A stretch of 64,000 nt of DNA, from contig CAVQUB010000027.1 of the NCBI GenBank assembly GCA_963716725.1, positions 1 through 64,000 of the forward strand. The letters run 5' to 3'. This document shows positions 1-64,000 of this stretch, one piece after another. Origin of the DNA: an uncultured delta proteobacterium. Lineage in GTDB: Bacteria; Myxococcota_A; Polyangia; Polyangiales; Polyangiaceae. Both the position numbers and the translations under genes were made by a program. How positions within the stretch are numbered: position 1 is the first letter of the stretch; the number at the start of each line of letters is the position of its first letter. The notes beneath the pieces were generated by a model. The model was not told the origin of the DNA. It ran no database searches and saw nothing but the letters and a program-made list of their open reading frames with translations.

Positions 1-1405
1 CGCGTCGGCACACGCTGCGTGGATGCAATCGGGCTCGATCGCCGCGGCCTTCGAGTGCAACTTCGATGACGCCGATGCGCAAAGCGGTCTGGCTTACGCG
101 GTGACGCTCGGTCTGTGCATTGGTGGCTCGCAAGACAAGGCGATTTGTTTCGACCTTTATGTCAAGTGGCTCGCGGGGGATGCCACCGACAAAACGAATC
201 TTGTCTTGCGTGGCTTGGTCCTGAATCAAAGTGCCATTGCGCAACAGATCGACGAGGCGACACAGGCGGGCGCTGGTTGGGAGTCCTTGGGATTCGATCG
301 TATCGCCGATGCGTTCACCAAATCGACCGAACGCGCACTAGCCAGCGACCCCGATGCGGTCGGCCGGGCATTGGTCGTGCCTCTACTCGGCCCGATCAGC
401 AAATTGCTGACCAAGGCGACTGATGGCAGGGCACGCGGTTTCATGGTTGCTTTGGGGATGTACACGCAACAGCCGTTCGTGGTTGTGGAAGTGACTGGCG
501 GAAAAACAGCGTTTCGTACCATGCTCATCCGGCAGATGAGCCGGTTGTCCGGTCAGATCGCACCCAAACACAAACTTCAGCGCGCGGTATCGGCGGAACT
601 GAGGCGCCTTGCGGTGGCCGGGGTTCCGCTTGAGGGCACCGACAAGAAACGCTTCGTTCTCATTGTCGATCCCGAGGCGCTCGGCGACATACCGGCCAAC
701 GCCGCGTCAGGACAGCGCGTCGCGGCAATGGCAAAGGCAATTCGCACGCCTGAGCAGGTCGAAGCGCTGCATTTGGAGAATTGGCGAAAGACGGTGAGCA
801 AGTCGGCACGTGGGAGTGTGCCGTATGTTGGTGGTCTGATTGCCGCAGTGCTTCAGTACCAAATGATGCAATCGTTGATAGAAGACGATATCAAGGCGAT
901 GGCCCACAAGAAGAACGAGACTCACGCTCGCATGGTTGCCGGTGTCTTGGCGTTGGGCGGTACGATTGCCGAGCTGACGGGGCAGGGGCTGGAAAAGATG
1001 GCGCCGGTGGCGCCGCGTGCGGCGCGGGGCTTGATCACTGCGCTTGCTCGTGGGCTGAGAATCGTCGGCCGCGCTGCTGGCATTGGCGGAGCGTTGATAA
1101 TGGCGTGGTGGGATTATCAGAGCGCGGTCGAAGCCAGGCAAGAAAAGCAATTCGGCCTTATGTGGGCATATGGCGGTTCCGTTTTGCTAGGTTTGGCGGC
1201 GACGGGCGCCTTGCTGTTGGGCTGGACGGGAGTCGGCTTGATCCTGGTCGGTTTGCTAATTGCTGTGACAGTCGTTATCGAATACTTCAAGGATAACGAC
1301 TTGCAAGAGTGGCTTGAACGTTGTGTGTGGGGCAAGGGCGGCGCGCCCAGGTACAGAACGGCAGACGAGGCTTTCGGTGAGCTTGAACTGGCGATTGGGG
1401 GCTAG
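1..1405 (+). CDS. T6SS pore-forming effector, VasX/BTH_I2691-like, C-terminal part (5' end outside window)
   Basis: Long ORF with several C-terminal hydrophobic helices and a tail (IEYFKDNDLQEWLERCVWG) typical of this family; followed by an immunity-type gene and tssA. Confidence 0.7.
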   Translation, partial: ASAHAAWMQSGSIAAAFECNFDDADAQSGLAYAVTLGLCIGGSQDKAICFDLYVKWLAGDATDKTNLVLRGLVLNQSAIAQQIDEATQAGAGWESLGFDRIADAFTKSTERALASDPDAVGRALVVPLLGPISKLLTKATDGRARGFMVALGMYTQQPFVVVEVTGGKTAFRTMLIRQMSRLSGQIAPKHKLQRAVSAELRRLAVAGVPLEGTDKKRFVLIVDPEALGDIPANAASGQRVAAMAKAIRTPEQVEALHLENWRKTVSKSARGSVPYVGGLIAAVLQYQMMQSLIEDDIKAMAHKKNETHARMVAGVLALGGTIAELTGQGLEKMAPVAPRAARGLITALARGLRIVGRAAGIGGALIMAWWDYQSAVEARQEKQFGLMWAYGGSVLLGLAATGALLLGWTGVGLILVGLLIAVTVVIEYFKDNDLQEWLERCVWGKGGAPRYRTADEAFGELELAIGG

Positions 1406-1408
1406 ATC

Positions 1409-2335
1409 GTGCAGTACACAGGGTTGGCGAAGAAATACACAGTCAATCGGCCACTGACTGATCAGGAGCGTGAGCGACAACTCAAGCAGGGGGAGCGTCT
1501 TGACCTGGAGCCCGCCTATCAACTAAGCGTAATCAGGCTCAATTCCACCTACATGGAACTGGTGGATAAATTTTTTGCGTGGAAGGGGTTTTTGACAACG
1601 TTTGTGGTCATCGCAGCCGCGATTCTTTGTGGAGGATTCTCTTACCTATCGGTCAACCTTGCATTAGATGCAATCAGAAATCCGTCGGAAACCGAACTTT
1701 GGTTTCATTCCATTGGGATGTTTCTTGTGGCCGCTCTGGCGACGATACCTTTGTACTGGGCGTTCCGTAAAGAAGCCTTTGCCTGGACACACTACCCGAT
1801 TCGCATGAATCGCAAGACGCGCATGGTGCATGTGTTTCGCACCGACGGTACCGTGTTGTCCGTGCCGTGGGACGAAGTGTTTTTCTGCATCGGTGCGTTG
1901 CCGCAGTTTGATTTGGAAATTCAGGGGCATGTGCTCGATTCAGACCGTGTGACGGTAAGGGAAACGTTTCCGTTGGCCTTTTACACTGTCAAATCCGACA
2001 TCTCTACACTTGAGCGTTATTGGGAGTTTGTGCGCCGTTACATGGAAGAAGGACCACAAGACGCCGCAAAGCGCGTTGAGTTCTTCATGGTGCCGAGCAA
2101 CCGTAGGGAATCCATTGCCGGCGGTTTTCATCGTGTGCATGCTGAACTCGGAACCAACGTTTTCCTCTCCTTAATTGGTGCCGTGTTGGCCGCCATCATG
2201 ATCCCCGGGCGCTGGCTAGCCATGCGCACGAGCAAACTTCCCGTTTGGCCCGACGAGATCGAATCCCAATGCCGCATCGAGGCGAACGACCCCTACATCC
2301 GTGACGCAAGAGACAATCCAGCCGATTTGCGGTGA
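1409..2335 (+). CDS. DUF6708-type membrane protein, probable T6SS immunity protein
   Basis: Two N-terminal TM helices, PIRMNRKTRMVHVF..VPWD and WEFVRRYMEEGP motifs; starts 3 bp after the effector stop. Confidence 0.7.
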   Translation: MQYTGLAKKYTVNRPLTDQERERQLKQGERLDLEPAYQLSVIRLNSTYMELVDKFFAWKGFLTTFVVIAAAILCGGFSYLSVNLALDAIRNPSETELWFHSIGMFLVAALATIPLYWAFRKEAFAWTHYPIRMNRKTRMVHVFRTDGTVLSVPWDEVFFCIGALPQFDLEIQGHVLDSDRVTVRETFPLAFYTVKSDISTLERYWEFVRRYMEEGPQDAAKRVEFFMVPSNRRESIAGGFHRVHAELGTNVFLSLIGAVLAAIMIPGRWLAMRTSKLPVWPDEIESQCRIEANDPYIRDARDNPADLR

Positions 2336-2504
2336 TCGCATGCTGGCGCATCCGGATGCATTCTGCCGCGTGCAAAGCGTGGGACGCACCGTGATTATTG
2401 CGACGATCGGCATTGAGTACGTCAAGGACAGACGCGAACGCAATCACTATTTTTGGGTCATCGGTCGCGAATAGCGGCCTCCGACGACCCGCAACGAGGT
2501 ATCC

Positions 2505-3596
2505 ATGCAACTGAATGATTGGCTCAAACCGCTCGAAGGCGCTTCACCGTGCGGCGAGGACATGCTGTTTTCCGACGCCTTCGATCGAATCCAGGCCGCG
2601 CGCCGCTTCGACGACCCTTCCTTGAGTCAGGGCGAGTGGGTGACTGACATCAAGGAGGCGGATTGGTCGGGCGTCGTGCGCCAGTGCGGCGATTTGCTCG
2701 CCGACCAAACGAAGGATTTGCGCCTCGCGGTGTGGATGACCGAGGCACTCGCAAAAACGAAGGGATTCGAGGGTTTGGCCACCGGTTATTCGCTGGTTGC
2801 CGGTATGCTCGATACATTCTGGGATGACATCCATCCGCAGCCCGAGGATGACGATCTCGAACAGCGAATCGGCGTGCTCGACTGGTTGTTGTCGCAGTCG
2901 GAACGCATTGTGCGAGAGATCCCGGTGACATGTTCGGCGCGTGGCGCGTATTCGATGATCGATCTCGCTTCGGCGCAGGCGCTCACCCAGACGATGGAGC
3001 GCAACCCTGATGAGGCCGAGGCGCTACGGAAATCGGCGCGGATCACGCAGGAGGCTTTCGACGCGGCTCGGCGGGATACGCCGGGGGCTTTCTTTGCGCA
3101 AAGCGCTGCAGCCGCAAGTGACGCGCGGGAGGCGCTGCAGCGCCTTGAGAAATCGGTCGACGCGCGGTTTGGTCATGAGGGGCCGGCCTTCGGTGTGGCG
3201 CGTACGGCAATCGATGCGGCAATCGACCTGTTGTCCCGATACGCGCGCGATGCCGGTGTGCATCCCGACCAGGGCGCAGCGCCACCTCACGACGATACGG
3301 CGCCAGCACCGAGCGCCCGAGCCAAGACAGCAGTGGAAACCGCGAGTGGCAGCGGGCCAATCGCGACACGCGCGCAAGCGCTCGCGCAACTCAAGGCCGT
3401 AGCCGACTTCTTTCGCCGCACGGAACCGCATAGTCCGGTGGCGTATCTGGCCGACAAGGCCGCGCGCTGGGGCGAAATGTCCTTGCATGAGTGGTTACGG
3501 ACCGTGGTCAAGGACGACGGCGCGCTTTCACACGTTGAGGAGTTGCTTGGCGTTCCGGCTGCGTTGACGGCGGACGATAGCGGGGATCCAAGCTGA
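2505..3596 (+). CDS. tssA: Type VI secretion protein TssA (ImpA family)
   Basis: ImpA N-terminal motifs (PCGEDM, ADW..V, TKDLRLAVW) and C-terminal FFRRTEPHSPVAYL. Confidence 0.92.
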   Translation: MQLNDWLKPLEGASPCGEDMLFSDAFDRIQAARRFDDPSLSQGEWVTDIKEADWSGVVRQCGDLLADQTKDLRLAVWMTEALAKTKGFEGLATGYSLVAGMLDTFWDDIHPQPEDDDLEQRIGVLDWLLSQSERIVREIPVTCSARGAYSMIDLASAQALTQTMERNPDEAEALRKSARITQEAFDAARRDTPGAFFAQSAAAASDAREALQRLEKSVDARFGHEGPAFGVARTAIDAAIDLLSRYARDAGVHPDQGAAPPHDDTAPAPSARAKTAVETASGSGPIATRAQALAQLKAVADFFRRTEPHSPVAYLADKAARWGEMSLHEWLRTVVKDDGALSHVEELLGVPAALTADDSGDPS

Positions 3597-3642
3597 TCAG
3601 GCGCTGGCGAGCCTGCCGGTGAAAGGCCTCAAGTGCATGGAA

Positions 3643-3682
3643 ATACGACAACGGCCCCGCGATTGCGGGGCCGTTGTCGTAT
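3643..3682. terminator. Hairpin between convergent tssA and nnr, probable bidirectional terminator
   Basis: Perfect 18-bp stem ATACGACAACGGCCCCGC-GATT-GCGGGGCCGTTGTCGTAT. Confidence 0.75.
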
Positions 3683-3713
3683 GGGCGTGCAGTGATCACA
3701 TACGCCGACCGTA

Positions 3714-5217
3714 CTACGCTCGAGCCTGGCGGGCGATCCAGCGATTGAGCAGTTCGCGCGCCGCGTCGGGCAGTTCCGACGCGCTCATGCCTACCGGCCC
3801 GATGCCCTTGTCGAGTAGCAAATCTGCCGCGGTGCCGTGCAGGTGCACCGCAGCCACGGTCGCTTCCTCGATCGGCCAGCCCTGGGCGAGCAGTCCGGCG
3901 AGCAGCCCGGTGAGCACATCGCCCATGCCGGCGGCCGACATGCCGGGGTTGCCCGAGCGGTTGATTTTCCAGCGCCCGTCGGGATGCGCGATGATCGTTC
4001 CACATCCTTTAAGCACGATGTGTGCGCCGAATTTGTTTGCCAGAACAGTGGCCGCCTTGAGGCGATCCGTCTGAATCTTGTTGGGCGTCTGGTCGAGCAA
4101 GCGCGCGGCTTCCCCCGGATGCGGTGTTAGCACCAATGGGGCCTTGCGTTTGACGGCACGGCGCGCGAGTGTCGCATTGCTGCCGAGCAAATTGAGCGCA
4201 TCGGCGTCGAGCACCAACAGACTGTCGGTGGCCAGTGCCTCACCCAGCAATGCCGACGCCGCAGCGTCGCTGCCCAGACCTGGCCCCATTGCGACTGCGT
4301 GGCCTTCGGCGAGCGCCTGATCCGCGCGGCGAATCATCAGTTCGGGCTGAACCGGGTCCACCGCAGGGCCGCGATCGTCGAGCAGACCGACGAACACGCG
4401 CCCGGCGCCGACGCGCAATGCGGCGCGCCCGGCAAGCAGCGCGGCGCCGCACATCCCAGGTGCGCCACCGACGATGACGGCGTCGCCGAAGGTGCCTTTA
4501 TGCGTATTCAGACGACGCGTCTTGAGCTGACCGGCGAACAATGACGGCAGCACCTCCCAGCCCGGCGCCGGCAACTGGGTATTGGCGTCGAGGTCGAGCC
4601 GGCTGACTTTCACTTCGCCGCAATGGTCGGGGCCGTCGTAGGTCAGCAATCCGGGCTTGAGCGCGATGAATGTGATGGTATGCGTGGCCTCGAAGGACGT
4701 CCCCAGCACGCGGCCGGTATCGGCACACAAACCGCTCGGCACGTCGATCGCCATGCGCGGGCCGGGCAGCGCGTTCAAGGTGCGAATCCAGCTCGCGTGA
4801 CGGCCCTTGATCGGCCGCGTCAGGCCGATGCCGAACAGCGCGTTGAACCACCAGCGCCCAACCGTTTGCCGGCGCTGCGGGCAAATCGGACACCGTCTCG
4901 CCGCCGGCATCGCGCCATGCGTCCAGCGCCTTTTTGGCGTCTTCCGGGAGCTTGGCAGGATCGCCCGAAAAGGCGACCGTCACATCGCGGCCAGCCTGGC
5001 GAAAGTGACGCGCCATGACAAAACCATCACCGCCGTTGTTGCCGGGTCCGCAGGCGATCAGCATGGGGCCCGGACGGTCGATAACCAGCCGCACGGCTTC
5101 TTCTGCCGCGGCACGACCGGCGCGCTCCATCAGCGGCGGTTTGGCCTTGGCCATCACCGCATGCTCGATGCTGCGGATGCCTGCAACGGGATAGATCGGC
5201 TGACTCTTGCTGAACAT
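3714..5217 (-). CDS. nnr: Bifunctional NAD(P)H-hydrate epimerase/dehydratase, one frameshift near 4845-4855
   Basis: YjeF_N motifs (LMERAG, CGPGNNGGDG) in ORF 4498-5229; ALFGIG, DVPSG, LTPHPGEAARLL and GMGDVLTG in ORF 3714-4910. Confidence 0.9.
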
Positions 5218-5284
5218 GGGCGGTATCAATCTCGGGTGCGGCTTGCCATTCTACGCGTTTCACGTTTCGACACAGTTGCCTGGA

Positions 5285-6109
5285 TCAACTTTGCATTGGC
5301 ACCGTGGCGATCCAGCCTTCGATCGGATCGATCGTATCGGGCAGACCGTAGTGCGGCGCACCGCACCGTGCGCATTCGGCGGCCTGCACCAGACGCCAGC
5401 ACCGCATCGAGCCGGTCACCGCGCCCGTCGTCGATCATCGCCGCAACCTCGCGTCCGTCACAATCGGACGGCGAACCCGTCGGGCGCATATCCGGCGATA
5501 AGTGCATCGACGATTTTCTTGCGGGCGCCGTGTCGCGCCGGGGTCTGCTGTGCTCGCAGCATCGCTTTTGTAGGACGCCCGGGTAATACCGCGTGCAAGA
5601 TATCCGGGATAGGCCTCGACCGCGACGCGGCCCGCGTCGCCCGCATGCAGACCGGGAATGTGCACTCCGGCGGCGAGCAGGCGCGGTGCACCGGCGAAGA
5701 ACATCAGCGCGACGGGCGGATTGACGCATTTCATCGGGCTGTGCGAGCCCGCGGGCCGATCGGTAGCGCGATGGGGATAGCGTGCGCCCATCGGACGGCG
5801 CCTGCGGTCGGCGTCGAGCGCAGCGCGAAACGCGGCCTTGTCGAGCGTGCCGACGTGACTCACCAGCGCGGCCCAGTCATCGCACGGCCAACCGAGCGCA
5901 TCGACACCGGCACGTGGCATGCCAAACGGAAAATCGAAAGCACCGAGCCACGGACCGGGGCGGCGTAGCAGTGCTTCGAAGCCTGGCCAGTCGGGAATCG
6001 TTTCGATCGATTCAAGGCGCAGCGTATCGCTGGAAAACTCGCCGTGCGCCACCGTGATCGGTTTGCGACTGCGCGGCGCGGAGGTGAAATCCACGCCCAT
6101 GAGGTGCAT
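5285..6109 (-). CDS. DUF429 family protein (predicted nuclease), several frameshifts in 3' third
   Basis: GVDFTSAP, FDFPFG and VEAYP motifs; GDRLDAVL and DPIEGWI continue in other frames to a TGA at 5285. Confidence 0.75.
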
Positions 6110-6115
6110 TTCTGC

Positions 6116-6862
6116 TTATGCACTGGGCTCGGCGGGTGCCTTGACGCGCTTGTCGCGCAAGTACAGATGCGTGCCGCGGCGTTGGGTCTCGAACAGATCG
6201 ATTGCGGCAATCAGGTCGCTGAGTTTGCTGTAGCCGTAGTTGCGCGGGTCGAACGAGGTTTGATTGCCGATGTGCGAACCCACGCCACCGAGTGCCGCCC
6301 AGCCTTCTTCATCCGAGGCCGCCTCGACGCCACCGCGCAGCAGGCTGACCAGTTTGGCGTCGCCCTTGAGCGCCTTGGCGCTTTTGCGTTTGGTGTCGGC
6401 ATCGACCTTCTTTTCCACTTCTGCCGGCAGGCCGATATTTTCGAGGTAGAGAAAGCGCGAGCAGGCGTTGACCAAGGGCATCGGCGTCTTCTTTTCGCCG
6501 AAGCCGAACACCTTGAGTCCGTTGGCGCGAATGCGCATCACCAGCGGGGTGAAGTCCGAATCGCTCGAGGCAAGGCAGAAGCCGTCGAGCCGCTGGCTGT
6601 AGAGCAGATCCATGGCGTCGATGATCATCGCCGCATCGGTGGCGTTCTTGCCTTTGGTGTAGGCGAATTGCTGCACCGGCTGGATGGCATGCTCGTGCAG
6701 TACGGCCTCCCAGCCCTTGAGGCCGGTACTCTTCCAGTTGCCGTAGGCGCGGCGGATATTGGTGACGCCGTATTTGGCCATCTCGTCGAGGATGACGTTG
6801 ATCTTGGCAGCGGGGCAGTTGTCGGCGTCGATCAGCAGGGCAATGTGGGTTTCTTCTTGCAT
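6116..6862 (-). CDS. NYN domain protein with C-terminal OST-HTH/LOTUS domain
   Basis: LLIDADN, GKNATD and SSDSDF motifs; FDPRNYGYSKLSDL tail. Confidence 0.9.
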   Translation of the reverse strand: MQEETHIALLIDADNCPAAKINVILDEMAKYGVTNIRRAYGNWKSTGLKGWEAVLHEHAIQPVQQFAYTKGKNATDAAMIIDAMDLLYSQRLDGFCLASSDSDFTPLVMRIRANGLKVFGFGEKKTPMPLVNACSRFLYLENIGLPAEVEKKVDADTKRKSAKALKGDAKLVSLLRGGVEAASDEEGWAALGGVGSHIGNQTSFDPRNYGYSKLSDLIAAIDLFETQRRGTHLYLRDKRVKAPAEPSA

Positions 6863-7767
6863 CAGGGGCTCCGAAACAGGCGGGCGGCGGTGAGGATGGT
6901 GGTGGCGTGTATGTCAACAGTATCGCCGATGTCATGACCATAACCGCCTGCCATGGCGATGGCTACCGGCACGTTGTGTTCGCGACAGGTGGTGAGCACC
7001 ATCTCGTCGCGCGCCGCCAACCCTTCGCGGGTCAGCGACAGCCGGCCGCGACGATCGCCTTCGTACGGATCGGCGCCGGCAAGATAGATTACAAGTTCGG
7101 GTTTGAAGCCGTCGAACACCTCGCCGAGCGCGTCAGCCAATACGGGCAGATAGGCAGCGTCGTCGGTGCCGTCGGCCAAGGCGATATCGAGATTGGACGG
7201 CATCTTGCGAAAGGGGAAATTCTTGTCGCCATGCAGGCTGAGCGTGAACACCGAAGGCTCGTCGGCCAGGATGGCGGCGGTGCCATCACCCTGGTGTACG
7301 TCGCAGTCGATCACCGCGACGCGCTTCACACGGCCTTCGGCGCGCATCGCAAGGGCGGCAACGGCGGCGTCATTGAACACGCAGAACCCCGCGCCGGCGT
7401 CGCGGGCAGCGTGGTGCGTGCCACCGGCGAGATTGGCGGCACAGCCCGAGGCGAGCGCGGCGCGGCAGGCGGCGAGCGTGGCGCCGGTGGAGCGGCGCGA
7501 GCGCTCGACCATTTGCGGTGTCCACGGGAAACCGATGCGCCGTTGTTCGGAAGCGCTCAGCGCGCCACTCACCACGCGGTGCAGATAATCGACCGAATGC
7601 GCGCGCAACAAGGCGGTGTCGTCAGCGGCGTCGGGCACGATGAAATCATCGTCGTCGAACACGCCGCTGCCTCTCAAGCGTTCGCGCAGGCGGCTGTATT
7701 TTTCCATCGGGAAACGATGGCCAGCGGGCAGCGGCAGCACGAAGTGGTCGGCGTAAAACAGCTTCAT
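6862..7767 (-). CDS. Histone deacetylase family protein
   Basis: HRFPMEKY, GGTHHA, GFCVFND, IDCDVHQGDGT and GGY motifs; true start MKLFY at 7767. Confidence 0.92.
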   Translation of the reverse strand: MKLFYADHFVLPLPAGHRFPMEKYSRLRERLRGSGVFDDDDFIVPDAADDTALLRAHSVDYLHRVVSGALSASEQRRIGFPWTPQMVERSRRSTGATLAACRAALASGCAANLAGGTHHAARDAGAGFCVFNDAAVAALAMRAEGRVKRVAVIDCDVHQGDGTAAILADEPSVFTLSLHGDKNFPFRKMPSNLDIALADGTDDAAYLPVLADALGEVFDGFKPELVIYLAGADPYEGDRRGRLSLTREGLAARDEMVLTTCREHNVPVAIAMAGGYGHDIGDTVDIHATTILTAARLFRSP

Positions 7768-9042
7768 CCGGCGCGCGCCATGCACCGGTCGTAGCGGCTC
7801 TCGACGCGCTTGGCAAACCAGGCGGTGGTGAGTTTGCGCTGAATCTTCGGCCCCTTGAGGCGGATGTCGGGTAGCTGTGCATGCGGCAACGCGAGGCCGG
7901 CCTTGCGATCGGCGAGTTGACGGACGCGTGCGTAGAGGCGGGTGTTGCTGAAGTCGGCTGTCTTTTCGCGCAGCAGATCGCTGCGGATCTGGCGGGCGCT
8001 CAGATGCAACGAGTCGCCGAGTGCGCGCACCGCCGCTTCGGTGGCGCTCACCGTGTCGCTTGCCCTGCCGCGCTCGTAGCGCAGCAAGTCGCCGTCCAGC
8101 GCCAGCTTGCGACCGCCGAGTCGCGTTACGGCGGCCTGAAACGCGGCGTTGCGGCTGCTGTACTGGCCGGCGTTGAAATCGGCAAAACGGTAGCGCGGAT
8201 GCGGATAGTCGGCCGGGTAATCGAGCAGGTTGGCGATGCCGAAGTAGACGCCGCCGCGACGCGTAAACACCTCGTGACGCACCGTGCCCGTGCGCGGGTA
8301 AGGATAGCGTCGCTGTCCCATGTGGTTTTCGGCGAAATCGATGCGCACCTGCATCGGTCCGCCCGTTCGGATCGGATTGAACCCGGCGAGTAGCGTCTTG
8401 CCCAACGGCAACTCGGAAAGCATGTCTTCGAACAAGGTGTTCATCTGTTTTTCCGTGCGCAGCGCGGCAATACGCTGCTGGTAGCTGCGCCCGTCGGGCG
8501 AGCTTTTCTGCAACGCGGCGGTGACCACCAGCGGCGGAATGCCATAGCGCGCCGCCCGCGTGTCGATTTCCTTGCGCACGATGCGCGGCAGAGCGGGCAC
8601 CTCCGGATCGGCCCGCCAGCTCGATTCCTGCTCGATCACCGCCATCGCGCCACACAGGTTTTGCGCGCTCGGCGGTACGTGCAGATGGTGCAGTGCGGCG
8701 TCGATGTCATGCGCCCAGCCGCGTCGGTCGCGAATATCCTGTGGCAGCAGGTCGATGGCACGACGTGTGCGTACCTGCGTGGCCCGGCGGCGCCGCGACG
8801 GTAGGCAACGGTCGCTGCCGAGGCACAGCGGCAGGCGCCGGTGGCGCACTTTCTTGCCGCGCGACGCTGCCGTCACCCGGCAAGTCCGGTGAGCGGCGCG
8901 ACTCGTATGTGGTGGTCTGGCAGCCGACAAGCAAGAGCGCGCATGCGAGCACGAGACCGACGGGACGGACCGTTCGCGCAAAGCCGTTCAGGTTCGCCGC
9001 GTACTGGCGTTTGGTGGCACGAATCCGTAGGGGGTTGGACAT
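7764..9042 (-). CDS. DUF1615 family lipoprotein, frameshift near 8780
   Basis: Lipobox LLVGC in ORF 8707-9057; IEQESS, NPIRTGGPMQV and RFADFNAGQYSSRNAAFQ in ORF 7764-8981. Confidence 0.8.
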
Positions 9043-9058
9043 GGCGTTCGCGCTCAAG

Positions 9059-9375
9059 TCAGATGCCGAAGACGGCGAAATCGAGCGCGTTCAGCACTTG
9101 TTCGCGAAGCTGCGATAGCGAACCCATCGGGTCTTTCAGCTGCTTTTTCGGTATCGATGAAATCTGCGGCATAAGCAGAATCAGTTCCTCGCCCTGAAAG
9201 GATACGCCGGGCGTCAATTTCTTCATCGCAAGATGTTTGAACGAGGACGCGTTTCCGAGCGGTACCACGATACGTGTTGCGAGATCTTCGAGATACGGGC
9301 TCTGGATGTCGAGGAGGTAAGGGTAGTGCTTTTGCTGGCTGCGTTCGGGTTGCGATAGACGTCAAACTGCGCCAT
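9059..9375 (-). CDS. ccdB: CcdB family toxin, one base missing in an A4 run (9330-9333)
   Basis: MAQFDVYRNPN start; adding one A restores KKHYPYLLDIQS..LATRIVVPL..LTP..ALDFAVFGI; overlaps the ccdA stop. Confidence 0.8.
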
Positions 9376-9620
9376 CAAAACTCCCTGAACGCATTACCAA
9401 AACAGCCGTTCTTCTCAACGAACGTGTTATAGGCCCTGATCGCGGACTTGTTTTCATTCGCCCATTTTTCGGATTCCGCCTGCGCGAGCTTGTTCGCCAG
9501 AGCCTCCTCAAGCGTGGCGGAAAGGTTCACTTTCAAGGCACGCGTTTTTGCCAGCAAGTCACTGTTCAGGCTGAGATTGGTCGCTTTTTTTGGGGCGTTC
9601 GGATCGTACAGGCGGGACAT
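9375..9620 (-). CDS. ccdA: CcdA family antitoxin
   Basis: KKATNLSLNSDLL..NLS..W..EN..AI..YN motif; directly upstream of ccdB. Confidence 0.88.
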   Translation of the reverse strand: MSRLYDPNAPKKATNLSLNSDLLAKTRALKVNLSATLEEALANKLAQAESEKWANENKSAIRAYNTFVEKNGCFGNAFREF

Positions 9621-9693
9621 CGGATGCCTCGTTCGTTGGCAGGATTCACGTGCGCAGTGCCATGCGCATTATAGTGCGCCGGGAGTCGCCCAC

Positions 9694-10326
9694 TCAACGT
9701 ATCCCGGTCCCGATGGCGCGCATGAACTCATTGCGCGCCTGCCCATCGTGTTCAAAGCTGCCGGCAAATGCCTGCGTGACCACGCGCTCGTCGCCGCGGC
9801 GATCTTCGCCCAGCAGCAGGCACAGTTGCTCGGCCTCGATCACGCAGGCGGCGCCGGCGGCCTGTCCGTGGGTGATGAGCGCGTCGGCGATGTCGCGGGT
9901 CATCCATTCCTGATACGTAAAGCGGTGGCCGATGACGTTGACCAGGCGCGCAATGCGGCCGAAGCCGTGCAGCCGCCCGCCGGGCAGATAGGCGACATGG
10001 GCGACGCCGCGGAAGGGGACGAGGTGGTGCGGGCACACGCCATGCACGGCAATGCCGCGTATCACTACCATGTCGCGGCGCGGATCTTCGAAGCCGTCGC
10101 CCAGCGCCTCGGCCGGGTCGCCTTCGTAGCCGCCGAGCAGGCGGTGCTGCCAGAGTTCGCGCACGCGCGATACGGTGCGGCCGGTGTGCGGCCCGTCGGT
10201 GGCGATGCCGCAGGCATGCAGCAGGTCGCCGACGGCGCGCTCGAACGCGGCCGAATCGAATTCACCTTCGCGGGCGATGCCGATACCGCGGCGCGGCGTC
10301 GGGGCGTGATGGCAATCGTCGGACAT
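9694..10326 (-). CDS. folE: GTP cyclohydrolase I
   Basis: CPHHLVPFRG..VAYLP, YQE and C-containing EAEQLC motifs. Confidence 0.85.
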   Translation of the reverse strand: MSDDCHHAPTPRRGIGIAREGEFDSAAFERAVGDLLHACGIATDGPHTGRTVSRVRELWQHRLLGGYEGDPAEALGDGFEDPRRDMVVIRGIAVHGVCPHHLVPFRGVAHVAYLPGGRLHGFGRIARLVNVIGHRFTYQEWMTRDIADALITHGQAAGAACVIEAEQLCLLLGEDRRGDERVVTQAFAGSFEHDGQARNEFMRAIGTGIR

Positions 10327-10444
10327 GTGGATTCCTGTGAAGGCAAAGTGGCTCGCGATTTGCCGGGGCCGGGCTTCGCGAACGACCTCGAGATGTTACC
10401 GGAAAGCCCCGCCTGCGGCTGCGGCGCCCGCTGCGCGTGCCGTT

Positions 10445-10843
10445 TCAGCCAGCGTGCTTTCGCAGCAAGTCACGCAAGTCGGGTACGCCCTCGGCATGGG
10501 GCGCGGGGCGTGCCAGGTCGCCGGCCTCGAGAAGGCTCTCGAGCGTGCGGCGTAGATGGGTGGGATAGGGCAGCATGGGGCCGAGAAAGCGCACATCGTC
10601 GCCATGCTGGATGAGCAGCGTAGGAAAGTCCTCGATTTCAAAATCGTCTGCCCAATCGGCATGCGTTTCGATGTCGATCCACAAAAACGCCGCTTGCGGG
10701 AAACGTGCCTGTAGTTCGGCAAATCCCGGTCGATAGTCGCGGCACGTTCCGCACCACTCGGCGCACAGGCAGGCCACGAGCCAGTCGTGGGTGAGTGCGT
10801 CAGCTACGGCAGCAGGGTCGTCGAAGTCGATCAGGGTCGTCAT
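10445..10843 (-). CDS. Thioredoxin family protein
   Basis: CLCAEWCGTC, DIE and FPTLLI motifs. Confidence 0.85.
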   Translation of the reverse strand: MTTLIDFDDPAAVADALTHDWLVACLCAEWCGTCRDYRPGFAELQARFPQAAFLWIDIETHADWADDFEIEDFPTLLIQHGDDVRFLGPMLPYPTHLRRTLESLLEAGDLARPAPHAEGVPDLRDLLRKHAG

Positions 10844-10946
10844 GCGTTTGCGGGACGCGGCAGGTAGCGGTTTTTCGTCGAATTCCGCTTATACCGCATC
10901 GGCGCCCGGGCTGTCATGCGGTCGCCGGCCACCCGGGCTCACAGCC

Positions 10947-12762
<1,816 letters not shown>

Positions 12763-13212
12763 GAAGACGGCTACCTGCGCAATGAAATGGCCAGGCGGCG
12801 CTCACAGCGCGAAAACGGCGCACGGGGGTGAAGCGCCGGGAGGCGAGCCGAGCATTATCCCCCATAACGCACTGAAAGAGAAGATATTGTGCGGCGCAGC
12901 AAGCGGTTTGGTTGATGTTCCGCCGAGATCCCGGACGTCGCATGTCAGAGTCGTAGAGTTGCACGGGCAAACGCAGCGCTGCATTCGAAAACCCCAATTT
13001 TGTCTCGCCAGATGGCCTGTTCGCCGCCTTGTGCCGCAGGCGTCGGCCGGCGCTGCGCCAAGGTCATTGAAACTCTTGCGGCGGTGCGCGGTCATTCAAC
13101 AGCCGCGGGGGAAAGTTTGCCCCGCGTTTTTTTGCACGCCCGGCATGCGTGTCGAACCATGCCGGAGTGCTATCCTGAAAACTTCATTCAGCGTCAAGGG
13201 AGTACGTACTAC

Positions 13213-13545
13213 ATGGCTACCAGAAAACCCAAGACCGAGGCCAGTACCGATCAGTTGAAGGCGGACTTGCAACACCTGACCCAGACCATCGAAGAATTGG
13301 TCAGCGCCACCGCTGACGACACCCGCACTAACGTCAAGGAGCTCAGGGAGCGCGCCGAAAAGCGGCTCAAGGAAACCCGTGCGCGCGTCGAGGCGCGTGG
13401 CGAACAGCTATATAACGAAGCTCGAGACAACGTGCGTCATCAGGCCGATGTGTGCGATGAATACGTCCATCAGAATCCGTGGACAAGCGTTGGCATCGGC
13501 GCGGCAGTGGGCGTGGTCATCGGTCTGCTGCTCGGGCGTCGTTGA
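13213..13545 (+). CDS. ElaB/YqjD/DUF883 membrane-anchored ribosome-binding protein
   Basis: DEYVHQNPWTSVGIGAAVGVVIGLLLGRR tail. Confidence 0.9.
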   Translation: MATRKPKTEASTDQLKADLQHLTQTIEELVSATADDTRTNVKELRERAEKRLKETRARVEARGEQLYNEARDNVRHQADVCDEYVHQNPWTSVGIGAAVGVVIGLLLGRR

Positions 13546-13937
13546 TGTCGAAAGGGCCGGGGCCGGCGGAGCGTGTATTCGACGCCACCAAACGCCTGAT
13601 TTCCAGCCTCATCGAAAGCGGCGAGACGCGACTGCGCCTCGCCGTGATCGAGCTCGAAGAGGAGCGGGCCCGCCTGTTGTCGCTGTTGCTGTTCGCCGGG
13701 CTCAGCCTGGTCCTGCTGATGCTCGGCTTGACCATGCTGATGCTGCTGGTGGCGGTAGTGTTCTGGGATACGCACCGTGTCGCCGCCATCGTGGTGTGCG
13801 TGATCCTGTTGTTGGGCAGCGGCGCTGGCCTGGCGATGTGGGTGCAGACGCAGGCACGGCAGAAAACCTTTCTCAAAAGCACGCTCAAGCAACTGGACAT
13901 CGACCGTCAGTTGATGGAGAGCCGGCGTGAACCCTGA
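13545..13937 (+). CDS. YqjE-type holin-like membrane protein
   Basis: ETRLRLAVIELEEER motif, two TM helices, operon position. Confidence 0.85.
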   Translation: MSKGPGPAERVFDATKRLISSLIESGETRLRLAVIELEEERARLLSLLLFAGLSLVLLMLGLTMLMLLVAVVFWDTHRVAAIVVCVILLLGSGAGLAMWVQTQARQKTFLKSTLKQLDIDRQLMESRREP

Positions 13938-14229
13938 GCCGGATCGCGCACAGGTGCGCAAAGCCGAAAAGGCTGCGCTCGAAGCATGCATCGAGCGGCA
14001 GCGCGTCGATCTGATCGTCGAGTCGAGTCGCTGGCGCGAAGCCACCCGCGGCATCGACCACGCTTGGCACGCCATTGCGCGCTGGAAGGGGCCGCTCTAC
14101 GCGGTCGGCGGAATTGTTCTGATCGCCACGGCAAGAAAACCGGGTGCGCTCAAGCGCTGGGCACGCCGTGGTGTGGCCGGCGCCTTCCTCGCCCAGCGCG
14201 TGCGCCGACTGGTCAGCGCCTTTCGCTGA
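13927..14229 (+). CDS. YqjK-like protein
   Basis: IERQRVDL..W...T..ID..W motif; third gene of the yqjDEK-like operon. Confidence 0.75.
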   Translation: MNPEPDRAQVRKAEKAALEACIERQRVDLIVESSRWREATRGIDHAWHAIARWKGPLYAVGGIVLIATARKPGALKRWARRGVAGAFLAQRVRRLVSAFR

Positions 14230-14499
14230 AGCGCGTGCGGCAAAATTGGCGGATCGGCACAGGTCTTGCATGTCATCAGGGCCGGTCCCGCGTCGTCGGG
14301 ACGATCGATGACAAGGCGTAGCCTGATGAGCAATGATCCGAGGCGAAAAACCGGTCCGAACTTGCCGCGCATCATTATTCGTACTAGAAATAGAGAAACG
14401 CGGTCGTGTGTCTCGCGCGTGCGTATGGATTTAGTTCCGTCCCCGATCGGTAGCCTGCGCCGTTCTGCGTAAGCCGATCCCAACTATTCGAGAGTTTCG

Positions 14500-15496
14500 A
14501 TGAGGAAGTTGCGCTCGCGTCGTCGCTGGAAACTGATCGTGCTGATGGTGGCGATGTCATCGGTTTACCTGCCCAAACCTGCGCATGCCAAGTTTGACCC
14601 GCGCGATCCGCTTGGCGTCATGGAAAAGAAAGCCCACGCGGTCTCGATCGACGTTGCACCGGGTGATTGGGGGCGCGTCGCGGTGGGCGATATCCGCACG
14701 CTGCTCGAGTCGGTAACACGCGAATTTCTTGCAGTACGCCCCCGGCTTGCCGAAAGGTGTGGTGTTGCGCGTGGTTCCCCGCAGCGACGCGCCCAGGGTG
14801 CTTTACGAGCGCGGCGTCAATGGGGAATACGTCGTCCAGCTGACTGCCCGAGACGATCGGTGGTTTCAATACGCCTATCAGTTCGCGCACGAGCTGTGCC
14901 ATGTCGCGTCGAACTTCGACCACAAGGAGTTCACCGGTGACGGCGTCGAGCAGGGTAATCAGTGGTTCGAAGAAGCGCTGTGCGAGACCGCATCCCTATT
15001 TACGCTGAAGCGGCTTGCCGCAACGTGGGCCGACAGTCCGCCAAGGCGTGACTGGGCGGGCTACGGCGACGCCTTCTCGGCCTATGCGCAACACTTGTTG
15101 AGCGAACCGCACCGCAATCTGGCGGATAACCAGAGCCTGCGCGGCTGGTACGCGCAGCACGCCGAATCACTGCGGGAAGATCCCTACCTGCGGCAAAAAA
15201 ACGAAGTCGTTGCTACTGCCTTGCTGCCCCTTTTCGAGCGGCAGCCGGAATTCTGGCAGGCGATCAGCTATCTCAATCCAAACACGGCCACTGCCGGTAA
15301 ATCGTTTGCCGACTATCTTGCCGACTGGTATGACGCGTGCCCCGACAAAGCATTGCCCGCTGAAATCATGGCGCGCTTCGGCTTCGATCCGACTGCCCGC
15401 CGCACCGAGCAAGCGCGCGGTAACGTGGATAGCGGAAAGCTCGCCGATGTGACCGTCCCCCGCGGTCAGGGCGCGAGTGGCCCCGTCGGCGACTGA
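14500..15496 (+). CDS. Secreted hypothetical protein with HExxH zinc-peptidase-like motif, frameshift near 14730
   Basis: Signal peptide (AHA) in ORF 14500; QFAHELCH and WFEEALCE in ORF 14729. Confidence 0.6.
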
Positions 15497-15583
15497 CATC
15501 GGCGGAGATGATGGCCGCGGGAAGGCCGGGCGCCGGCCCGCCAGCAGCGCCAGCAGGCCTCGTCGCCTGACGCATAGCGTCTA

Positions 15584-15949
15584 TTACTCGTAGCGCTGCT
15601 TTTCCTGGATGACGCGATTGAGCTCGTCTACATAGCGGTTGAACGAGCGCGAGCCGGTGTCGGGCATCATGAACCCGGAAACATAGCCATCGAAGCCACC
15701 CAGCGGCCCGCTCGGTCCGGCAGCGCCAAAGGCTTCGGCGGCTTGCCTGTAGGCAATATCCTGGTTGAGAACTTCGACGTAGTACTCGAACCACGCCGAT
15801 CCGGTGTCGTGACCGGCCATGGTGCCGACCATCTCGTCAAAGGCCCTGTCGGAACCTGATTCGCCCGCCATTGCATGCATGGGCGTTGCCCACAAGGCGA
15901 TGGCGGCCGCGGCTGCGAGCGGCGAAAATTTAAGTTTGCGGATTGTCAT
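15584..15949 (-). CDS. Small secreted protein with internal duplication
   Basis: GAGGAG RBS, signal peptide ending AMA, two DTGS..F..YV..LN..I repeats. Confidence 0.7.
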   Translation of the reverse strand: MTIRKLKFSPLAAAAAIALWATPMHAMAGESGSDRAFDEMVGTMAGHDTGSAWFEYYVEVLNQDIAYRQAAEAFGAAGPSGPLGGFDGYVSGFMMPDTGSRSFNRYVDELNRVIQEKQRYE

Positions 15950-16270
15950 GTTGCTCTCCTCGGATTCGAAACTGGACAGGAGATCGAAACGTGCCAATTC
16001 CTGCGAAGTCTCCGGATCGTCGCGACCCTGGTTCTGCCTTCAGGCGCACTGGCCTCTCCCGCCGGCGAGGCCGCTTCCTCTTTAATTGTAGAACTGCATC
16101 GCAATAAAGAAAGTGAACGCGGAAAATCCACTTTGGCGCTAATGTTGATTCGTTTGGCCAAAGGCGTGCGCGCGCAGATCGCATGCGGGCAACGGTGATG
16201 TGCACAAATGCGGTGATGCTTGAACGCATAAGCTGTCATGGTTTATTGCCAACAAAGAGGAGTGTTAGCC

Positions 16271-16840
16271 ATGGAACTGTCGCGTCGAATCCGTCCCCTG
16301 CTGTATGTCGCGGTGGTGTCGCTGTTTGGCGCCGTGCCCGCTCACGCTTGGGATTGGGGCGGGGAGAAGACCGTCTATCTTCACGACCGCGATGGCGAAG
16401 CGCTACCCATCGGAACGGTGGTGTTTGAGCCCGAAGGCGACACACAGCATTTCTCGCTGGTGCTCGACCATTCCCGCTTCACCGATTACTTCCTGTCGAT
16501 GCGCGAGTTCAAGTGCGTCGAGGGGTCGGCCGAGATTCTCTGTCATGTGCCCTACCCCTACCCGAACCCGACAACGGTCACGCAGGACGATCTGCGCTGG
16601 CTCGAGCACGCTTTGCTGTTCCTGTTCAAGACCCCCGACGAATTTGGCGCGCGCATGTGGAACGGTGTCTATTTTCAGTTGGCGGTGACGGATGAGGGCA
16701 TTGTCGGGACGCCGCAGGCGATCGATCTGAACCACATCAGCGCGCCCCCGGCCGATGCGTCGCTGCCGCCCTTTGATCCCGACGACCGCAGTGAGATCGA
16801 GCCGGGCATGCGCTGGTTCGAGCGCCTGAGCATCCGCTGA
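16271..16840 (+). CDS. Secreted hypothetical protein
   Basis: AGAGGAG RBS, signal peptide ending AHA, biased codon use. Confidence 0.7.
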   Translation: MELSRRIRPLLYVAVVSLFGAVPAHAWDWGGEKTVYLHDRDGEALPIGTVVFEPEGDTQHFSLVLDHSRFTDYFLSMREFKCVEGSAEILCHVPYPYPNPTTVTQDDLRWLEHALLFLFKTPDEFGARMWNGVYFQLAVTDEGIVGTPQAIDLNHISAPPADASLPPFDPDDRSEIEPGMRWFERLSIR

Positions 16841-16850
16841 GCGCTGCGGC

Positions 16851-16877
16851 AAAGAAAACGGCGCCCGCAGGCGCCGT
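16851..16877 (-). terminator. Rho-independent terminator after the TonB receptor
   Basis: ACGGCGCC-CGCA-GGCGCCGT stem followed by a T-rich tract on the minus strand. Confidence 0.6.
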
Positions 16878-16933
16878 AAGTGGGACGAGAAGAAACGTCC
16901 GCAGGCCCGCCCTCGCGCGGGACGGGCCAGAGT

Positions 16934-19043
16934 CTAGAACCCGTAGCTGAGGCTCACCCCGGCGTACCAGGCGCGGCCGGGACCGGGTTCGTAGTAGCGC
17001 TGCTGCGCGTCGCCGACGACAACCGAGCCGATGTGATCGCGGTCGGCAAGGTTGTCGATGCGCAACATCTCGCCGACAGTCCAGTCGCCATGCTTCTGTT
17101 CCGCCGTGACGCGCAGGTTGAACAGCGCGTAACCGGGCGCCGCGCGATCGGTGTTGCTGTCTTCGACCTCCATGCGGCTGCGATATATCCCCTCCAGCGC
17201 AGCCGTGATACCGGTTTCTTGATGTTTGTAGGCCAGCTCGCCATATAACGTCGTGGCGGGAATGCCGGGAATGCGCCGACCGCTTTCGATCGTCATGTTT
17301 TCGCTCATGAACGCTTCGTCGTAGATTGCACGCATATGGGTGAGGCTGCCGCGCGCGGTCAGTGCGGGGCTCAGGCGCGTGTCGAGGGCCAGTTCGATTC
17401 CCTGGCGCAGCGTCGTGCCGGCGTTCTGATAGGTGGTGCGCCCGCCGGAGGAAGAAGCGACGACGATTTCGTCCTCGGTACTGATGTGAAAGAGCGCAAC
17501 GTTGACGCGGGTGTCCGCACCGAGCCGGGCTTTCGCACCAATCTCGAACTGCCGGCTGCGCGCCGGTTTGAGGTCGAGATTGAGGGTGCCGCTGCCGCTC
17601 GAATACGACAATTCGCCCAGCGTCGGCGTCTCGAAGCCGGTGCCGGCGCTGGCATACAGATTGAAATCGTCCGAGACGCGATACACCACGCCGAGCGCCG
17701 GTGTGGTTCGGCTGTAGGTCTGATCGCCGCTGTCGTCGCCATTGGCGAGGAAGTCGTCGTCGACCTCGAAGTGCACCCGGCTGTGACGCAGCCCGGCACT
17801 GAAACTCCACGGCCCGGTTTCGTAGCTGGCCTGAATGTAGGGGTCAGTGCTGGTGACGGTGTCGGTTTCGTCACGGCGCAGTGCGCCGCGCACGCCAAGC
17901 GTGGTGCCGACGAAGTTCTCGAAACCGAGCCGTGCGTCACTGGCCCAGTCATGGTCGAGGCCGGCGGTGAGGGTCAGCAGATCATCGCCGATGTCGATGT
18001 TGTGAATCCAGCGTGCACCGAGGCCGGCAAAGTCACGATCAAAATCGATCACGCCGCCCGACGAGGTCGGCGCAAACTGGGCGCCTCGGGGAATCGACAG
18101 GAATTGCACCACGCTGCGTTGCCCGGCGTAGGCCGACAGTTCCAGCCGGTGCGGGCCGAAGCGGCGCGTGTAGCTGGCACCGAGCTGGCCGTGGGCGATG
18201 TCCTTGCGGGTATTGAACGTCAGCGCCACGTCTTCGACAGCTTCTGGGTCTCGCTGGAAGGTTTCCCAGGTCACCCCCTTCGGATCCTGCGTGCCGTCCT
18301 GCTTGAGTCCGTTGGCGACCAGTGTGAGGGTGCTGTCGTCGTCCGGGTTCACGACGAATTTGGCGTAGGCCTGATCGCGGGTGGCCTGGCTGTGATCGCG
18401 GAATCCGTCGGTGTCGAAGCGTGACAGATCGAGCAGATAACCCACGCCGCTGCGGGTGCCTTCGGCGCCCACGCCCGCTTTCCAGGTACCGAAGCTGCCC
18501 GCCATGAAACGCCCGTTCACTTCCGGCGTGTCAGACGGCGCACGCGTGAAGAGCTGGATGACGCCCCCGGCGTGATTGCCATAGACGGTGGAGAACGGGC
18601 CGCGCAGCACTTCGATGCGCTCGGCCATATCGAGATTGAAGGTCGCGGCCTGTCCCTGGCCGTCGGGGTTGGTGGCCGGAATGCCGTCGGCGATCAGTTT
18701 GACGCCGCGCACGCCAAACGCCGATCGCGCGCCGAAACCACGCACCGAAATTTGCAGATCCTGCGCGTAGTTTTGCCGGTTTTGCACCACCAGCCCCGGC
18801 ACGCCGAGCAAGGACTCCGAGGCGTTGACGCCGAGTTGTCCGCGCGTGATGGTGTCGCCATCGACCACGTCGATGGCGTAAGGCAGCTCGAAGCTCTCGG
18901 TGGCGCGTGCGGCTGCCGGTGACTACCACGGGATTGAGCGTGATCATTTCTTCGGCCGCGCCGGCGCCCAGACCGAGGCCGGCGAGCAGTGCAGCGGTCA
19001 GCGGACGCGTGCGGAGGCGGGCGGCGGATCGATGGCGTGGCAT
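16934..19043 (-). CDS. TonB-dependent receptor, YncD/PqqU-like, frameshift near 18900
   Basis: Plug motif QNRQNYAQDLQISVRGFGARSAFGVRG..DGIPAT.PDGQGQ; C-terminal YYEPGPGR..F; signal peptide and TonB box (PVVVTGSR) in the adjacent frame. Confidence 0.85.
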
Positions 19044-19349
19044 GCTTGTATTCCTTGGCGGGATTCGTTCCAGGCACTGTAGCGCCGAGCGCCGGGTTCA
19101 TGCCTCATCGCTATCTGCAATGGCGACTCATGAAAATCATGAGATCGGTCGGATGGTCGATGACCTCTCCGCCTGTCACTTCGCCGCGCGGATGCTGGCG
19201 ATCATTTCATCCGCGCCGACCGCGACGGTCTGCAATTCGGTGGACGCGGGCGGGTCGGTGTCATTTGTCATGATTGACGGGGCGTAGCCCGGGCGGGAGA
19301 GAGCGTCAGAGTAGCAAAGCGTCGGCAACCGGGCGAGCGCGATGCGTGC

Positions 19350-20549
19350 TCAATCGCGGGCGACAGCGCGCACCGGGATCGGCGAATTGCGTTGATCCGT
19401 CGGCCTGGAGACAGGCGCGCCCACCCCCAGGCGGCTCGCTGCGGCCGGCTTGCGCCGCACCAGCAAGAGCGGCGCGCAGCGCGCCTCGTCGTGGTAGATG
19501 CCAACGCAATCGAGACACTGAAAACAGTCGTCGTAGCGAATCTCGCCGGTTGGCGCGATGGCGTCGTATTGGCAGCGATGGCGGCAGCTTTGGCACGGCG
19601 TGCCGCACTCGGCGCGGCGCGGCAGCCAGCCCCACAGTCGCAGCTTGCCGCCCAGCGTCATGAAGGCGCCCAGCGGACACAGATAGCGGCAGAAGAACTT
19701 ATAGACGAAGAGGCTGGCGACGATCAGTGCGACGGCATAGGCCACGAACCACGGCGCGCGATCGAAACCGACCGTGATCGCCGTCTTGAAGGGTTCGATC
19801 TCGACGCCTTTTTCGGCCAGTTGCGGCGCCAGCGCGGCAGCGGCGACGAGTGCGGCGAGAATCACGTAACGGCCGCGATCGAGCACGCGCGCCATTGTGC
19901 CGGGCAACCGCCTCGGCCGCAGCCCGAGTCGCTGGCCGACCACCGAGACAAACTCCTGCAGCGCGCCGAACGGGCACAGCCAGCCGCAGAACGTGCCACG
20001 CCCCCAGACGAAGAAGCTGATCAGCGTAAAGGCCATGATCAGCAAGGCCACCGGATCGTAAAGAAAGCTGGTCAGCGACTGGCCCGCGGCGAGCGTCTTG
20101 ACCGCGCCGGTCAGATGCACGATGGATAGCTGGCCTTGCGCATACCAGCCCAGATAGCCGAGCGTGAAGGCCAGAAAGCCGAGACGAAAATACGCCAGCC
20201 GTGCGGCCGATACGCTGATCCAGCGCGGCCGCGCAAGCACGACGGTGAGCAGGACCAAGGCCCCGGCGATGATCGCCAGTTCAAGTTTGCGGTCGTACCA
20301 GCCGAGCAACCAGTCGGGCGGCGGGGCGGGCGGTCGGCTGAAGTAGCGCTCCGGCGGCGTGTATTCGAGTGTGGCTTCACGGTGGAACTGCGTGGGTTGG
20401 AACTGGCCCTTGCTGCGCGTAATCGTGAACGCGAATTGCTGCATCGCGGCGGGATCAAGCCCGGACATTGGCGGTGCGCGCACAACGAGCGCCGTGTTGA
20501 GCGGGGGTGCGCCCGGCGGCGCCTCCGGCTCGAGATCGAAATCACGCAG
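19350..20549 (-). CDS. NosR/NirI-like membrane 4Fe-4S protein, 5' part lost at the junction
   Basis: FCGWLCPFGALQE, IEPFKTAI, FCRYLCPLGA and C..C...C ferredoxin motifs; frame runs up to LRDFDLE at 20549, then foreign sequence. Confidence 0.85.
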   Translation of the reverse strand: MRDFDLEPEAPPGAPPLNTALVVRAPPMSGLDPAAMQQFAFTITRSKGQFQPTQFHREATLEYTPPERYFSRPPAPPPDWLLGWYDRKLELAIIAGALVLLTVVLARPRWISVSAARLAYFRLGFLAFTLGYLGWYAQGQLSIVHLTGAVKTLAAGQSLTSFLYDPVALLIMAFTLISFFVWGRGTFCGWLCPFGALQEFVSVVGQRLGLRPRRLPGTMARVLDRGRYVILAALVAAAALAPQLAEKGVEIEPFKTAITVGFDRAPWFVAYAVALIVASLFVYKFFCRYLCPLGAFMTLGGKLRLWGWLPRRAECGTPCQSCRHRCQYDAIAPTGEIRYDDCFQCLDCVGIYHDEARCAPLLLVRRKPAAASRLGVGAPVSRPTDQRNSPIPVRAVARD

Positions 20550-20550
20550 T

Positions 20551-20593
20551 AAGCGATGCGATCCATACCCTTGGTTCCGTTACGTGCCTTACT
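20551..20593. other. Chimeric junction with degraded nanopore adapter-like sequence
   Basis: AGCGATGCG resembles AGCAATACG and TACCCTTGGTTCCGTTACGTGCCTTACT resembles TACTTCGTTCAGTTACGTATTGCT; gene content changes abruptly here. Confidence 0.8.
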
Positions 20594-21016
20594 TCAGCCG
20601 AGTCGAGCGAGATCTTCCAGGGACCGCGGCTCGGGGAGCTGCCCTTCCAGATCCCACACCGACCAGGCTGCCGGTTGCTCGAGCTCGGCGTAGAGCGACT
20701 GAACGTCTCGTCCCGAGTCCTCCTCGAGCGCGAGGACCAGCACGACGAACATGCCACCCGAGGGTGTGCTGCTCGACGGCACGACCCTCGAGCTCGAAAA
20801 CCCCTGGTCCAGCTCCACCCGAAAGGGCGCAGGGCCGGGCGCGTCCACGGGCCAGAGCGCTCGTCCCACCAGCGCGACCCGATTGGAGCGCACGTGGTAC
20901 ACGCCGACCAGCAAGCGCACCTCCACGCCGCCGCGGAAGAGACCATCGTGGGCCCGCGCCGTCTCGAGGGCGTCGATGGATACCTCGATCTGACGCGCTC
21001 GGATGGCGGGCGCCAT
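20594..21016 (-). CDS. Hypothetical protein, probably truncated at the junction
   Basis: Open frame with GC3-biased codons ending exactly at the junction. Confidence 0.5.
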   Translation of the reverse strand: MAPAIRARQIEVSIDALETARAHDGLFRGGVEVRLLVGVYHVRSNRVALVGRALWPVDAPGPAPFRVELDQGFSSSRVVPSSSTPSGGMFVVLVLALEEDSGRDVQSLYAELEQPAAWSVWDLEGQLPEPRSLEDLARLG

Positions 21017-21152
21017 GGCGCGCTTCTTTCGACCCCGCCGCTGGCGAGCGCGCCGTCCTCGTCCCATCGCGGTCGGGGAAGATAACCCGCGGCCGCGCGT
21101 AGGACGCGACGCACGATTTGCTCGGCGCGGCACCGCCGGAACTGGGGACCCC

Positions 21153-22286
21153 ATGAACACCTCGAAACTACTGAAGAAAGCCTTTTGCATCAGCGCCTTG
21201 CCGCTGCTCCTCGCCCTCTCGACCGGCAGCGTCGGCTGCCTGGGCCACTCGGGCGCTTCGGATGTGGCCCAGGGCCAGCGCTACCAGTCGGGTGACCCCA
21301 CCTACGACCAGTTCTTCGAGAACGTGCACGAGTTGTCCGTGAAGCTGTCGAGCGCTCCCAAGACCGAGGGCAACTTGCGAATGGCGCTCGCCAAGGAGGT
21401 CGGCGTGGAGCCCGAAGAGGACGACCCGCCGATGGCCGCGTCCACGCCGGCGCAGGCTGCAGCTTCTACGCCCGAAGCTGCCTCGCCAACCGATGCGTAC
21501 AAAGATCAGCTCCAGAATAGCGCGATCAACGCGGTGCCCGGCGGGGCCGCGGTGAACTCGTTGATTGGCCAGTTCAACCAGATCAAAGCGAGCGTCGCAC
21601 AGGTGAAGACCATGGGCGCCGCCACGTCGCCCGCGACGGAGCCGACGCAACCCTCGGCGCCGGCCGCCAAGCGGGAGCCCAAGGCGCCGAGCGCGCCGCT
21701 GATCGCCAAGGCGGTTCAGCAACGCTCCGAGAAGCTCGGATTCGAGATGAAGCTCAGGGTCGAGCGCACCGAGTCCAAGGCCAAGGTCCTCACTCGGGGA
21801 GACGCCGCTGATGGCATCAGACTCGCTCGCCTGGTCGAGAAGACCGCCGAGGGTGAACTCGAGCTGGCCGCTGAAATGCAAGCCGCGAAGAAGAAGCTCT
21901 CGAAGCTCGCGTCGATCGGCGCAGCGCTCGAAGCCAACGCCGACTCGACCTTCCGGAAGTCGCGCGCGAAGGCGAGCGAGGTGAAGAAGAACCTCACCGA
22001 CGCCAAGGCGCTGATCGAGCTGATGGAGTCCCGGGCCGACGCGGTCGCCAAGGACGCCTCGCAGATGGTGGACAAGCTGCAGCTGGCCGCGGCGGCGGAC
22101 ATCGACGAGGCCGGCCCAGCGGAGGCCGCTCCCACCCAGCCCGCCGAGAAGCCGGCCACGGCGGCCAAAGCCAAGGAGCGCGCGGCGGCGCCCAAGGCCA
22201 AGGAAAGCGCCAAGCACCCCGAGCCCGCTCGGCCCCGGACCCCTGCACCCGCAGGCAAGACGGTGTTTGCCGATTTCGAGCCCTGA
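21153..22286 (+). CDS. Helical/coiled-coil lipoprotein, hypothetical
   Basis: Signal peptide with SVGC lipobox; Ala/Lys-rich helices. Confidence 0.7.
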   Translation: MNTSKLLKKAFCISALPLLLALSTGSVGCLGHSGASDVAQGQRYQSGDPTYDQFFENVHELSVKLSSAPKTEGNLRMALAKEVGVEPEEDDPPMAASTPAQAAASTPEAASPTDAYKDQLQNSAINAVPGGAAVNSLIGQFNQIKASVAQVKTMGAATSPATEPTQPSAPAAKREPKAPSAPLIAKAVQQRSEKLGFEMKLRVERTESKAKVLTRGDAADGIRLARLVEKTAEGELELAAEMQAAKKKLSKLASIGAALEANADSTFRKSRAKASEVKKNLTDAKALIELMESRADAVAKDASQMVDKLQLAAAADIDEAGPAEAAPTQPAEKPATAAKAKERAAAPKAKESAKHPEPARPRTPAPAGKTVFADFEP

Positions 22287-22384
22287 ATTCCGGTATTTCT
22301 TGAATTTTGCCAGGTAAGCGCAGTTGTGCGCACAATGTAGGCTTATGTATTGAACACGGAGCTGTTCATGCTACATGAGGCTAC

Positions 22385-24376
22385 ATGAAGCTTCGGAGCC
22401 TGGTTTCGCGCTCTTCCGGGACCCTGGCCGTCCTCGCGGCTGTCGCCTGCAGCGCCACCGGGAGCTCGAGCGGCGATGCCTCGCAGGGGCCGAGCACCAA
22501 GACGCTCCCCCAGGAGCAAGGCGTCTATCGCTACGTGCTCGGCGCGGACGCGGTCTCCAGCCGCAGCCTCACCGGCGGCGCGCACGAGGTACTCGTGCCG
22601 ATCGATCGCGAGAAGTCGGACCAGATCGACGACGCGAACAAGCCGAGCCGACTCCACCCCAAGCTCGGCGAGGCCGAATACCAGAAGTACGATCCCGCGC
22701 TCACCCAGGGCGAGACGGACTTCAAGGTCTTCCCCTCGAGCTGGTGGGCGCAGTCGAGTGATGGCATCGCCAAGCGTTGGACCGGCGGTGAGCAAGATCG
22801 CAACAAGCTGAGCGATCCTGAAAACCTCTCGCCCATCGAGAAGTACGACGTGCTCTTCCACCCGGGGCAGCAGAAGCAGGTCGCGGCCGTGGAGCACTGG
22901 AACGCCCGCGAGCTGAACAAATCCGAGGCCGAGCGCGGCGCGAAGCACCAACACCAAGCCGTCACTGTCGCCGGACCCGCTACCAAGTGGGAGCTCGAGA
23001 ACCACGGCCTGTACCAGACCTTCGCCCATCCTGACTCGTGGTGGGGACACTGCAATGGCTGGTCGTCGTACGCGACGCTCGAGCCGGAGCCGGCACCGGC
23101 CCGTGACATCCGCGTCAAGCTCGACGCCAGCGGCAAGATCTACGAGTGCGACGCCAGCGAAGCCAACTGCACGCTGCTGCGCATGGGTGACATCGAAGCC
23201 CTGTTCACCGAGCTGTATTTCAGCGACAAGGCGACCTTCGCGGGACGCCGCTGCAACACGGATCCCGACAAGATCGAGCGCGACGAGTTCGGTCGCCCGA
23301 AGCAGAGCGAGTGCCGCGACCTGAATCCCGGGTCATTCCACATTGGCGTCACTGGCCTGCTCGCGCGCGGCGCCTTCTATCTGAACGACAACCGCCCGGG
23401 CAAACCGCCCTTCGTCATCGACCACAACTGGGACTGGGAGGTCTGGAACTTCCCTCTGGTCAAATACGAGATCCGAGAACAGCAAGAGGTCAGCAAGGCC
23501 GACGCCGCCAAGCTCGTGGCAGCAGCAGCCCGCGACTACGCTTGGAACGACGCCGCCACCAAGTTCGTGCGCATCAAGCTCGAGTACTGGATGGTGTCGG
23601 ATGGTGTTCCCGACCACGAGATGCTGAAGAACGCCTACCTGCGCGGCACCTCGTCGCACGCGACCGTGCTCAACTACGTGCTCGAGCTCGACGACGCGGG
23701 GACCATCTTGGGCGGCGAGTGGATCCAAGACCCCTCGACGACTTGGGGCGAGGACAACAAGAAGTTGCACCCGGACTTCCTCTGGATGCCCGTGCGCAAC
23801 GACGGCGCCGGCGAGAACGCCGACGACCTCGGCGGCGACGACGACAATCCCTTCGTGTCGTACTCGAAGGTCAAGATGCTCGCGAAGTGCGCCAACGATC
23901 CGTCGACCTGCGCGAAGCCCGCCACGAATCCCGGCACGGGCGGCGCGGGCGGCACGGGTGGCAGCGGCGGTGGAGACTCCGATGGCGGCACGTCCACCGA
24001 CAGCGGCTCCACGGGTGGCCCCAACAGCTGCCTGAACATCTGCGGAAAGCAGGCTTCCAGCGGGTGCTGGTGCGACGCGACCTGCGCGCAGTACGGCGAC
24101 TGTTGCGCCGATGTCCAAGCAGCTTGCAGCGGCACGGCGGACGGGGGCGTCGGCGGCACGGGTGGCGCAGGCGGCACCGGCGGATCGAGCAGCGGCGGAG
24201 CGGGCGGAGCGGGCGGCTCCGGCAGCGGCACGGCGTTTCCAGGTTGCACGCCCACGCTCTGCGGCACGTCCACCGGCAGCAAGGACGTCGTCACCGGGAA
24301 GACCTGCTACTGCGACGCGACCTGCGCCAGCTACGGCGACTGCTGCTCCAACAAGGCCAGCGTCTGCGGCAACTGA
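22385..24376 (+). CDS. Transglutaminase-elicitor-like lipoprotein with two somatomedin-B-like domains
   Basis: Lipobox AVAC; SWW..DGIA.RW, LSPIEKYD, WWGHCNGWS, DLNPGSFH, EVWNFP, YVLELD..G.ILGGEW and HPDFLW motifs; two CxCDxxCxxYGDCC modules. Confidence 0.8.
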   Translation: MKLRSLVSRSSGTLAVLAAVACSATGSSSGDASQGPSTKTLPQEQGVYRYVLGADAVSSRSLTGGAHEVLVPIDREKSDQIDDANKPSRLHPKLGEAEYQKYDPALTQGETDFKVFPSSWWAQSSDGIAKRWTGGEQDRNKLSDPENLSPIEKYDVLFHPGQQKQVAAVEHWNARELNKSEAERGAKHQHQAVTVAGPATKWELENHGLYQTFAHPDSWWGHCNGWSSYATLEPEPAPARDIRVKLDASGKIYECDASEANCTLLRMGDIEALFTELYFSDKATFAGRRCNTDPDKIERDEFGRPKQSECRDLNPGSFHIGVTGLLARGAFYLNDNRPGKPPFVIDHNWDWEVWNFPLVKYEIREQQEVSKADAAKLVAAAARDYAWNDAATKFVRIKLEYWMVSDGVPDHEMLKNAYLRGTSSHATVLNYVLELDDAGTILGGEWIQDPSTTWGEDNKKLHPDFLWMPVRNDGAGENADDLGGDDDNPFVSYSKVKMLAKCANDPSTCAKPATNPGTGGAGGTGGSGGGDSDGGTSTDSGSTGGPNSCLNICGKQASSGCWCDATCAQYGDCCADVQAACSGTADGGVGGTGGAGGTGGSSSGGAGGAGGSGSGTAFPGCTPTLCGTSTGSKDVVTGKTCYCDATCASYGDCCSNKASVCGN

Positions 24377-24447
24377 ATGACGGTGCGGCTCCGGCAGCCC
24401 GGACGCACTTGCCCTGCCCCACCCTTCCGCGCTTTGCTCGCGGGACC

Positions 24448-25725
24448 ATGAGCCGCCTTCCGCCCGCCTCGTCGAAACGTGTTCTTGCCGACCTCCAGCA
24501 GCTGCGCACGCTGACCGAAGACGCGCGGGGGGCCCAGCGCGTCGCTTGGGGCCCGGTCTGGCGCAAGGCGCGCGAGTGGTTCGTGAAGAAGGCCGAGAAA
24601 GAGGCCGGCCTGCGCGTGAAGCGTGACGGAGCCGCCAACCTCTGGGCGAGCATGCCCGGCCGATCGAAGCAGAGCGTCCTGTTCGGCAGCCACCTCGACT
24701 CGGTGCCCGGTGGGGGTTGGCTCGACGGCTGTCTCGGAGTGATGGCCGGGCTCGAGGTCATGCGGCGCTACGCCGCCGCGGGCGAGCCGCCACCGGTGAC
24801 GCTTCACTTGGTGGATTGGGCCGACGAAGAGGGCGCGCGCTTCGGCCGCAGCCTGATGGGTTCCGCGGCCGCGGCGGGCACTCTCGATCCCAAGAAGGAG
24901 CTCGCTCACTTGGTCGATCGCGCCGGCCTAAAGCTGCCCGACGCCTTGAAGGAAAACGGCGTCACGCTCGAGGGCATGCGCAAGGCCGCGCGAGACTTCG
25001 AGGCGCTGCGAGCCGCCGCGTACCTCGAGCTGCACATCGAGCAAGGTCCCGTCCTCGAGTCCCTGAAGAAGCCCGTGGGCGTCGTGCTCGGCTCAATGGG
25101 CGTCGAGCGCTTCCAGCTGCGCTTCGTCGGACAGGCCGCCCACTCCGGCGCCGCGCCGCTGCACCTGCGCAAGGACGCCTTCTTGGCCGCTGCGTCCTTT
25201 GCCGTCGCGTGCAACGAGCTCGGCTGTGCGCTCAGTGGCAAGACACCGCGAACGCGCGTCGTCGCCACCTGCGGTGTGGTCAAGGTCGAGCCGAACTTCG
25301 TGACGGCAGTGCCTGGCGCCGCGGAGATCAGCATCGACATGCGCGCCCTCGACGCCAAGGTGCTCGCGCAAATGCTCGCGGGGGCCAAGCAGGCCGCGAA
25401 GATCGCCGCCAAGAAGTACCGCGTGGAGCTGAGCTTCGATCCGCTGCTCCGGATCACGCCGCGCATCTTCGACGAGACCCTGACGCGCTTCGTGCGGCAG
25501 TCGGTCAAAGAGGTCTCCGGCAGCGCCCCCGATCTGCCCTCGGGACCGCTCCACGACGCCTCCGAGATGGCGGGCATCGTGCCGACGGCCATGGTCTTCG
25601 CCCAATCGTCGCCGGGCATCTCGCACACCCGCATCGAAGACTCGCCGAAGGCCGCTCTCGACCAGTCCATCCGCGCGTTCTTGGGAGCGGTCGATCGCAC
25701 CGTGCAGCACGTGGCGGGAGCCTGA
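24448..25725 (+). CDS. Zn-dependent M20 amidohydrolase (N-carbamoyl-L-amino acid/allantoate type)
   Basis: GSHLDSVP.GG.LDG, DEEGARF, ELHIEQGPVLE and HDA motifs. Confidence 0.9.
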   Translation: MSRLPPASSKRVLADLQQLRTLTEDARGAQRVAWGPVWRKAREWFVKKAEKEAGLRVKRDGAANLWASMPGRSKQSVLFGSHLDSVPGGGWLDGCLGVMAGLEVMRRYAAAGEPPPVTLHLVDWADEEGARFGRSLMGSAAAAGTLDPKKELAHLVDRAGLKLPDALKENGVTLEGMRKAARDFEALRAAAYLELHIEQGPVLESLKKPVGVVLGSMGVERFQLRFVGQAAHSGAAPLHLRKDAFLAAASFAVACNELGCALSGKTPRTRVVATCGVVKVEPNFVTAVPGAAEISIDMRALDAKVLAQMLAGAKQAAKIAAKKYRVELSFDPLLRITPRIFDETLTRFVRQSVKEVSGSAPDLPSGPLHDASEMAGIVPTAMVFAQSSPGISHTRIEDSPKAALDQSIRAFLGAVDRTVQHVAGA

Positions 25726-25727
25726 TC

Positions 25728-26705
25728 TCAGGCCAGCATGCAAACGCCGTGCTTCGGATCCTTGGTGCCGATCTCGAGCGCGGCGGCGTTGCTGGTCGCC
25801 TGAACTCGGGGCCCGCTCTTGGGCTCCAGCACCAGCAACGCCCAGGCGATCTTCGAGTTCAGGCAGTAGGTCATTTCGCCGTTCGGGTTCTCGTAGTGCA
25901 GGCCGACCATCTCGTCGGTGTCCGCCGCAAGCTCACCGTGCACGCGGGCCTCGGCGTTCTCGGCTTCGAAGCGCCATGACCGCGTCGTGAGCACCCCGGT
26001 GTTTCGGAGCAGATTCCGCACGTCGTTGAACTGGTACTTCTTCCCGGCCTTCCAGACGCAGACCATCGTCAGCGGAGGCGCCAAGATGGGGCCGAGCTTC
26101 AGTCGACCCGTCGCGCCTTCGAGCACCAGGTCTTCCGCGTTCTCCCACTGGTTCACGTGACCCCAGGCGTAGAGCTCGGTGTGACGCTTGCCCCAGTTGT
26201 GGCCCTGCATGCCGCGCCAGTTCGTCACGCTGACTGCGCGACCGTTGACCCGATAGCTGCCCGAAAAGACCGTGTCAGGATAGGGCGTCACAACCTTCTG
26301 ACTCGGCAGCGGCCCCTGGTACATCCTCGGCGACGGGTAGTGCACCATGGGTTCGCCGCTGGCGTCGAACTCGAGATCCCACTCGATCCGATCCGAGCCC
26401 TGAGTGATCTGCCCGCGGCTGCGACCGGCGCCGATCTCCAGACCCGCGACGCGCACGTCGAGCCCCTCGCGTGAAAAGCTCGCCTCGCCAAAGGGCACGA
26501 CCGCTTTGCCGGCGACGTGTCCCGCCTCGCGGTCGAAGGCAATGCTCCAAGCTTCTGCCACCGGCTGGCGACCGTCCCCGGCGAGGATGGTGGCCTTGAG
26601 CCACAAGGCTCGCCGCCCGCCGGGCTCGTTCAGCTTTAGGAAGTAGCTCTCGACGTGATCGGCGCTCTTGCTCGGATCGAAGCGGACGGCATTCCAGTCG
26701 GCCAT
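25728..26705 (-). CDS. Hypothetical beta-rich protein, tocopherol-cyclase/AttH-like
   Basis: ESYFLK and GMQGHNWGKRH..YAWG motifs; coding-like codon bias. Confidence 0.55.
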   Translation of the reverse strand: MADWNAVRFDPSKSADHVESYFLKLNEPGGRRALWLKATILAGDGRQPVAEAWSIAFDREAGHVAGKAVVPFGEASFSREGLDVRVAGLEIGAGRSRGQITQGSDRIEWDLEFDASGEPMVHYPSPRMYQGPLPSQKVVTPYPDTVFSGSYRVNGRAVSVTNWRGMQGHNWGKRHTELYAWGHVNQWENAEDLVLEGATGRLKLGPILAPPLTMVCVWKAGKKYQFNDVRNLLRNTGVLTTRSWRFEAENAEARVHGELAADTDEMVGLHYENPNGEMTYCLNSKIAWALLVLEPKSGPRVQATSNAAALEIGTKDPKHGVCMLA

Positions 26706-26796
26706 GGCGCGGCCGAGCATGCGGGCATCGGCGCGCTGGTGCAACGGCGCTCCGCACTTGCGGCAAGGGCGGCCCGTCGCGCACAATCTCCGCGCG

Positions 26797-28134
26797 ATGT
26801 CCAAGCCCGACCGCTCCTCGCCCCGGGCGACCGAGAGCGCGCCTCGTGAGCCCAAGGCGCCGTGGCGATCCTACAAGGAGAAGCTCGCGGTGCTGGCGCA
26901 GCGGCTGGTGGACGCGCAGCGGCCGATCCGCGTCCTCAACTCGATCAAGTGGCCGGCGGAAGTGATGAGCGGATTTCTCCAGGATGGCGGCCGCGAGTTG
27001 CCCAAAGTGCGCGCGGACGACTACCGGAAGATCCCCCTTGGCTTCGAGCCCCGCGAGAAACTCGATGAGCTGCTGGACATCGAGCACGACGTGGACCGCC
27101 AGCTAGGCTCGCGCGACGCCATGGGGCGCATCCTGTCGGACTCGGCCCGAGAATACGCCGAGGTGATCGAGATGCTCGTGGCCAGAGGCACGCCGCGCTT
27201 CGCCGAGCTCAGCCGTCGGCTCTACGGCTCGGCCCGAGACGTGGTCGGCGACGAGGGTCGAAGCGTCGCCGAGCTCGCCCGCGAGATGTACGAGTTGCTG
27301 ACCAACTTGGACGAAACCGACCTGGGGCCGCGACCGGAGCGCAACATCCCAGCGAGCGACGCCGTCGACCGACTGAACACGCGCTTGGTCGCCTACTTTG
27401 GCGACGGGACCGTACGCGTGCGCCTCGACGACGGCATCGTGGCCGACGCCGCGGCCGGCAGCGACTACATCAAGCTGCGCGACGGCGCGCTCTTCAGCGA
27501 GCGCGACATCCAGGTGTTGGAGGTGCACGAGGGCTGGGCTCACGTGGCCACGAGCTTGAACGGTCAGCGGCAACCCGTCGCCCGTTGGCTGGCCAAGGGT
27601 CCGCCACGGACCGCGGCGACCCAAGAGGGTCTCGCTGCGTTGCTCGAGGTCTTGACCTTGTCGAGCCATCCCTCCCGCGCCCGGCGCTTGAACGACCGCG
27701 TGTTGGCCGTCGACAAGGCCGAAGACGGCGCCAGCTTCCTCGACGTATTCGAGTGGTTTCGCACCGAGGGCTACGACGAAGAAACCTGCTTCTGGAACAC
27801 CCAGCGGGTCTTCCGCGGCGGCACCCTGGGGGGCGGCTCGCCCTTCACCAAGGACATCGTCTACACCAAGGGCATCGTCGAGAATTACGACTTCTTGCGC
27901 TCATCCATCGCGTCCGCACGCCCGGCGCTCATCCCCTGGCTCTTCGCAGGCAAGGTCCACCTCGACGACATCCCGGTGCTCGCGGAGCGCGCCCACGAAG
28001 GCGTGGTGCAAGCGCCGAAGTACCTGCCGCCGATGTTCCGCGACATGAACGGGATCGCGATCTGGCTCGGCATCAGCACCTTTTGGGGTCGCCTGGTGGT
28101 CGGCTCGCCGAAGCGCACGCTCACTTCACCGTGA
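26797..28134 (+). CDS. QEGLA-motif (DUF1704) metallo-carboxypeptidase-like protein
   Basis: VHEGWAH (HExxxH), TQEGLA, RVFRGG and FTKDIVY motifs. Confidence 0.88.
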   Translation: MSKPDRSSPRATESAPREPKAPWRSYKEKLAVLAQRLVDAQRPIRVLNSIKWPAEVMSGFLQDGGRELPKVRADDYRKIPLGFEPREKLDELLDIEHDVDRQLGSRDAMGRILSDSAREYAEVIEMLVARGTPRFAELSRRLYGSARDVVGDEGRSVAELAREMYELLTNLDETDLGPRPERNIPASDAVDRLNTRLVAYFGDGTVRVRLDDGIVADAAAGSDYIKLRDGALFSERDIQVLEVHEGWAHVATSLNGQRQPVARWLAKGPPRTAATQEGLAALLEVLTLSSHPSRARRLNDRVLAVDKAEDGASFLDVFEWFRTEGYDEETCFWNTQRVFRGGTLGGGSPFTKDIVYTKGIVENYDFLRSSIASARPALIPWLFAGKVHLDDIPVLAERAHEGVVQAPKYLPPMFRDMNGIAIWLGISTFWGRLVVGSPKRTLTSP

Positions 28135-28732
28135 GCTTTAGCGTGAGCGACGGAGCGCTGGGGCACTCCTCGTTCAACATCGCGGCGCGTGCCCTGAGCT
28201 CGATCACGGTGCCGGACTTCACGCTGGCGTCCACCTTGCCCTGAGCCGCCACCTCGTAGCTGGAGCAGCCGAAGATGCCGTAGAACCAGTCGGTGCCCGA
28301 GAGGGACACTCCCGGGTGATCGGACTCGAACTTCACGCCCGGGTACCAGCCGAAGCCAACGCCGGCCACCTCGCGCAGGACGACCTTCAGATCGAAAGCC
28401 TCGCCGGCAGAGACGCTCCCGTCGCCGCCGCCGTCGGTGACGACCGGAGTGTCGATGGAGAGCACCGAGAGATCGGCGCAGGTCGGCTCCGTTCCCGATG
28501 GCCAGCCTTCACCCTTCAGGACACACTCTGCGCCGCCGGCCCCTCCCGTCGCGGCACCGGCCGCGCCGCCGCCTGAGGGCGCACCGGCCGCGCCGCCGCC
28601 TGAGGGCGCACCGGCCGCGCCGCCCATCGCGCTGCTGCCCCCGGAGCCGGGGTCGAAGGCGTCCGCCTCCGTCTCGCCCCCGCAGCCCACCAAGACCGTC
28701 ATCAAGCTCGGGATCACGAAGCTTCGAAGCAT
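28121..28732 (-). CDS. Lipoprotein with Gly/Ala linker, hypothetical
   Basis: GGAGG RBS, LVGC lipobox, 27-bp tandem repeat encoding GGGAAGAPS. Confidence 0.7.
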   Translation of the reverse strand: MLRSFVIPSLMTVLVGCGGETEADAFDPGSGGSSAMGGAAGAPSGGGAAGAPSGGGAAGAATGGAGGAECVLKGEGWPSGTEPTCADLSVLSIDTPVVTDGGGDGSVSAGEAFDLKVVLREVAGVGFGWYPGVKFESDHPGVSLSGTDWFYGIFGCSSYEVAAQGKVDASVKSGTVIELRARAAMLNEECPSAPSLTLKLTVK

Positions 28733-28850
28733 GTTTCCTCCAAAGCGGCAGTCTGAGCGCGAGCCCGTGTTCGGTCCATTTGAATGATCCGAAGGCAACG
28801 TTGCGGTGGCGGCAATGAATGAGTGCGCCGGATCGGCTACACTCCGCCGC

Positions 28851-31133
28851 ATGCGGGCGAATCGCAGGATGATGTGGGTCTGGGGTGCGCTCGTGGCCAG
28901 CGCCATAGCCGGCGCGTGCAGCGGTGACGAGGGCGGCACGGCGGGCAACGGCGGCACGGGCGCGAGCAGCGGCACGGGCGCGGGCAGCGGCACGGGCGCG
29001 AGCAGCGGCACGGGCGCATCGAGTGGGACCGGCGGCCTCCAGCTCGACGTGAACAACGGCGACACCAGCAGCTCGGCCTCGATCAAACCGGAGAACCCGG
29101 TGCTGGTCGCAAAGTGCGGGCAGCCGGCGCCGACGGTGCAGCTCGACGCCTACGACGGCGGCACGAAGACTGGCGCGCTCTGGCTGGTGGACAAAGCCGA
29201 GATCGGAACCATCGACAAGAATGGGCTCTTCACCGCGTCGGGCAAGACGGGCGGTCAAGCGACGGTAGAGGCGACGGTCGGGACGCACAAGGTGACGACG
29301 ACCGTCACGGTCAAGCTCGAGTGCGAGCAGAACGGCGGCATCGAGAGCGACGGCGGCACCACCGGCGGCGGGATCGGCGGCGTGGGCGGCGAGGGAGAAG
29401 GCGGCGCCATCGACGCGACCCTCAAAGCCCTCTTGCTGGGAACGCCGACGGCCGCCGCGAGCCTGAAGCTGCTCTACCCCTACGACAAGACCGTGTGGCC
29501 CCTGGGGCTCCTGTCGCCTCTCCTGCAGTGGGCAGCAGGCTCGATGGCCGTCGCCGACGGCGTCTACGTCCATCTGACCGCTGCCAACTACGACTACAAG
29601 GGCTTCTTCGGACGTCCCAAGCCGCTGGCTGCGGGCGCGCCCTTCGTTCGACATCCGATCCCGCAAGAGGTCTGGGATGCCGCGACGCACACCGCAGCGG
29701 GCAGCAAGCTCACGGTGAACGTCGTGGTCGCCCAGGGCGGCGTCGCGTACGGGCCGATGACCGAAACCTGGAGCGTCGCGAGCGGTCGCCTGAAGGGCAC
29801 GGTCTACTACCAGTCTTACGGCACCAAGCTCGCCAAGAACTACGGAGGAGCGAAGGGCGGAGATGGCATGTTCGGCGGCGCGACGCTCGCCATCAAGCCC
29901 GGAGCCACGGATCCGACGCTGGTCGCGGGCGGCAACGGCGGCACCTCGGCCTGCCGCGTCTGCCACACCGTCGCCAGCGGGGGCACGCGCATGATCGCGC
30001 AGCACGGCAACAACTACCAGGTCAGCTCGAGCTACGCCTTGACCGCCGGATACCCCGAGACCCCATACCCCGCGAGCACCAACACCAAGCTGGGCTGGAT
30101 CGGCCTCAGTCCCGACGGCTCGTTGGGGCTTGGCAACGCGGCGCCGCTGCCCGGCGGAGCCAACACGGGCGCAACCACCGCGCTCTACGACCTCACGAGC
30201 GGCAGCCCTATCGCGACCACGGGCCTATCGACCTTCGTCAGCCACGCCGGCATGCCGGCCTTCTCCCACGACACCAAGCGCGTCGCGTTCATGTTCTACA
30301 GCGGGCCCGGCGACGCCACCATCGGCGCGGGCGACGGCAAGAAGCTCGTGAGCATGAGCTTCGATGAGACGACCAAGGCCTTCTCGAACCCGAAGCTGGT
30401 CTACTCCGGAGCGCATCGGCCGGGCTGGCCGTCGTTCCTGCCGTCTGGGGAGGCCTTGGTGTTCCAGACCGAGGTGAAGGCCAACAGCTCGAACGAGTTC
30501 TTTGCGACGCGCTACGGCGCTCAGGGGGAACTGTGGTGGACCGACGCGGCCACGGGCACGGCGGCCCGGCTCGATCGCGCCAACGGCAAGGACAGTGGCG
30601 TCTCCTATCTCCCTGTGGGACCTGGCAACCACGCGGACGACACCTTGCTCAATTACGAACCCACCGTCGGTCCGGTCGCCTCCGGCGGCTACGCCTGGGT
30701 CGTGTTCCTGAGCCGTCGCATGTACGGCAACGTGGCGACCATCGATCCCTGGCACAGCGACCCGCGCGAGCACGACCTGTTCGCGAACATCACGACCAAG
30801 AAACTCTGGGTGGCCGCCATCGATCTGTCCGCGCCCGCAGGTTCGGATCCGAGCTTCCCGGCCTTCTACTTGCCGGGCCAGGAGTTGCTCGCCGGCAATG
30901 CGCGCGGCTATTGGGTGATGGACCCCTGCAAGGCAGATGGGTCCACTTGCTCGAGCGGCGACGAGTGCTGCGGCGGCTACTGCCAGCAGGATCCTCAGAC
31001 CGGCGCGCTGACCTGCGGGAAGAAGCAGAACCAGTGCAGCAAGGAGTTCGATAAGTGCGCGACCAGCGCCGATTGCTGCGACGCAAAGCTCAAATGCGTC
31101 AACGAGATCTGCACGCTCGTCGTGCCCCAGTGA
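28851..31133 (+). CDS. Large myxobacterial lipoprotein (Ig-like, TolB-like propeller, Cys-rich tail)
   Basis: AGAC lipobox, GTGASS repeats, CRVCH, WVVF.SRR.YGN, KKLWVAAID and DPSFPAFYLPGQEL motifs, ECCGGYC tail. Confidence 0.8.
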   Translation: MRANRRMMWVWGALVASAIAGACSGDEGGTAGNGGTGASSGTGAGSGTGASSGTGASSGTGGLQLDVNNGDTSSSASIKPENPVLVAKCGQPAPTVQLDAYDGGTKTGALWLVDKAEIGTIDKNGLFTASGKTGGQATVEATVGTHKVTTTVTVKLECEQNGGIESDGGTTGGGIGGVGGEGEGGAIDATLKALLLGTPTAAASLKLLYPYDKTVWPLGLLSPLLQWAAGSMAVADGVYVHLTAANYDYKGFFGRPKPLAAGAPFVRHPIPQEVWDAATHTAAGSKLTVNVVVAQGGVAYGPMTETWSVASGRLKGTVYYQSYGTKLAKNYGGAKGGDGMFGGATLAIKPGATDPTLVAGGNGGTSACRVCHTVASGGTRMIAQHGNNYQVSSSYALTAGYPETPYPASTNTKLGWIGLSPDGSLGLGNAAPLPGGANTGATTALYDLTSGSPIATTGLSTFVSHAGMPAFSHDTKRVAFMFYSGPGDATIGAGDGKKLVSMSFDETTKAFSNPKLVYSGAHRPGWPSFLPSGEALVFQTEVKANSSNEFFATRYGAQGELWWTDAATGTAARLDRANGKDSGVSYLPVGPGNHADDTLLNYEPTVGPVASGGYAWVVFLSRRMYGNVATIDPWHSDPREHDLFANITTKKLWVAAIDLSAPAGSDPSFPAFYLPGQELLAGNARGYWVMDPCKADGSTCSSGDECCGGYCQQDPQTGALTCGKKQNQCSKEFDKCATSADCCDAKLKCVNEICTLVVPQ

Positions 31134-31189
31134 CCGGCACAGTCGCCAGGATCTCGCCTTGTCTCGCCGCGGCCCGATAAGATCGGGTC

Positions 31190-32167
31190 ATGCAGCGCAG
31201 CTTCGTCGTGGTGGTGTGCGCGATCTCCGTGGGCGCCTGCAAGTCGGCGCCGTCGGCGACCCTCAGCGCGGCCTCGGAGAGCGCCGCCGCCAGCGCGGCC
31301 CCTCCGCCGCTGCCCACGCCAAGTGCTAGCGCGGCGGAGGAGCCGGTCCGCGCCGAGCCCGATCCCAAGCGCTACGGCTGGCTCGCGGACGATTCGGCGG
31401 GAGCGCCGCAGGCGGTCGATACGCTTCGTTCGCGATTCCCCACGCCCCCGAGCTACCGGCGGGTGAAGGTCGAGCCCGGTTCCTTCGGCGAGTGGTTGCG
31501 CGAGCTGCCCTTGGCGGCAGCGAAGACCGGCGTGTCGAACGTCAAGGGAGCCCTCGTGCACGCGGGCGACGACCAGTACCTCGCCGCCGTGGTGGCCATC
31601 GACTACGGCAAAATCGATCTGCAACAGAGCCCCGACGTCGTCATCCGCCTGCACGCGGAGTGGCTGTGGTCGCAGGGAGAAAAGGGCATCAGCTACCGAT
31701 CCGCGACGGGGCTCGAGATGCCGGTGTCGCGCTGGGCCCGGGGCGAACGCCTCCATACCCAGGGCGCCAACGTGATCTGGCTGGCCAAGGCGCGACCCGC
31801 TGAGTTGGATCACGCCGAGTTCCGCCAGTACCTGAACGGGGTCTTCACCTGGGCCAACAGCACCTCCCTCGCCCAGCAATCCGAGGTGGTCAGCGCAGAG
31901 CTGCTCGCGCCGGGAGACTTCTTCCTGCACACCGCCTCGCCAGGTCACGCCCTGATGGTCTTCGATGTCGCCAAGAAGGACGACGGCAAGGTCTTGGCCC
32001 TCCTGGGCCAGGGGCTGAATCCCTCCCAGAACATCCACCTTCTCCAGCCGGGTCGCGCGACGGCCTGGTTCAGCTTGCGACCCGGTGATCCCGTCATCAC
32101 GCCGCACACCAAAGAGTTCAGCTGGGACGGCCTCCGGCGGCTCAGTAGGCCAAAGCCGGCAGGCTGA
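31190..32167 (+). CDS. DUF4846-like lipoprotein
   Basis: RFPTPP.Y.R..SFGEWLR.LPL, DLQQ..D..IRLHAEWLW, ANSTSL and PGHA motifs. Confidence 0.7.
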   Translation: MQRSFVVVVCAISVGACKSAPSATLSAASESAAASAAPPPLPTPSASAAEEPVRAEPDPKRYGWLADDSAGAPQAVDTLRSRFPTPPSYRRVKVEPGSFGEWLRELPLAAAKTGVSNVKGALVHAGDDQYLAAVVAIDYGKIDLQQSPDVVIRLHAEWLWSQGEKGISYRSATGLEMPVSRWARGERLHTQGANVIWLAKARPAELDHAEFRQYLNGVFTWANSTSLAQQSEVVSAELLAPGDFFLHTASPGHALMVFDVAKKDDGKVLALLGQGLNPSQNIHLLQPGRATAWFSLRPGDPVITPHTKEFSWDGLRRLSRPKPAG

Positions 32168-32173
32168 CGCCGC

Positions 32174-33409
32174 TCAGCAGCCGGCGAAGATCGCACGGAT
32201 CTCATCGGCTCGCGCCCTTGCGTCACTCAGACCGAGATCGATCAGTCGCTCGGCGAAGCCGCCGTCGAACAAGAGATACGAAGCCCAATCCGCTTCCTGG
32301 CTCATGCCTTCGACGGCGGAGCGTGCGAGAAAGCGCTCGAGCAACGGATTGAGTTCGGTCGTCCGACGCATGGTCCGGAGATATTCGCCAGCGAGTCGCC
32401 CGATGTCCTCGGAGGGCGTGAACACCAAGGTGTCCAGCCGCCGATAGCCCACGCCGCGGCTCTTGACCAAGACCTCCTGCACGCGGGCAAACTCCGCCTC
32501 ACCCAGGGTGCTTTCCAGCACTTCCACCAGCTCGTTGAGCCGCTTGAGCACCTGCAGATCTTGTTTGACAGGGTCGAGCAGGAGCGCGTTGAGCAATTTT
32601 CCGATGAGGAACATCGGACCGAGGTCCATGCCCTCGACCTCCTCGTGTTCGACCTCCAGAGCCCTCGCCTCGACGTCGCTCACCCGGTGACTCACCGAAA
32701 TGACCAAGAGCGGATCGGCTCCGGCTCGAATCGCCGGCGCGATCGGCGTATTGAAGCGCAGGCCCCCGTCGCAGTAGAACCGCTCACCGACCTTGCGGGT
32801 CGGGAAGAGGAGCGGAATCGCCGCCGAGGCCAGCACGTGGTCGATGCCGATGGACTCGACGCGAGCGACGCGCGTTCCCGAAACGGACGGCGCGTAGTGG
32901 ATGTGCGGAGACACCTCGGCGAACACCGTCGTCTTCCCCGAGACGACGTGCAGCGCCGCGATCAGGAGCGCGTGTACCCGACCCTCGCGCACGTTGTCGC
33001 GGAGCTTTGCAAAGTCCACCGCTCCCGCCACGAGCTTCTCGAGTTCGCGCGTGTCGAGCAAGCTGGTGCCCGGCGGGATGCTCGCAGGCACCGTCCGGAA
33101 GAGCTCCGTGATCCGGCGCGGCCAGCGCATCAACCCCATCAGACGCAGCTTGGCGTGGGTCTCGAGCCGAAGGCTGCGCCAGATGCCGAGCAGGTCATTC
33201 ACTCGGTGGTCTCCGCGATCGGCGGCCGACGCCAGGAACGCCGCGTTGATGGCACCGACCGAGGTGCCGGACATCACGCGAAAGAGCGGCGGATCCTCGG
33301 GCTTGCGACCGAGCGCCGCCATCACCCCAGCGATGACGCCGGCTTCGTAGGCGCCGCGCATACCCCCGCCCGACAGCACGATCCCAGGGGTTTTTACGGG
33401 GCTCGCCAC
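32174..33409 (-). CDS. Patatin-like phospholipase
   Basis: LSGGGMRGAYEAG, GTSVG and DGG motifs; start uncertain. Confidence 0.9.
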   Translation of the reverse strand: MASPVKTPGIVLSGGGMRGAYEAGVIAGVMAALGRKPEDPPLFRVMSGTSVGAINAAFLASAADRGDHRVNDLLGIWRSLRLETHAKLRLMGLMRWPRRITELFRTVPASIPPGTSLLDTRELEKLVAGAVDFAKLRDNVREGRVHALLIAALHVVSGKTTVFAEVSPHIHYAPSVSGTRVARVESIGIDHVLASAAIPLLFPTRKVGERFYCDGGLRFNTPIAPAIRAGADPLLVISVSHRVSDVEARALEVEHEEVEGMDLGPMFLIGKLLNALLLDPVKQDLQVLKRLNELVEVLESTLGEAEFARVQEVLVKSRGVGYRRLDTLVFTPSEDIGRLAGEYLRTMRRTTELNPLLERFLARSAVEGMSQEADWASYLLFDGGFAERLIDLGLSDARARADEIRAIFAGC

Positions 33410-33455
33410 CAACCCAGAGCTTAGCGCGGCCGCGCTCGGTGGGCTGAGTTTCTGC

Positions 33456-33752
33456 TCAACCGGAGCTCGCGTCCCAAGGCCACGGCCAGGCGTCGACCTC
33501 AGCTCCCGTGCCCGCGTCGCCCGCGTCGCCCGCGTCGCCAGGACAACCGGCGAAGTCGTCGCTGCACACCCCGCCGCGGGTCGAACACACCGAGCCGCAC
33601 TGACACGGCGCCGACTCGACTCGCAGCTTCGTCCCATCGGCACACTCGCAGACGCCCTCGTGGCACCCACCGCAGGCTCCGCCCGAGACGCACACGGTCC
33701 AGGTGAGGACCGCGAGGAAGGTCCCCACAATGCGCCGTGGCCATGGCTTCAT
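33456..33752 (-). CDS. Small Cys-rich secreted protein
   Basis: Signal-like N-terminus, multiple Cys, GDAGDAGDAG repeat. Confidence 0.45.
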   Translation of the reverse strand: MKPWPRRIVGTFLAVLTWTVCVSGGACGGCHEGVCECADGTKLRVESAPCQCGSVCSTRGGVCSDDFAGCPGDAGDAGDAGTGAEVDAWPWPWDASSG

Positions 33753-33784
33753 CGAGCGCCGATCGTATCACCAACTCGTCGCGC

Positions 33785-34429
33785 ATGAAGTACGCTTCGT
33801 CGATGCGCTCCGCACTGCTCCTGATCGCCTTGGGCGTTGGCGCATGCGGGGCGAGCAAGGGCGGACCGCGCGGGACCCCCGAGCCGCCGCGCGCGCCGCC
33901 AGCGGAGCCCGAACCCCTGTCGGTTCCGTTTCGGGTGCTCTCACCGGCCGAGCCTGTCCCGGACTTCCGGCTGCGGACGGAAGGCGGTCACCTTCTGGAG
34001 TCGAAGGCGTGGCTCGGCACGCGAGCGTTCGTCGTCGTGTTCTTCTCGACCTGGTGCCAAGTGTGCGAGATGAAGCTCCCGCTCGTGAAGCAAGCCGTGG
34101 CTCCACACCCGGATCTGCCCGTCGTGCTGGTGTCCCTGGACGACGCCGACACCTGGAGCAGCGTCCCAGCTTTCGTGCGGCGCTTCGGCCTCGGTCAGAC
34201 CCTGGTCCGCGGCAGCACCTTCCCGCGCTTCTCCCTGGCCTACGCGCCGCTCCAGACCGTCCCAGTCGTGGCCGTGATCGGCAGAAATGGTCACTTGGTC
34301 GACTATCAAGTCGGCTACTCCCCGCGGCACGGGCCGCGGCTGGCCGCCGCCATCGAGCTGGCGGTGCGCATGCCGCCGGACGCGCCTCCCTTCTTGGAGT
34401 CCCCTGACCGGGAGCCGCCTGATCTATGA
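33785..34429 (+). CDS. TlpA-like thiol-disulfide reductase lipoprotein
   Basis: VGAC lipobox; FFSTWCQVC and TVP motifs. Confidence 0.82.
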   Translation: MKYASSMRSALLLIALGVGACGASKGGPRGTPEPPRAPPAEPEPLSVPFRVLSPAEPVPDFRLRTEGGHLLESKAWLGTRAFVVVFFSTWCQVCEMKLPLVKQAVAPHPDLPVVLVSLDDADTWSSVPAFVRRFGLGQTLVRGSTFPRFSLAYAPLQTVPVVAVIGRNGHLVDYQVGYSPRHGPRLAAAIELAVRMPPDAPPFLESPDREPPDL

Positions 34430-34436
34430 TCGGTCC

Positions 34437-35399
34437 ATGATGCCCTCGACGGAAGCCGCCCTGACGCTCGACGCCTTCGGGCTCAGCGATATCGGCTTGG
34501 TTCGCAAAACCAACGAGGACGTGATCGTGATCCGCGAAGATCTCGCGCTTTACGCCGTGTTCGACGGCGCTGGAGGTCACGACGCTGGAGACATCGCCGC
34601 GCAAGCCGCTGCGCGGTCGGTCCAAAAGCACTTGGCCGAGACCCAATCAGAGGCCATGTCGCAGCCCGAATTCGACTCCTTCGGCATCGCCCTCGAGGGG
34701 CGCCGACTGGCGACCGCCACGCACCAGGCCAACAAAAGCGTCACCGACATCGCCAAAGCGGCGAAGAGCCGCCGCGGCATGGGCACCACGGTGGTGGCGC
34801 TGCTGTTCTCCAGGCGTTCGTCCTTGGTGCATGTCGTGCACGCGGGCGATAGCCGCTGCTACCGCTTGCGTGCCGGTAACCTCGAGCAACTGACGGTGGA
34901 TCACTCGATGATCAACGACGTCATCGAACAACGCCCCGACCTCGAGGACAGCGTGCTCTCGAGCCTGCCGCAACACGCCGTGACCCGCGCCCTGGGCATG
35001 GAAGACCGCCTGCGAGTTCCCTTGGCATCGCATCAAGTCGTGGACGGCGATCGCTTTCTACTGTGCAGCGACGGGCTCTCGGGCGAGGTCACTCCCGAAG
35101 CCATCGCCAGCGCCCTCGCCCGCCGGCACCCGCCGGCCGAGACCGTGGTCGCGCTGATCGACCTGGCCAAGGGCGAAGGGGGCTCGGACAATGTCTCGGC
35201 GGTCGTGATCGATTGCCACGGCCCGCGCCGCGCTGCCGTTCCGGTCTACGATCGCTCGAGCATCGACTGGTCTCCGGACGATTCGGCCTCCGCACCCGAG
35301 GTCTTGCTGCTCGGCATCGAAGAGCTGGCTCTCGACGAGATCGTCGGCGCCGACGTGGACGATCTCGGCGCCGTGCTCGAGCGACTCCTGAGGAAATGA
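34437..35399 (+). CDS. PP2C-family Ser/Thr protein phosphatase
   Basis: SDIGLVRKTNED, VFDGAGG, GMGTT, GDSRCY, LLCSDGL and GSDN motifs. Confidence 0.92.
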   Translation: MMPSTEAALTLDAFGLSDIGLVRKTNEDVIVIREDLALYAVFDGAGGHDAGDIAAQAAARSVQKHLAETQSEAMSQPEFDSFGIALEGRRLATATHQANKSVTDIAKAAKSRRGMGTTVVALLFSRRSSLVHVVHAGDSRCYRLRAGNLEQLTVDHSMINDVIEQRPDLEDSVLSSLPQHAVTRALGMEDRLRVPLASHQVVDGDRFLLCSDGLSGEVTPEAIASALARRHPPAETVVALIDLAKGEGGSDNVSAVVIDCHGPRRAAVPVYDRSSIDWSPDDSASAPEVLLLGIEELALDEIVGADVDDLGAVLERLLRK

Positions 35400-36520
35400 G
35401 CATGGACCCCCAGACCCCTCGTCATCGAGTTCACGAGCCTCAGCTCTGCTCCGCGGATCTGCCCGCCGCTGGCGGCGCCATCGGACCGGAGCCGGAGGAC
35501 TTCCGCGTCGACGAAGTGCTGGACTGGCCCCTGGAGGGCACCGGCGATCACGTCTGGCTCCGAATCGAGAAGCGCTTGCTCAACACGCAGGACGCCATCG
35601 AAATCGTGGCGCGCGCGGCGGGGATCCGCGGCCGCGACGTGGGCAGCGCAGGCATGAAGGACAAACATGCGGTGACCGCCCAGTGGCTCTCGATCCCCGC
35701 CAACGTCAAGGACCCGTCGACCTGGCAGTTGCCGGATTCGCTGCGCATCCTCGAATCTACGCGACACCCGAAGAAGCTCCGCACCGGACAGCTGGCGGGC
35801 AATCGCTTCACCATCCGCCTGGTCGGCGTGCCCGCTGGGGGCGCCGCTCGAGCAGAGGCCATCGTCGCTCGGCTTCAGGAGCGCGGGCTGCCGAATCACT
35901 TTGGTGCGCAGCGCTTCGGCATCGACGGGAAGAACCTCGCCCGCGCGGTGGAGTGGCTCGCGTCAGGAGCGCGGGGCGACCAGAAACGGGGGCGCTTTTA
36001 TACCAAGCTCTACCCGAGCGTGGTGCAATCCGAGGTGTTCAATCGCTATCTGACCTTGCGCTCCGAGCTCGGTCTTACGCGGCTGATCCCCGGCGACGTG
36101 GTCCGCCTCGAGGGTTCGGGATCGGTCTTCCTGGTCGAGGACCCCGAGCGTGAGCAATCCCGCCTCGACGAGGGAGACATCCACCTGACAGGCCCGATGC
36201 CCGGGCCGAAGATGCGCCGCGCGTCCGGCGCTGCACTCGAGCTCGAGGAGCGCGCCGCCCGGGACGCCGGCTGCGACGCGGATCTCTTGGACAAGCTGGG
36301 GCGATTCGTCGACGGCACTCGGCGCGACCTGCTGATCCAGCCAGGAGAACCGACGTTGTCGGAACCCGAGCCGGGGCAGCTCGTGCTCTCTTTCTTCTTG
36401 CCCGCGGGCAGCTACGCCACCGAGCTGATCCGCGAGCTGACCCGCGCTCCCTTCTTCTCACCGCGACAGGACCGGCCTCCGTTGGCAGCGGAGGGCTCGC
36501 GGGGTAACCTGCCGCCCCTG
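35396..36520 (+). CDS. truD: tRNA pseudouridine(13) synthase; reads in frame into a TerB-like gene
   Basis: PEDFRVDE, AGMKDKHAVT.QW, GNRF, PNHFGAQRFG and FFLPAGSYAT motifs. Confidence 0.9.
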
Positions 36521-36946
36521 ATGAACCGCTTCGACATGACTGACGCGCAGGATCTCCCCCCCCCAAAGCTCGAGGCGCTGGTCGAAATGATGTTCCTCGC
36601 AGCCTTTGCCGACGGCGAGTTCAGCGAGGCAGAACAGGCCCACTTCAAGCAGAGCCTCCAGTCGCTGACCAGCTCCCGACTCGCGGCGGACGAGGTCGAC
36701 GCGCTGCTCTCGCGGGTGAAGACCGATGTCGGCACCCACGGCCGGGAGGCACGGCTCGTTTCGGTCAAAGAGCGGCTGCCGGAACCCGGCCTTCGCAAGG
36801 TCGCCCTCGCGCTGGCGATCCAGGTCACCGCCGCCGATGGCATCATCCGCACCAGCGAGCGCGAACTGATCATGGAGACGGCGGATGCGCTGGAGGTCGA
36901 CCGCGACGAGGCTGCGGATCTGGTCCGCAAGCTCGCTCCGGGCTGA
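36521..36946 (+). CDS. TerB-like tellurite resistance domain protein
   Basis: AAFADGEFSEAE and AADGIIRTSERELI motifs. Confidence 0.75.
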   Translation: MNRFDMTDAQDLPPPKLEALVEMMFLAAFADGEFSEAEQAHFKQSLQSLTSSRLAADEVDALLSRVKTDVGTHGREARLVSVKERLPEPGLRKVALALAIQVTAADGIIRTSERELIMETADALEVDRDEAADLVRKLAPG

Positions 36947-36947
36947 G

Positions 36948-38024
36948 TCAAGGGCGTTTGGGCCCCACGCTCGCGCCGGTCCTCCGCGCTTCAGCCCGCT
37001 CCCGCGCCTCGTGACGGCGCTCCCCTTCGGCGGTGACTTGTCCAACGGGCAAGCGCGCGGCCGAGTCGTCCGTCGCAGCGCTGGGCTCGTCGGAGTCCTG
37101 CTGGATCTTCTTCACGATGGCCTCCCGCGACACAAACACCGGCTGCAGCTCGGCCGGATCGTAGCCGTTGCCCCGGTCGAAGAGCCCGCCACAGATGGGG
37201 CGCAGCGTGCACGCCTCGCAGGCCGAGGCGTAGATATGCTGCCAACCGGTCTGACGCACGGTCTGCTTCTCGTCCAAGAAATGCACGATCCGCTCCTCGT
37301 GCTTGACGATCTTGCGAGTCTCGGTGCTCGCCCAGGCGAAGTCCGCCATGTAGCAGAGCGGGACCTTCTCCACTCGAAACGTGCGCCCGGTCTGCTGTAA
37401 GAACGACAGGGCGCGATGTAGCGACAGCTCGAAGTCGGCGAGGCGCGGCGTGAAGCGCTCCTTGTCGTGCTCCGCCCGACCCATGGAGGGATCCAAGTTG
37501 TTCCAGACGAAGTGCCGAACGTAGGGGTGGTGCTCGACGAGGTAGCGGACGTTCTCGTCGAGGTGATCGGCGTTGTCGCGGCACACCACCGAGTTCACGT
37601 TGATCGTGATGCCGGCAGCGTGCGCCGAGTCGAGGGCCGCAAAGGCCCGGTCGAGGGTGCCAGGCAGACCGCGCAGGCGCGCTTCGACCTCGGGTCGAAC
37701 GCTGTAGATCGACACGTGCACCAGCTCGACGCCGGACTCGGCCAGCGCCTCGGCGAAGCTCGCTTCGGCCAGGCGCGAGCCGTTGGTGATGATGCGAACG
37801 TGAAGCCCCTGCTGCCGCGCGTAGGCGGCGATGCGCGGCAACTCGGGATGCAGCGTGGGCTCCCCGCCGGTCAGGATCACGCCGAAGTAGCCGCGACGGA
37901 CCAGGTCGTCGACGAGCACCCGCATCGTCTCGAAGGTGTGGACGAAGGGCGTGCTGGGGTTGGAGCAGAAGCCGCAGAAGTGGTTGCAGTGACGGACGAC
38001 CTGGATGTATCCGAGGTTGGCCAT
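36948..38024 (-). CDS. Radical SAM protein with C-terminal Cys cluster
   Basis: CNHFCGFC, LTGGEPT and TNG motifs; VPLCY and CEACTLRPICGG. Confidence 0.88.
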   Translation of the reverse strand: MANLGYIQVVRHCNHFCGFCSNPSTPFVHTFETMRVLVDDLVRRGYFGVILTGGEPTLHPELPRIAAYARQQGLHVRIITNGSRLAEASFAEALAESGVELVHVSIYSVRPEVEARLRGLPGTLDRAFAALDSAHAAGITINVNSVVCRDNADHLDENVRYLVEHHPYVRHFVWNNLDPSMGRAEHDKERFTPRLADFELSLHRALSFLQQTGRTFRVEKVPLCYMADFAWASTETRKIVKHEERIVHFLDEKQTVRQTGWQHIYASACEACTLRPICGGLFDRGNGYDPAELQPVFVSREAIVKKIQQDSDEPSAATDDSAARLPVGQVTAEGERRHEARERAEARRTGASVGPKRP

Positions 38025-38152
38025 CGCTGAACAAGAGTAGTGCTGGATCGCTCGTGCGCCCAGCGCTTCGAGCCATTCGTGCAGTGTGCTGGCGGGATTT
38101 TCCGACGTTTGTTTGGGCGAATCACCGGGCTCATGGAACAGATGGAGGAGTG

Positions 38153-39136
38153 ATGCGCAGCGCCGCCCTGCTCTCGATGGCCCTCGTTGGGGTGGGGTGC
38201 GCCCGTGAGGCGATGCCGTCGCGGCCAATGCAGCCGATCTACTACCCCGGCTCGGTGCACGCTTGGACCGCTCCACCGCCGGGCGCAGTCCCGCTCACGC
38301 AGCAGCCGCACTACGCGGCGCTCACGGTCCCGCCGGTCGTCGAAGTCGCCGCGCCGGTTGCGCTGCCCACGCCCTCCGCGGCCTCACGCCCGGACGTGCC
38401 CTTCCTGTCGAGCGCCGAGATCCCGAGCGGCGACGCCTGCCTCGCGGAGCTCGCAAAGACCAAGATCGTCCACCACCGCCTCGACGAGAAACGCGGAGTG
38501 AGCACGCCTGTCGAGGTCAGCGGGAAGATCGGCGGAATCAGTTTCGAGCGCAGCATGGTCGCGGACTGCCGCTTCGTCCTCGCCTTGCATCGTATTGCTC
38601 CCGTGTTGGCCGAACTGGGAGTGAACACCATGCGCTTCTCCGGGGCGTACACCTACCGGATGAGCCGGGTGGGTCGCCTCAGCCTGCACGCTCACGGTCT
38701 GGCCCTCGACGTGCACGAGGTTCGCTTCGGCTCGAAGTGGCAGTCGGTGGAGAAGGACTTCGCCCGAGGGCTCGCCGACGGCTGCGCGAGCTCGAGCCCA
38801 GCACTGAACCAGCTGGCCTGCCGGCTCAAGGCGACGCGGCTCTTCAAGGAGCTCTTGACGCCCGACTACAACGCCGACCACGCGAACCACCTGCACCTGG
38901 CCATCGCGTCGACCGACCTCCCCAAGCCGGTAGTTTCCCGGCAGAAGCCCAAGCCGCGGGTGATCGCCGAACCGGAGCCACCCGTCGACGACGGCGAACC
39001 CACCGTCGAGCTCGAGCCAGAGACTACGCCGCCCAAGTCGCCGCCCAACGCTCGCAAGCAGCAGCCCAAGGCCAAGCCGACCCGACCGGCGAAGCACCGG
39101 CCGTTGGCCACTTCCCCTGGCCCCATCGCGTCGTAG
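38153..39136 (+). CDS. Extensin-like C-terminal domain lipoprotein (M15-like Zn site)
   Basis: VGC lipobox; LSLHAHGLALDV and LTPDYNADHANHLH motifs. Confidence 0.82.
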   Translation: MRSAALLSMALVGVGCAREAMPSRPMQPIYYPGSVHAWTAPPPGAVPLTQQPHYAALTVPPVVEVAAPVALPTPSAASRPDVPFLSSAEIPSGDACLAELAKTKIVHHRLDEKRGVSTPVEVSGKIGGISFERSMVADCRFVLALHRIAPVLAELGVNTMRFSGAYTYRMSRVGRLSLHAHGLALDVHEVRFGSKWQSVEKDFARGLADGCASSSPALNQLACRLKATRLFKELLTPDYNADHANHLHLAIASTDLPKPVVSRQKPKPRVIAEPEPPVDDGEPTVELEPETTPPKSPPNARKQQPKAKPTRPAKHRPLATSPGPIAS

Positions 39137-39251
39137 GGACCGCAACGCTTTCGCCGTCGCGGCCGGGTCACGCAGCGGGTGCGGCCCAGCCAGGGAGGAC
39201 GCGCGCGAGTCTACGTGAGACTCGGCGTTGGTACGGCTCATGCAGCTCGGG

Positions 39252-39692
39252 ATGCCCATGAGCGGGATGCCCTCCCTGGGAAGTGTGATGACGCCGCTGC
39301 CCCACTCGATCGACGTGGGGCAGGATGTCGTGACGGCGCGGGTGTTGATGGAGGAACACGGCATTCACCACCTAGCGGTGACCAGCAACGGCAAGATCGC
39401 GGGAGTGGTCACCGACCGCGACATTCAAGTGGCGGGCTCCCTGGCGCCAGAGCGCGAAGGTGAGCTGTTGGTTCGCGAGGTATGTCACATGCCCGCGTAC
39501 GTCGCCGAGGCGGCCGAGCCCCTCGACGTCGTGCTCGACGAGATGGCCGATCGTCAGCTGAGTTCCGTCGTCGTCGTCGATCATTCGGGCCAACTGCTGG
39601 GCATCTTGACCCTCACCGATGTGTGTCGGCTCTTCGCCCGCGCGCTCGAGGGACGCTATCCCCAGAAGTCGCGTCCGGTTCGGACGGGTTAG
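39252..39692 (+). CDS. CBS domain pair protein
   Basis: VMTP..LMEEHGIHHL..GVVTDRDI and VVD..LLGILTLTD; start uncertain. Confidence 0.85.
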   Translation: MPMSGMPSLGSVMTPLPHSIDVGQDVVTARVLMEEHGIHHLAVTSNGKIAGVVTDRDIQVAGSLAPEREGELLVREVCHMPAYVAEAAEPLDVVLDEMADRQLSSVVVVDHSGQLLGILTLTDVCRLFARALEGRYPQKSRPVRTG

Positions 39693-40417
39693 AGCGTCGG
39701 CAGCACGAAGTGCTCTCGCAGGAGCTGCGCCGTGAAGCTCGCGCGCAGGTAGAACCCCTTGGGCATGGCGTCGAAGATCGCGCCGTCGCGGTCGGTTCCG
39801 CGCCGGCGCGAGCGTGAGTTCGCAGCCTTGGGGCGGATCTGCAGGCACTGACCCAGGTGTCCGGTGATGCTCTCGACGTCGCCGCGACCGATGATGCCGG
39901 CCAGCTCTTCCCAATCGAAGCGCAGCGCGCTCTCTTGCAGTCGGCTCGGGCTCCAGATCAGCGGCTCACCCAAGCGGCGCGCCGCGGGCGCGAGACTCCG
40001 CTCCCCCTGCACCGGCACCCACAGCACTCGCCGCAACTTGCGCAGAACCGGCGAGTCTTCCCACTCGAGATTCGCGACCTCGGTCAGCGGAATGGTGCAC
40101 ACGAAGGTGGACTCGACGGGGCGCCCCTGGGCATCCACCGGTAAGGTCTTGAGCTCGACGCCGAGCGCCGAGAAGTCGGGCAGAGCGCGCGGGCCAGCGT
40201 CCGCTCCGAGCACGCGCTCGATGAGCCCACCCACAAAGCCCTTGGCGCGGCGCAAATCCAGCGGGCACGGGAGACCGAGCTCGGCCGCTACCTCTCCGAT
40301 CGTGCGCCCGGCCAGCGCGCGGGCGCGGATGACGAGCTCGGTCTCGGAGCGGGGGCGGGGAGGTTGCACCAAGGCCGCTTCGACGATATCCGGAAGAGGC
40401 CGATGCTCCTCCGACAT
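39689..40417 (-). CDS. mutH: MutH-family endonuclease
   Basis: KGFVG.LIE..LGA.AG, PDF..LGVELKTLPV, ESTFVC, DWEEL, LQIRPKAANS and GFYLRASFT motifs. Confidence 0.88.
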   Translation of the reverse strand: MSEEHRPLPDIVEAALVQPPRPRSETELVIRARALAGRTIGEVAAELGLPCPLDLRRAKGFVGGLIERVLGADAGPRALPDFSALGVELKTLPVDAQGRPVESTFVCTIPLTEVANLEWEDSPVLRKLRRVLWVPVQGERSLAPAARRLGEPLIWSPSRLQESALRFDWEELAGIIGRGDVESITGHLGQCLQIRPKAANSRSRRRGTDRDGAIFDAMPKGFYLRASFTAQLLREHFVLPTL

Positions 40418-41950
40418 TCAGCGCTCCTTGCCTGCTTCGCCCTGCTGGCCTGCACCAGCCGGGAACCGAAGCAGCATCCTCCCGAGGGATCTGCGGCGGC
40501 CCAGGCGAGCGATTCCCCCGCCGAACCGGTGCCCCCAGCCGCGGGGGTCAGCGCGGCGATTGCCGAACCCGCCGCGCCTCCGCCGAGCCCGAAGGAGCCG
40601 CGGGTCTACGCCAAGAGCCGCTTCGTCTGGGTCTACTCCGAGCCAAACGCCGTGGGCTGGACGGGGTTTCTGTGGCTCGGAGGCTCGGTGAAACTGAAGG
40701 ACCCCGAGCCCAAGAACGGCTCGGGCTGTACCCAGTGGTACGCCATCGAGCCTCGAGGCTACGTGTGCGTGGACGGTGTGCGGGCGACGCTCGACGAAAA
40801 CGACCCAGCGCTGGTGGCGATGCGGCCCTACGCGCCCAAGCTCTCGACGCCCTGGCCGCACCGTTACGGAGAGTCGCGCGGGGTGGTCCGCTACTCCGAG
40901 ATCCCGAAGCCCTCCGAGCAGCGAGCGCGCGAGTGGGACTACGTGGAGCACTCAGACCGGGTCGCCGCGGCCAAGCGCGGCGAGGCCGCTCACGATTCGT
41001 TGGTCGGAGTCGATCTCGCGCCCGCCACCACCGCCGCCTTCTCCCTGGGTAAGTTGCCATCGACGGTCCATGAGCCACGCAAGCGCTTGATCCCGACCTC
41101 GACGGTTGCGTACTCGGCCGAGGCCCTCGCAGACGATCGAACCTGGCTGCTCAGCGCCGACCTGCTCTGGGTGCCCAAGGACCGCGTGGTGCCGTACAAA
41201 CAGGTGGACTTCAAGGGCGTGCACCTGGGCAAGGACGCTCGGCTACCCCTGGCGTTCTTTCGCAGCAAGGACCGGCCCCAATTCCAGCTCGCCGGCGACA
41301 AGCTGATCGAGACCGCGGAGCGCTTCGAGCGACTGTCCTTCGTCGAGCTGACGGGAGAGCAGCGCGAGCAAGAAGGCAGCACCTACCTCGAGACGCGGCA
41401 GCCGGGGCGCTGGGTGAAGAAGTCCGACGCCGTCGTGCCTACGCCCCAAGAAAAGACACCCTGGGGCGCGCCGGTGGGCGGCGAAGACACCAAGCAGGGG
41501 CCCGCCGGGCGCCGCACCTGGATAGAGTCGAGCGTGTGGCAGGGCTGGATGATCGCCTTCGAAGGCACGCGTCCTGTGTTCGCGACGCTGATCGCGCCGG
41601 GGCGCGGTGGAACTCCGAAAAAGGGCGTCGACGCCATCGAAACCGCAGCCACTCCGGTGGGCGTATTCCCCATCACCGGCAAATTCGCGACCGCCACCAT
41701 GGTCGCACCGGGCGATCTGGTGCACTCCGATGTCCCGTGGGCCCAGAACTTCAGCGGTCCCCACGCGCTGCACGGCGCCTACTGGCACAACGACTGGGGT
41801 GACCGCAAGAGCGGCGGCTGCGTCAATGTCTCGCCCATCGACGGCAAGTGGCTATTCGAGTTCACCGAGCCGCCCATTCCCGACGGCTGGCACGGCGTGC
41901 GCTGGCGCCCGAACGTAGAGCCGGCGACGACCTTCATCGTTCATCATTGA
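40403..41950 (+). CDS. L,D-transpeptidase (YkuD) lipoprotein
   Basis: LLAC lipobox; TPVGVF and ALHGAYWH..SGGCVN catalytic motif. Confidence 0.88.
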   Translation: MLLRHSALLACFALLACTSREPKQHPPEGSAAAQASDSPAEPVPPAAGVSAAIAEPAAPPPSPKEPRVYAKSRFVWVYSEPNAVGWTGFLWLGGSVKLKDPEPKNGSGCTQWYAIEPRGYVCVDGVRATLDENDPALVAMRPYAPKLSTPWPHRYGESRGVVRYSEIPKPSEQRAREWDYVEHSDRVAAAKRGEAAHDSLVGVDLAPATTAAFSLGKLPSTVHEPRKRLIPTSTVAYSAEALADDRTWLLSADLLWVPKDRVVPYKQVDFKGVHLGKDARLPLAFFRSKDRPQFQLAGDKLIETAERFERLSFVELTGEQREQEGSTYLETRQPGRWVKKSDAVVPTPQEKTPWGAPVGGEDTKQGPAGRRTWIESSVWQGWMIAFEGTRPVFATLIAPGRGGTPKKGVDAIETAATPVGVFPITGKFATATMVAPGDLVHSDVPWAQNFSGPHALHGAYWHNDWGDRKSGGCVNVSPIDGKWLFEFTEPPIPDGWHGVRWRPNVEPATTFIVHH

Positions 41951-41998
41951 GAGTCCGACGGCCCAAGTCGGTACGTGCCTCATTGGTCGAAAGACCGG

Positions 41999-42070
41999 TG
42001 GAGACGACCGGGATTCGCACCCGGATCTTCGGCTTGCAACGCCGACGCCCTCCTGTTGGACGATCGCCCC
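41999..42070 (-). tRNA. Atypical tRNA-Ala(TGC) or tRNA-like gene
   Basis: Minus strand GGGGCGA-TC-GTCC-AACAGGA-GGGC-G-TCGGC-GTTGCAA-GCCGA-AGAT-CCGGG-TGCGAAT-CCCGG-TCGTCTCC-A folds as a cloverleaf; no encoded CCA. Confidence 0.75.
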
Positions 42071-42226
42071 ATCTGGCCCCTGCTCGGGGGCCGCTACCGC
42101 CCGCGGGCGGCCTACTTCGTTGCTCGGATCACGTCGAAGCCCCGGGGGGCTTGGCGAGACCGATCTTGTGACGAACGATCTTCAATTCGTACTCCTGATG
42201 TGAAGGTCCGGATCCCATGGAACACG

Positions 42227-42341
42227 GAGGCCGCCTCGCAGGCGGCCTCGACGCAAACACACAGGTGTCGTGGGAGGACTACCGCGAGCGCGCTCCTCGG
42301 AGCGCGTCGGCGAAACGCGTATCGCGTACGGGATGGGACAT
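42227..42341 (-). promoter_or_regulatory. Leader peptide 2 (42341-42279, MSHPVRDTRFADALRGARSR) plus terminator-like hairpin (42227-42249)
   Basis: 20-codon ORF; 10-bp stem GAGGCCGCCT/AGGCGGCCTC; stop region GCGG-TAGT-CCTC is complementary to the 5' arm. Confidence 0.55.
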
Positions 42342-42440
42342 GAGTTGGTATTCAGACGGATGAGGGTGGAAGAATGTTTCCGGGTTTCTTTCGAGCGACG
42401 AAACCGGGGCCTTTAGTGGGCAAATTGCCCCAAATGCAGA

Positions 42441-42557
42441 ACGGCCGCTCGGGTCACGAGCGGCCGTCGCATGCCTCGGGCAACGCGACCGCTAGGTGGT
42501 TCCGCCGTCGGAGCCGCGCTCGCGGCGGGACGGATCGGTGAAACCTGCGGTCAACAT
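42441..42557 (-). promoter_or_regulatory. Leader peptide 1 (42557-42492, MLTAGFTDPSRRERGSDGGTT) plus terminator-like hairpin (42441-42467)
   Basis: 21-codon ORF; 11-bp stem ACGGCCGCTCG/CGAGCGGCCGT followed by TCTGCATTT; stop-overlapping AGCGGTCG is complementary to the 5' arm. Confidence 0.55.
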
Positions 42558-42567
42558 GACGGGCGCA

Positions 42568-43063
42568 CTAGTGCCGCGCGGCCGAAGTTCGAGTGGATTC
42601 GCCCCTGAGACCTGCGCTCATTTGGGCTCTCACAGGAAGGGCGGAAGAGCGGAAGGATTTGGGGTGGTCAGGCGTTAGCCTCCGCAGGCCATTTCTGAGC
42701 GCGGTCACGTTGAAGTTGACGAGCAGGCCGACGGGCAACCGCGAAAGGCGCAGATAGGTGATGACCTGCGCTTCGTAAATCGGGAGCAGCCGCTCCACCG
42801 CCTTGAACTCCAGGAGGATACGATCTGGAAGCGACCAGGTCGAGGCGATAGGCGCAGTCAAGGTGTACGCCTTTGTAGCGGATTGGTAGCGGTCGCTGCC
42901 GCTCGAACTTGAGCCGTCGTTCGGACAGCTCGGCAGATAGACAGGCCTCATATGCGGATTCCATCAGCCCTGGACCGAGATGCCGATGCACCTCGATCAG
43001 CGCACCGATCACCTCGTCCGTCCCATCCCCAAATCTTCCGAGCTTTCGCCCTTCCTGTGCCAT
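42568..43063 (-). CDS. GxxExxY protein (PD-(D/E)XK-like), frameshift near 42825
   Basis: IGALIEVHRHLGPGLMESAY and YRLDLV, then in the next frame LEFKAVE..EAQVITYLRLS..GLLVNFN. Confidence 0.88.
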
Positions 43064-43633
43064 CCCCGTGTGGTCGGGCCTCACTCCGAAACAGTTGCGG
43101 CTTTCTTCGCAGAAAGTGAGGGGATTTTTCTGGGTTCGGCCCACGACTTGGGGCGGTACGACCAGCGAAAGGGTCGGTCGGTCTGCAGATACCACGCGAC
43201 GTACGCGTCGATCCTCGCCGCGAGGTCGTCGGTGCTTCTACTCGAGCCGCTACGGTGTCCGAGAGAGAGAGGGCGGCCGTCCCGAGCGCGGGGCGTCCGC
43301 CAGTCTCTCGCTAGGTGCCGCGCAGTCGAAGCGCTTGCGCCAGTCGTCCACCGTGCGCACGTGCACCCCGAGGAGCCGGGCGATGTCCGTCGCAGGCACT
43401 CCGTCCGCCATCATCAACACGGCCTGCGCCCGACGAACCAGCCGCTGCTCCGCCCTGGCGGGTCGCAACGCCTCCTCGATCCGCGCGCGCTCTTCAGCCC
43501 TCAGCGCGAGCGGAACCGTCGGACGACCACCGTGCGCTCGACCCGCGAACGCGCTGTAGTCGATCATGTCACCCCACTACACCGACGACACGCACACGGA
43601 AAAGAAACCAGCGAAACTTCTGCCGCGCGGCAC
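42571..43633 (-). mobile_element. Non-autonomous, internally deleted IS630-family element
   Basis: Terminal IRs GTGCCGCGCGGC(C/A)GAAGTT (18/19 match); TA at 42569-70 and 43634-35 from a CTAG target; transposase N- and C-terminal remnants inside. Confidence 0.85.
43081..43567 (-). pseudogene. IS630 transposase remnant: HTH N-terminus joined to extreme C-terminus, DDE core missing
   Basis: RRAQAVL..IARLLGV..TV..WRKRF..LADAPRSGRP (43567-43250); GS..STDDLAARIDAYV..PFRWSY (43257-43081). Confidence 0.8.
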
Positions 43634-43657
43634 TAGTAGGCGCGGCCAAGCCCCTTG

Positions 43658-44347
43658 TCAAGTGCCGGGAGGCTGCGCCGGTCGGCGTGCATGCAGACCG
43701 AGCGGCACCTCGAGCTCATCGGCGAGACTCTCGAGGAAGGAACGGAGAAACTCGACTCGACGTTCGGCTTCGCGCCGACCACCCTCGGTGGTCATGGTCG
43801 CTGGCAGGTCGAGCAGCTTCGTGAAGAAGTGATCGACCGAGTACTTGGCGTCGTCGAGCGCACGCTCGACGCCCCACGGGTCGCTCGGATGAAAGTAGCG
43901 CGCATTCATGCGCGCACCCGTCGAAATGCAGCGCATGAGCCCGAGCGCGCCGAGGGCCTCGAGGCGATCGGCGTCTTGAAGAGCACGGCCGAGGAGCGTG
44001 CTCGGCGTCGCGCCGCGGCTGAAGCTATGGTCGCGGATCGCTTCGGCAACCAGGTCGGTTTCGTCGGGGGAAAAGCCATGCTCGGGGAGCCACTCACGCG
44101 CCACGGCCGCCGAGCGCTCGCTGGCCTGACTCCGCTCCGGCGAGTCCTTCGGCAGATTGACGATGTCGTGCAAGAGCGCTGCCGCGAGCGCCACTCGCAC
44201 CGGGACGTCGTCGCCGCTCAGGCGCAGCGTCCAGCGCGCGACCCGCAAGGCGTGCTGAAGATCGTGCCCGGGATCGTCGCCGAGGCCGGCTCGGGCTTGG
44301 GCTATCAGCCCGGGCAGCTCGCGCTCGGCCAAGGTCTGTAGGTTCAT
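43658..44347 (-). CDS. HD domain phosphohydrolase
   Basis: GHDLQHALRV, ALLHD, HSFS and QDADRLEALGA motifs. Confidence 0.9.
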   Translation of the reverse strand: MNLQTLAERELPGLIAQARAGLGDDPGHDLQHALRVARWTLRLSGDDVPVRVALAAALLHDIVNLPKDSPERSQASERSAAVAREWLPEHGFSPDETDLVAEAIRDHSFSRGATPSTLLGRALQDADRLEALGALGLMRCISTGARMNARYFHPSDPWGVERALDDAKYSVDHFFTKLLDLPATMTTEGGRREAERRVEFLRSFLESLADELEVPLGLHARRPAQPPGT

Positions 44348-45021
44348 GACTCGCCCGTCTCAGCCCGGGAAAATGGCCGCATCCGTCGCCCATCGAAGCG
44401 GTAGTAGCGCGCTCGACGATGACGCACGCCGGTCTCGCGGTCGTCCAGCGGCACCAACGCCGGCCAAGAAAGCACACGCTTGCGGAAGTTCCGCTTGTCG
44501 AGCGCCTCACCGAGCACCGCGAGATGCAGCGCTTGCAGCTCACGCAACGTGAACCTGACCGGCAAGAGCTCTTGCCCGAAGGGCAGTCGCTCAGCGCGCG
44601 CGCGGACGCGCGCCAACGCGCGTTCGAGGGCCTCTGCGTGATCGAACGCGAGTTCCCTCGCCTTCTTCAGCGGCACCCACTCCGCTCGCCGCGCGTCGTC
44701 CCCCGCAGCGGGAACCTGCTCGGACATTCGCACCAGGGCGAGGTGTGCGACGCTGACCACCCAACCGCGAGGATCCCGCCCGGGCTGACTGAAGGTGTGC
44801 AGCTGCTCGACCGCGACCTCGGTGAGCCCAGTCTCTTCCGCGAGCTCGCGGGCGGCCGCCTGTTCGACGCTCTCGCCCGAATCGACGAAGCCACCAGGCA
44901 AGGCCCATTTCCCTGCGAACGGCTCATTGCCGCGTTGGATCAACAGCACGCGGAGCCCGTCGCCATCGAAGGCGATGGCCACGACGTCCGCGGCGAGCGA
45001 GGGCCGCGGGGTGTCACTCAC
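44344..45021 (-). CDS. nrtR: NUDIX hydrolase with wHTH, NrtR-like regulator
   Basis: WALPGGF..ES...AA.REL.EETG, RDPRG, LAFDH and DKRNFRK motifs; follows nadE. Confidence 0.8.
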   Translation of the reverse strand: MSDTPRPSLAADVVAIAFDGDGLRVLLIQRGNEPFAGKWALPGGFVDSGESVEQAAARELAEETGLTEVAVEQLHTFSQPGRDPRGWVVSVAHLALVRMSEQVPAAGDDARRAEWVPLKKARELAFDHAEALERALARVRARAERLPFGQELLPVRFTLRELQALHLAVLGEALDKRNFRKRVLSWPALVPLDDRETGVRHRRARYYRFDGRRMRPFSRAETGES

Positions 45022-47011
45022 GACCCTTGCCCACCTTCGCGACGAGCTGGGCCAGCTCACGCTCGAAGCCGCCGCTCAAGATCGGGAACCGGCACCACGT
45101 CTTGGGGTCGAGGCTCTCGTCGTCCAAGTGGAAGCTTGGGGCGTAGCGCTCGCGTTTCCACTGGTTGCGGCTGAAGAGCCGGAAGAAGCGCACGACCCAA
45201 GTCAGCAGCTGCTGAGTTTCGTAGCCCGGAAATTCGGCCCTCATTAGCTCCCAAACGTCGAGCGGCGAGCGCTTGTCGCGGATCGCGGCGCGCTCGATGG
45301 CGTCCAGCAACACGTAGGGCATCAGATCACCCTCGTCGGTCTGCCCCGCCGCCGTGGGGCGGAGCTCGGCGGTCGGCTCTTGCTGGTTGATGGCGGCGAG
45401 GGCCGGGATGGGCCCGAAGCCCTCGGGACCCGTGGTCTCTAACCAGTGCAGCCACTGTCGAAGGTACGCTTTGTCGATTCCGGCAATGGGGCTGAGACCG
45501 CCGGCGGTGTCGCCGTCCATGGTGGCGTAGCCGACCGCAGCCTCCGACCGATTGCTCGTCGCCAGCAGCAACGCGCCGCCCAGGTTCGCCAGGAGCCAGA
45601 CGCTGGGCGCGCGAACCCGCGCCTGGATGTTCTGCAGCGCAATGTCGTCCTGCTCCCAGGTCAAAGGTCGCGAGAGCGCCCCTTCGGCGAGCTTCACGTA
45701 GCCTTCTACCATCGCATCGACATCGAGCTCGAAGTGGCGCGCTCCGATGGCTTCCGCGACGCTTCGGGCCGCGTTCTTCGTGACCGCTCCGCTGTTGCGC
45801 GTCGCTTGGTAGGCGGTGGTGAGGAGCAGGCGGACGAGATCTCGCTCGTCTCGACACTCGGCCACGCCCTCGACGTAGGCGAGGCGCTCGCGAACGCCGT
45901 CGAGGCCGAGCTCACGGAGCGCGAAGCGCACTGCCATCGAAACCAGACAGGCGACCGCGGCGGAGTCCGCACCGCCGGAGAGCGACACGACGAAGCCCCG
46001 GGACCGGCTCTTGCGCAGGTAGTCGAAGAGGGCCAGAGACTCCGCGCGGACGAACTCCTCCTCTTTCAGCGAGTCCCCAGCTTCCCAGGCGGGCTCCTCC
46101 AGTCGCGCCGGCTCGATCCGAGCCGGTGGATACTCGTGATCGACGCCGACGCACTCGCCGGCCTCGGCTTCCACCTGCGGCTGAAAGCTCGACAGCCATC
46201 CGTGGCGGGTGCGTGTCAGCTCGACGTCGATGGTCGCGAAGATCATGCTCGAGGTCGCGAAGGAAAAGCGCGGTGAGGCGGCCACCAGGCGGCCCCCCGA
46301 CGCGATCAGCGCGTCCCCGTCGTAGATGGCGCGACCGGCCTCGTTGCCGACGAGATTGGAGTAGACGTAGGTGACGCCGAAGGCCCTCGAGCCCTCGAGC
46401 ACGAGGCGGCGACGTACTTCCTTCTTTCCGAAGGCAAAGTGGCTCGCCGAGGGGTTGAGGATCACGTCCACCGCGTCCAGCGACAGCTCCGCTCCGGGCC
46501 GCTGGGCGATCCAGGCGTCTTCGCAGATCTCGAAGCCGATCTTGATCCCCCCGCAATCGAAATGCACATCGCCGATGGGCACGTCGCGGCCGGCGACCTT
46601 CGTCGTGCCGCGCTCGCCCCGCGGCCAAGGCTTGAACCAGCGCGGCTCGTAGTGGATGCCGTCGCCCGCCAAGGCGCGCTTGGCAGCGAATCCGAGCAGC
46701 TTCGCGTCGGCGACCAGCGCACAGGTGTTGAACACGGCCTTGTTGTGCAAGAGCGGCAGCCCGAAGCTCACCACCAGGCCGCGGGTGTGTTCGATGATCT
46801 CTCCGAGCAACTCCAGGCTCGTCGCGAGGACGCCCGGCGACAAGAACATGTCCTCACAGCCGTAACCCGAGACACAGAGCTCGGGCAGGCACAGGATCCC
46901 AACGCCCGACTCTCGGGCCCGGTCGAGGGCGGACACGATGTTCCGTCGGTTGCCGTCCCAGTCGAGCGGGGTCTGATTCAGGGTGGCAGCGGCGACTTTG
47001 ACCAGGCGCAT
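45014..47011 (-). CDS. nadE: Glutamine-dependent NAD+ synthetase
   Basis: Nitrilase-fold PEL/K/EICED triad; SLSGGADS, QNIQAR, TSNRSE and PTAEL motifs. Confidence 0.95.
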   Translation of the reverse strand: MRLVKVAAATLNQTPLDWDGNRRNIVSALDRARESGVGILCLPELCVSGYGCEDMFLSPGVLATSLELLGEIIEHTRGLVVSFGLPLLHNKAVFNTCALVADAKLLGFAAKRALAGDGIHYEPRWFKPWPRGERGTTKVAGRDVPIGDVHFDCGGIKIGFEICEDAWIAQRPGAELSLDAVDVILNPSASHFAFGKKEVRRRLVLEGSRAFGVTYVYSNLVGNEAGRAIYDGDALIASGGRLVAASPRFSFATSSMIFATIDVELTRTRHGWLSSFQPQVEAEAGECVGVDHEYPPARIEPARLEEPAWEAGDSLKEEEFVRAESLALFDYLRKSRSRGFVVSLSGGADSAAVACLVSMAVRFALRELGLDGVRERLAYVEGVAECRDERDLVRLLLTTAYQATRNSGAVTKNAARSVAEAIGARHFELDVDAMVEGYVKLAEGALSRPLTWEQDDIALQNIQARVRAPSVWLLANLGGALLLATSNRSEAAVGYATMDGDTAGGLSPIAGIDKAYLRQWLHWLETTGPEGFGPIPALAAINQQEPTAELRPTAAGQTDEGDLMPYVLLDAIERAAIRDKRSPLDVWELMRAEFPGYETQQLLTWVVRFFRLFSRNQWKRERYAPSFHLDDESLDPKTWCRFPILSGGFERELAQLVAKVGKGRE

Positions 47012-47071
47012 TTCGAGGCCCCCATCGTCGCCCTTCCGGCGGGGCTGTCAAGCTGGCAGGCTCGGGCCGTC

Positions 47072-47896
47072 ATGTCTGCTCAGACCGACGAACGCACACT
47101 GCTCGAGGCCGCACGGAACGGCGACGAGGCTGCGCTCACCGAGCTCATCAATCGCTACTCGCCGAACGTGTACCGCTTCGGCATGAAGATGTGCCGCCAC
47201 GAGCAAGACGCCGAGGAGGTCCTGCAAGACACGCTGCTGGCCGCCGCCAAGAACCTGGGCGACTTCCGAGGCCAGAGCTCGCTGTCGACCTGGCTCTACA
47301 CCATCGCGCGAAGCTACTGCATCAAGCGCCGGCGCAAGCGCGTCGACGAACCGAGCAGCCTCGAGCCGCTGCACCAGCTCCGCGCCGAGGGCGTGCCGCA
47401 GCTCATCGACCTACGAGGCCCGGAGGAGGCGGCCGCGTCCCGAGAGATCGAAGCCGCGCTCGAACACGCCATCGACGAGCTCGACCCGATCTACCGCGAG
47501 GTATTGATCCTGCGCGATCTGGAGGGGCTCACTGCGCCGGAGGTCGCAAAAATCCTGGAGCTCAGCGTGGAAGCCGTGAAGAGCCGGCTGCACCGCGCTC
47601 GCGCCCAGGTCCGCGAGCGTATCGCCCCGCTCTTCTCGGCCGAGGCAGAGCTCCCGCCCCTCGCGAGTTGCCCGGACGTCGTCGAGCTCTTGTCGCGCCA
47701 CATGGAAGACGACGTGAGCCCGGAACTCTGCCACGAAATGGAGCAACACGTCGCGGCCTGCCCGCGCTGCGCGGCTCGCTGCGACTCGCTCAGGCGCGCC
47801 CTGGCGCTGTGCCAAGCCAGTCCCGCTCCAGAGGTCCCCGACGAGATCAAGCAGCTGGTCGCCCGGCAAATGCGGGCCGCGCTCGGGCAGCTCTGA
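47072..47896 (+). CDS. ECF sigma-70 factor with fused C-terminal zf-HC2 domain
   Basis: DAEEVLQDT, STWLYTIAR and AVKSRLHRAR motifs; tail HVAACPRC. Confidence 0.88.
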   Translation: MSAQTDERTLLEAARNGDEAALTELINRYSPNVYRFGMKMCRHEQDAEEVLQDTLLAAAKNLGDFRGQSSLSTWLYTIARSYCIKRRRKRVDEPSSLEPLHQLRAEGVPQLIDLRGPEEAAASREIEAALEHAIDELDPIYREVLILRDLEGLTAPEVAKILELSVEAVKSRLHRARAQVRERIAPLFSAEAELPPLASCPDVVELLSRHMEDDVSPELCHEMEQHVAACPRCAARCDSLRRALALCQASPAPEVPDEIKQLVARQMRAALGQL

Positions 47897-47957
47897 CCGA
47901 CGGCTCGTTGACCCAGAGCCCGGACAGTTGCAGGCTCGCTTCGAAGGAACCTAGATC

Positions 47958-48401
47958 GTGTCTCGCACTCTCTTCGCTCTCTTGGTCGCTGGCCTCCTGG
48001 CCACTTCGTGCAAGGACAAACCAGCGCCCACGGACGCCCCGCCGAAGCAGAGGACCAAGGAAGAGTTTCTGCAAGTCCTGGACAAGAATCGCGACGAGTA
48101 CCTCCGCTGCGAGAAGCTCCTCGAGAAGTCACGCGCTTCGATCGAAGGCCACCAGCACGCGGACCACGACTCGGGCCACGCTGTGGATGGTGGACGCGGG
48201 GACGCTTCGACGGGCGACGCGGCGATCGGCGCGGATGCGGCTCCCGAGGCCGGCGCCCGTCCGGCTCTGACCATCGGTCTCGAGTACGGCGAGTGCAGCC
48301 GGGAGTACTGGAAGAAAGTGAAGAGCGAGGTCGGGCCCTACGACCAAGCCAAGGCCGATGAGTGGTACTCGGAGTGGCGCAAGGGCGTGAAGGTCGAGTG
48401 A
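47958..48401 (+). CDS. Lipoprotein, hypothetical
   Basis: LATSC lipobox; coding-like codon bias. Confidence 0.6.
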   Translation: MSRTLFALLVAGLLATSCKDKPAPTDAPPKQRTKEEFLQVLDKNRDEYLRCEKLLEKSRASIEGHQHADHDSGHAVDGGRGDASTGDAAIGADAAPEAGARPALTIGLEYGECSREYWKKVKSEVGPYDQAKADEWYSEWRKGVKVE

Positions 48402-48545
48402 CGCAGCATGCCATTCATTCGTGTCGGTGGCGTGGAGCTCCACCACCAAGACACGCTCGGGGGTGAGCGTCGCCCGCTTCCCGTGAAGCCCGCGACCCGC
48501 CGTGCGCCGATCTCTGACGGCGATGTGAGCTATGCTCGCCTCCGC

Positions 48546-51049
48546 ATGCGCGCGCGGCTCATCGTCCCCTTCGTCACGCTGGCGGCCCTGGGTTGTTCCG
48601 ATGGAGAAGAGGGCGACGGCCGCTCGGGACCAAGATCGGTCACGCTGATCGCGGGAGAGACCAGCGTCAGTATCGATACCGCCCGGGGCTCCATCGAGCT
48701 TCGGCGGGGCGACCAGTCGGTTCTGACCTTGCCCGCCGACGCTTTCGTGCTCGGCAGCGTGACGGAGGTCGACGACCTCGCGAACTACGATCCCGCGCCG
48801 CTCTTGGCAGACGATCCCACCGTTCAGGTGCCGGAGGGCCTGACCTGGCATCGGGGTGCGCGATTCTCCATCTCGAAGAGCTCGGAGACCGCCGTCACGC
48901 TGCTAGTGAACCACACCGGCGGGCGTTCCTCCGAGGTCGAGCTCTCAGTCGCCGCCGACGACCGAATCGCGGCCAAGCTGCGCCCCATTGAAGCGAAGCG
49001 CATCGCCTATCTCGGTCTCGACGTGAAGACCGGCGCCGACGAGGCCTTCTATGGTCTGGGGGAATACTTCGACAGCGTCAACCATCGCGGCAAGCTGCGC
49101 GCGATGCAGCTGGAGGCCACCGGCGCCCTCGAGAGCTCCAACAACGAAGCGCACGTCCCCATCCCCTTCGTGACCGGCACCCGCGGCTTCGGCCTCTTCG
49201 TCGAGAACCCGTATCCGGCCGTCTTCGACGTCGCCAAGGCAAATCCAGAGCGTATCGCGGCGACCTTCGGCACCGGGCTCGCGAGCAAAGACGGACTCGT
49301 CTTCCACCTGTTTTCGGCAGCCCACCCCCTGGACATCACCCGGCACTACTACGACGTGACTGGGCTTCCACGCTTGCCCGCCCGTTGGGGCCTCGGGCCG
49401 CTGGTGTGGCGAGACGAAAACGATGACCAGGCCCAGTTCGAGGCGGATCTCAGCGCGATGCGCGGTCTTGATCTCGCGACCAGCGCCGTGTGGATCGATC
49501 GCCCCTACGCCACGGGCGTCAACACCTTCGATTTCGACGCGAAGAAATTCCCCGATCCGAAGGCGATGCTCGCCAAGGCCCACGCGCTGGGCTTTCGCGT
49601 GTCGCTCTGGCACACGCCCTACCTGGACGAGAAGGACCCGAGCACCCAGGCCCTGCGCGAGGTAGCGACGAGCAAGGGCTACTACCCGAAAGAGCGGGGG
49701 CTGCTGCTCAACAAGTGGGGCACGCCTGTCGATCTGACCAACCCCGACGCCTTCGCGTGGTGGCAGAGCCTGATCCAGAAGTACGTCGACATGGGCATCG
49801 AGGGTTTCAAGCTCGACTACGGCGAGGACATCGTCCCGGGCATCTTCGGCGCGCGCAACGTCTGGAAGTTCGCCGACGGCAGCGACGAGCGCACGATGCA
49901 CGCACGCTACCAGCTCCTCTATCACTCGGCCTATGCCCAGCTCTGGAAGACGAAGGCCACTTCCTGCTCTGTCGCGGCGGCACCTACGGTGATCAGACAA
50001 ACGTCTCGGTGATCTGGCCGGGCGATCTCGACGCGAGCTTCGCCAAGCACGGCGAGACAGATCACCGTCGACGGCAAGAAGTACTCGGCCGTGGGCGGCT
50101 TGCCGGCGGCGCTGATCGCCGGGCTCTCGCTCGGGCCCTCCGGTTTCCCGTTCTACGGCTCCGACACCGGGGGCTACCGTCATTCGCCGCCGGACAAGGA
50201 ACTGTTCACGCGCTGGTTCCAGAGCACTGCGCTGTCCACCGTGATGCAGATCGGCACCAGCACCAACGACGTCGCCTGGGAGCCGACCCCGAAGAACGGC
50301 TTCGATCAGGAGATGCTCGGTTGGTACCGGAGCTACACCCGGCTGCACCTCCGGCTCTTCCCGTACATCTGGACCTACGCCAAGCGGTTGAAGACGGACG
50401 GGCGCCCGATCCAGCGCGCGCTCGGCCTCGCGCACCCCGAGCTGGGGGAACACCCGGACGACACTTTCTTGCTCGGAGACTCGCTGCTCGTCGCGCCCAG
50501 TCGTGGAGCGCGGCAAGACCACCCGTGACGTGGTGCTCCCGGCGGAGAGTGGCTCGACTGGTGGACTGGCCAGTCGCACACGGGCGAGCAAGACCCTGAC
50601 CGTCGCCGCGCCGCTCGGACGTGCTGCCGCTGTTCCTGAAGAAGGGCGGCATCGTGCCCATGCTCCGGCCCACCATCGACACGCTCAGCCCGACCACGGA
50701 CCCTGGCGTGGACTCGTACGCGACTGCGCCGGGCGTGCTTTGGGCCCGCATCGCGCCTGGTTTGACCAGCAAGTTCACTCTCTTCGACGGAGCCGAGCTC
50801 GAACAAGAAGAAGCTGCGGGGACGATCCGGCTGGCAAAGAAGGACGGCAGCGAGCTGAAGTACGGCGTCGTCTTCGAGGTCGTCGGGCTCGGCCAGCCGC
50901 CCTCCGCCGTGACCGCTGGCGGCGCGGCGCTGAAGGCCGTCGGCTCGGCCGCGGAGCTCGAAGCGGAACCCGCGGGCTGGACCTTCCAGGCCGGAGTGCT
51001 CTTGATCAAGGTCCCGAGCGGCGACCAGACCGTGATAGTGACGAGCTGA
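48546..51049 (+). CDS. Glycoside hydrolase family 31 lipoprotein, several frameshifts in 49940-50630
   Basis: FYGLGE, WIDRPY, GFKLDYGE, WPGD, GSDTGGY, RWFQ and PLFLKKGGIVP motifs across successive frames. Confidence 0.85.
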
Positions 51050-51056
51050 GTTCCCG

Positions 51057-52548
51057 ATGCAAATCGACGTCTACGTCCGCCACCTGCTCCGCCACGGAGC
51101 CGAGGCGCTCGAGCTCCAGAGTGACCAGGTCGCGCGCTTCTGCTTCGAGAGCGGCGAGCGGCTCACGACCAACCGGGTCGACCACAAGCAGCTGGTGATC
51201 ATGCTGCAGGAGTGCATGACCACCGAGCAGATCCAGAGCCTCAAGCAGCGGGGCAACTCGAGCTTTACCTACGACTCGGAGGGCGTTCAGGTCGAGGTCG
51301 TGGTCGAGGCGGAGCACCAAGACAAGTGGCGTATTCGCCTCAGCGCCAAGCGCGGTGACGAGGCAGCGCTGGCCGCCGCTCCGCGCCCACCCATGCTCGA
51401 GCCTCCCATGCCCCGAGTGCCCCAGATCCGCGGGTCCGTCGCACCGCCGCCCGTCCAATCCACGCCGGGCGAGCCTCGCATCAACGTCTACCTGCGCGAG
51501 ATGGTGCGCCTCGGTGCCAGCGACCTGCACCTCGCGACAGGCGTCGAGCCCATGCTCCGGCTGAGCGGCGCAATGACCACGCTGGAAGGTCACGGCAAGC
51601 TGTCAGCCGACCAGCTGCGGGCGCTACTCCTCGAGATCCTGCCGGCGCGCAATCGTCCCCAGTTCGAAGAGACCTGGGACACGGACTTCGCCCACCCTAT
51701 CGTCGGGGTCGCGCGCTTTCGCGCCAACTACTTCATGGATCAGAACGGTCCGGGCGCCGTCTTTCGCCAAATCCCCTTCGACATTGGTCCCCGTCGAGCG
51801 GCTGGGGCTGCCGCCCAAGGTGCTCGACCTCTGCTGGCTCACCAAGGGGTTGGTGCTGGTCACCGGACCGACTGGCAGCGGCAAGAGCACGACGCTCGCG
51901 ACTTTGGTCGACTACATCAACCAGAACCGCGCCGACCACATCATCACCATCGAAGACCCCATCGAGTTCGTCCACCCGAACAAGCGCTGCCTGGTGAACC
52001 AGCGCGAAGTGGGCGTTCACACCAAGAGCTTCAAGGCCGCGCTGCGCGCCGCTCTGCGCGAAGACCCCGATATCGTGCTCGTGGGCGAGATGCGCGATCT
52101 CGAGACCATCGCCATCGCGGTCGAGACCGCCGAGACCGGTCATCTCGTGTTCGGCACGCTGCACACGACCAGCGCGACCAGCACCATCGACCGCATCATC
52201 GATCAGTTTCCGCCGGAACAGCAGGCGCAGATCCGCACCATGCTCAGCGAGTCGTTGCGCGGCGTCATCGCCCAGGTACTGTGCAAGAAGAAGGGGGGCG
52301 GTCGGGTGGCTGCCTACGAGATCTTGGTGACCACGCCGGCCGTGGCGAACTTGATCCGCGAGGGCAAGACCTACCAGATCCCGAGCCTGCTCCAGACCGG
52401 CCGCGCGCTCGGCATGCAGACCCTGAACGACCACCTCTTGCAGCACGTGAAGGCCGGGCTGGTCGAGCCGAAGGAGGCGCTCATGAAGTCGAACGACAAG
52501 CAGACCTTCAAGGATCTCCTGACGAAATCCGGCGTGAAATTCGACTGA
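51057..52548 (+). CDS. pilT: PilT-family twitching ATPase with extra N-terminal domain, frameshift near 51785
   Basis: GASDLHL, RFRAN, GPTGSGKST, TIEDPIE, ALREDPD..LVGEMRD and GHLVFGTLHT motifs. Confidence 0.9.
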
Positions 52549-52573
52549 ACCGCGAAGGCGCCCCCAGCGGGCG

Positions 52574-53485
52574 TCAGGCCGTCGCAGGCCGCTCAGCGAC
52601 TCGGGCTGCCGGCGCTCCCGACTCGAGCGTAGAAACTGGGGCTTTCTCCCAGTTCGAAAGCATCACCTTCTTAGACGGCGTGCGCAGGTCCCACACCAGG
52701 CCCGTCCACGACATCAACTTCAGCACGTAGTAGCTGATGTCGATCTCCCACCAGAAGAAGCCTTGGTTGGCCGTTGACTGGTAGTAGTGGTGGTTGTTGT
52801 GCCACCCCTCCCCAAGGGTGATGAGCGCGAGCAAGAGCGAGTTCTTGCTGGTGTCGGTGGTCGCATAGCGCCGGCGTCCGAACACATGGGTGACCGAGTT
52901 GATGACGAAGGTGCCGTGATAGACCAGCGCCGTCGAAAGGAAGAACCCGCCGAAGAGCGCGCTGGCTCCACCGATGGAGTAGCAAGCCAACGCGAGGACA
53001 ACGGGAGGAACGAGATGCCAGCGGTCGAGCCATACGAGCTCGGGGTACTTGCTGAAGTCCTTGATCTGCTCGCTCGGCGTCACCTCGTACTTCTCGCAGA
53101 CGATCCAGCCCATGTGGCTCCACCAGAAGCCTCGCTTGGGTGAGTGGATGTCGCTGGGCAAGTCCGAGTGTTTGTGGTGGTGGCGGTGATGCCCCGCCCA
53201 CCAGAGCACGCCCTTCTGCGCGGCCGCGCCGCCGCCGAACGCGAAGACGAACTGCATCAGCCGCCCGGTCTTGAAGGCACGGTGCGCGAAGTAACGGTGG
53301 AAGCCTGCGGTGATGAAGAACATGCGCACGAGGTAGAGCGCGCCGCAGAGCACGGCTTCTGTCCAACCAAAGCCCGTCCACAGGATGCCGAAGGGCATCA
53401 GGTGCATCAGGATGAAGGGGATCGACTTGATCCAGCTGACGCGTTCGTCCGCCCCGCGTTTGTACCGTTCTGCGGCGAATCCCAT
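52574..53485 (-). CDS. Acyl-CoA (delta-9) fatty acid desaturase
   Basis: His boxes HRYFAH, HRHHH and GEGWHNNHH. Confidence 0.92.
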   Translation of the reverse strand: MGFAAERYKRGADERVSWIKSIPFILMHLMPFGILWTGFGWTEAVLCGALYLVRMFFITAGFHRYFAHRAFKTGRLMQFVFAFGGGAAAQKGVLWWAGHHRHHHKHSDLPSDIHSPKRGFWWSHMGWIVCEKYEVTPSEQIKDFSKYPELVWLDRWHLVPPVVLALACYSIGGASALFGGFFLSTALVYHGTFVINSVTHVFGRRRYATTDTSKNSLLLALITLGEGWHNNHHYYQSTANQGFFWWEIDISYYVLKLMSWTGLVWDLRTPSKKVMLSNWEKAPVSTLESGAPAARVAERPATA

Positions 53486-53572
53486 CCGTTCTTGATAGAA
53501 AATGGACCGTCAGGTTACAGCCACATCTCTGTCATTTCGTCCTGACACGGCCAGTCCGCATATTCTGAGTTC

Positions 53573-54565
53573 ATGATTTCGCCATCGCTCCGGCTGGCGT
53601 TCGCCTTCGCGCTGCTCGTGCCGACCAGCGCCGCGGCGCAAGGCGTCGACCCGTCAGGAACGCCCGCGCCCGCTGGCAGCGCGACGGGAGCACTTCCGCC
53701 TCAGCCCGCAGCGCCACCCGGCCAGCCGGCAGCGGCGCCACCGGCGACGGCCGCGGCGGGCGCCCCGCCGCCCGCGGGCACCCCGCCGCCCGCGGGCGCC
53801 CCGCCGCCGGGCTATCCACCGCCGGGCTATCCACCGCCGGGTGGCTACCAGCAGTATCCGCCGCCGGGGTACGGCTACGGGTATGGGTACCCTCCGCCGG
53901 GCTACTACTACCCTCCGCCCGGCTACGGCTGGGGTCCTCCGCCGAGACCGAAGCCCGTGTACCCGGAAGACGCGGCGGGACAGACCACACCGTTCATCGA
54001 CGTCCTCACGGCCGGCATCGCCGTCGACAAGCGCTACGGGCACTTCTTCACGGTAGGCGTTCAGGGCGGCGCCTACCTCGCGTCGCGCTTTCGTGTCGTC
54101 GGTCGGGTGCTGTTGTTCACGACGGAGCCCGAAGACGACCTCGCGCACGAGTACTACTCCAACGAGGACGTCGTGCCCGACGGCTACATCGGAGTTTCGT
54201 CGGACCGCCCCGTGGTGCTGGTCGGCGGCGCCATCGGTATCGCTCCGGTGGTGCGCCGCAACTTCGTCTTCGCGCCCGGCATCGCGTTTCACACCACCAA
54301 CGTCGGCGACTATGGGTCGATGCTGACCTTGTCGATGCCCTTCGAGTGGGTGACCGACGACGGTATGCGCATCGGTTTCGAGATCGACATCGGGCGCGCA
54401 TTCGGCGGCAAGATCACCGGCAGGTGCATCAGCCCGCCCTGCAGCGTCGGCGACGAGCAGGAGTTCGACCGACCCGCGGCGCCGGCCTTCCTCGGGGCCT
54501 TCCAGCTCGGCTGGGGCTTCAACCGACCACCGCCGAAATACCCGGAATCCGGGCAGAATCCCTGA
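53573..54565 (+). CDS. Exported protein with PPPGY repeats and beta-barrel-like C-terminus
   Basis: Signal peptide, Pro/Gly/Tyr repeats, alternating hydrophobic strands. Confidence 0.7.
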   Translation: MISPSLRLAFAFALLVPTSAAAQGVDPSGTPAPAGSATGALPPQPAAPPGQPAAAPPATAAAGAPPPAGTPPPAGAPPPGYPPPGYPPPGGYQQYPPPGYGYGYGYPPPGYYYPPPGYGWGPPPRPKPVYPEDAAGQTTPFIDVLTAGIAVDKRYGHFFTVGVQGGAYLASRFRVVGRVLLFTTEPEDDLAHEYYSNEDVVPDGYIGVSSDRPVVLVGGAIGIAPVVRRNFVFAPGIAFHTTNVGDYGSMLTLSMPFEWVTDDGMRIGFEIDIGRAFGGKITGRCISPPCSVGDEQEFDRPAAPAFLGAFQLGWGFNRPPPKYPESGQNP

Positions 54566-54624
54566 TGCGCCTGGGTGCTGGGGCTCGAAGGGCGCCCCCA
54601 GCGATGCTAGGACACGCGCCTCCC

Positions 54625-55110
54625 ATGACTCGCATCACCCTGCGTCTGGCCCTCCCCCTCTTCGCCCTCTCGTCGCTCGCCGCGCTCGGCTGCGAGCACG
54701 ACGAGGCCCCCAAGCCGGAGGCGATCAAACCGGTGCCCGTGGTCAGCCAAGCGCCAGCCGCTGCGACGGCCGCAGCGCCCGTCGCCAACATCAAGGCTGG
54801 CGGCTGTGGCATGCAAGGTGAAGTTCAGGAGCAGGGCGGTGGCTGCGGCCAGGCCAAAGACGAAGCTCCAGGCGGCTGCGGCTGCGCAGGCAAGCACACC
54901 GGGAAGGACACCGACAAGGCGGGCGGGCCAGTGGTGCCGGTCACGCAGGCAAAGCTCGGAGACCGCACGCGGTGTCCGGTCACGAATTCGGTCTTCATCG
55001 TCAGGGGCGATTCACCGAAGGCCGACCACGGTGGCAAGACCTATCACTTCTGCTGCGACGGGTGCGTCACGCGCTTCAAGAAGGATCCGAAGCAGTTCCT
55101 CGAGACCTGA
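54625..55110 (+). CDS. YHS-domain lipoprotein
   Basis: LGC lipobox; CPV..GKTYHFCCDGC..F..DP. Confidence 0.8.
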   Translation: MTRITLRLALPLFALSSLAALGCEHDEAPKPEAIKPVPVVSQAPAAATAAAPVANIKAGGCGMQGEVQEQGGGCGQAKDEAPGGCGCAGKHTGKDTDKAGGPVVPVTQAKLGDRTRCPVTNSVFIVRGDSPKADHGGKTYHFCCDGCVTRFKKDPKQFLET

Positions 55111-55120
55111 GCGGCGCTGG

Positions 55121-58830
<3,710 letters not shown>

Positions 58831-58834
<4 letters not shown>

Positions 58835-59784
58835 GGGGCTGTCTTCTTGCGTTCTGCGGGAGTTTTCTGGGCAAATGCGCTAACGACTTCGAAGTAGGGC
58901 TTGGTCCGCTCGCGCGACGTGATCTGGCACTCGCCCACCACGAGCCCCGCTTGGCGAAGCCAGCGGCGCAGGTCGCTGGGATCGAAGCCGGGCTGGATGT
59001 GTCCATATGCGGCGGTAACGTCCCGGTGCGTGTGCGGGGCGAGGGTGACCAGCGCCAGCGTGCCTCGAGGTCTGAGGACCCGAGCCGCTTCAGCGATGGC
59101 TCGCGCCGGACGTTCAGCGTAGGTGAGCGTGTTGAGCATCAGCACCTGGTCGAAGCTCGCGTCGGCAAACTCGAGCGCGTGCATGTCTCCGACCACGACC
59201 TGCACATTGGCGTGGCGCCCCAATCGGGCACGGGCAGCCTCGACCACTCGCTCGCTGCGGTCGACGCAGGTGATGTCACGGGCGCGGGGCGCGAGCAGAT
59301 CTGCGATGGCGCCATCTCCCGAGCCCAAGTCCAGCAGGTCGCCGAACTGCACGAAGCCAATCAACCCGCGAGCCGTCGCCTCCCACGTTCGCCCGGGTGA
59401 ATAGTGTCGCTCCATCTGGCCCGCGATGAAGTCCGGCCAAGGCACGGCGCTCGAAGCTCGCAGGCGCTCGCGGCGCGCGCGGTCGCTCTCCAGCAGCGTG
59501 TCGTCGAGATCCGCACGAACCAGCTCCCAGAATCGACGTGCCTCGTTGGGCATGGAGACGTCGTTGACGGCGTACTTCGTAGACGCGCCGATCTTGCGGT
59601 CTCGCAACAGCCCCGCTTCGCGCAGGCGTCCGAGGTGGGTCGACACTCGGGACTGCGGCAGCTCGGTGATCGACGTGAGCTCGGCGACGGACAGCTCCTC
59701 GTCCGAGAGCAGCGCGAGGAGCCGCACCCGGGTGGCGTCCCCGAACACGTGCAGCAGCTCGACGGTGGAATCGACGGAGGGCAT
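58831..59784 (-). CDS. ArsR HTH plus SAM-methyltransferase regulator, SahR/SamR-like
   Basis: [31 protein letters not shown] and LDLGSGDG; overlaps the metH start. Confidence 0.85.
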
Positions 59785-59787
59785 TCT

Positions 59788-59811
59788 ATCCGGTCATCCT
59801 GATGACCGGAT
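59788..59811. promoter_or_regulatory. Palindromic operator candidate for the ArsR-methyltransferase regulator
   Basis: ATCCGGTCATC-CT-GATGACCGGAT, 3 bp upstream of the start codon. Confidence 0.65.
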
Positions 59812-59901
59812 GTTAGTAGGGCCCAACCCCGTTTCGTCAAGCCGAAGGCAAAAGAGCCCGGAAGCACTGGGCCTCCGGGCTCGAAACGCGGCTCGCGGCG
59901 A

Positions 59902-60264
59902 TCACTTCTCGGCTGAGGGCGGCGGGAGCGGTGCGCCGCCTTCGGCAGCCGGCGGAGTCCAGCCCGCCGGCGGAGTCCAACCCGCGGGCGGTTGCCAGCC
60001 GGGCGGCGGCTGGAAGCCTGGCGGGAAGGGCGACGGCTGCGCCCCTGGCTGCGCGGGAGCTCCAGGCTGCGCGGGCGGCGGGCCCGCTTGAGGAGGCGGC
60101 GCCTGGGGAGCGGGCTGCACGCCCGGAGGCGGTGCGCCAGGCGGGGGCGGTCCCGGGGGCGGCTGCTGATTGCGTGGTGGTCCGCTGTCCACGTAGCACC
60201 CCGCAGCGCCCATCACTCCCGTGAGCATTGCGGCGGCCAAGAACCTCTCACGATCGATCTTCAT
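59902..60264 (-). CDS. Pro-rich small lipoprotein
   Basis: MKIDRERFLAA leader, AAGC lipobox, PPAGW repeats. Confidence 0.6.
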   Translation of the reverse strand: MKIDRERFLAAAMLTGVMGAAGCYVDSGPPRNQQPPPGPPPPGAPPPGVQPAPQAPPPQAGPPPAQPGAPAQPGAQPSPFPPGFQPPPGWQPPAGWTPPAGWTPPAAEGGAPLPPPSAEK

Positions 60265-61553
60265 CACGCATCCTGCCTTTCAAAGCGTTCACGACATGCG
60301 GCCCGCGCTACCTCCGCGTCATCGAAGGGGAAGCTCTGGTCGCCGATCCACTGCGTCGTTTCGTGACCCTTTCCAGCGATGACGACGATATCACCGCGCC
60401 CTGGGTGAGCAATGCCGATCGCGCGCGCGATGGCCAACCGACGATCGAGCTCCGTCATCACTCGAGGCTCACTCGATACGGTACTACGGTCGGGCGCCGG
60501 GCCGCCTTCCCTCAACGCGCTCGCCCTCGCGCCCTCGACCACGGCCCGGGCGATGGCCCCGGGATCCTCGCCGCGGGGGTTGTCGCTGGTCACCACCACG
60601 GCATCGGACCAACGCGCCGCGACTCGGCCCATTTCGGCGCGCTTTCCCGGATCGCTGCCGCCACCACAACCGAAGACACACACCACGCGACCCCCGCCGC
60701 AGAGCCGCCGCGCGAGCTCCAGTGTTCGCCCTAGCGCGTCGGGCGTGTGCGCGTAGTCCACGACCACCAGGGGATCGGCGTGCACGCGCTCGAAGCGCCC
60801 GCGCACCCCGCTGAAGCTCCCGAGCCCGCGAGCGATGGCGTCCGCCTGGTAGCCGAGGGCGTGAGCCGCGAGGGCTGCCGCCAGCGCGTTGTCCACGTTG
60901 TGCTCACCCACCACCGAAATCGAAAGCTCGCGCCCGAGCGCGTCGGCGAGGGGGCTCGGCTCGAGGCCCACTCGGCACCCTTCTCGACCAAGCTCCACTT
61001 GCGACGCGACGAGCGCGAGGGGGAGCGCGTGGCACTCGGGCCGAACTCGCCCGCGGCCCGCCGCGTAGGCCAAACGACGCACGGGGTGGGGGGTGACTTC
61101 GTCGAGCAACGCGCTGGCAGGATCACAGGCGTTGAGCACGGCGCAGCCGTCCGGGGGCAGCAGCATGAAGAGCTGCGCCTTGGCCGCGAGGTAGTGCTCG
61201 GGATCACCGTGATAGTCGAGGTGGTCACGGCTCAGATTGGTGAAGGTCGCGACCTTCGCGGGCCAGCGCTGCGCAAAGCCCTCGGCCAGGGCACGTGACG
61301 TGGTCTCGAGGGCGAGGGTGCGGATGCCCGCCTTGGCGCCGAGGCGGATGGCGTTCGCAAAAGCCTCGAGGGTCGGCCCCACGGCCACCGGTTCTCCGTT
61401 CACCCACGCGCCGAGGGTCGTGACGCGCGCGGAGGGCTCCCCGCTCGCAGCGACGATCGCTTCGATCATGCTCGTGGTCGTGGTCTTGCCGTTGGTCCCG
61501 GTGACGGCGGCGGTCGCGAAGGCCGAGCGCAGCCCGAGATCGATCTCGGTCAT
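60264..61553 (-). CDS. Mur ligase, MurE-like, lacking the N-terminal domain
   Basis: VTGTNGKTTT, FTNLSRDHLDYH, GRFE, VDYAHTPDAL, SDNPR and AGKGHE motifs. Confidence 0.88.
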   Translation of the reverse strand: MTEIDLGLRSAFATAAVTGTNGKTTTTSMIEAIVAASGEPSARVTTLGAWVNGEPVAVGPTLEAFANAIRLGAKAGIRTLALETTSRALAEGFAQRWPAKVATFTNLSRDHLDYHGDPEHYLAAKAQLFMLLPPDGCAVLNACDPASALLDEVTPHPVRRLAYAAGRGRVRPECHALPLALVASQVELGREGCRVGLEPSPLADALGRELSISVVGEHNVDNALAAALAAHALGYQADAIARGLGSFSGVRGRFERVHADPLVVVDYAHTPDALGRTLELARRLCGGGRVVCVFGCGGGSDPGKRAEMGRVAARWSDAVVVTSDNPRGEDPGAIARAVVEGARASALREGGPAPDRSTVSSEPRVMTELDRRLAIARAIGIAHPGRGDIVVIAGKGHETTQWIGDQSFPFDDAEVARAACRERFERQDA

Positions 61554-63562
61554 TGGAAGCTCGGCGCCTTGCGACCCTCCGCCGCCTTGATCGCCTCGGT
61601 CAGAGCCGAACCGCCGCGGAGGCACGGGTAGCAGTCGGCGAGGCTCAAGAAGCCACAGCCGTTCCGGGCGTTGAAGCTCCTGAGCTTGGAGAGTGCGCGC
61701 ACGTCGGCGAACTGGGCTGCACGAGGCAGGAGCGCCTTGACGCTGGGACAGGTCTTGCTCTTGGCCAAATCGAGGGCGATCAGCAACGCGGGCGTTGCTT
61801 TGGCTCGAACCGAGCTGCCTTCGACCACGCCCTTGGCGATGCGCGCAACCTCTTGCTGGTCTTTGGAGCTGCGGGTCTGGGACCACACGTCGTAGGCCAA
61901 ATCCGCGCCCCGCGATCCCAGCTGCTCGACGGCCAACTCCAGCGCCTCTCGAGTGGTGGCAGCGCTCGTCGCCGCTCGTCGTACGTCGACCTGGAGCGAG
62001 GGCTCCTTCGAGAGCGCGGGGTCGAGCGCGAGAGCCTTCTTGTAGGCGCCGAGGCTCGGCTTCGCATGGCCTATCACGGCCAATCCCCGGGCAAGGGCCT
62101 GCCACTCGGGTGCCGAGCGCTGCGCCTCCGGACGCGCTTGGAGCTTCGCGAGCGCATCACGTTCGCCCCCCCGAGCGCGCTTCAACAGATCTTCGTTTTC
62201 GTCCGGCGCGGGGGCCATTGCCGTGCTGCTCGCGCCGGCAGAGCCGCTGGCTGCGGGCCTCTCCGCGGACACACCGCTGGCGACCAGCACGCCGAAGGCC
62301 GCCAAGAACAACAACCCCGCGAACAGCACCCCAACCGCTGCGATTGCCCAGACCGGCACGCTCTGGCCCCCGAGAACCACCGGCTGCTTCAGCCCCGGAG
62401 CCTTGGCGAACAGCGGTCCCAAGAGCTGACTGATGGGGCTCGGGCGCTTGGGCCAAGCGCCGGTCTTGGCGCTGCCGAGACGCGCGAGTTCATCGGCGCT
62501 CAGACTGAGCACCGTCTCGTCGAACGCCACCTCGCCCGAGGCCGGCGTGGTCGTGCGAGCGACGCCGCCATCGGGTGAAGGAGTCACGGGGACCAGTGCG
62601 GAGAGAGGTGACGACCCCATGACCACCGACGCACACGCGTCGATCCGCGCGATGACGTCCTGGGCCGTCTGCGGTCGCTCGTCGGGGCTCTTGGCCAGCA
62701 GCTGCATCACCAGCGCCGCGACTCTCGGCTCGATGCCCTGGGGCAGGGCGGGCGGCTCGGCGGTCATCTGTCGGGTCAGCACCACCACCAGGTCGTCGTC
62801 GGAGAATGGGGTCCTGCCGCTCAGCATCTCGTAGATGATGACCCCGAGCGTGTAGAGATCGGCCCGCGCGTCCACCGGCGTGCCCGACGCTTGCTCGGGA
62901 GCCATGTACTCCGGCGTCCCGAACACGCTGCCCATCTGGGTGAGCTGGTTCTGGGTTTCGGACAGCTCGATCTTGGCAATGCCGAAATCCAGTACCTTGA
63001 CGAAATACGGGTCGTTGTCCCGCACAATGAGCATCACGTTGTCGGGTTTGAGATCGCGATGAACGATGCCGGCTGCGTGGGCGGCCGAGAGCGCATCGGC
63101 AATCTGGACCGCCACGTGCAGCGCGGCGTCCGGTGGCAGCGGCCCCCCGTCGTCGAGCAATTGCCTGAGGCTCTGGCCTTCGACGTACTCGAGCACCAGG
63201 TAGAACGCGCCGTCATCCAAGCGTCCGAAGTCCGTCGCCGCCGCCACGTGTGGGTGCTCGATGCGCGCCGCCGCTACCGCTTCGCGCTCGAAGCGCGCGA
63301 CGACCTCGGGCAGAAAGGTCATCTCGCGGTGCAGAACTTTGACCGCGACGACCTTGCGCATGTGCACGTGCTCGGCGAGGTACACGGCTCCCATGCCGCC
63401 CTCGCCGATCTGGCGATCGATGCGGTAGCGACCGGCCAGAATCCCACCGACCAAAGAAGTGCGCTCTGAGCTGCCCGAATCGGCGGCGGCTCCTCCCTTG
63501 ACGACGCTCGACTCGGACGGAGCTTCGCGCGCACTCGCTAGCTCACGCGGAGTGTCGACCAA
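61550..63562 (-). CDS. Membrane Ser/Thr protein kinase
   Basis: GEGGMG, VAVK, HRDLKPDN, DFG and GTPEYMAPE motifs; TM helix; start uncertain. Confidence 0.93.
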   Translation of the reverse strand: MVDTPRELASAREAPSESSVVKGGAAADSGSSERTSLVGGILAGRYRIDRQIGEGGMGAVYLAEHVHMRKVVAVKVLHREMTFLPEVVARFEREAVAAARIEHPHVAAATDFGRLDDGAFYLVLEYVEGQSLRQLLDDGGPLPPDAALHVAVQIADALSAAHAAGIVHRDLKPDNVMLIVRDNDPYFVKVLDFGIAKIELSETQNQLTQMGSVFGTPEYMAPEQASGTPVDARADLYTLGVIIYEMLSGRTPFSDDDLVVVLTRQMTAEPPALPQGIEPRVAALVMQLLAKSPDERPQTAQDVIARIDACASVVMGSSPLSALVPVTPSPDGGVARTTTPASGEVAFDETVLSLSADELARLGSAKTGAWPKRPSPISQLLGPLFAKAPGLKQPVVLGGQSVPVWAIAAVGVLFAGLLFLAAFGVLVASGVSAERPAASGSAGASSTAMAPAPDENEDLLKRARGGERDALAKLQARPEAQRSAPEWQALARGLAVIGHAKPSLGAYKKALALDPALSKEPSLQVDVRRAATSAATTREALELAVEQLGSRGADLAYDVWSQTRSSKDQQEVARIAKGVVEGSSVRAKATPALLIALDLAKSKTCPSVKALLPRAAQFADVRALSKLRSFNARNGCGFLSLADCYPCLRGGSALTEAIKAAEGRKAPSFQ

Positions 63563-63632
63563 AAGCTTCCTCCAAAGACTGCGTCACGAGATGGCGGTCA
63601 TTGTGGCTAGCCCGGAGCCCCGCGTCGAGCGG

Positions 63633-64000
63633 CTACGACCGTCCGCCGGGAGGCAGCAATTTCGTGTCGTTGCCGGGCCGGCCCCGCACCCCTCGATGCA
63701 GGACGATCTGCCCGCCGGCCTCACGGCCGTGTGAGTAGGCGTCGGAGCGCTGCCCACACGAGTAGCTCGTCCAGCGCACCCGCGGGTGACGCTGGCGGAA
63801 GAACTGCTCCAGATCGCCGTCCCCGACCCAGACCAATCCTTCTTTGTCGTGCTTGCGTTTCTCGGCGTCGAGCTTGTCGCGGAAGCCCGCCATCACTCCG
63901 GAAATGAACGTTCGACGCTCGGCGTTGGCTCCCAGGCGCTGCCTCTGCCGGTAGTCGCGCCACATGCGCTCGGCAGTTTCAATCAAGAAGGCGTGCACGT
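63633..64000 (-). CDS. C-terminus of DUF2786/SprT-like protein (5' outside window)
   Basis: R.F..GV..GF..KL and AY..GREAG..I.L motifs. Confidence 0.5.
   Translation of the reverse strand, partial: VHAFLIETAERMWRDYRQRQRLGANAERRTFISGVMAGFRDKLDAEKRKHDKEGLVWVGDGDLEQFFRQRHPRVRWTSYSCGQRSDAYSHGREAGGQIVLHRGVRGRPGNDTKLLPPGGRS

Follow-up and report, generated by a model that had tools for sequence, protein, structure and literature searches.

The described systems closest to the locus reported here include the leader-peptide transcription attenuators of amino-acid operons, such as trpL and hisL, and the leaders of erm, cat and ABC-F genes and of toiL-topAI, whose short open reading frames (ORFs) lack amino-acid runs and where stalling of the ribosome releases an anti-terminator. 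To our knowledge, leader-peptide attenuators occur only before protein-coding operons, and a full-text literature search for attenuators associated with tRNA operons retrieved none upstream of a tRNA gene. The pheL leader is likewise described as a leader-peptide attenuator in PMC3082878. On the tRNA side, PMC7826273 describes a staphylococcal non-proteogenic tRNA-Gly, encoded by an extra paralogue beside the isoacceptors and carrying TGC for TTC in its T-loop.

Here, we describe a ~600-nt cassette on the minus strand of a 64,000-nt stretch of Polyangiaceae DNA (the window), comprising three micro-ORFs, three hairpins and one unusual tRNA-Ala-like gene. BLAST against its own genome (the source assembly, G000) showed it to be single-copy. 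An earlier note on this DNA had interpreted the region as two tandem attenuator-like modules upstream of a tRNA gene, perhaps a stress-triggered switch for a backup tRNA; its idea that the leader peptides may sense general translation stress is speculative. In the direction of transcription, the features are:

42563–43090, minus strand: frameshifted 3′ portion of a PDDEXK_3 (GxxExxY-type) cassette that occurs in multiple copies (Pfam, E 5e-20)
42568–42573, minus strand: remnant of the putative P1 –10 box, CACTAG, from alignment with relatives
42492–42557, minus strand: ORF1, ATG, 21 codons, TAG; peptide MLTAGFTDPSRRERGSDGGTT
42486–42493, minus strand: candidate anti-terminator strand AGCGGTCG, overlapping stop codon 1 and complementary to the T1 5′ arm
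42441–42467, with tail to 42431, minus strand: hairpin T1, candidate intrinsic terminator, ACGGCCGCUCG / UGACC / CGAGCGGCCGU, tail UCUGCAUUUG
42352–42381, minus strand: P2, ECF-sigma-like promoter motif GGAAAC-N17-CGTCTGA, conserved in all five lineages
42279–42341, minus strand: ORF2, ATG, 20 codons, TAG; peptide MSHPVRDTRFADALRGARSR
42254–42270, minus strand: small hairpin CGACAC, four bases, GUGUUUG, predicted in every lineage
42227–42249, minus strand: hairpin H2, GAGGCCGCC / UGCGA / GGCGGCCUC, then CGUGUUCCAUGGG
42192–42196, minus strand: Shine-Dalgarno sequence AGGAG, 6 nt before ORF3
42129–42185, minus strand: ORF3, TTG, 18 codons, TGA; peptide (M)KIVRHKIGLAKPPGAST
42075–42112, minus strand: two GC hairpins without U-tract, CCGCC..GGCGG and GGCCCC..GGGGCC, in the spacer separating ORF3 from the tRNA-like gene
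41997–42070 (Rfam match 42000–42070), minus strand: tRNA-Ala-like gene, anticodon UGC, 3′ acceptor strand UCGUCUCC then ACC

The ORFs by themselves do not exceed chance, as 68 ORFs of at least 20 aa lie within 40000–45000 and the two remaining frames across the ORF1 and ORF2 spans contain 0–1 stops; it is conservation in relatives that lifts the stretch above chance level. The cassette was present in five of the seven genomes of one Polyangiaceae genus (G000, G005, G002, G001 and G004, hereafter the five lineages), with 69–76% identity to G000 in G005, G002 and G001 and as a whole, recognisable unit in G004, and was missing from G003 (96% complete) and G006 (73% complete). Four metagenome contigs carry it as well; these were found among 20 stretches matching an ORF3 pattern, the other 16 being unrelated and without the cassette. 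In genome contigs, the same pattern matched 12 stretches, namely G001, G005 and G004 again and nine unrelated ones. When 42275–41985 was compared by BLAST with 383 genomes of the family (a tally that takes in one unpublished genome, G257, with no claim resting on it), the tRNA part alone gave matches of E < 1e-4 outside the genus, and weaker ones were short GC-rich pieces. Across 41500–43300, Rfam returned tRNA only, plus chance-level matches, at E up to 10, and NCBIfam assigned no family to ORF1, ORF2 or ORF3. Neighbouring genes differ in every genome and the flanks cannot be aligned, yet blocks within the cassette remain 100% identical between lineages in which the adjacent SPFH protein is only 72–81% identical. 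The cassette is real and under selection. Neither the SPFH gene nor an RNA located downstream of the cassette in relatives was found in the G000 assembly, where the PDDEXK_3 repeat (31–34 BLAST matches per 20-nt bin within the own genome across 43080–42563) adjoins the cassette and takes the place of the P1 –35 box.

The two ~20-codon minus-strand ORFs reported in the earlier note were found at 42557–42492 and 42341–42279, and so were the hairpins that it had placed 25–30 nt past their stops: T1, an 11-bp stem, begins 26 nt past stop 1, and H2, a 9-bp stem, 29 nt past stop 2. Both quoted complementarities between stop region and 5′ arm can be read in the G000 sequence. The layout of micro-ORF, spacer and GC hairpin upstream of a tRNA-like gene is conserved, each module consisting of promoter-like boxes, a predicted leader of ~4 nt, an ATG micro-ORF of 17–29 codons, TAG, a 19–29-nt spacer and the GC hairpin, the latter fixed at 26–29 nt past the stop in four lineages. 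What probably does not hold is the notion of two tandem attenuators in a single leader, as each ORF follows its own promoter-like block.

In all five lineages, both ORFs retained ATG, TAG and frame, with lengths of 63, 63, 63, 51 and 60 nt for ORF1 and 60, 60, 60, 63 and 87 nt for ORF2. The four lineage-specific length changes in the two ORFs (–12, –3, +3 and +27 nt) are all multiples of three, an outcome with odds of ~1 in 81 if length were unconstrained, whereas the non-coding spacers change by other lengths (e.g. 38, 41 and 48 nt, or 47, 58, 73 and 123 nt). Leaderless initiation requires AUG, and the start codons of ORF1 and ORF2 are always ATG, that of the Shine-Dalgarno-led ORF3 being TTG or GTG. 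ORF1 and ORF2 may be translated. Their peptides show little conservation between lineages and, as the earlier note had remarked for the two peptides of this DNA, contain no run of any single amino acid or codon in any of the five lineages. Four lineages share Ala codons (GCR) at two positions of ORF2, which is thin evidence in a GC-rich genome.

Upstream of ORF1, alignment with relatives points to a sigma-70-like promoter, P1. TTGACA with a 17-nt spacer occurs in G005, G002, G001, G004 and the X13 strain, the –10 box of relatives reads TACTAG, TACTCA, TAAATG, TAGATC or TAAACA, and where G000 has the repeat, TTGACA-N17-TACTAG stands on a DNA contig from a near-identical strain, with a loose end at 42572. 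ATG1 lies 10 nt past the –10 box, predicting a start at ~42561 and a leader of ~4 nt. Consensus scans called neither a sigma-70-like nor a terminator-like site within 41800–42800, and neither a sigma-70 promoter nor an intrinsic terminator in the G005 cassette. For T1, this is explained by its tail (UUCUGCAUUU), which holds four T in an 8-nt window where the scan rule asks for five. Nine T1 stem pairs are invariant, and 100% of cells were paired across six sequences.

An alternative fold is possible at module 1. The block TAGCGGTCGCG at stop 1 is invariant in four of the five lineages while the ORF1 body varies, and in G000, G005 and G002, folds computed without the T1 3′ arm paired AGCGGTCG with the 5′ arm of this hairpin. 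The pairing AGCGGUCG/CGGCCGCU spans 8 bp in four lineages and 5 of 8 bp in G004; 88.6% of cells pair in the alternative fold, compared to 30–52% when the partner columns were slid. Equally strong duplexes arose in 14, 24, 7 and 4 of 500 dinucleotide shuffles for G000, G005, G002 and G001, respectively, but in 461 of 500 for G004, which hence fails. The four supporting lineages are not independent, since the invariant block is common to them. The inner hairpin shows compensatory changes and the 1:2 helix is 57% paired. The spacing of ORF and hairpin is kept in four lineages, but in the outer helix diagnostic of an anti-terminator no covariation was seen, five of its eight pairs never varying and two being broken in G004/L072. 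Taken together, the sequence makes ribosome-dependent attenuation plausible at module 1, the only one of the two modules to resemble a classical attenuator.

Module 2 is preceded by P2. Across all five lineages, no other non-coding sequence from T1 to ORF2 is as well conserved as its boxes. These match the ECF promoter boxes GGAACTT and CGTC given in PMC3397946, and their 17-nt spacing fits the 16–17 nt of ECF-dependent promoters, so that P2 may be regarded as ECF-like, with its activity presumed. ATG2 follows 10 nt past P2 (12 nt in G004), which again predicts a leader of ~4 nt, starting at ~42345. The strict P2 motif occurs once in G000 and, in G002 and G005, only inside the cassette; its sole G003 match is unrelated sequence. 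We therefore rejected the motif as a regulon marker, and its restriction to the cassette in these genomes leaves the ECF reading without regulon backing. The stretch from T1 to ORF2 was also inspected by eye for a sigma-54 promoter; one would be possible in G005 and G002, but is absent from G000 and was dismissed.

Past ORF2, the small hairpin is replaced by another sequence at the same place in G004 (GCACC ACUC GGUGC) and displays compensatory changes, e.g. G-U in G001 to A-U in L082. H2 lacks a U-tract in four of the five lineages, G004 having UUUCGCGUUUUUG. Mutually exclusive folds, as claimed for both modules in the earlier note, find support in four of the five lineages at module 1, but not at module 2: here, duplexes as strong were obtained in 65 of 500 shuffles for G000 and in 172–334 of 500 for the others, i.e. 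at chance level, and the CCTC half of the pairing is present only in G000. Neither folds nor shuffles revealed a conserved alternative pairing at module 2 in the five lineages, and attenuation at this module is unsupported.

Between H2 and the tRNA-like gene lies a third ORF with a Shine-Dalgarno sequence, which the earlier note had overlooked. AGGAG or GGAG precedes its start by 6–9 nt in all lineages; the start itself is TTG or GTG, except for TTA in G001, whose close relative L082 has TTG. An ATG within CCATGGG was dropped as a candidate start, being in frame only in G000. The conserved core peptide reads MKI[VL]RHKIGL. Across codons 2–10, four of 27 columns vary, three of them at third positions, all synonymous, and one at a first position (Val/Leu), with second positions unchanged; to judge from the alignment, ORF3 shows a coding pattern of substitution. 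The tails vary by lineage, with AAAA in G005, ALA in G001 and a stop after ten codons in G004. A protein search with the 43-aa frame among proteins of 23–76 residues retrieved no homologue. The spacer between ORF3 and the tRNA-like gene measures 47–123 nt between lineages.

As to the terminal gene, the earlier note's tRNA is borne out by Rfam, where RF00005 scores 50 bits against a gathering score of 29 (38.8–49.3 bits in four relatives), but ARAGORN called no tRNA gene in the window, nor any in L011–L014. The body is invariant, while the anticodon is UGC, UGC, CGC, CGC or UCA across lineages. All copies have the T-loop UGCGAAU, i.e. TGC instead of the normal TTC, and consequently no U55 to become pseudouridine. 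The acceptor stem carries an extra U, and C33 replaces U33 in G002, G001 and L082. Judged by TTC T-loop, U33 and detection by ARAGORN, the gene departs from a canonical elongator tRNA. A tRNA-like gene therefore stands, but its non-canonical features (TGC T-loop, extra U, UCA/C33 variants) make a backup tRNA for translation only one of several readings.

The identity set of alanyl-tRNA synthetase (AlaRS) consists of the G3:U70 wobble pair and A73. This set is obtained here only with the extra U bulged (GGGG/CUCC, bulge, CGA/UCG), whereas the Rfam register gives G2:U71, G3:C70 and C73; covariation cannot decide between the registers because the sequence is invariant, and RNAfold of the 74-mer returned no cloverleaf. 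The array paralogues of tRNA-Ala have a clean G3:U70. The gene shares 61 of 74 bases with the array tRNA-Ala(CGC) of G002 and 49–53 of 74 with four housekeeping tRNA-Ala genes of G000; a fifth ARAGORN call, ‘Ala(ggc)’ on contig C32, matched at 44 of 74 and does not look like a tRNA. Any function of the gene is presumptive. In three relatives, a second tRNA mimic lies 3′ of the cassette tRNA. The relatives' downstream RNA was rejected as a standard Ro–Y RNA locus, given a YrlA score of 29.7 bits (gathering score, 69) and no TROVE/Rsr family member in any of five genomes.

RNA cover was taken from assembled contigs of three metatranscriptome runs of one study (X16–X18), which give neither strand, ends nor level. 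Within 41500–43100, these contigs cover 42536–41840 and otherwise only a 33-nt piece at 41763–41795, which we attribute to other organisms because it has 2–3 mismatches and is loose at either end. From the same study, one DNA contig continues to 41500. That RNA cover is missing elsewhere in this span does not denote silence. In two runs, contigs begin at 42340 and 42329, 5 and 16 nt past the predicted P2 +1, and extend past ORF2, H2 and ORF3 to enter the tRNA-like gene, H2 being bridged in two runs, which fits one read-through transcript. One contig (X18) spans T1 and P2, suggesting that termination at T1 would not be absolute, although contaminating DNA could also account for it.

We tentatively favor a reading, possible rather than probable, in which the cassette is a self-contained, genus-specific transcription unit whose end product is a non-canonical tRNA-Ala paralogue, module 1 acting as a ribosome-dependent attenuator and transcripts from the ECF-type P2 reading through into ORF3 and the tRNA-like RNA. 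A ribosome at the UAG of ORF1 would cover AGCGGUCG, allowing T1 to fold and the P1 transcript to end; were the ribosome held earlier, AGCGGUCG would stay exposed and pair with the 5′ arm of T1, and transcription would continue. Termination at T1, and with it the direction of the switch, is what we infer. Module 2 transcripts would start at P2 and pass through H2, at most a weak pause site or terminator, to carry the Shine-Dalgarno-led micro-ORF3 (MKIVRHKIGL...) together with the tRNA-like RNA, whose release would fall to RNase P.

Several other explanations have to be weighed against this one. Somewhat unlikely is that no switch exists and P1–ORF1–T1, P2–ORF2–H2 and ORF3 with the tRNA-like gene are three independent small genes; modules 1 and 2 would then be leaderless mRNAs or sRNAs of ~110–130 nt (for a micro-protein or as regulatory RNA), their hairpins ordinary gene ends, and the complementarity at the stops a by-product of GC-richness. 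Each ORF having its own conserved promoter-like boxes at equal distance, the hairpins being fixed at 26–29 nt past the stops in four lineages, the missing alternative fold at module 2 and RNA contigs that begin near P2 in two runs would all suit this explanation. It accords poorly with the little-conserved ORF1 and ORF2 peptides, which are unlike functional micro-proteins, with RNA contigs bridging T1 and H2, and with parts that always occur together despite differing flanks; nor does it account for the invariant stop-1 block, complementary to the T1 arm beyond shuffles in four lineages. More doubtful is a model of one or several long non-coding RNAs, structured and with a terminal tRNA-like domain, ORF1 and ORF2 being untranslated and their ATG and TAG serving as RNA or DNA motifs. 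The open frames are indeed uninformative with 0–1 stops in the other frames, several hairpins are conserved, the inner and small ones with compensatory changes, and a second tRNA mimic comes next in three relatives. Yet all four ATG-to-TAG length changes kept the frame at odds of ~1 in 81, ATG is strictly retained 10 nt past the promoter-like boxes, ORF3 has a coding-type substitution pattern and a Shine-Dalgarno sequence, and Rfam matched no family other than tRNA.

That the cassette is the functionless remnant of a decaying tRNA array or mobile element, alike between lineages by recent common descent, is improbable: blocks of 100% identity persist although the flanks cannot be aligned and SPFH is 72–81% identical, the tRNA body is invariant, and RNA-library contigs cover the cassette. 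These findings outweigh the location of its closest tRNA relatives in arrays of 7–24 ARAGORN-called tRNA genes of the same family, the tRNA defects (TGC T-loop, extra U and, in two lineages, C33), the TTA start of ORF3 in G001 and the absence of the unit from G003 and G006. We consider it very unlikely that an ECF envelope-stress promoter and a translation-gated sigma-70 promoter jointly control a dedicated ‘non-proteogenic’ tRNA-Ala, whose TGC T-loop and bulge in the acceptor stem would keep it from EF-Tu and the ribosome and which would be either charged by AlaRS to supply alanine outside the ribosome (to the cell envelope or a peptide) or an uncharged regulatory mimic, with the leaderless micro-ORFs reporting translation state to tRNA-Ala supply. 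FemAB-family genes were found in none of the seven genus genomes and LPG_synthase_C only in G000, G003 and G006 (three of seven), so that neither tracks the cassette. Extremely unlikely, finally, is a tmRNA-like rescue RNA in which the tRNA-Ala-like domain would be joined to a short frame, ORF3, whose peptide would be added to stalled proteins. A short ORF, with Ala-rich tails in two lineages (AAAA in G005, ALA in G001), does lie beside an acceptor that is of the alanine type if the bulged register holds (G3:U70, A73), but neither ARAGORN nor Rfam found a tmRNA in the window and G000 has a normal one on contig C17 (tag ANDNAIALAA). Moreover, ORF3 has its own Shine-Dalgarno sequence and start 5′ of a complete cloverleaf with anticodon arm, its tails differ by lineage, and in G004 it ends after ten codons.

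The very unlikely reading with a ‘non-proteogenic’ tRNA-Ala would, if true, give the first known case of a tRNA controlled by a leader-peptide attenuator. A real switch would mean that control by ribosome sensing can also govern how a special tRNA is supplied, provide a small system in which to study the coupling of leaderless translation and transcription in Myxococcota, and point to a second case, after the staphylococcal tRNA-Gly, of a tRNA paralogue kept out of translation. Even if the switch is not real, the cassette is a well-delimited group of micro-genes, specific to the genus and backed by RNA-library contigs.

Compared to trpL, hisL and pheL, module 1 shares a short ORF before a GC hairpin and a stop region that can pair with the 5′ arm, so that the position of the ribosome would select one of two folds. 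Unlike those leaders, the cassette has no regulatory codon run, is poor in U-tracts and has a weak 1:2 helix; its ORFs are predicted to be almost leaderless, each behind its own promoter-like motif, and its product is a tRNA-like RNA with a micro-ORF rather than biosynthetic enzymes. With the erm, cat, ABC-F and toiL-topAI leaders it has in common short leader ORFs without amino-acid runs, in keeping with the earlier note's idea of a sensor of translation stress, but in contrast to erm, cat and ABC-F there is no resistance gene downstream, and the ORF1 and ORF2 peptides share no arrest motif between lineages. ORF3 contains R-H-K, a +x+ motif of the kind we take to be macrolide-sensitive. Like tmRNA (ssrA), the cassette would combine an alanine-type acceptor end and a short frame on one RNA, but order and parts differ, with a complete 3′ cloverleaf and an ORF with Shine-Dalgarno sequence and start codon. 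The cassette tRNA resembles the staphylococcal tRNA-Gly (PMC7826273) in the TGC T-loop and in being an extra paralogue beside normal isoacceptors, and differs in its presumed alanine identity. The D-arm GUCCAAYAGGA and the GGGUGC T-arm link it to the Polyangiaceae array tRNA-Ala(CGC/UGC), from which it is set apart by its solitary location, the extra U in the 3′ acceptor strand and the three-ORF leader, such a leader not being seen beside the array copies examined. New here are a promoter-like motif for each ORF, ATG/TAG ORFs that stay in frame, ORF3, and the likeness of the cassette tRNA to array tRNA-Ala.

The unit spans about 600 nt on the minus strand, and the earlier note's two micro-ORFs, each with a GC-rich hairpin downstream, are both present in it, at spacings of 26 and 29 nt. 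ORF3, a third micro-ORF found through the alignment, was missing from that list.

Features of the unit (window coordinates)
42557-42492, minus: ORF1, 21 codons, then TAG
42467-42441, minus: hairpin T1, beginning 26 nt past ORF1; 11-bp stem, loop UGACC, tail UUCUGCAUUU
42381-42352, minus: promoter-like motif P2, boxes GGAAAC-N17-CGTCTGA (from the alignment)
42341-42279, minus: ORF2, 20 codons, then TAG
between ORF2 and H2, minus: small hairpin
42249-42227, minus: hairpin H2, beginning 29 nt past ORF2; 9-bp stem
42185-42129, minus: ORF3, preceded by the Shine-Dalgarno site AGGAG (from the alignment)
between ORF3 and the tRNA-like gene: spacer, 47–123 nt across lineages, with one or two GC hairpins that lack a U-tract
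42070-42000, minus: tRNA-like sequence (Rfam tRNA model, 50 bits)

Present as one copy in the source genome (G000), the unit aligned to copies in other genomes of the genus with identities of 76% (G005), 75% (G002) and 69% (G001), and G004 harbors a complete, more diverged copy. G003 (96% complete) and G006 (73% complete) gave no copy, and among 383 family genomes, matches outside the genus (E < 1e-4) were confined to the tRNA part. A search for the ORF3 pattern over all species representatives returned 12 stretches, three from already-known genomes, and did not find the unit outside the genus. Four of 20 metagenome stretches carried it, three near G004 (L066, L071, L072) and one near G001 (L082). 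Its range is limited to a single genus of uncultured bacteria. Its neighbouring genes are unrelated from genome to genome: upstream lie NadE, NrtR, an HD protein and a PDDEXK_3 repeat in G000, a Ser/Thr kinase in G005, SodC in G001, a metallophosphatase in G004 and a cyclophilin in G002; downstream, a convergent YkuD gene in G000, OTCase in G002 and, ~550 nt away in G001, G004 and G005, an SPFH gene. The block from the promoter region to ~30–70 nt beyond the tRNA-like gene is thus kept together in differing surroundings.

Three metatranscriptome runs from one study contain part of the stretch, in assembled contigs that carry no strand, true ends or level: 42340-41840 (501 nt; X16), 42329-42020 (X17), and 42536-42273 plus 42272-42122 (X18). 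The only other RNA cover between 41500 and 43100, a 33-nt piece (41763-41795), we read as stemming from other organisms because it has 2–3 mismatches and is loose at both ends. DNA from that study yielded a contig continuing from 42572 to 41500. This RNA cover is consistent with transcription limited to the unit and fits a start near P2, since two contigs have ends 5 and 16 nt past the predicted +1 (42345). Assembled contigs read through H2 in two runs and through T1 in one, and cover past 42000 may reflect read-through or the convergent gene. The unit is very likely transcribed and functional.

In G005, G002, G001 and G004, ORF1 is preceded by motif P1 (TTGACA-N17-TAnnnn), the ATG lying 10 nt past the –10 box. 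In G000, the end of a repeat with more than 30 genomic copies stands in place of the P1 –35 box, and a contig of DNA from a near-identical strain (run X13) reads TTGACA-N17-TACTAG at this position. The repeat, a PDDEXK_3 (GxxExxY-type) cassette of ~520–740 nt, lies at 42563-43300 (minus); ~32 copies occur in G000, the others being spread over at least 30 further places (e.g. stretches L002–L010), with ~17 copies reaching farther upstream. The window copy is frameshifted (ORFs 43195-42668 and 42951-42568) and its 3′ end abuts ORF1, displacing the –35 box. The related strain's contig lacks the cassette at this spot, indicating a recent insertion in G000 or an assembly mis-join at the repeat. The P2 boxes are the best-conserved non-coding blocks between T1 and ORF2, whose ATG follows after 10 nt (12 nt in G004). 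PMC3397946, whose examples include Myxococcus xanthus CarQ, names GGAACTT (–35) and CGTC (–10) as ECF-sigma elements, and P2 is a candidate ECF-type promoter. At usual promoter distances, P1 and P2 both predict a start four nt upstream of the ATG, so ORF1 and ORF2 would be nearly leaderless. Consensus scans called no sigma-70 promoter and no terminator in 41800-42800 or in the G005 copy.

The interval 40000-45000 holds 68 ORFs of at least 20 aa, and alternative frames of the ORF1 and ORF2 spans contain only 0–1 stops; small ORFs alone are no evidence here. Across five lineages, ATG and TAG of both are conserved, at lengths of 63, 63, 63, 51 and 60 nt (ORF1) and 60, 60, 60, 63 and 87 nt (ORF2), and the peptides are poorly conserved. 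All four lineage-specific length changes (–12, –3, +3 and +27 nt) are multiples of three, a result with a chance of about 1 in 81 if unconstrained; non-coding spacers within the unit changed by other sizes. Such a pattern would be expected if translating counts and the peptide does not, although it falls short of proof, and we lean towards both ORFs being translated. In all five lineages the stop is TAG for ORF1 (42494-42492) and ORF2 (42281-42279), each within a conserved GCGG/TAG/C context, and TGA for ORF3 (42131-42129); TAG is the rarer stop in GC-rich genomes. Between G000 and the X13 strain, ORF1 differs only at 42495 and 42537, both synonymous third positions (ACC to ACG, ACC to ACT), and five of eight cassette differences cluster in the T1–P2 spacer (42399-42420).

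ORF1 and ORF2 invariably start with ATG, the Shine-Dalgarno-led ORF3 with TTG or GTG; its start is TTA in G001, yet TTG in the close relative L082. ORF3 shares the core MKI[VL]RHKIGL, followed by a variable tail (in G004, a stop after codon 10), and its Shine-Dalgarno site is correctly spaced. In codons 2–10, 4 of 27 columns vary, namely three synonymous third positions, one Val/Leu first position and zero second positions. Protein and family searches returned no homologue and no family, respectively. ORF3 is probably real, and its translation is likely.

Mutually exclusive folds, with the stop-codon region pairing to the hairpin 5′ arm, had been proposed for both modules. The T1 stem is invariant, and when G000, G005 and G002 were folded minus its 3′ arm, AGCGGUCG, which overlaps the UAG of ORF1, paired with CGGCCGCU, the 5′ arm, in a helix lengthened by an inner hairpin. 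The stop window/5′ arm duplex was matched by few of 500 dinucleotide shuffles per lineage (14 in G000, 24 in G005, 7 in G002, 4 in G001), but by 461 in G004. In a six-sequence alignment, the resulting 15-pair hairpin is 88.6% paired versus 30–52% with partner columns slid. Compensatory changes affect two pairs, both in its inner part; five of the eight outer diagnostic pairs are invariant and two are broken in G004/L072. Only 57% pairing is reached by a helix joining the stop region to the ORF1 start (CCGC). Four lineages share the block TAGCGGTCGCG unchanged, while their ORF body varies. In four related lineages, module 1 hence retains an attenuator layout that covariation does not prove, and attenuation by it seems possible, if somewhat improbable. 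The module 2 pairing of GCGG..CCTC with GAGGCCGC did not survive: of 500 shuffles, 65 reached it in G000 and 172–334 in other lineages, which is chance level, its CCTC half is limited to G000, and a U-tract follows H2 in G004 only. Module 2 is unlikely to attenuate.

The supposed tRNA gene clears the Rfam gathering score of 29, but ARAGORN called zero tRNAs in the window. Its body is identical across lineages, the anticodon loop being UGC (G000, G005), CGC (G002, G004) or UCA with C33 (G001, L082); UCA is opal-reading. The T-loop has TGC in place of the normal TTC, and the 3′ acceptor strand carries one extra U relative to its nearest relatives; G3:U70 and A73 are kept if this U is bulged, not in the Rfam register. 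Those relatives are tRNA-Ala(CGC/UGC) in arrays of 7–24 ARAGORN-called tRNA genes from the same family, a G002 array copy matching 61 of 74 bases and the four housekeeping tRNA-Ala of G000 49–53; a fifth ARAGORN call, 'Ala(ggc)' on G000 contig C32, matches 44 and is not tRNA-looking. Such arrays, with these counts within 3 kb, occur in many genomes of the family, on stretches L015, L021, L022, L029–L036, L039 and L041; several of their tRNAs carry GGUGC T-arms, and some are missed by ARAGORN, e.g. Ala(CGC) between tRNA-His and tRNA-Trp in G002, G003 and G004.

G000 also possesses tRNA-Ala genes and a tmRNA of normal type, and we therefore rejected the unit as a tmRNA. Staphylococcal non-proteogenic tRNA-Gly shares the TGC T-loop (PMC7826273), and a tRNA-like RNA acting outside translation is thinkable; however, FemAB-family genes occur in none of the seven genomes of the genus and LPG_synthase_C only in G000, G003 and G006, so neither tracks the cassette. 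In G005, a permuted tRNA mimic (L084:8813-8882), with equivalents in L086 (G001) and L087 (G004), lies ~120 nt past the tRNA-Ala-like gene and ahead of a conserved SPFH/Band 7 gene; the G000 assembly has neither. The mimic combines a T-arm, a loop-closed acceptor-like stem and a D-arm, closed by UCUGA/UCAGA, and resembles the YrlA tRNA-like module (RF02553, 29.7 bits vs. gathering 69, E 0.024); five genomes of the genus were searched for a TROVE/Rsr gene, and none turned up. At 35063-36946 (plus), 5 kb from the unit, Pfam places a TruD (tRNA pseudouridine-13 synthase) fused to a TerB domain.

The likeliest reading is of a self-contained unit that expresses an odd tRNA-Ala paralogue and micro-ORF3 from two promoters. 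In the model that we infer, at every mechanistic step, module 1 would attenuate the sigma-70 input in a ribosome-dependent manner, and module 2 would be an ECF-type promoter with a nearly leaderless micro-ORF, its hairpin at best a weak stop. The main rival posits three independent small genes with hairpins as plain gene ends. A leader ORF with alternative hairpins is of a known kind, and a limited literature search gave no leader-peptide attenuator in front of a tRNA gene; none is known to be in print. New compared with such systems are the setting before a non-canonical tRNA, the twin promoter/leaderless-ORF build and the third conserved micro-ORF.
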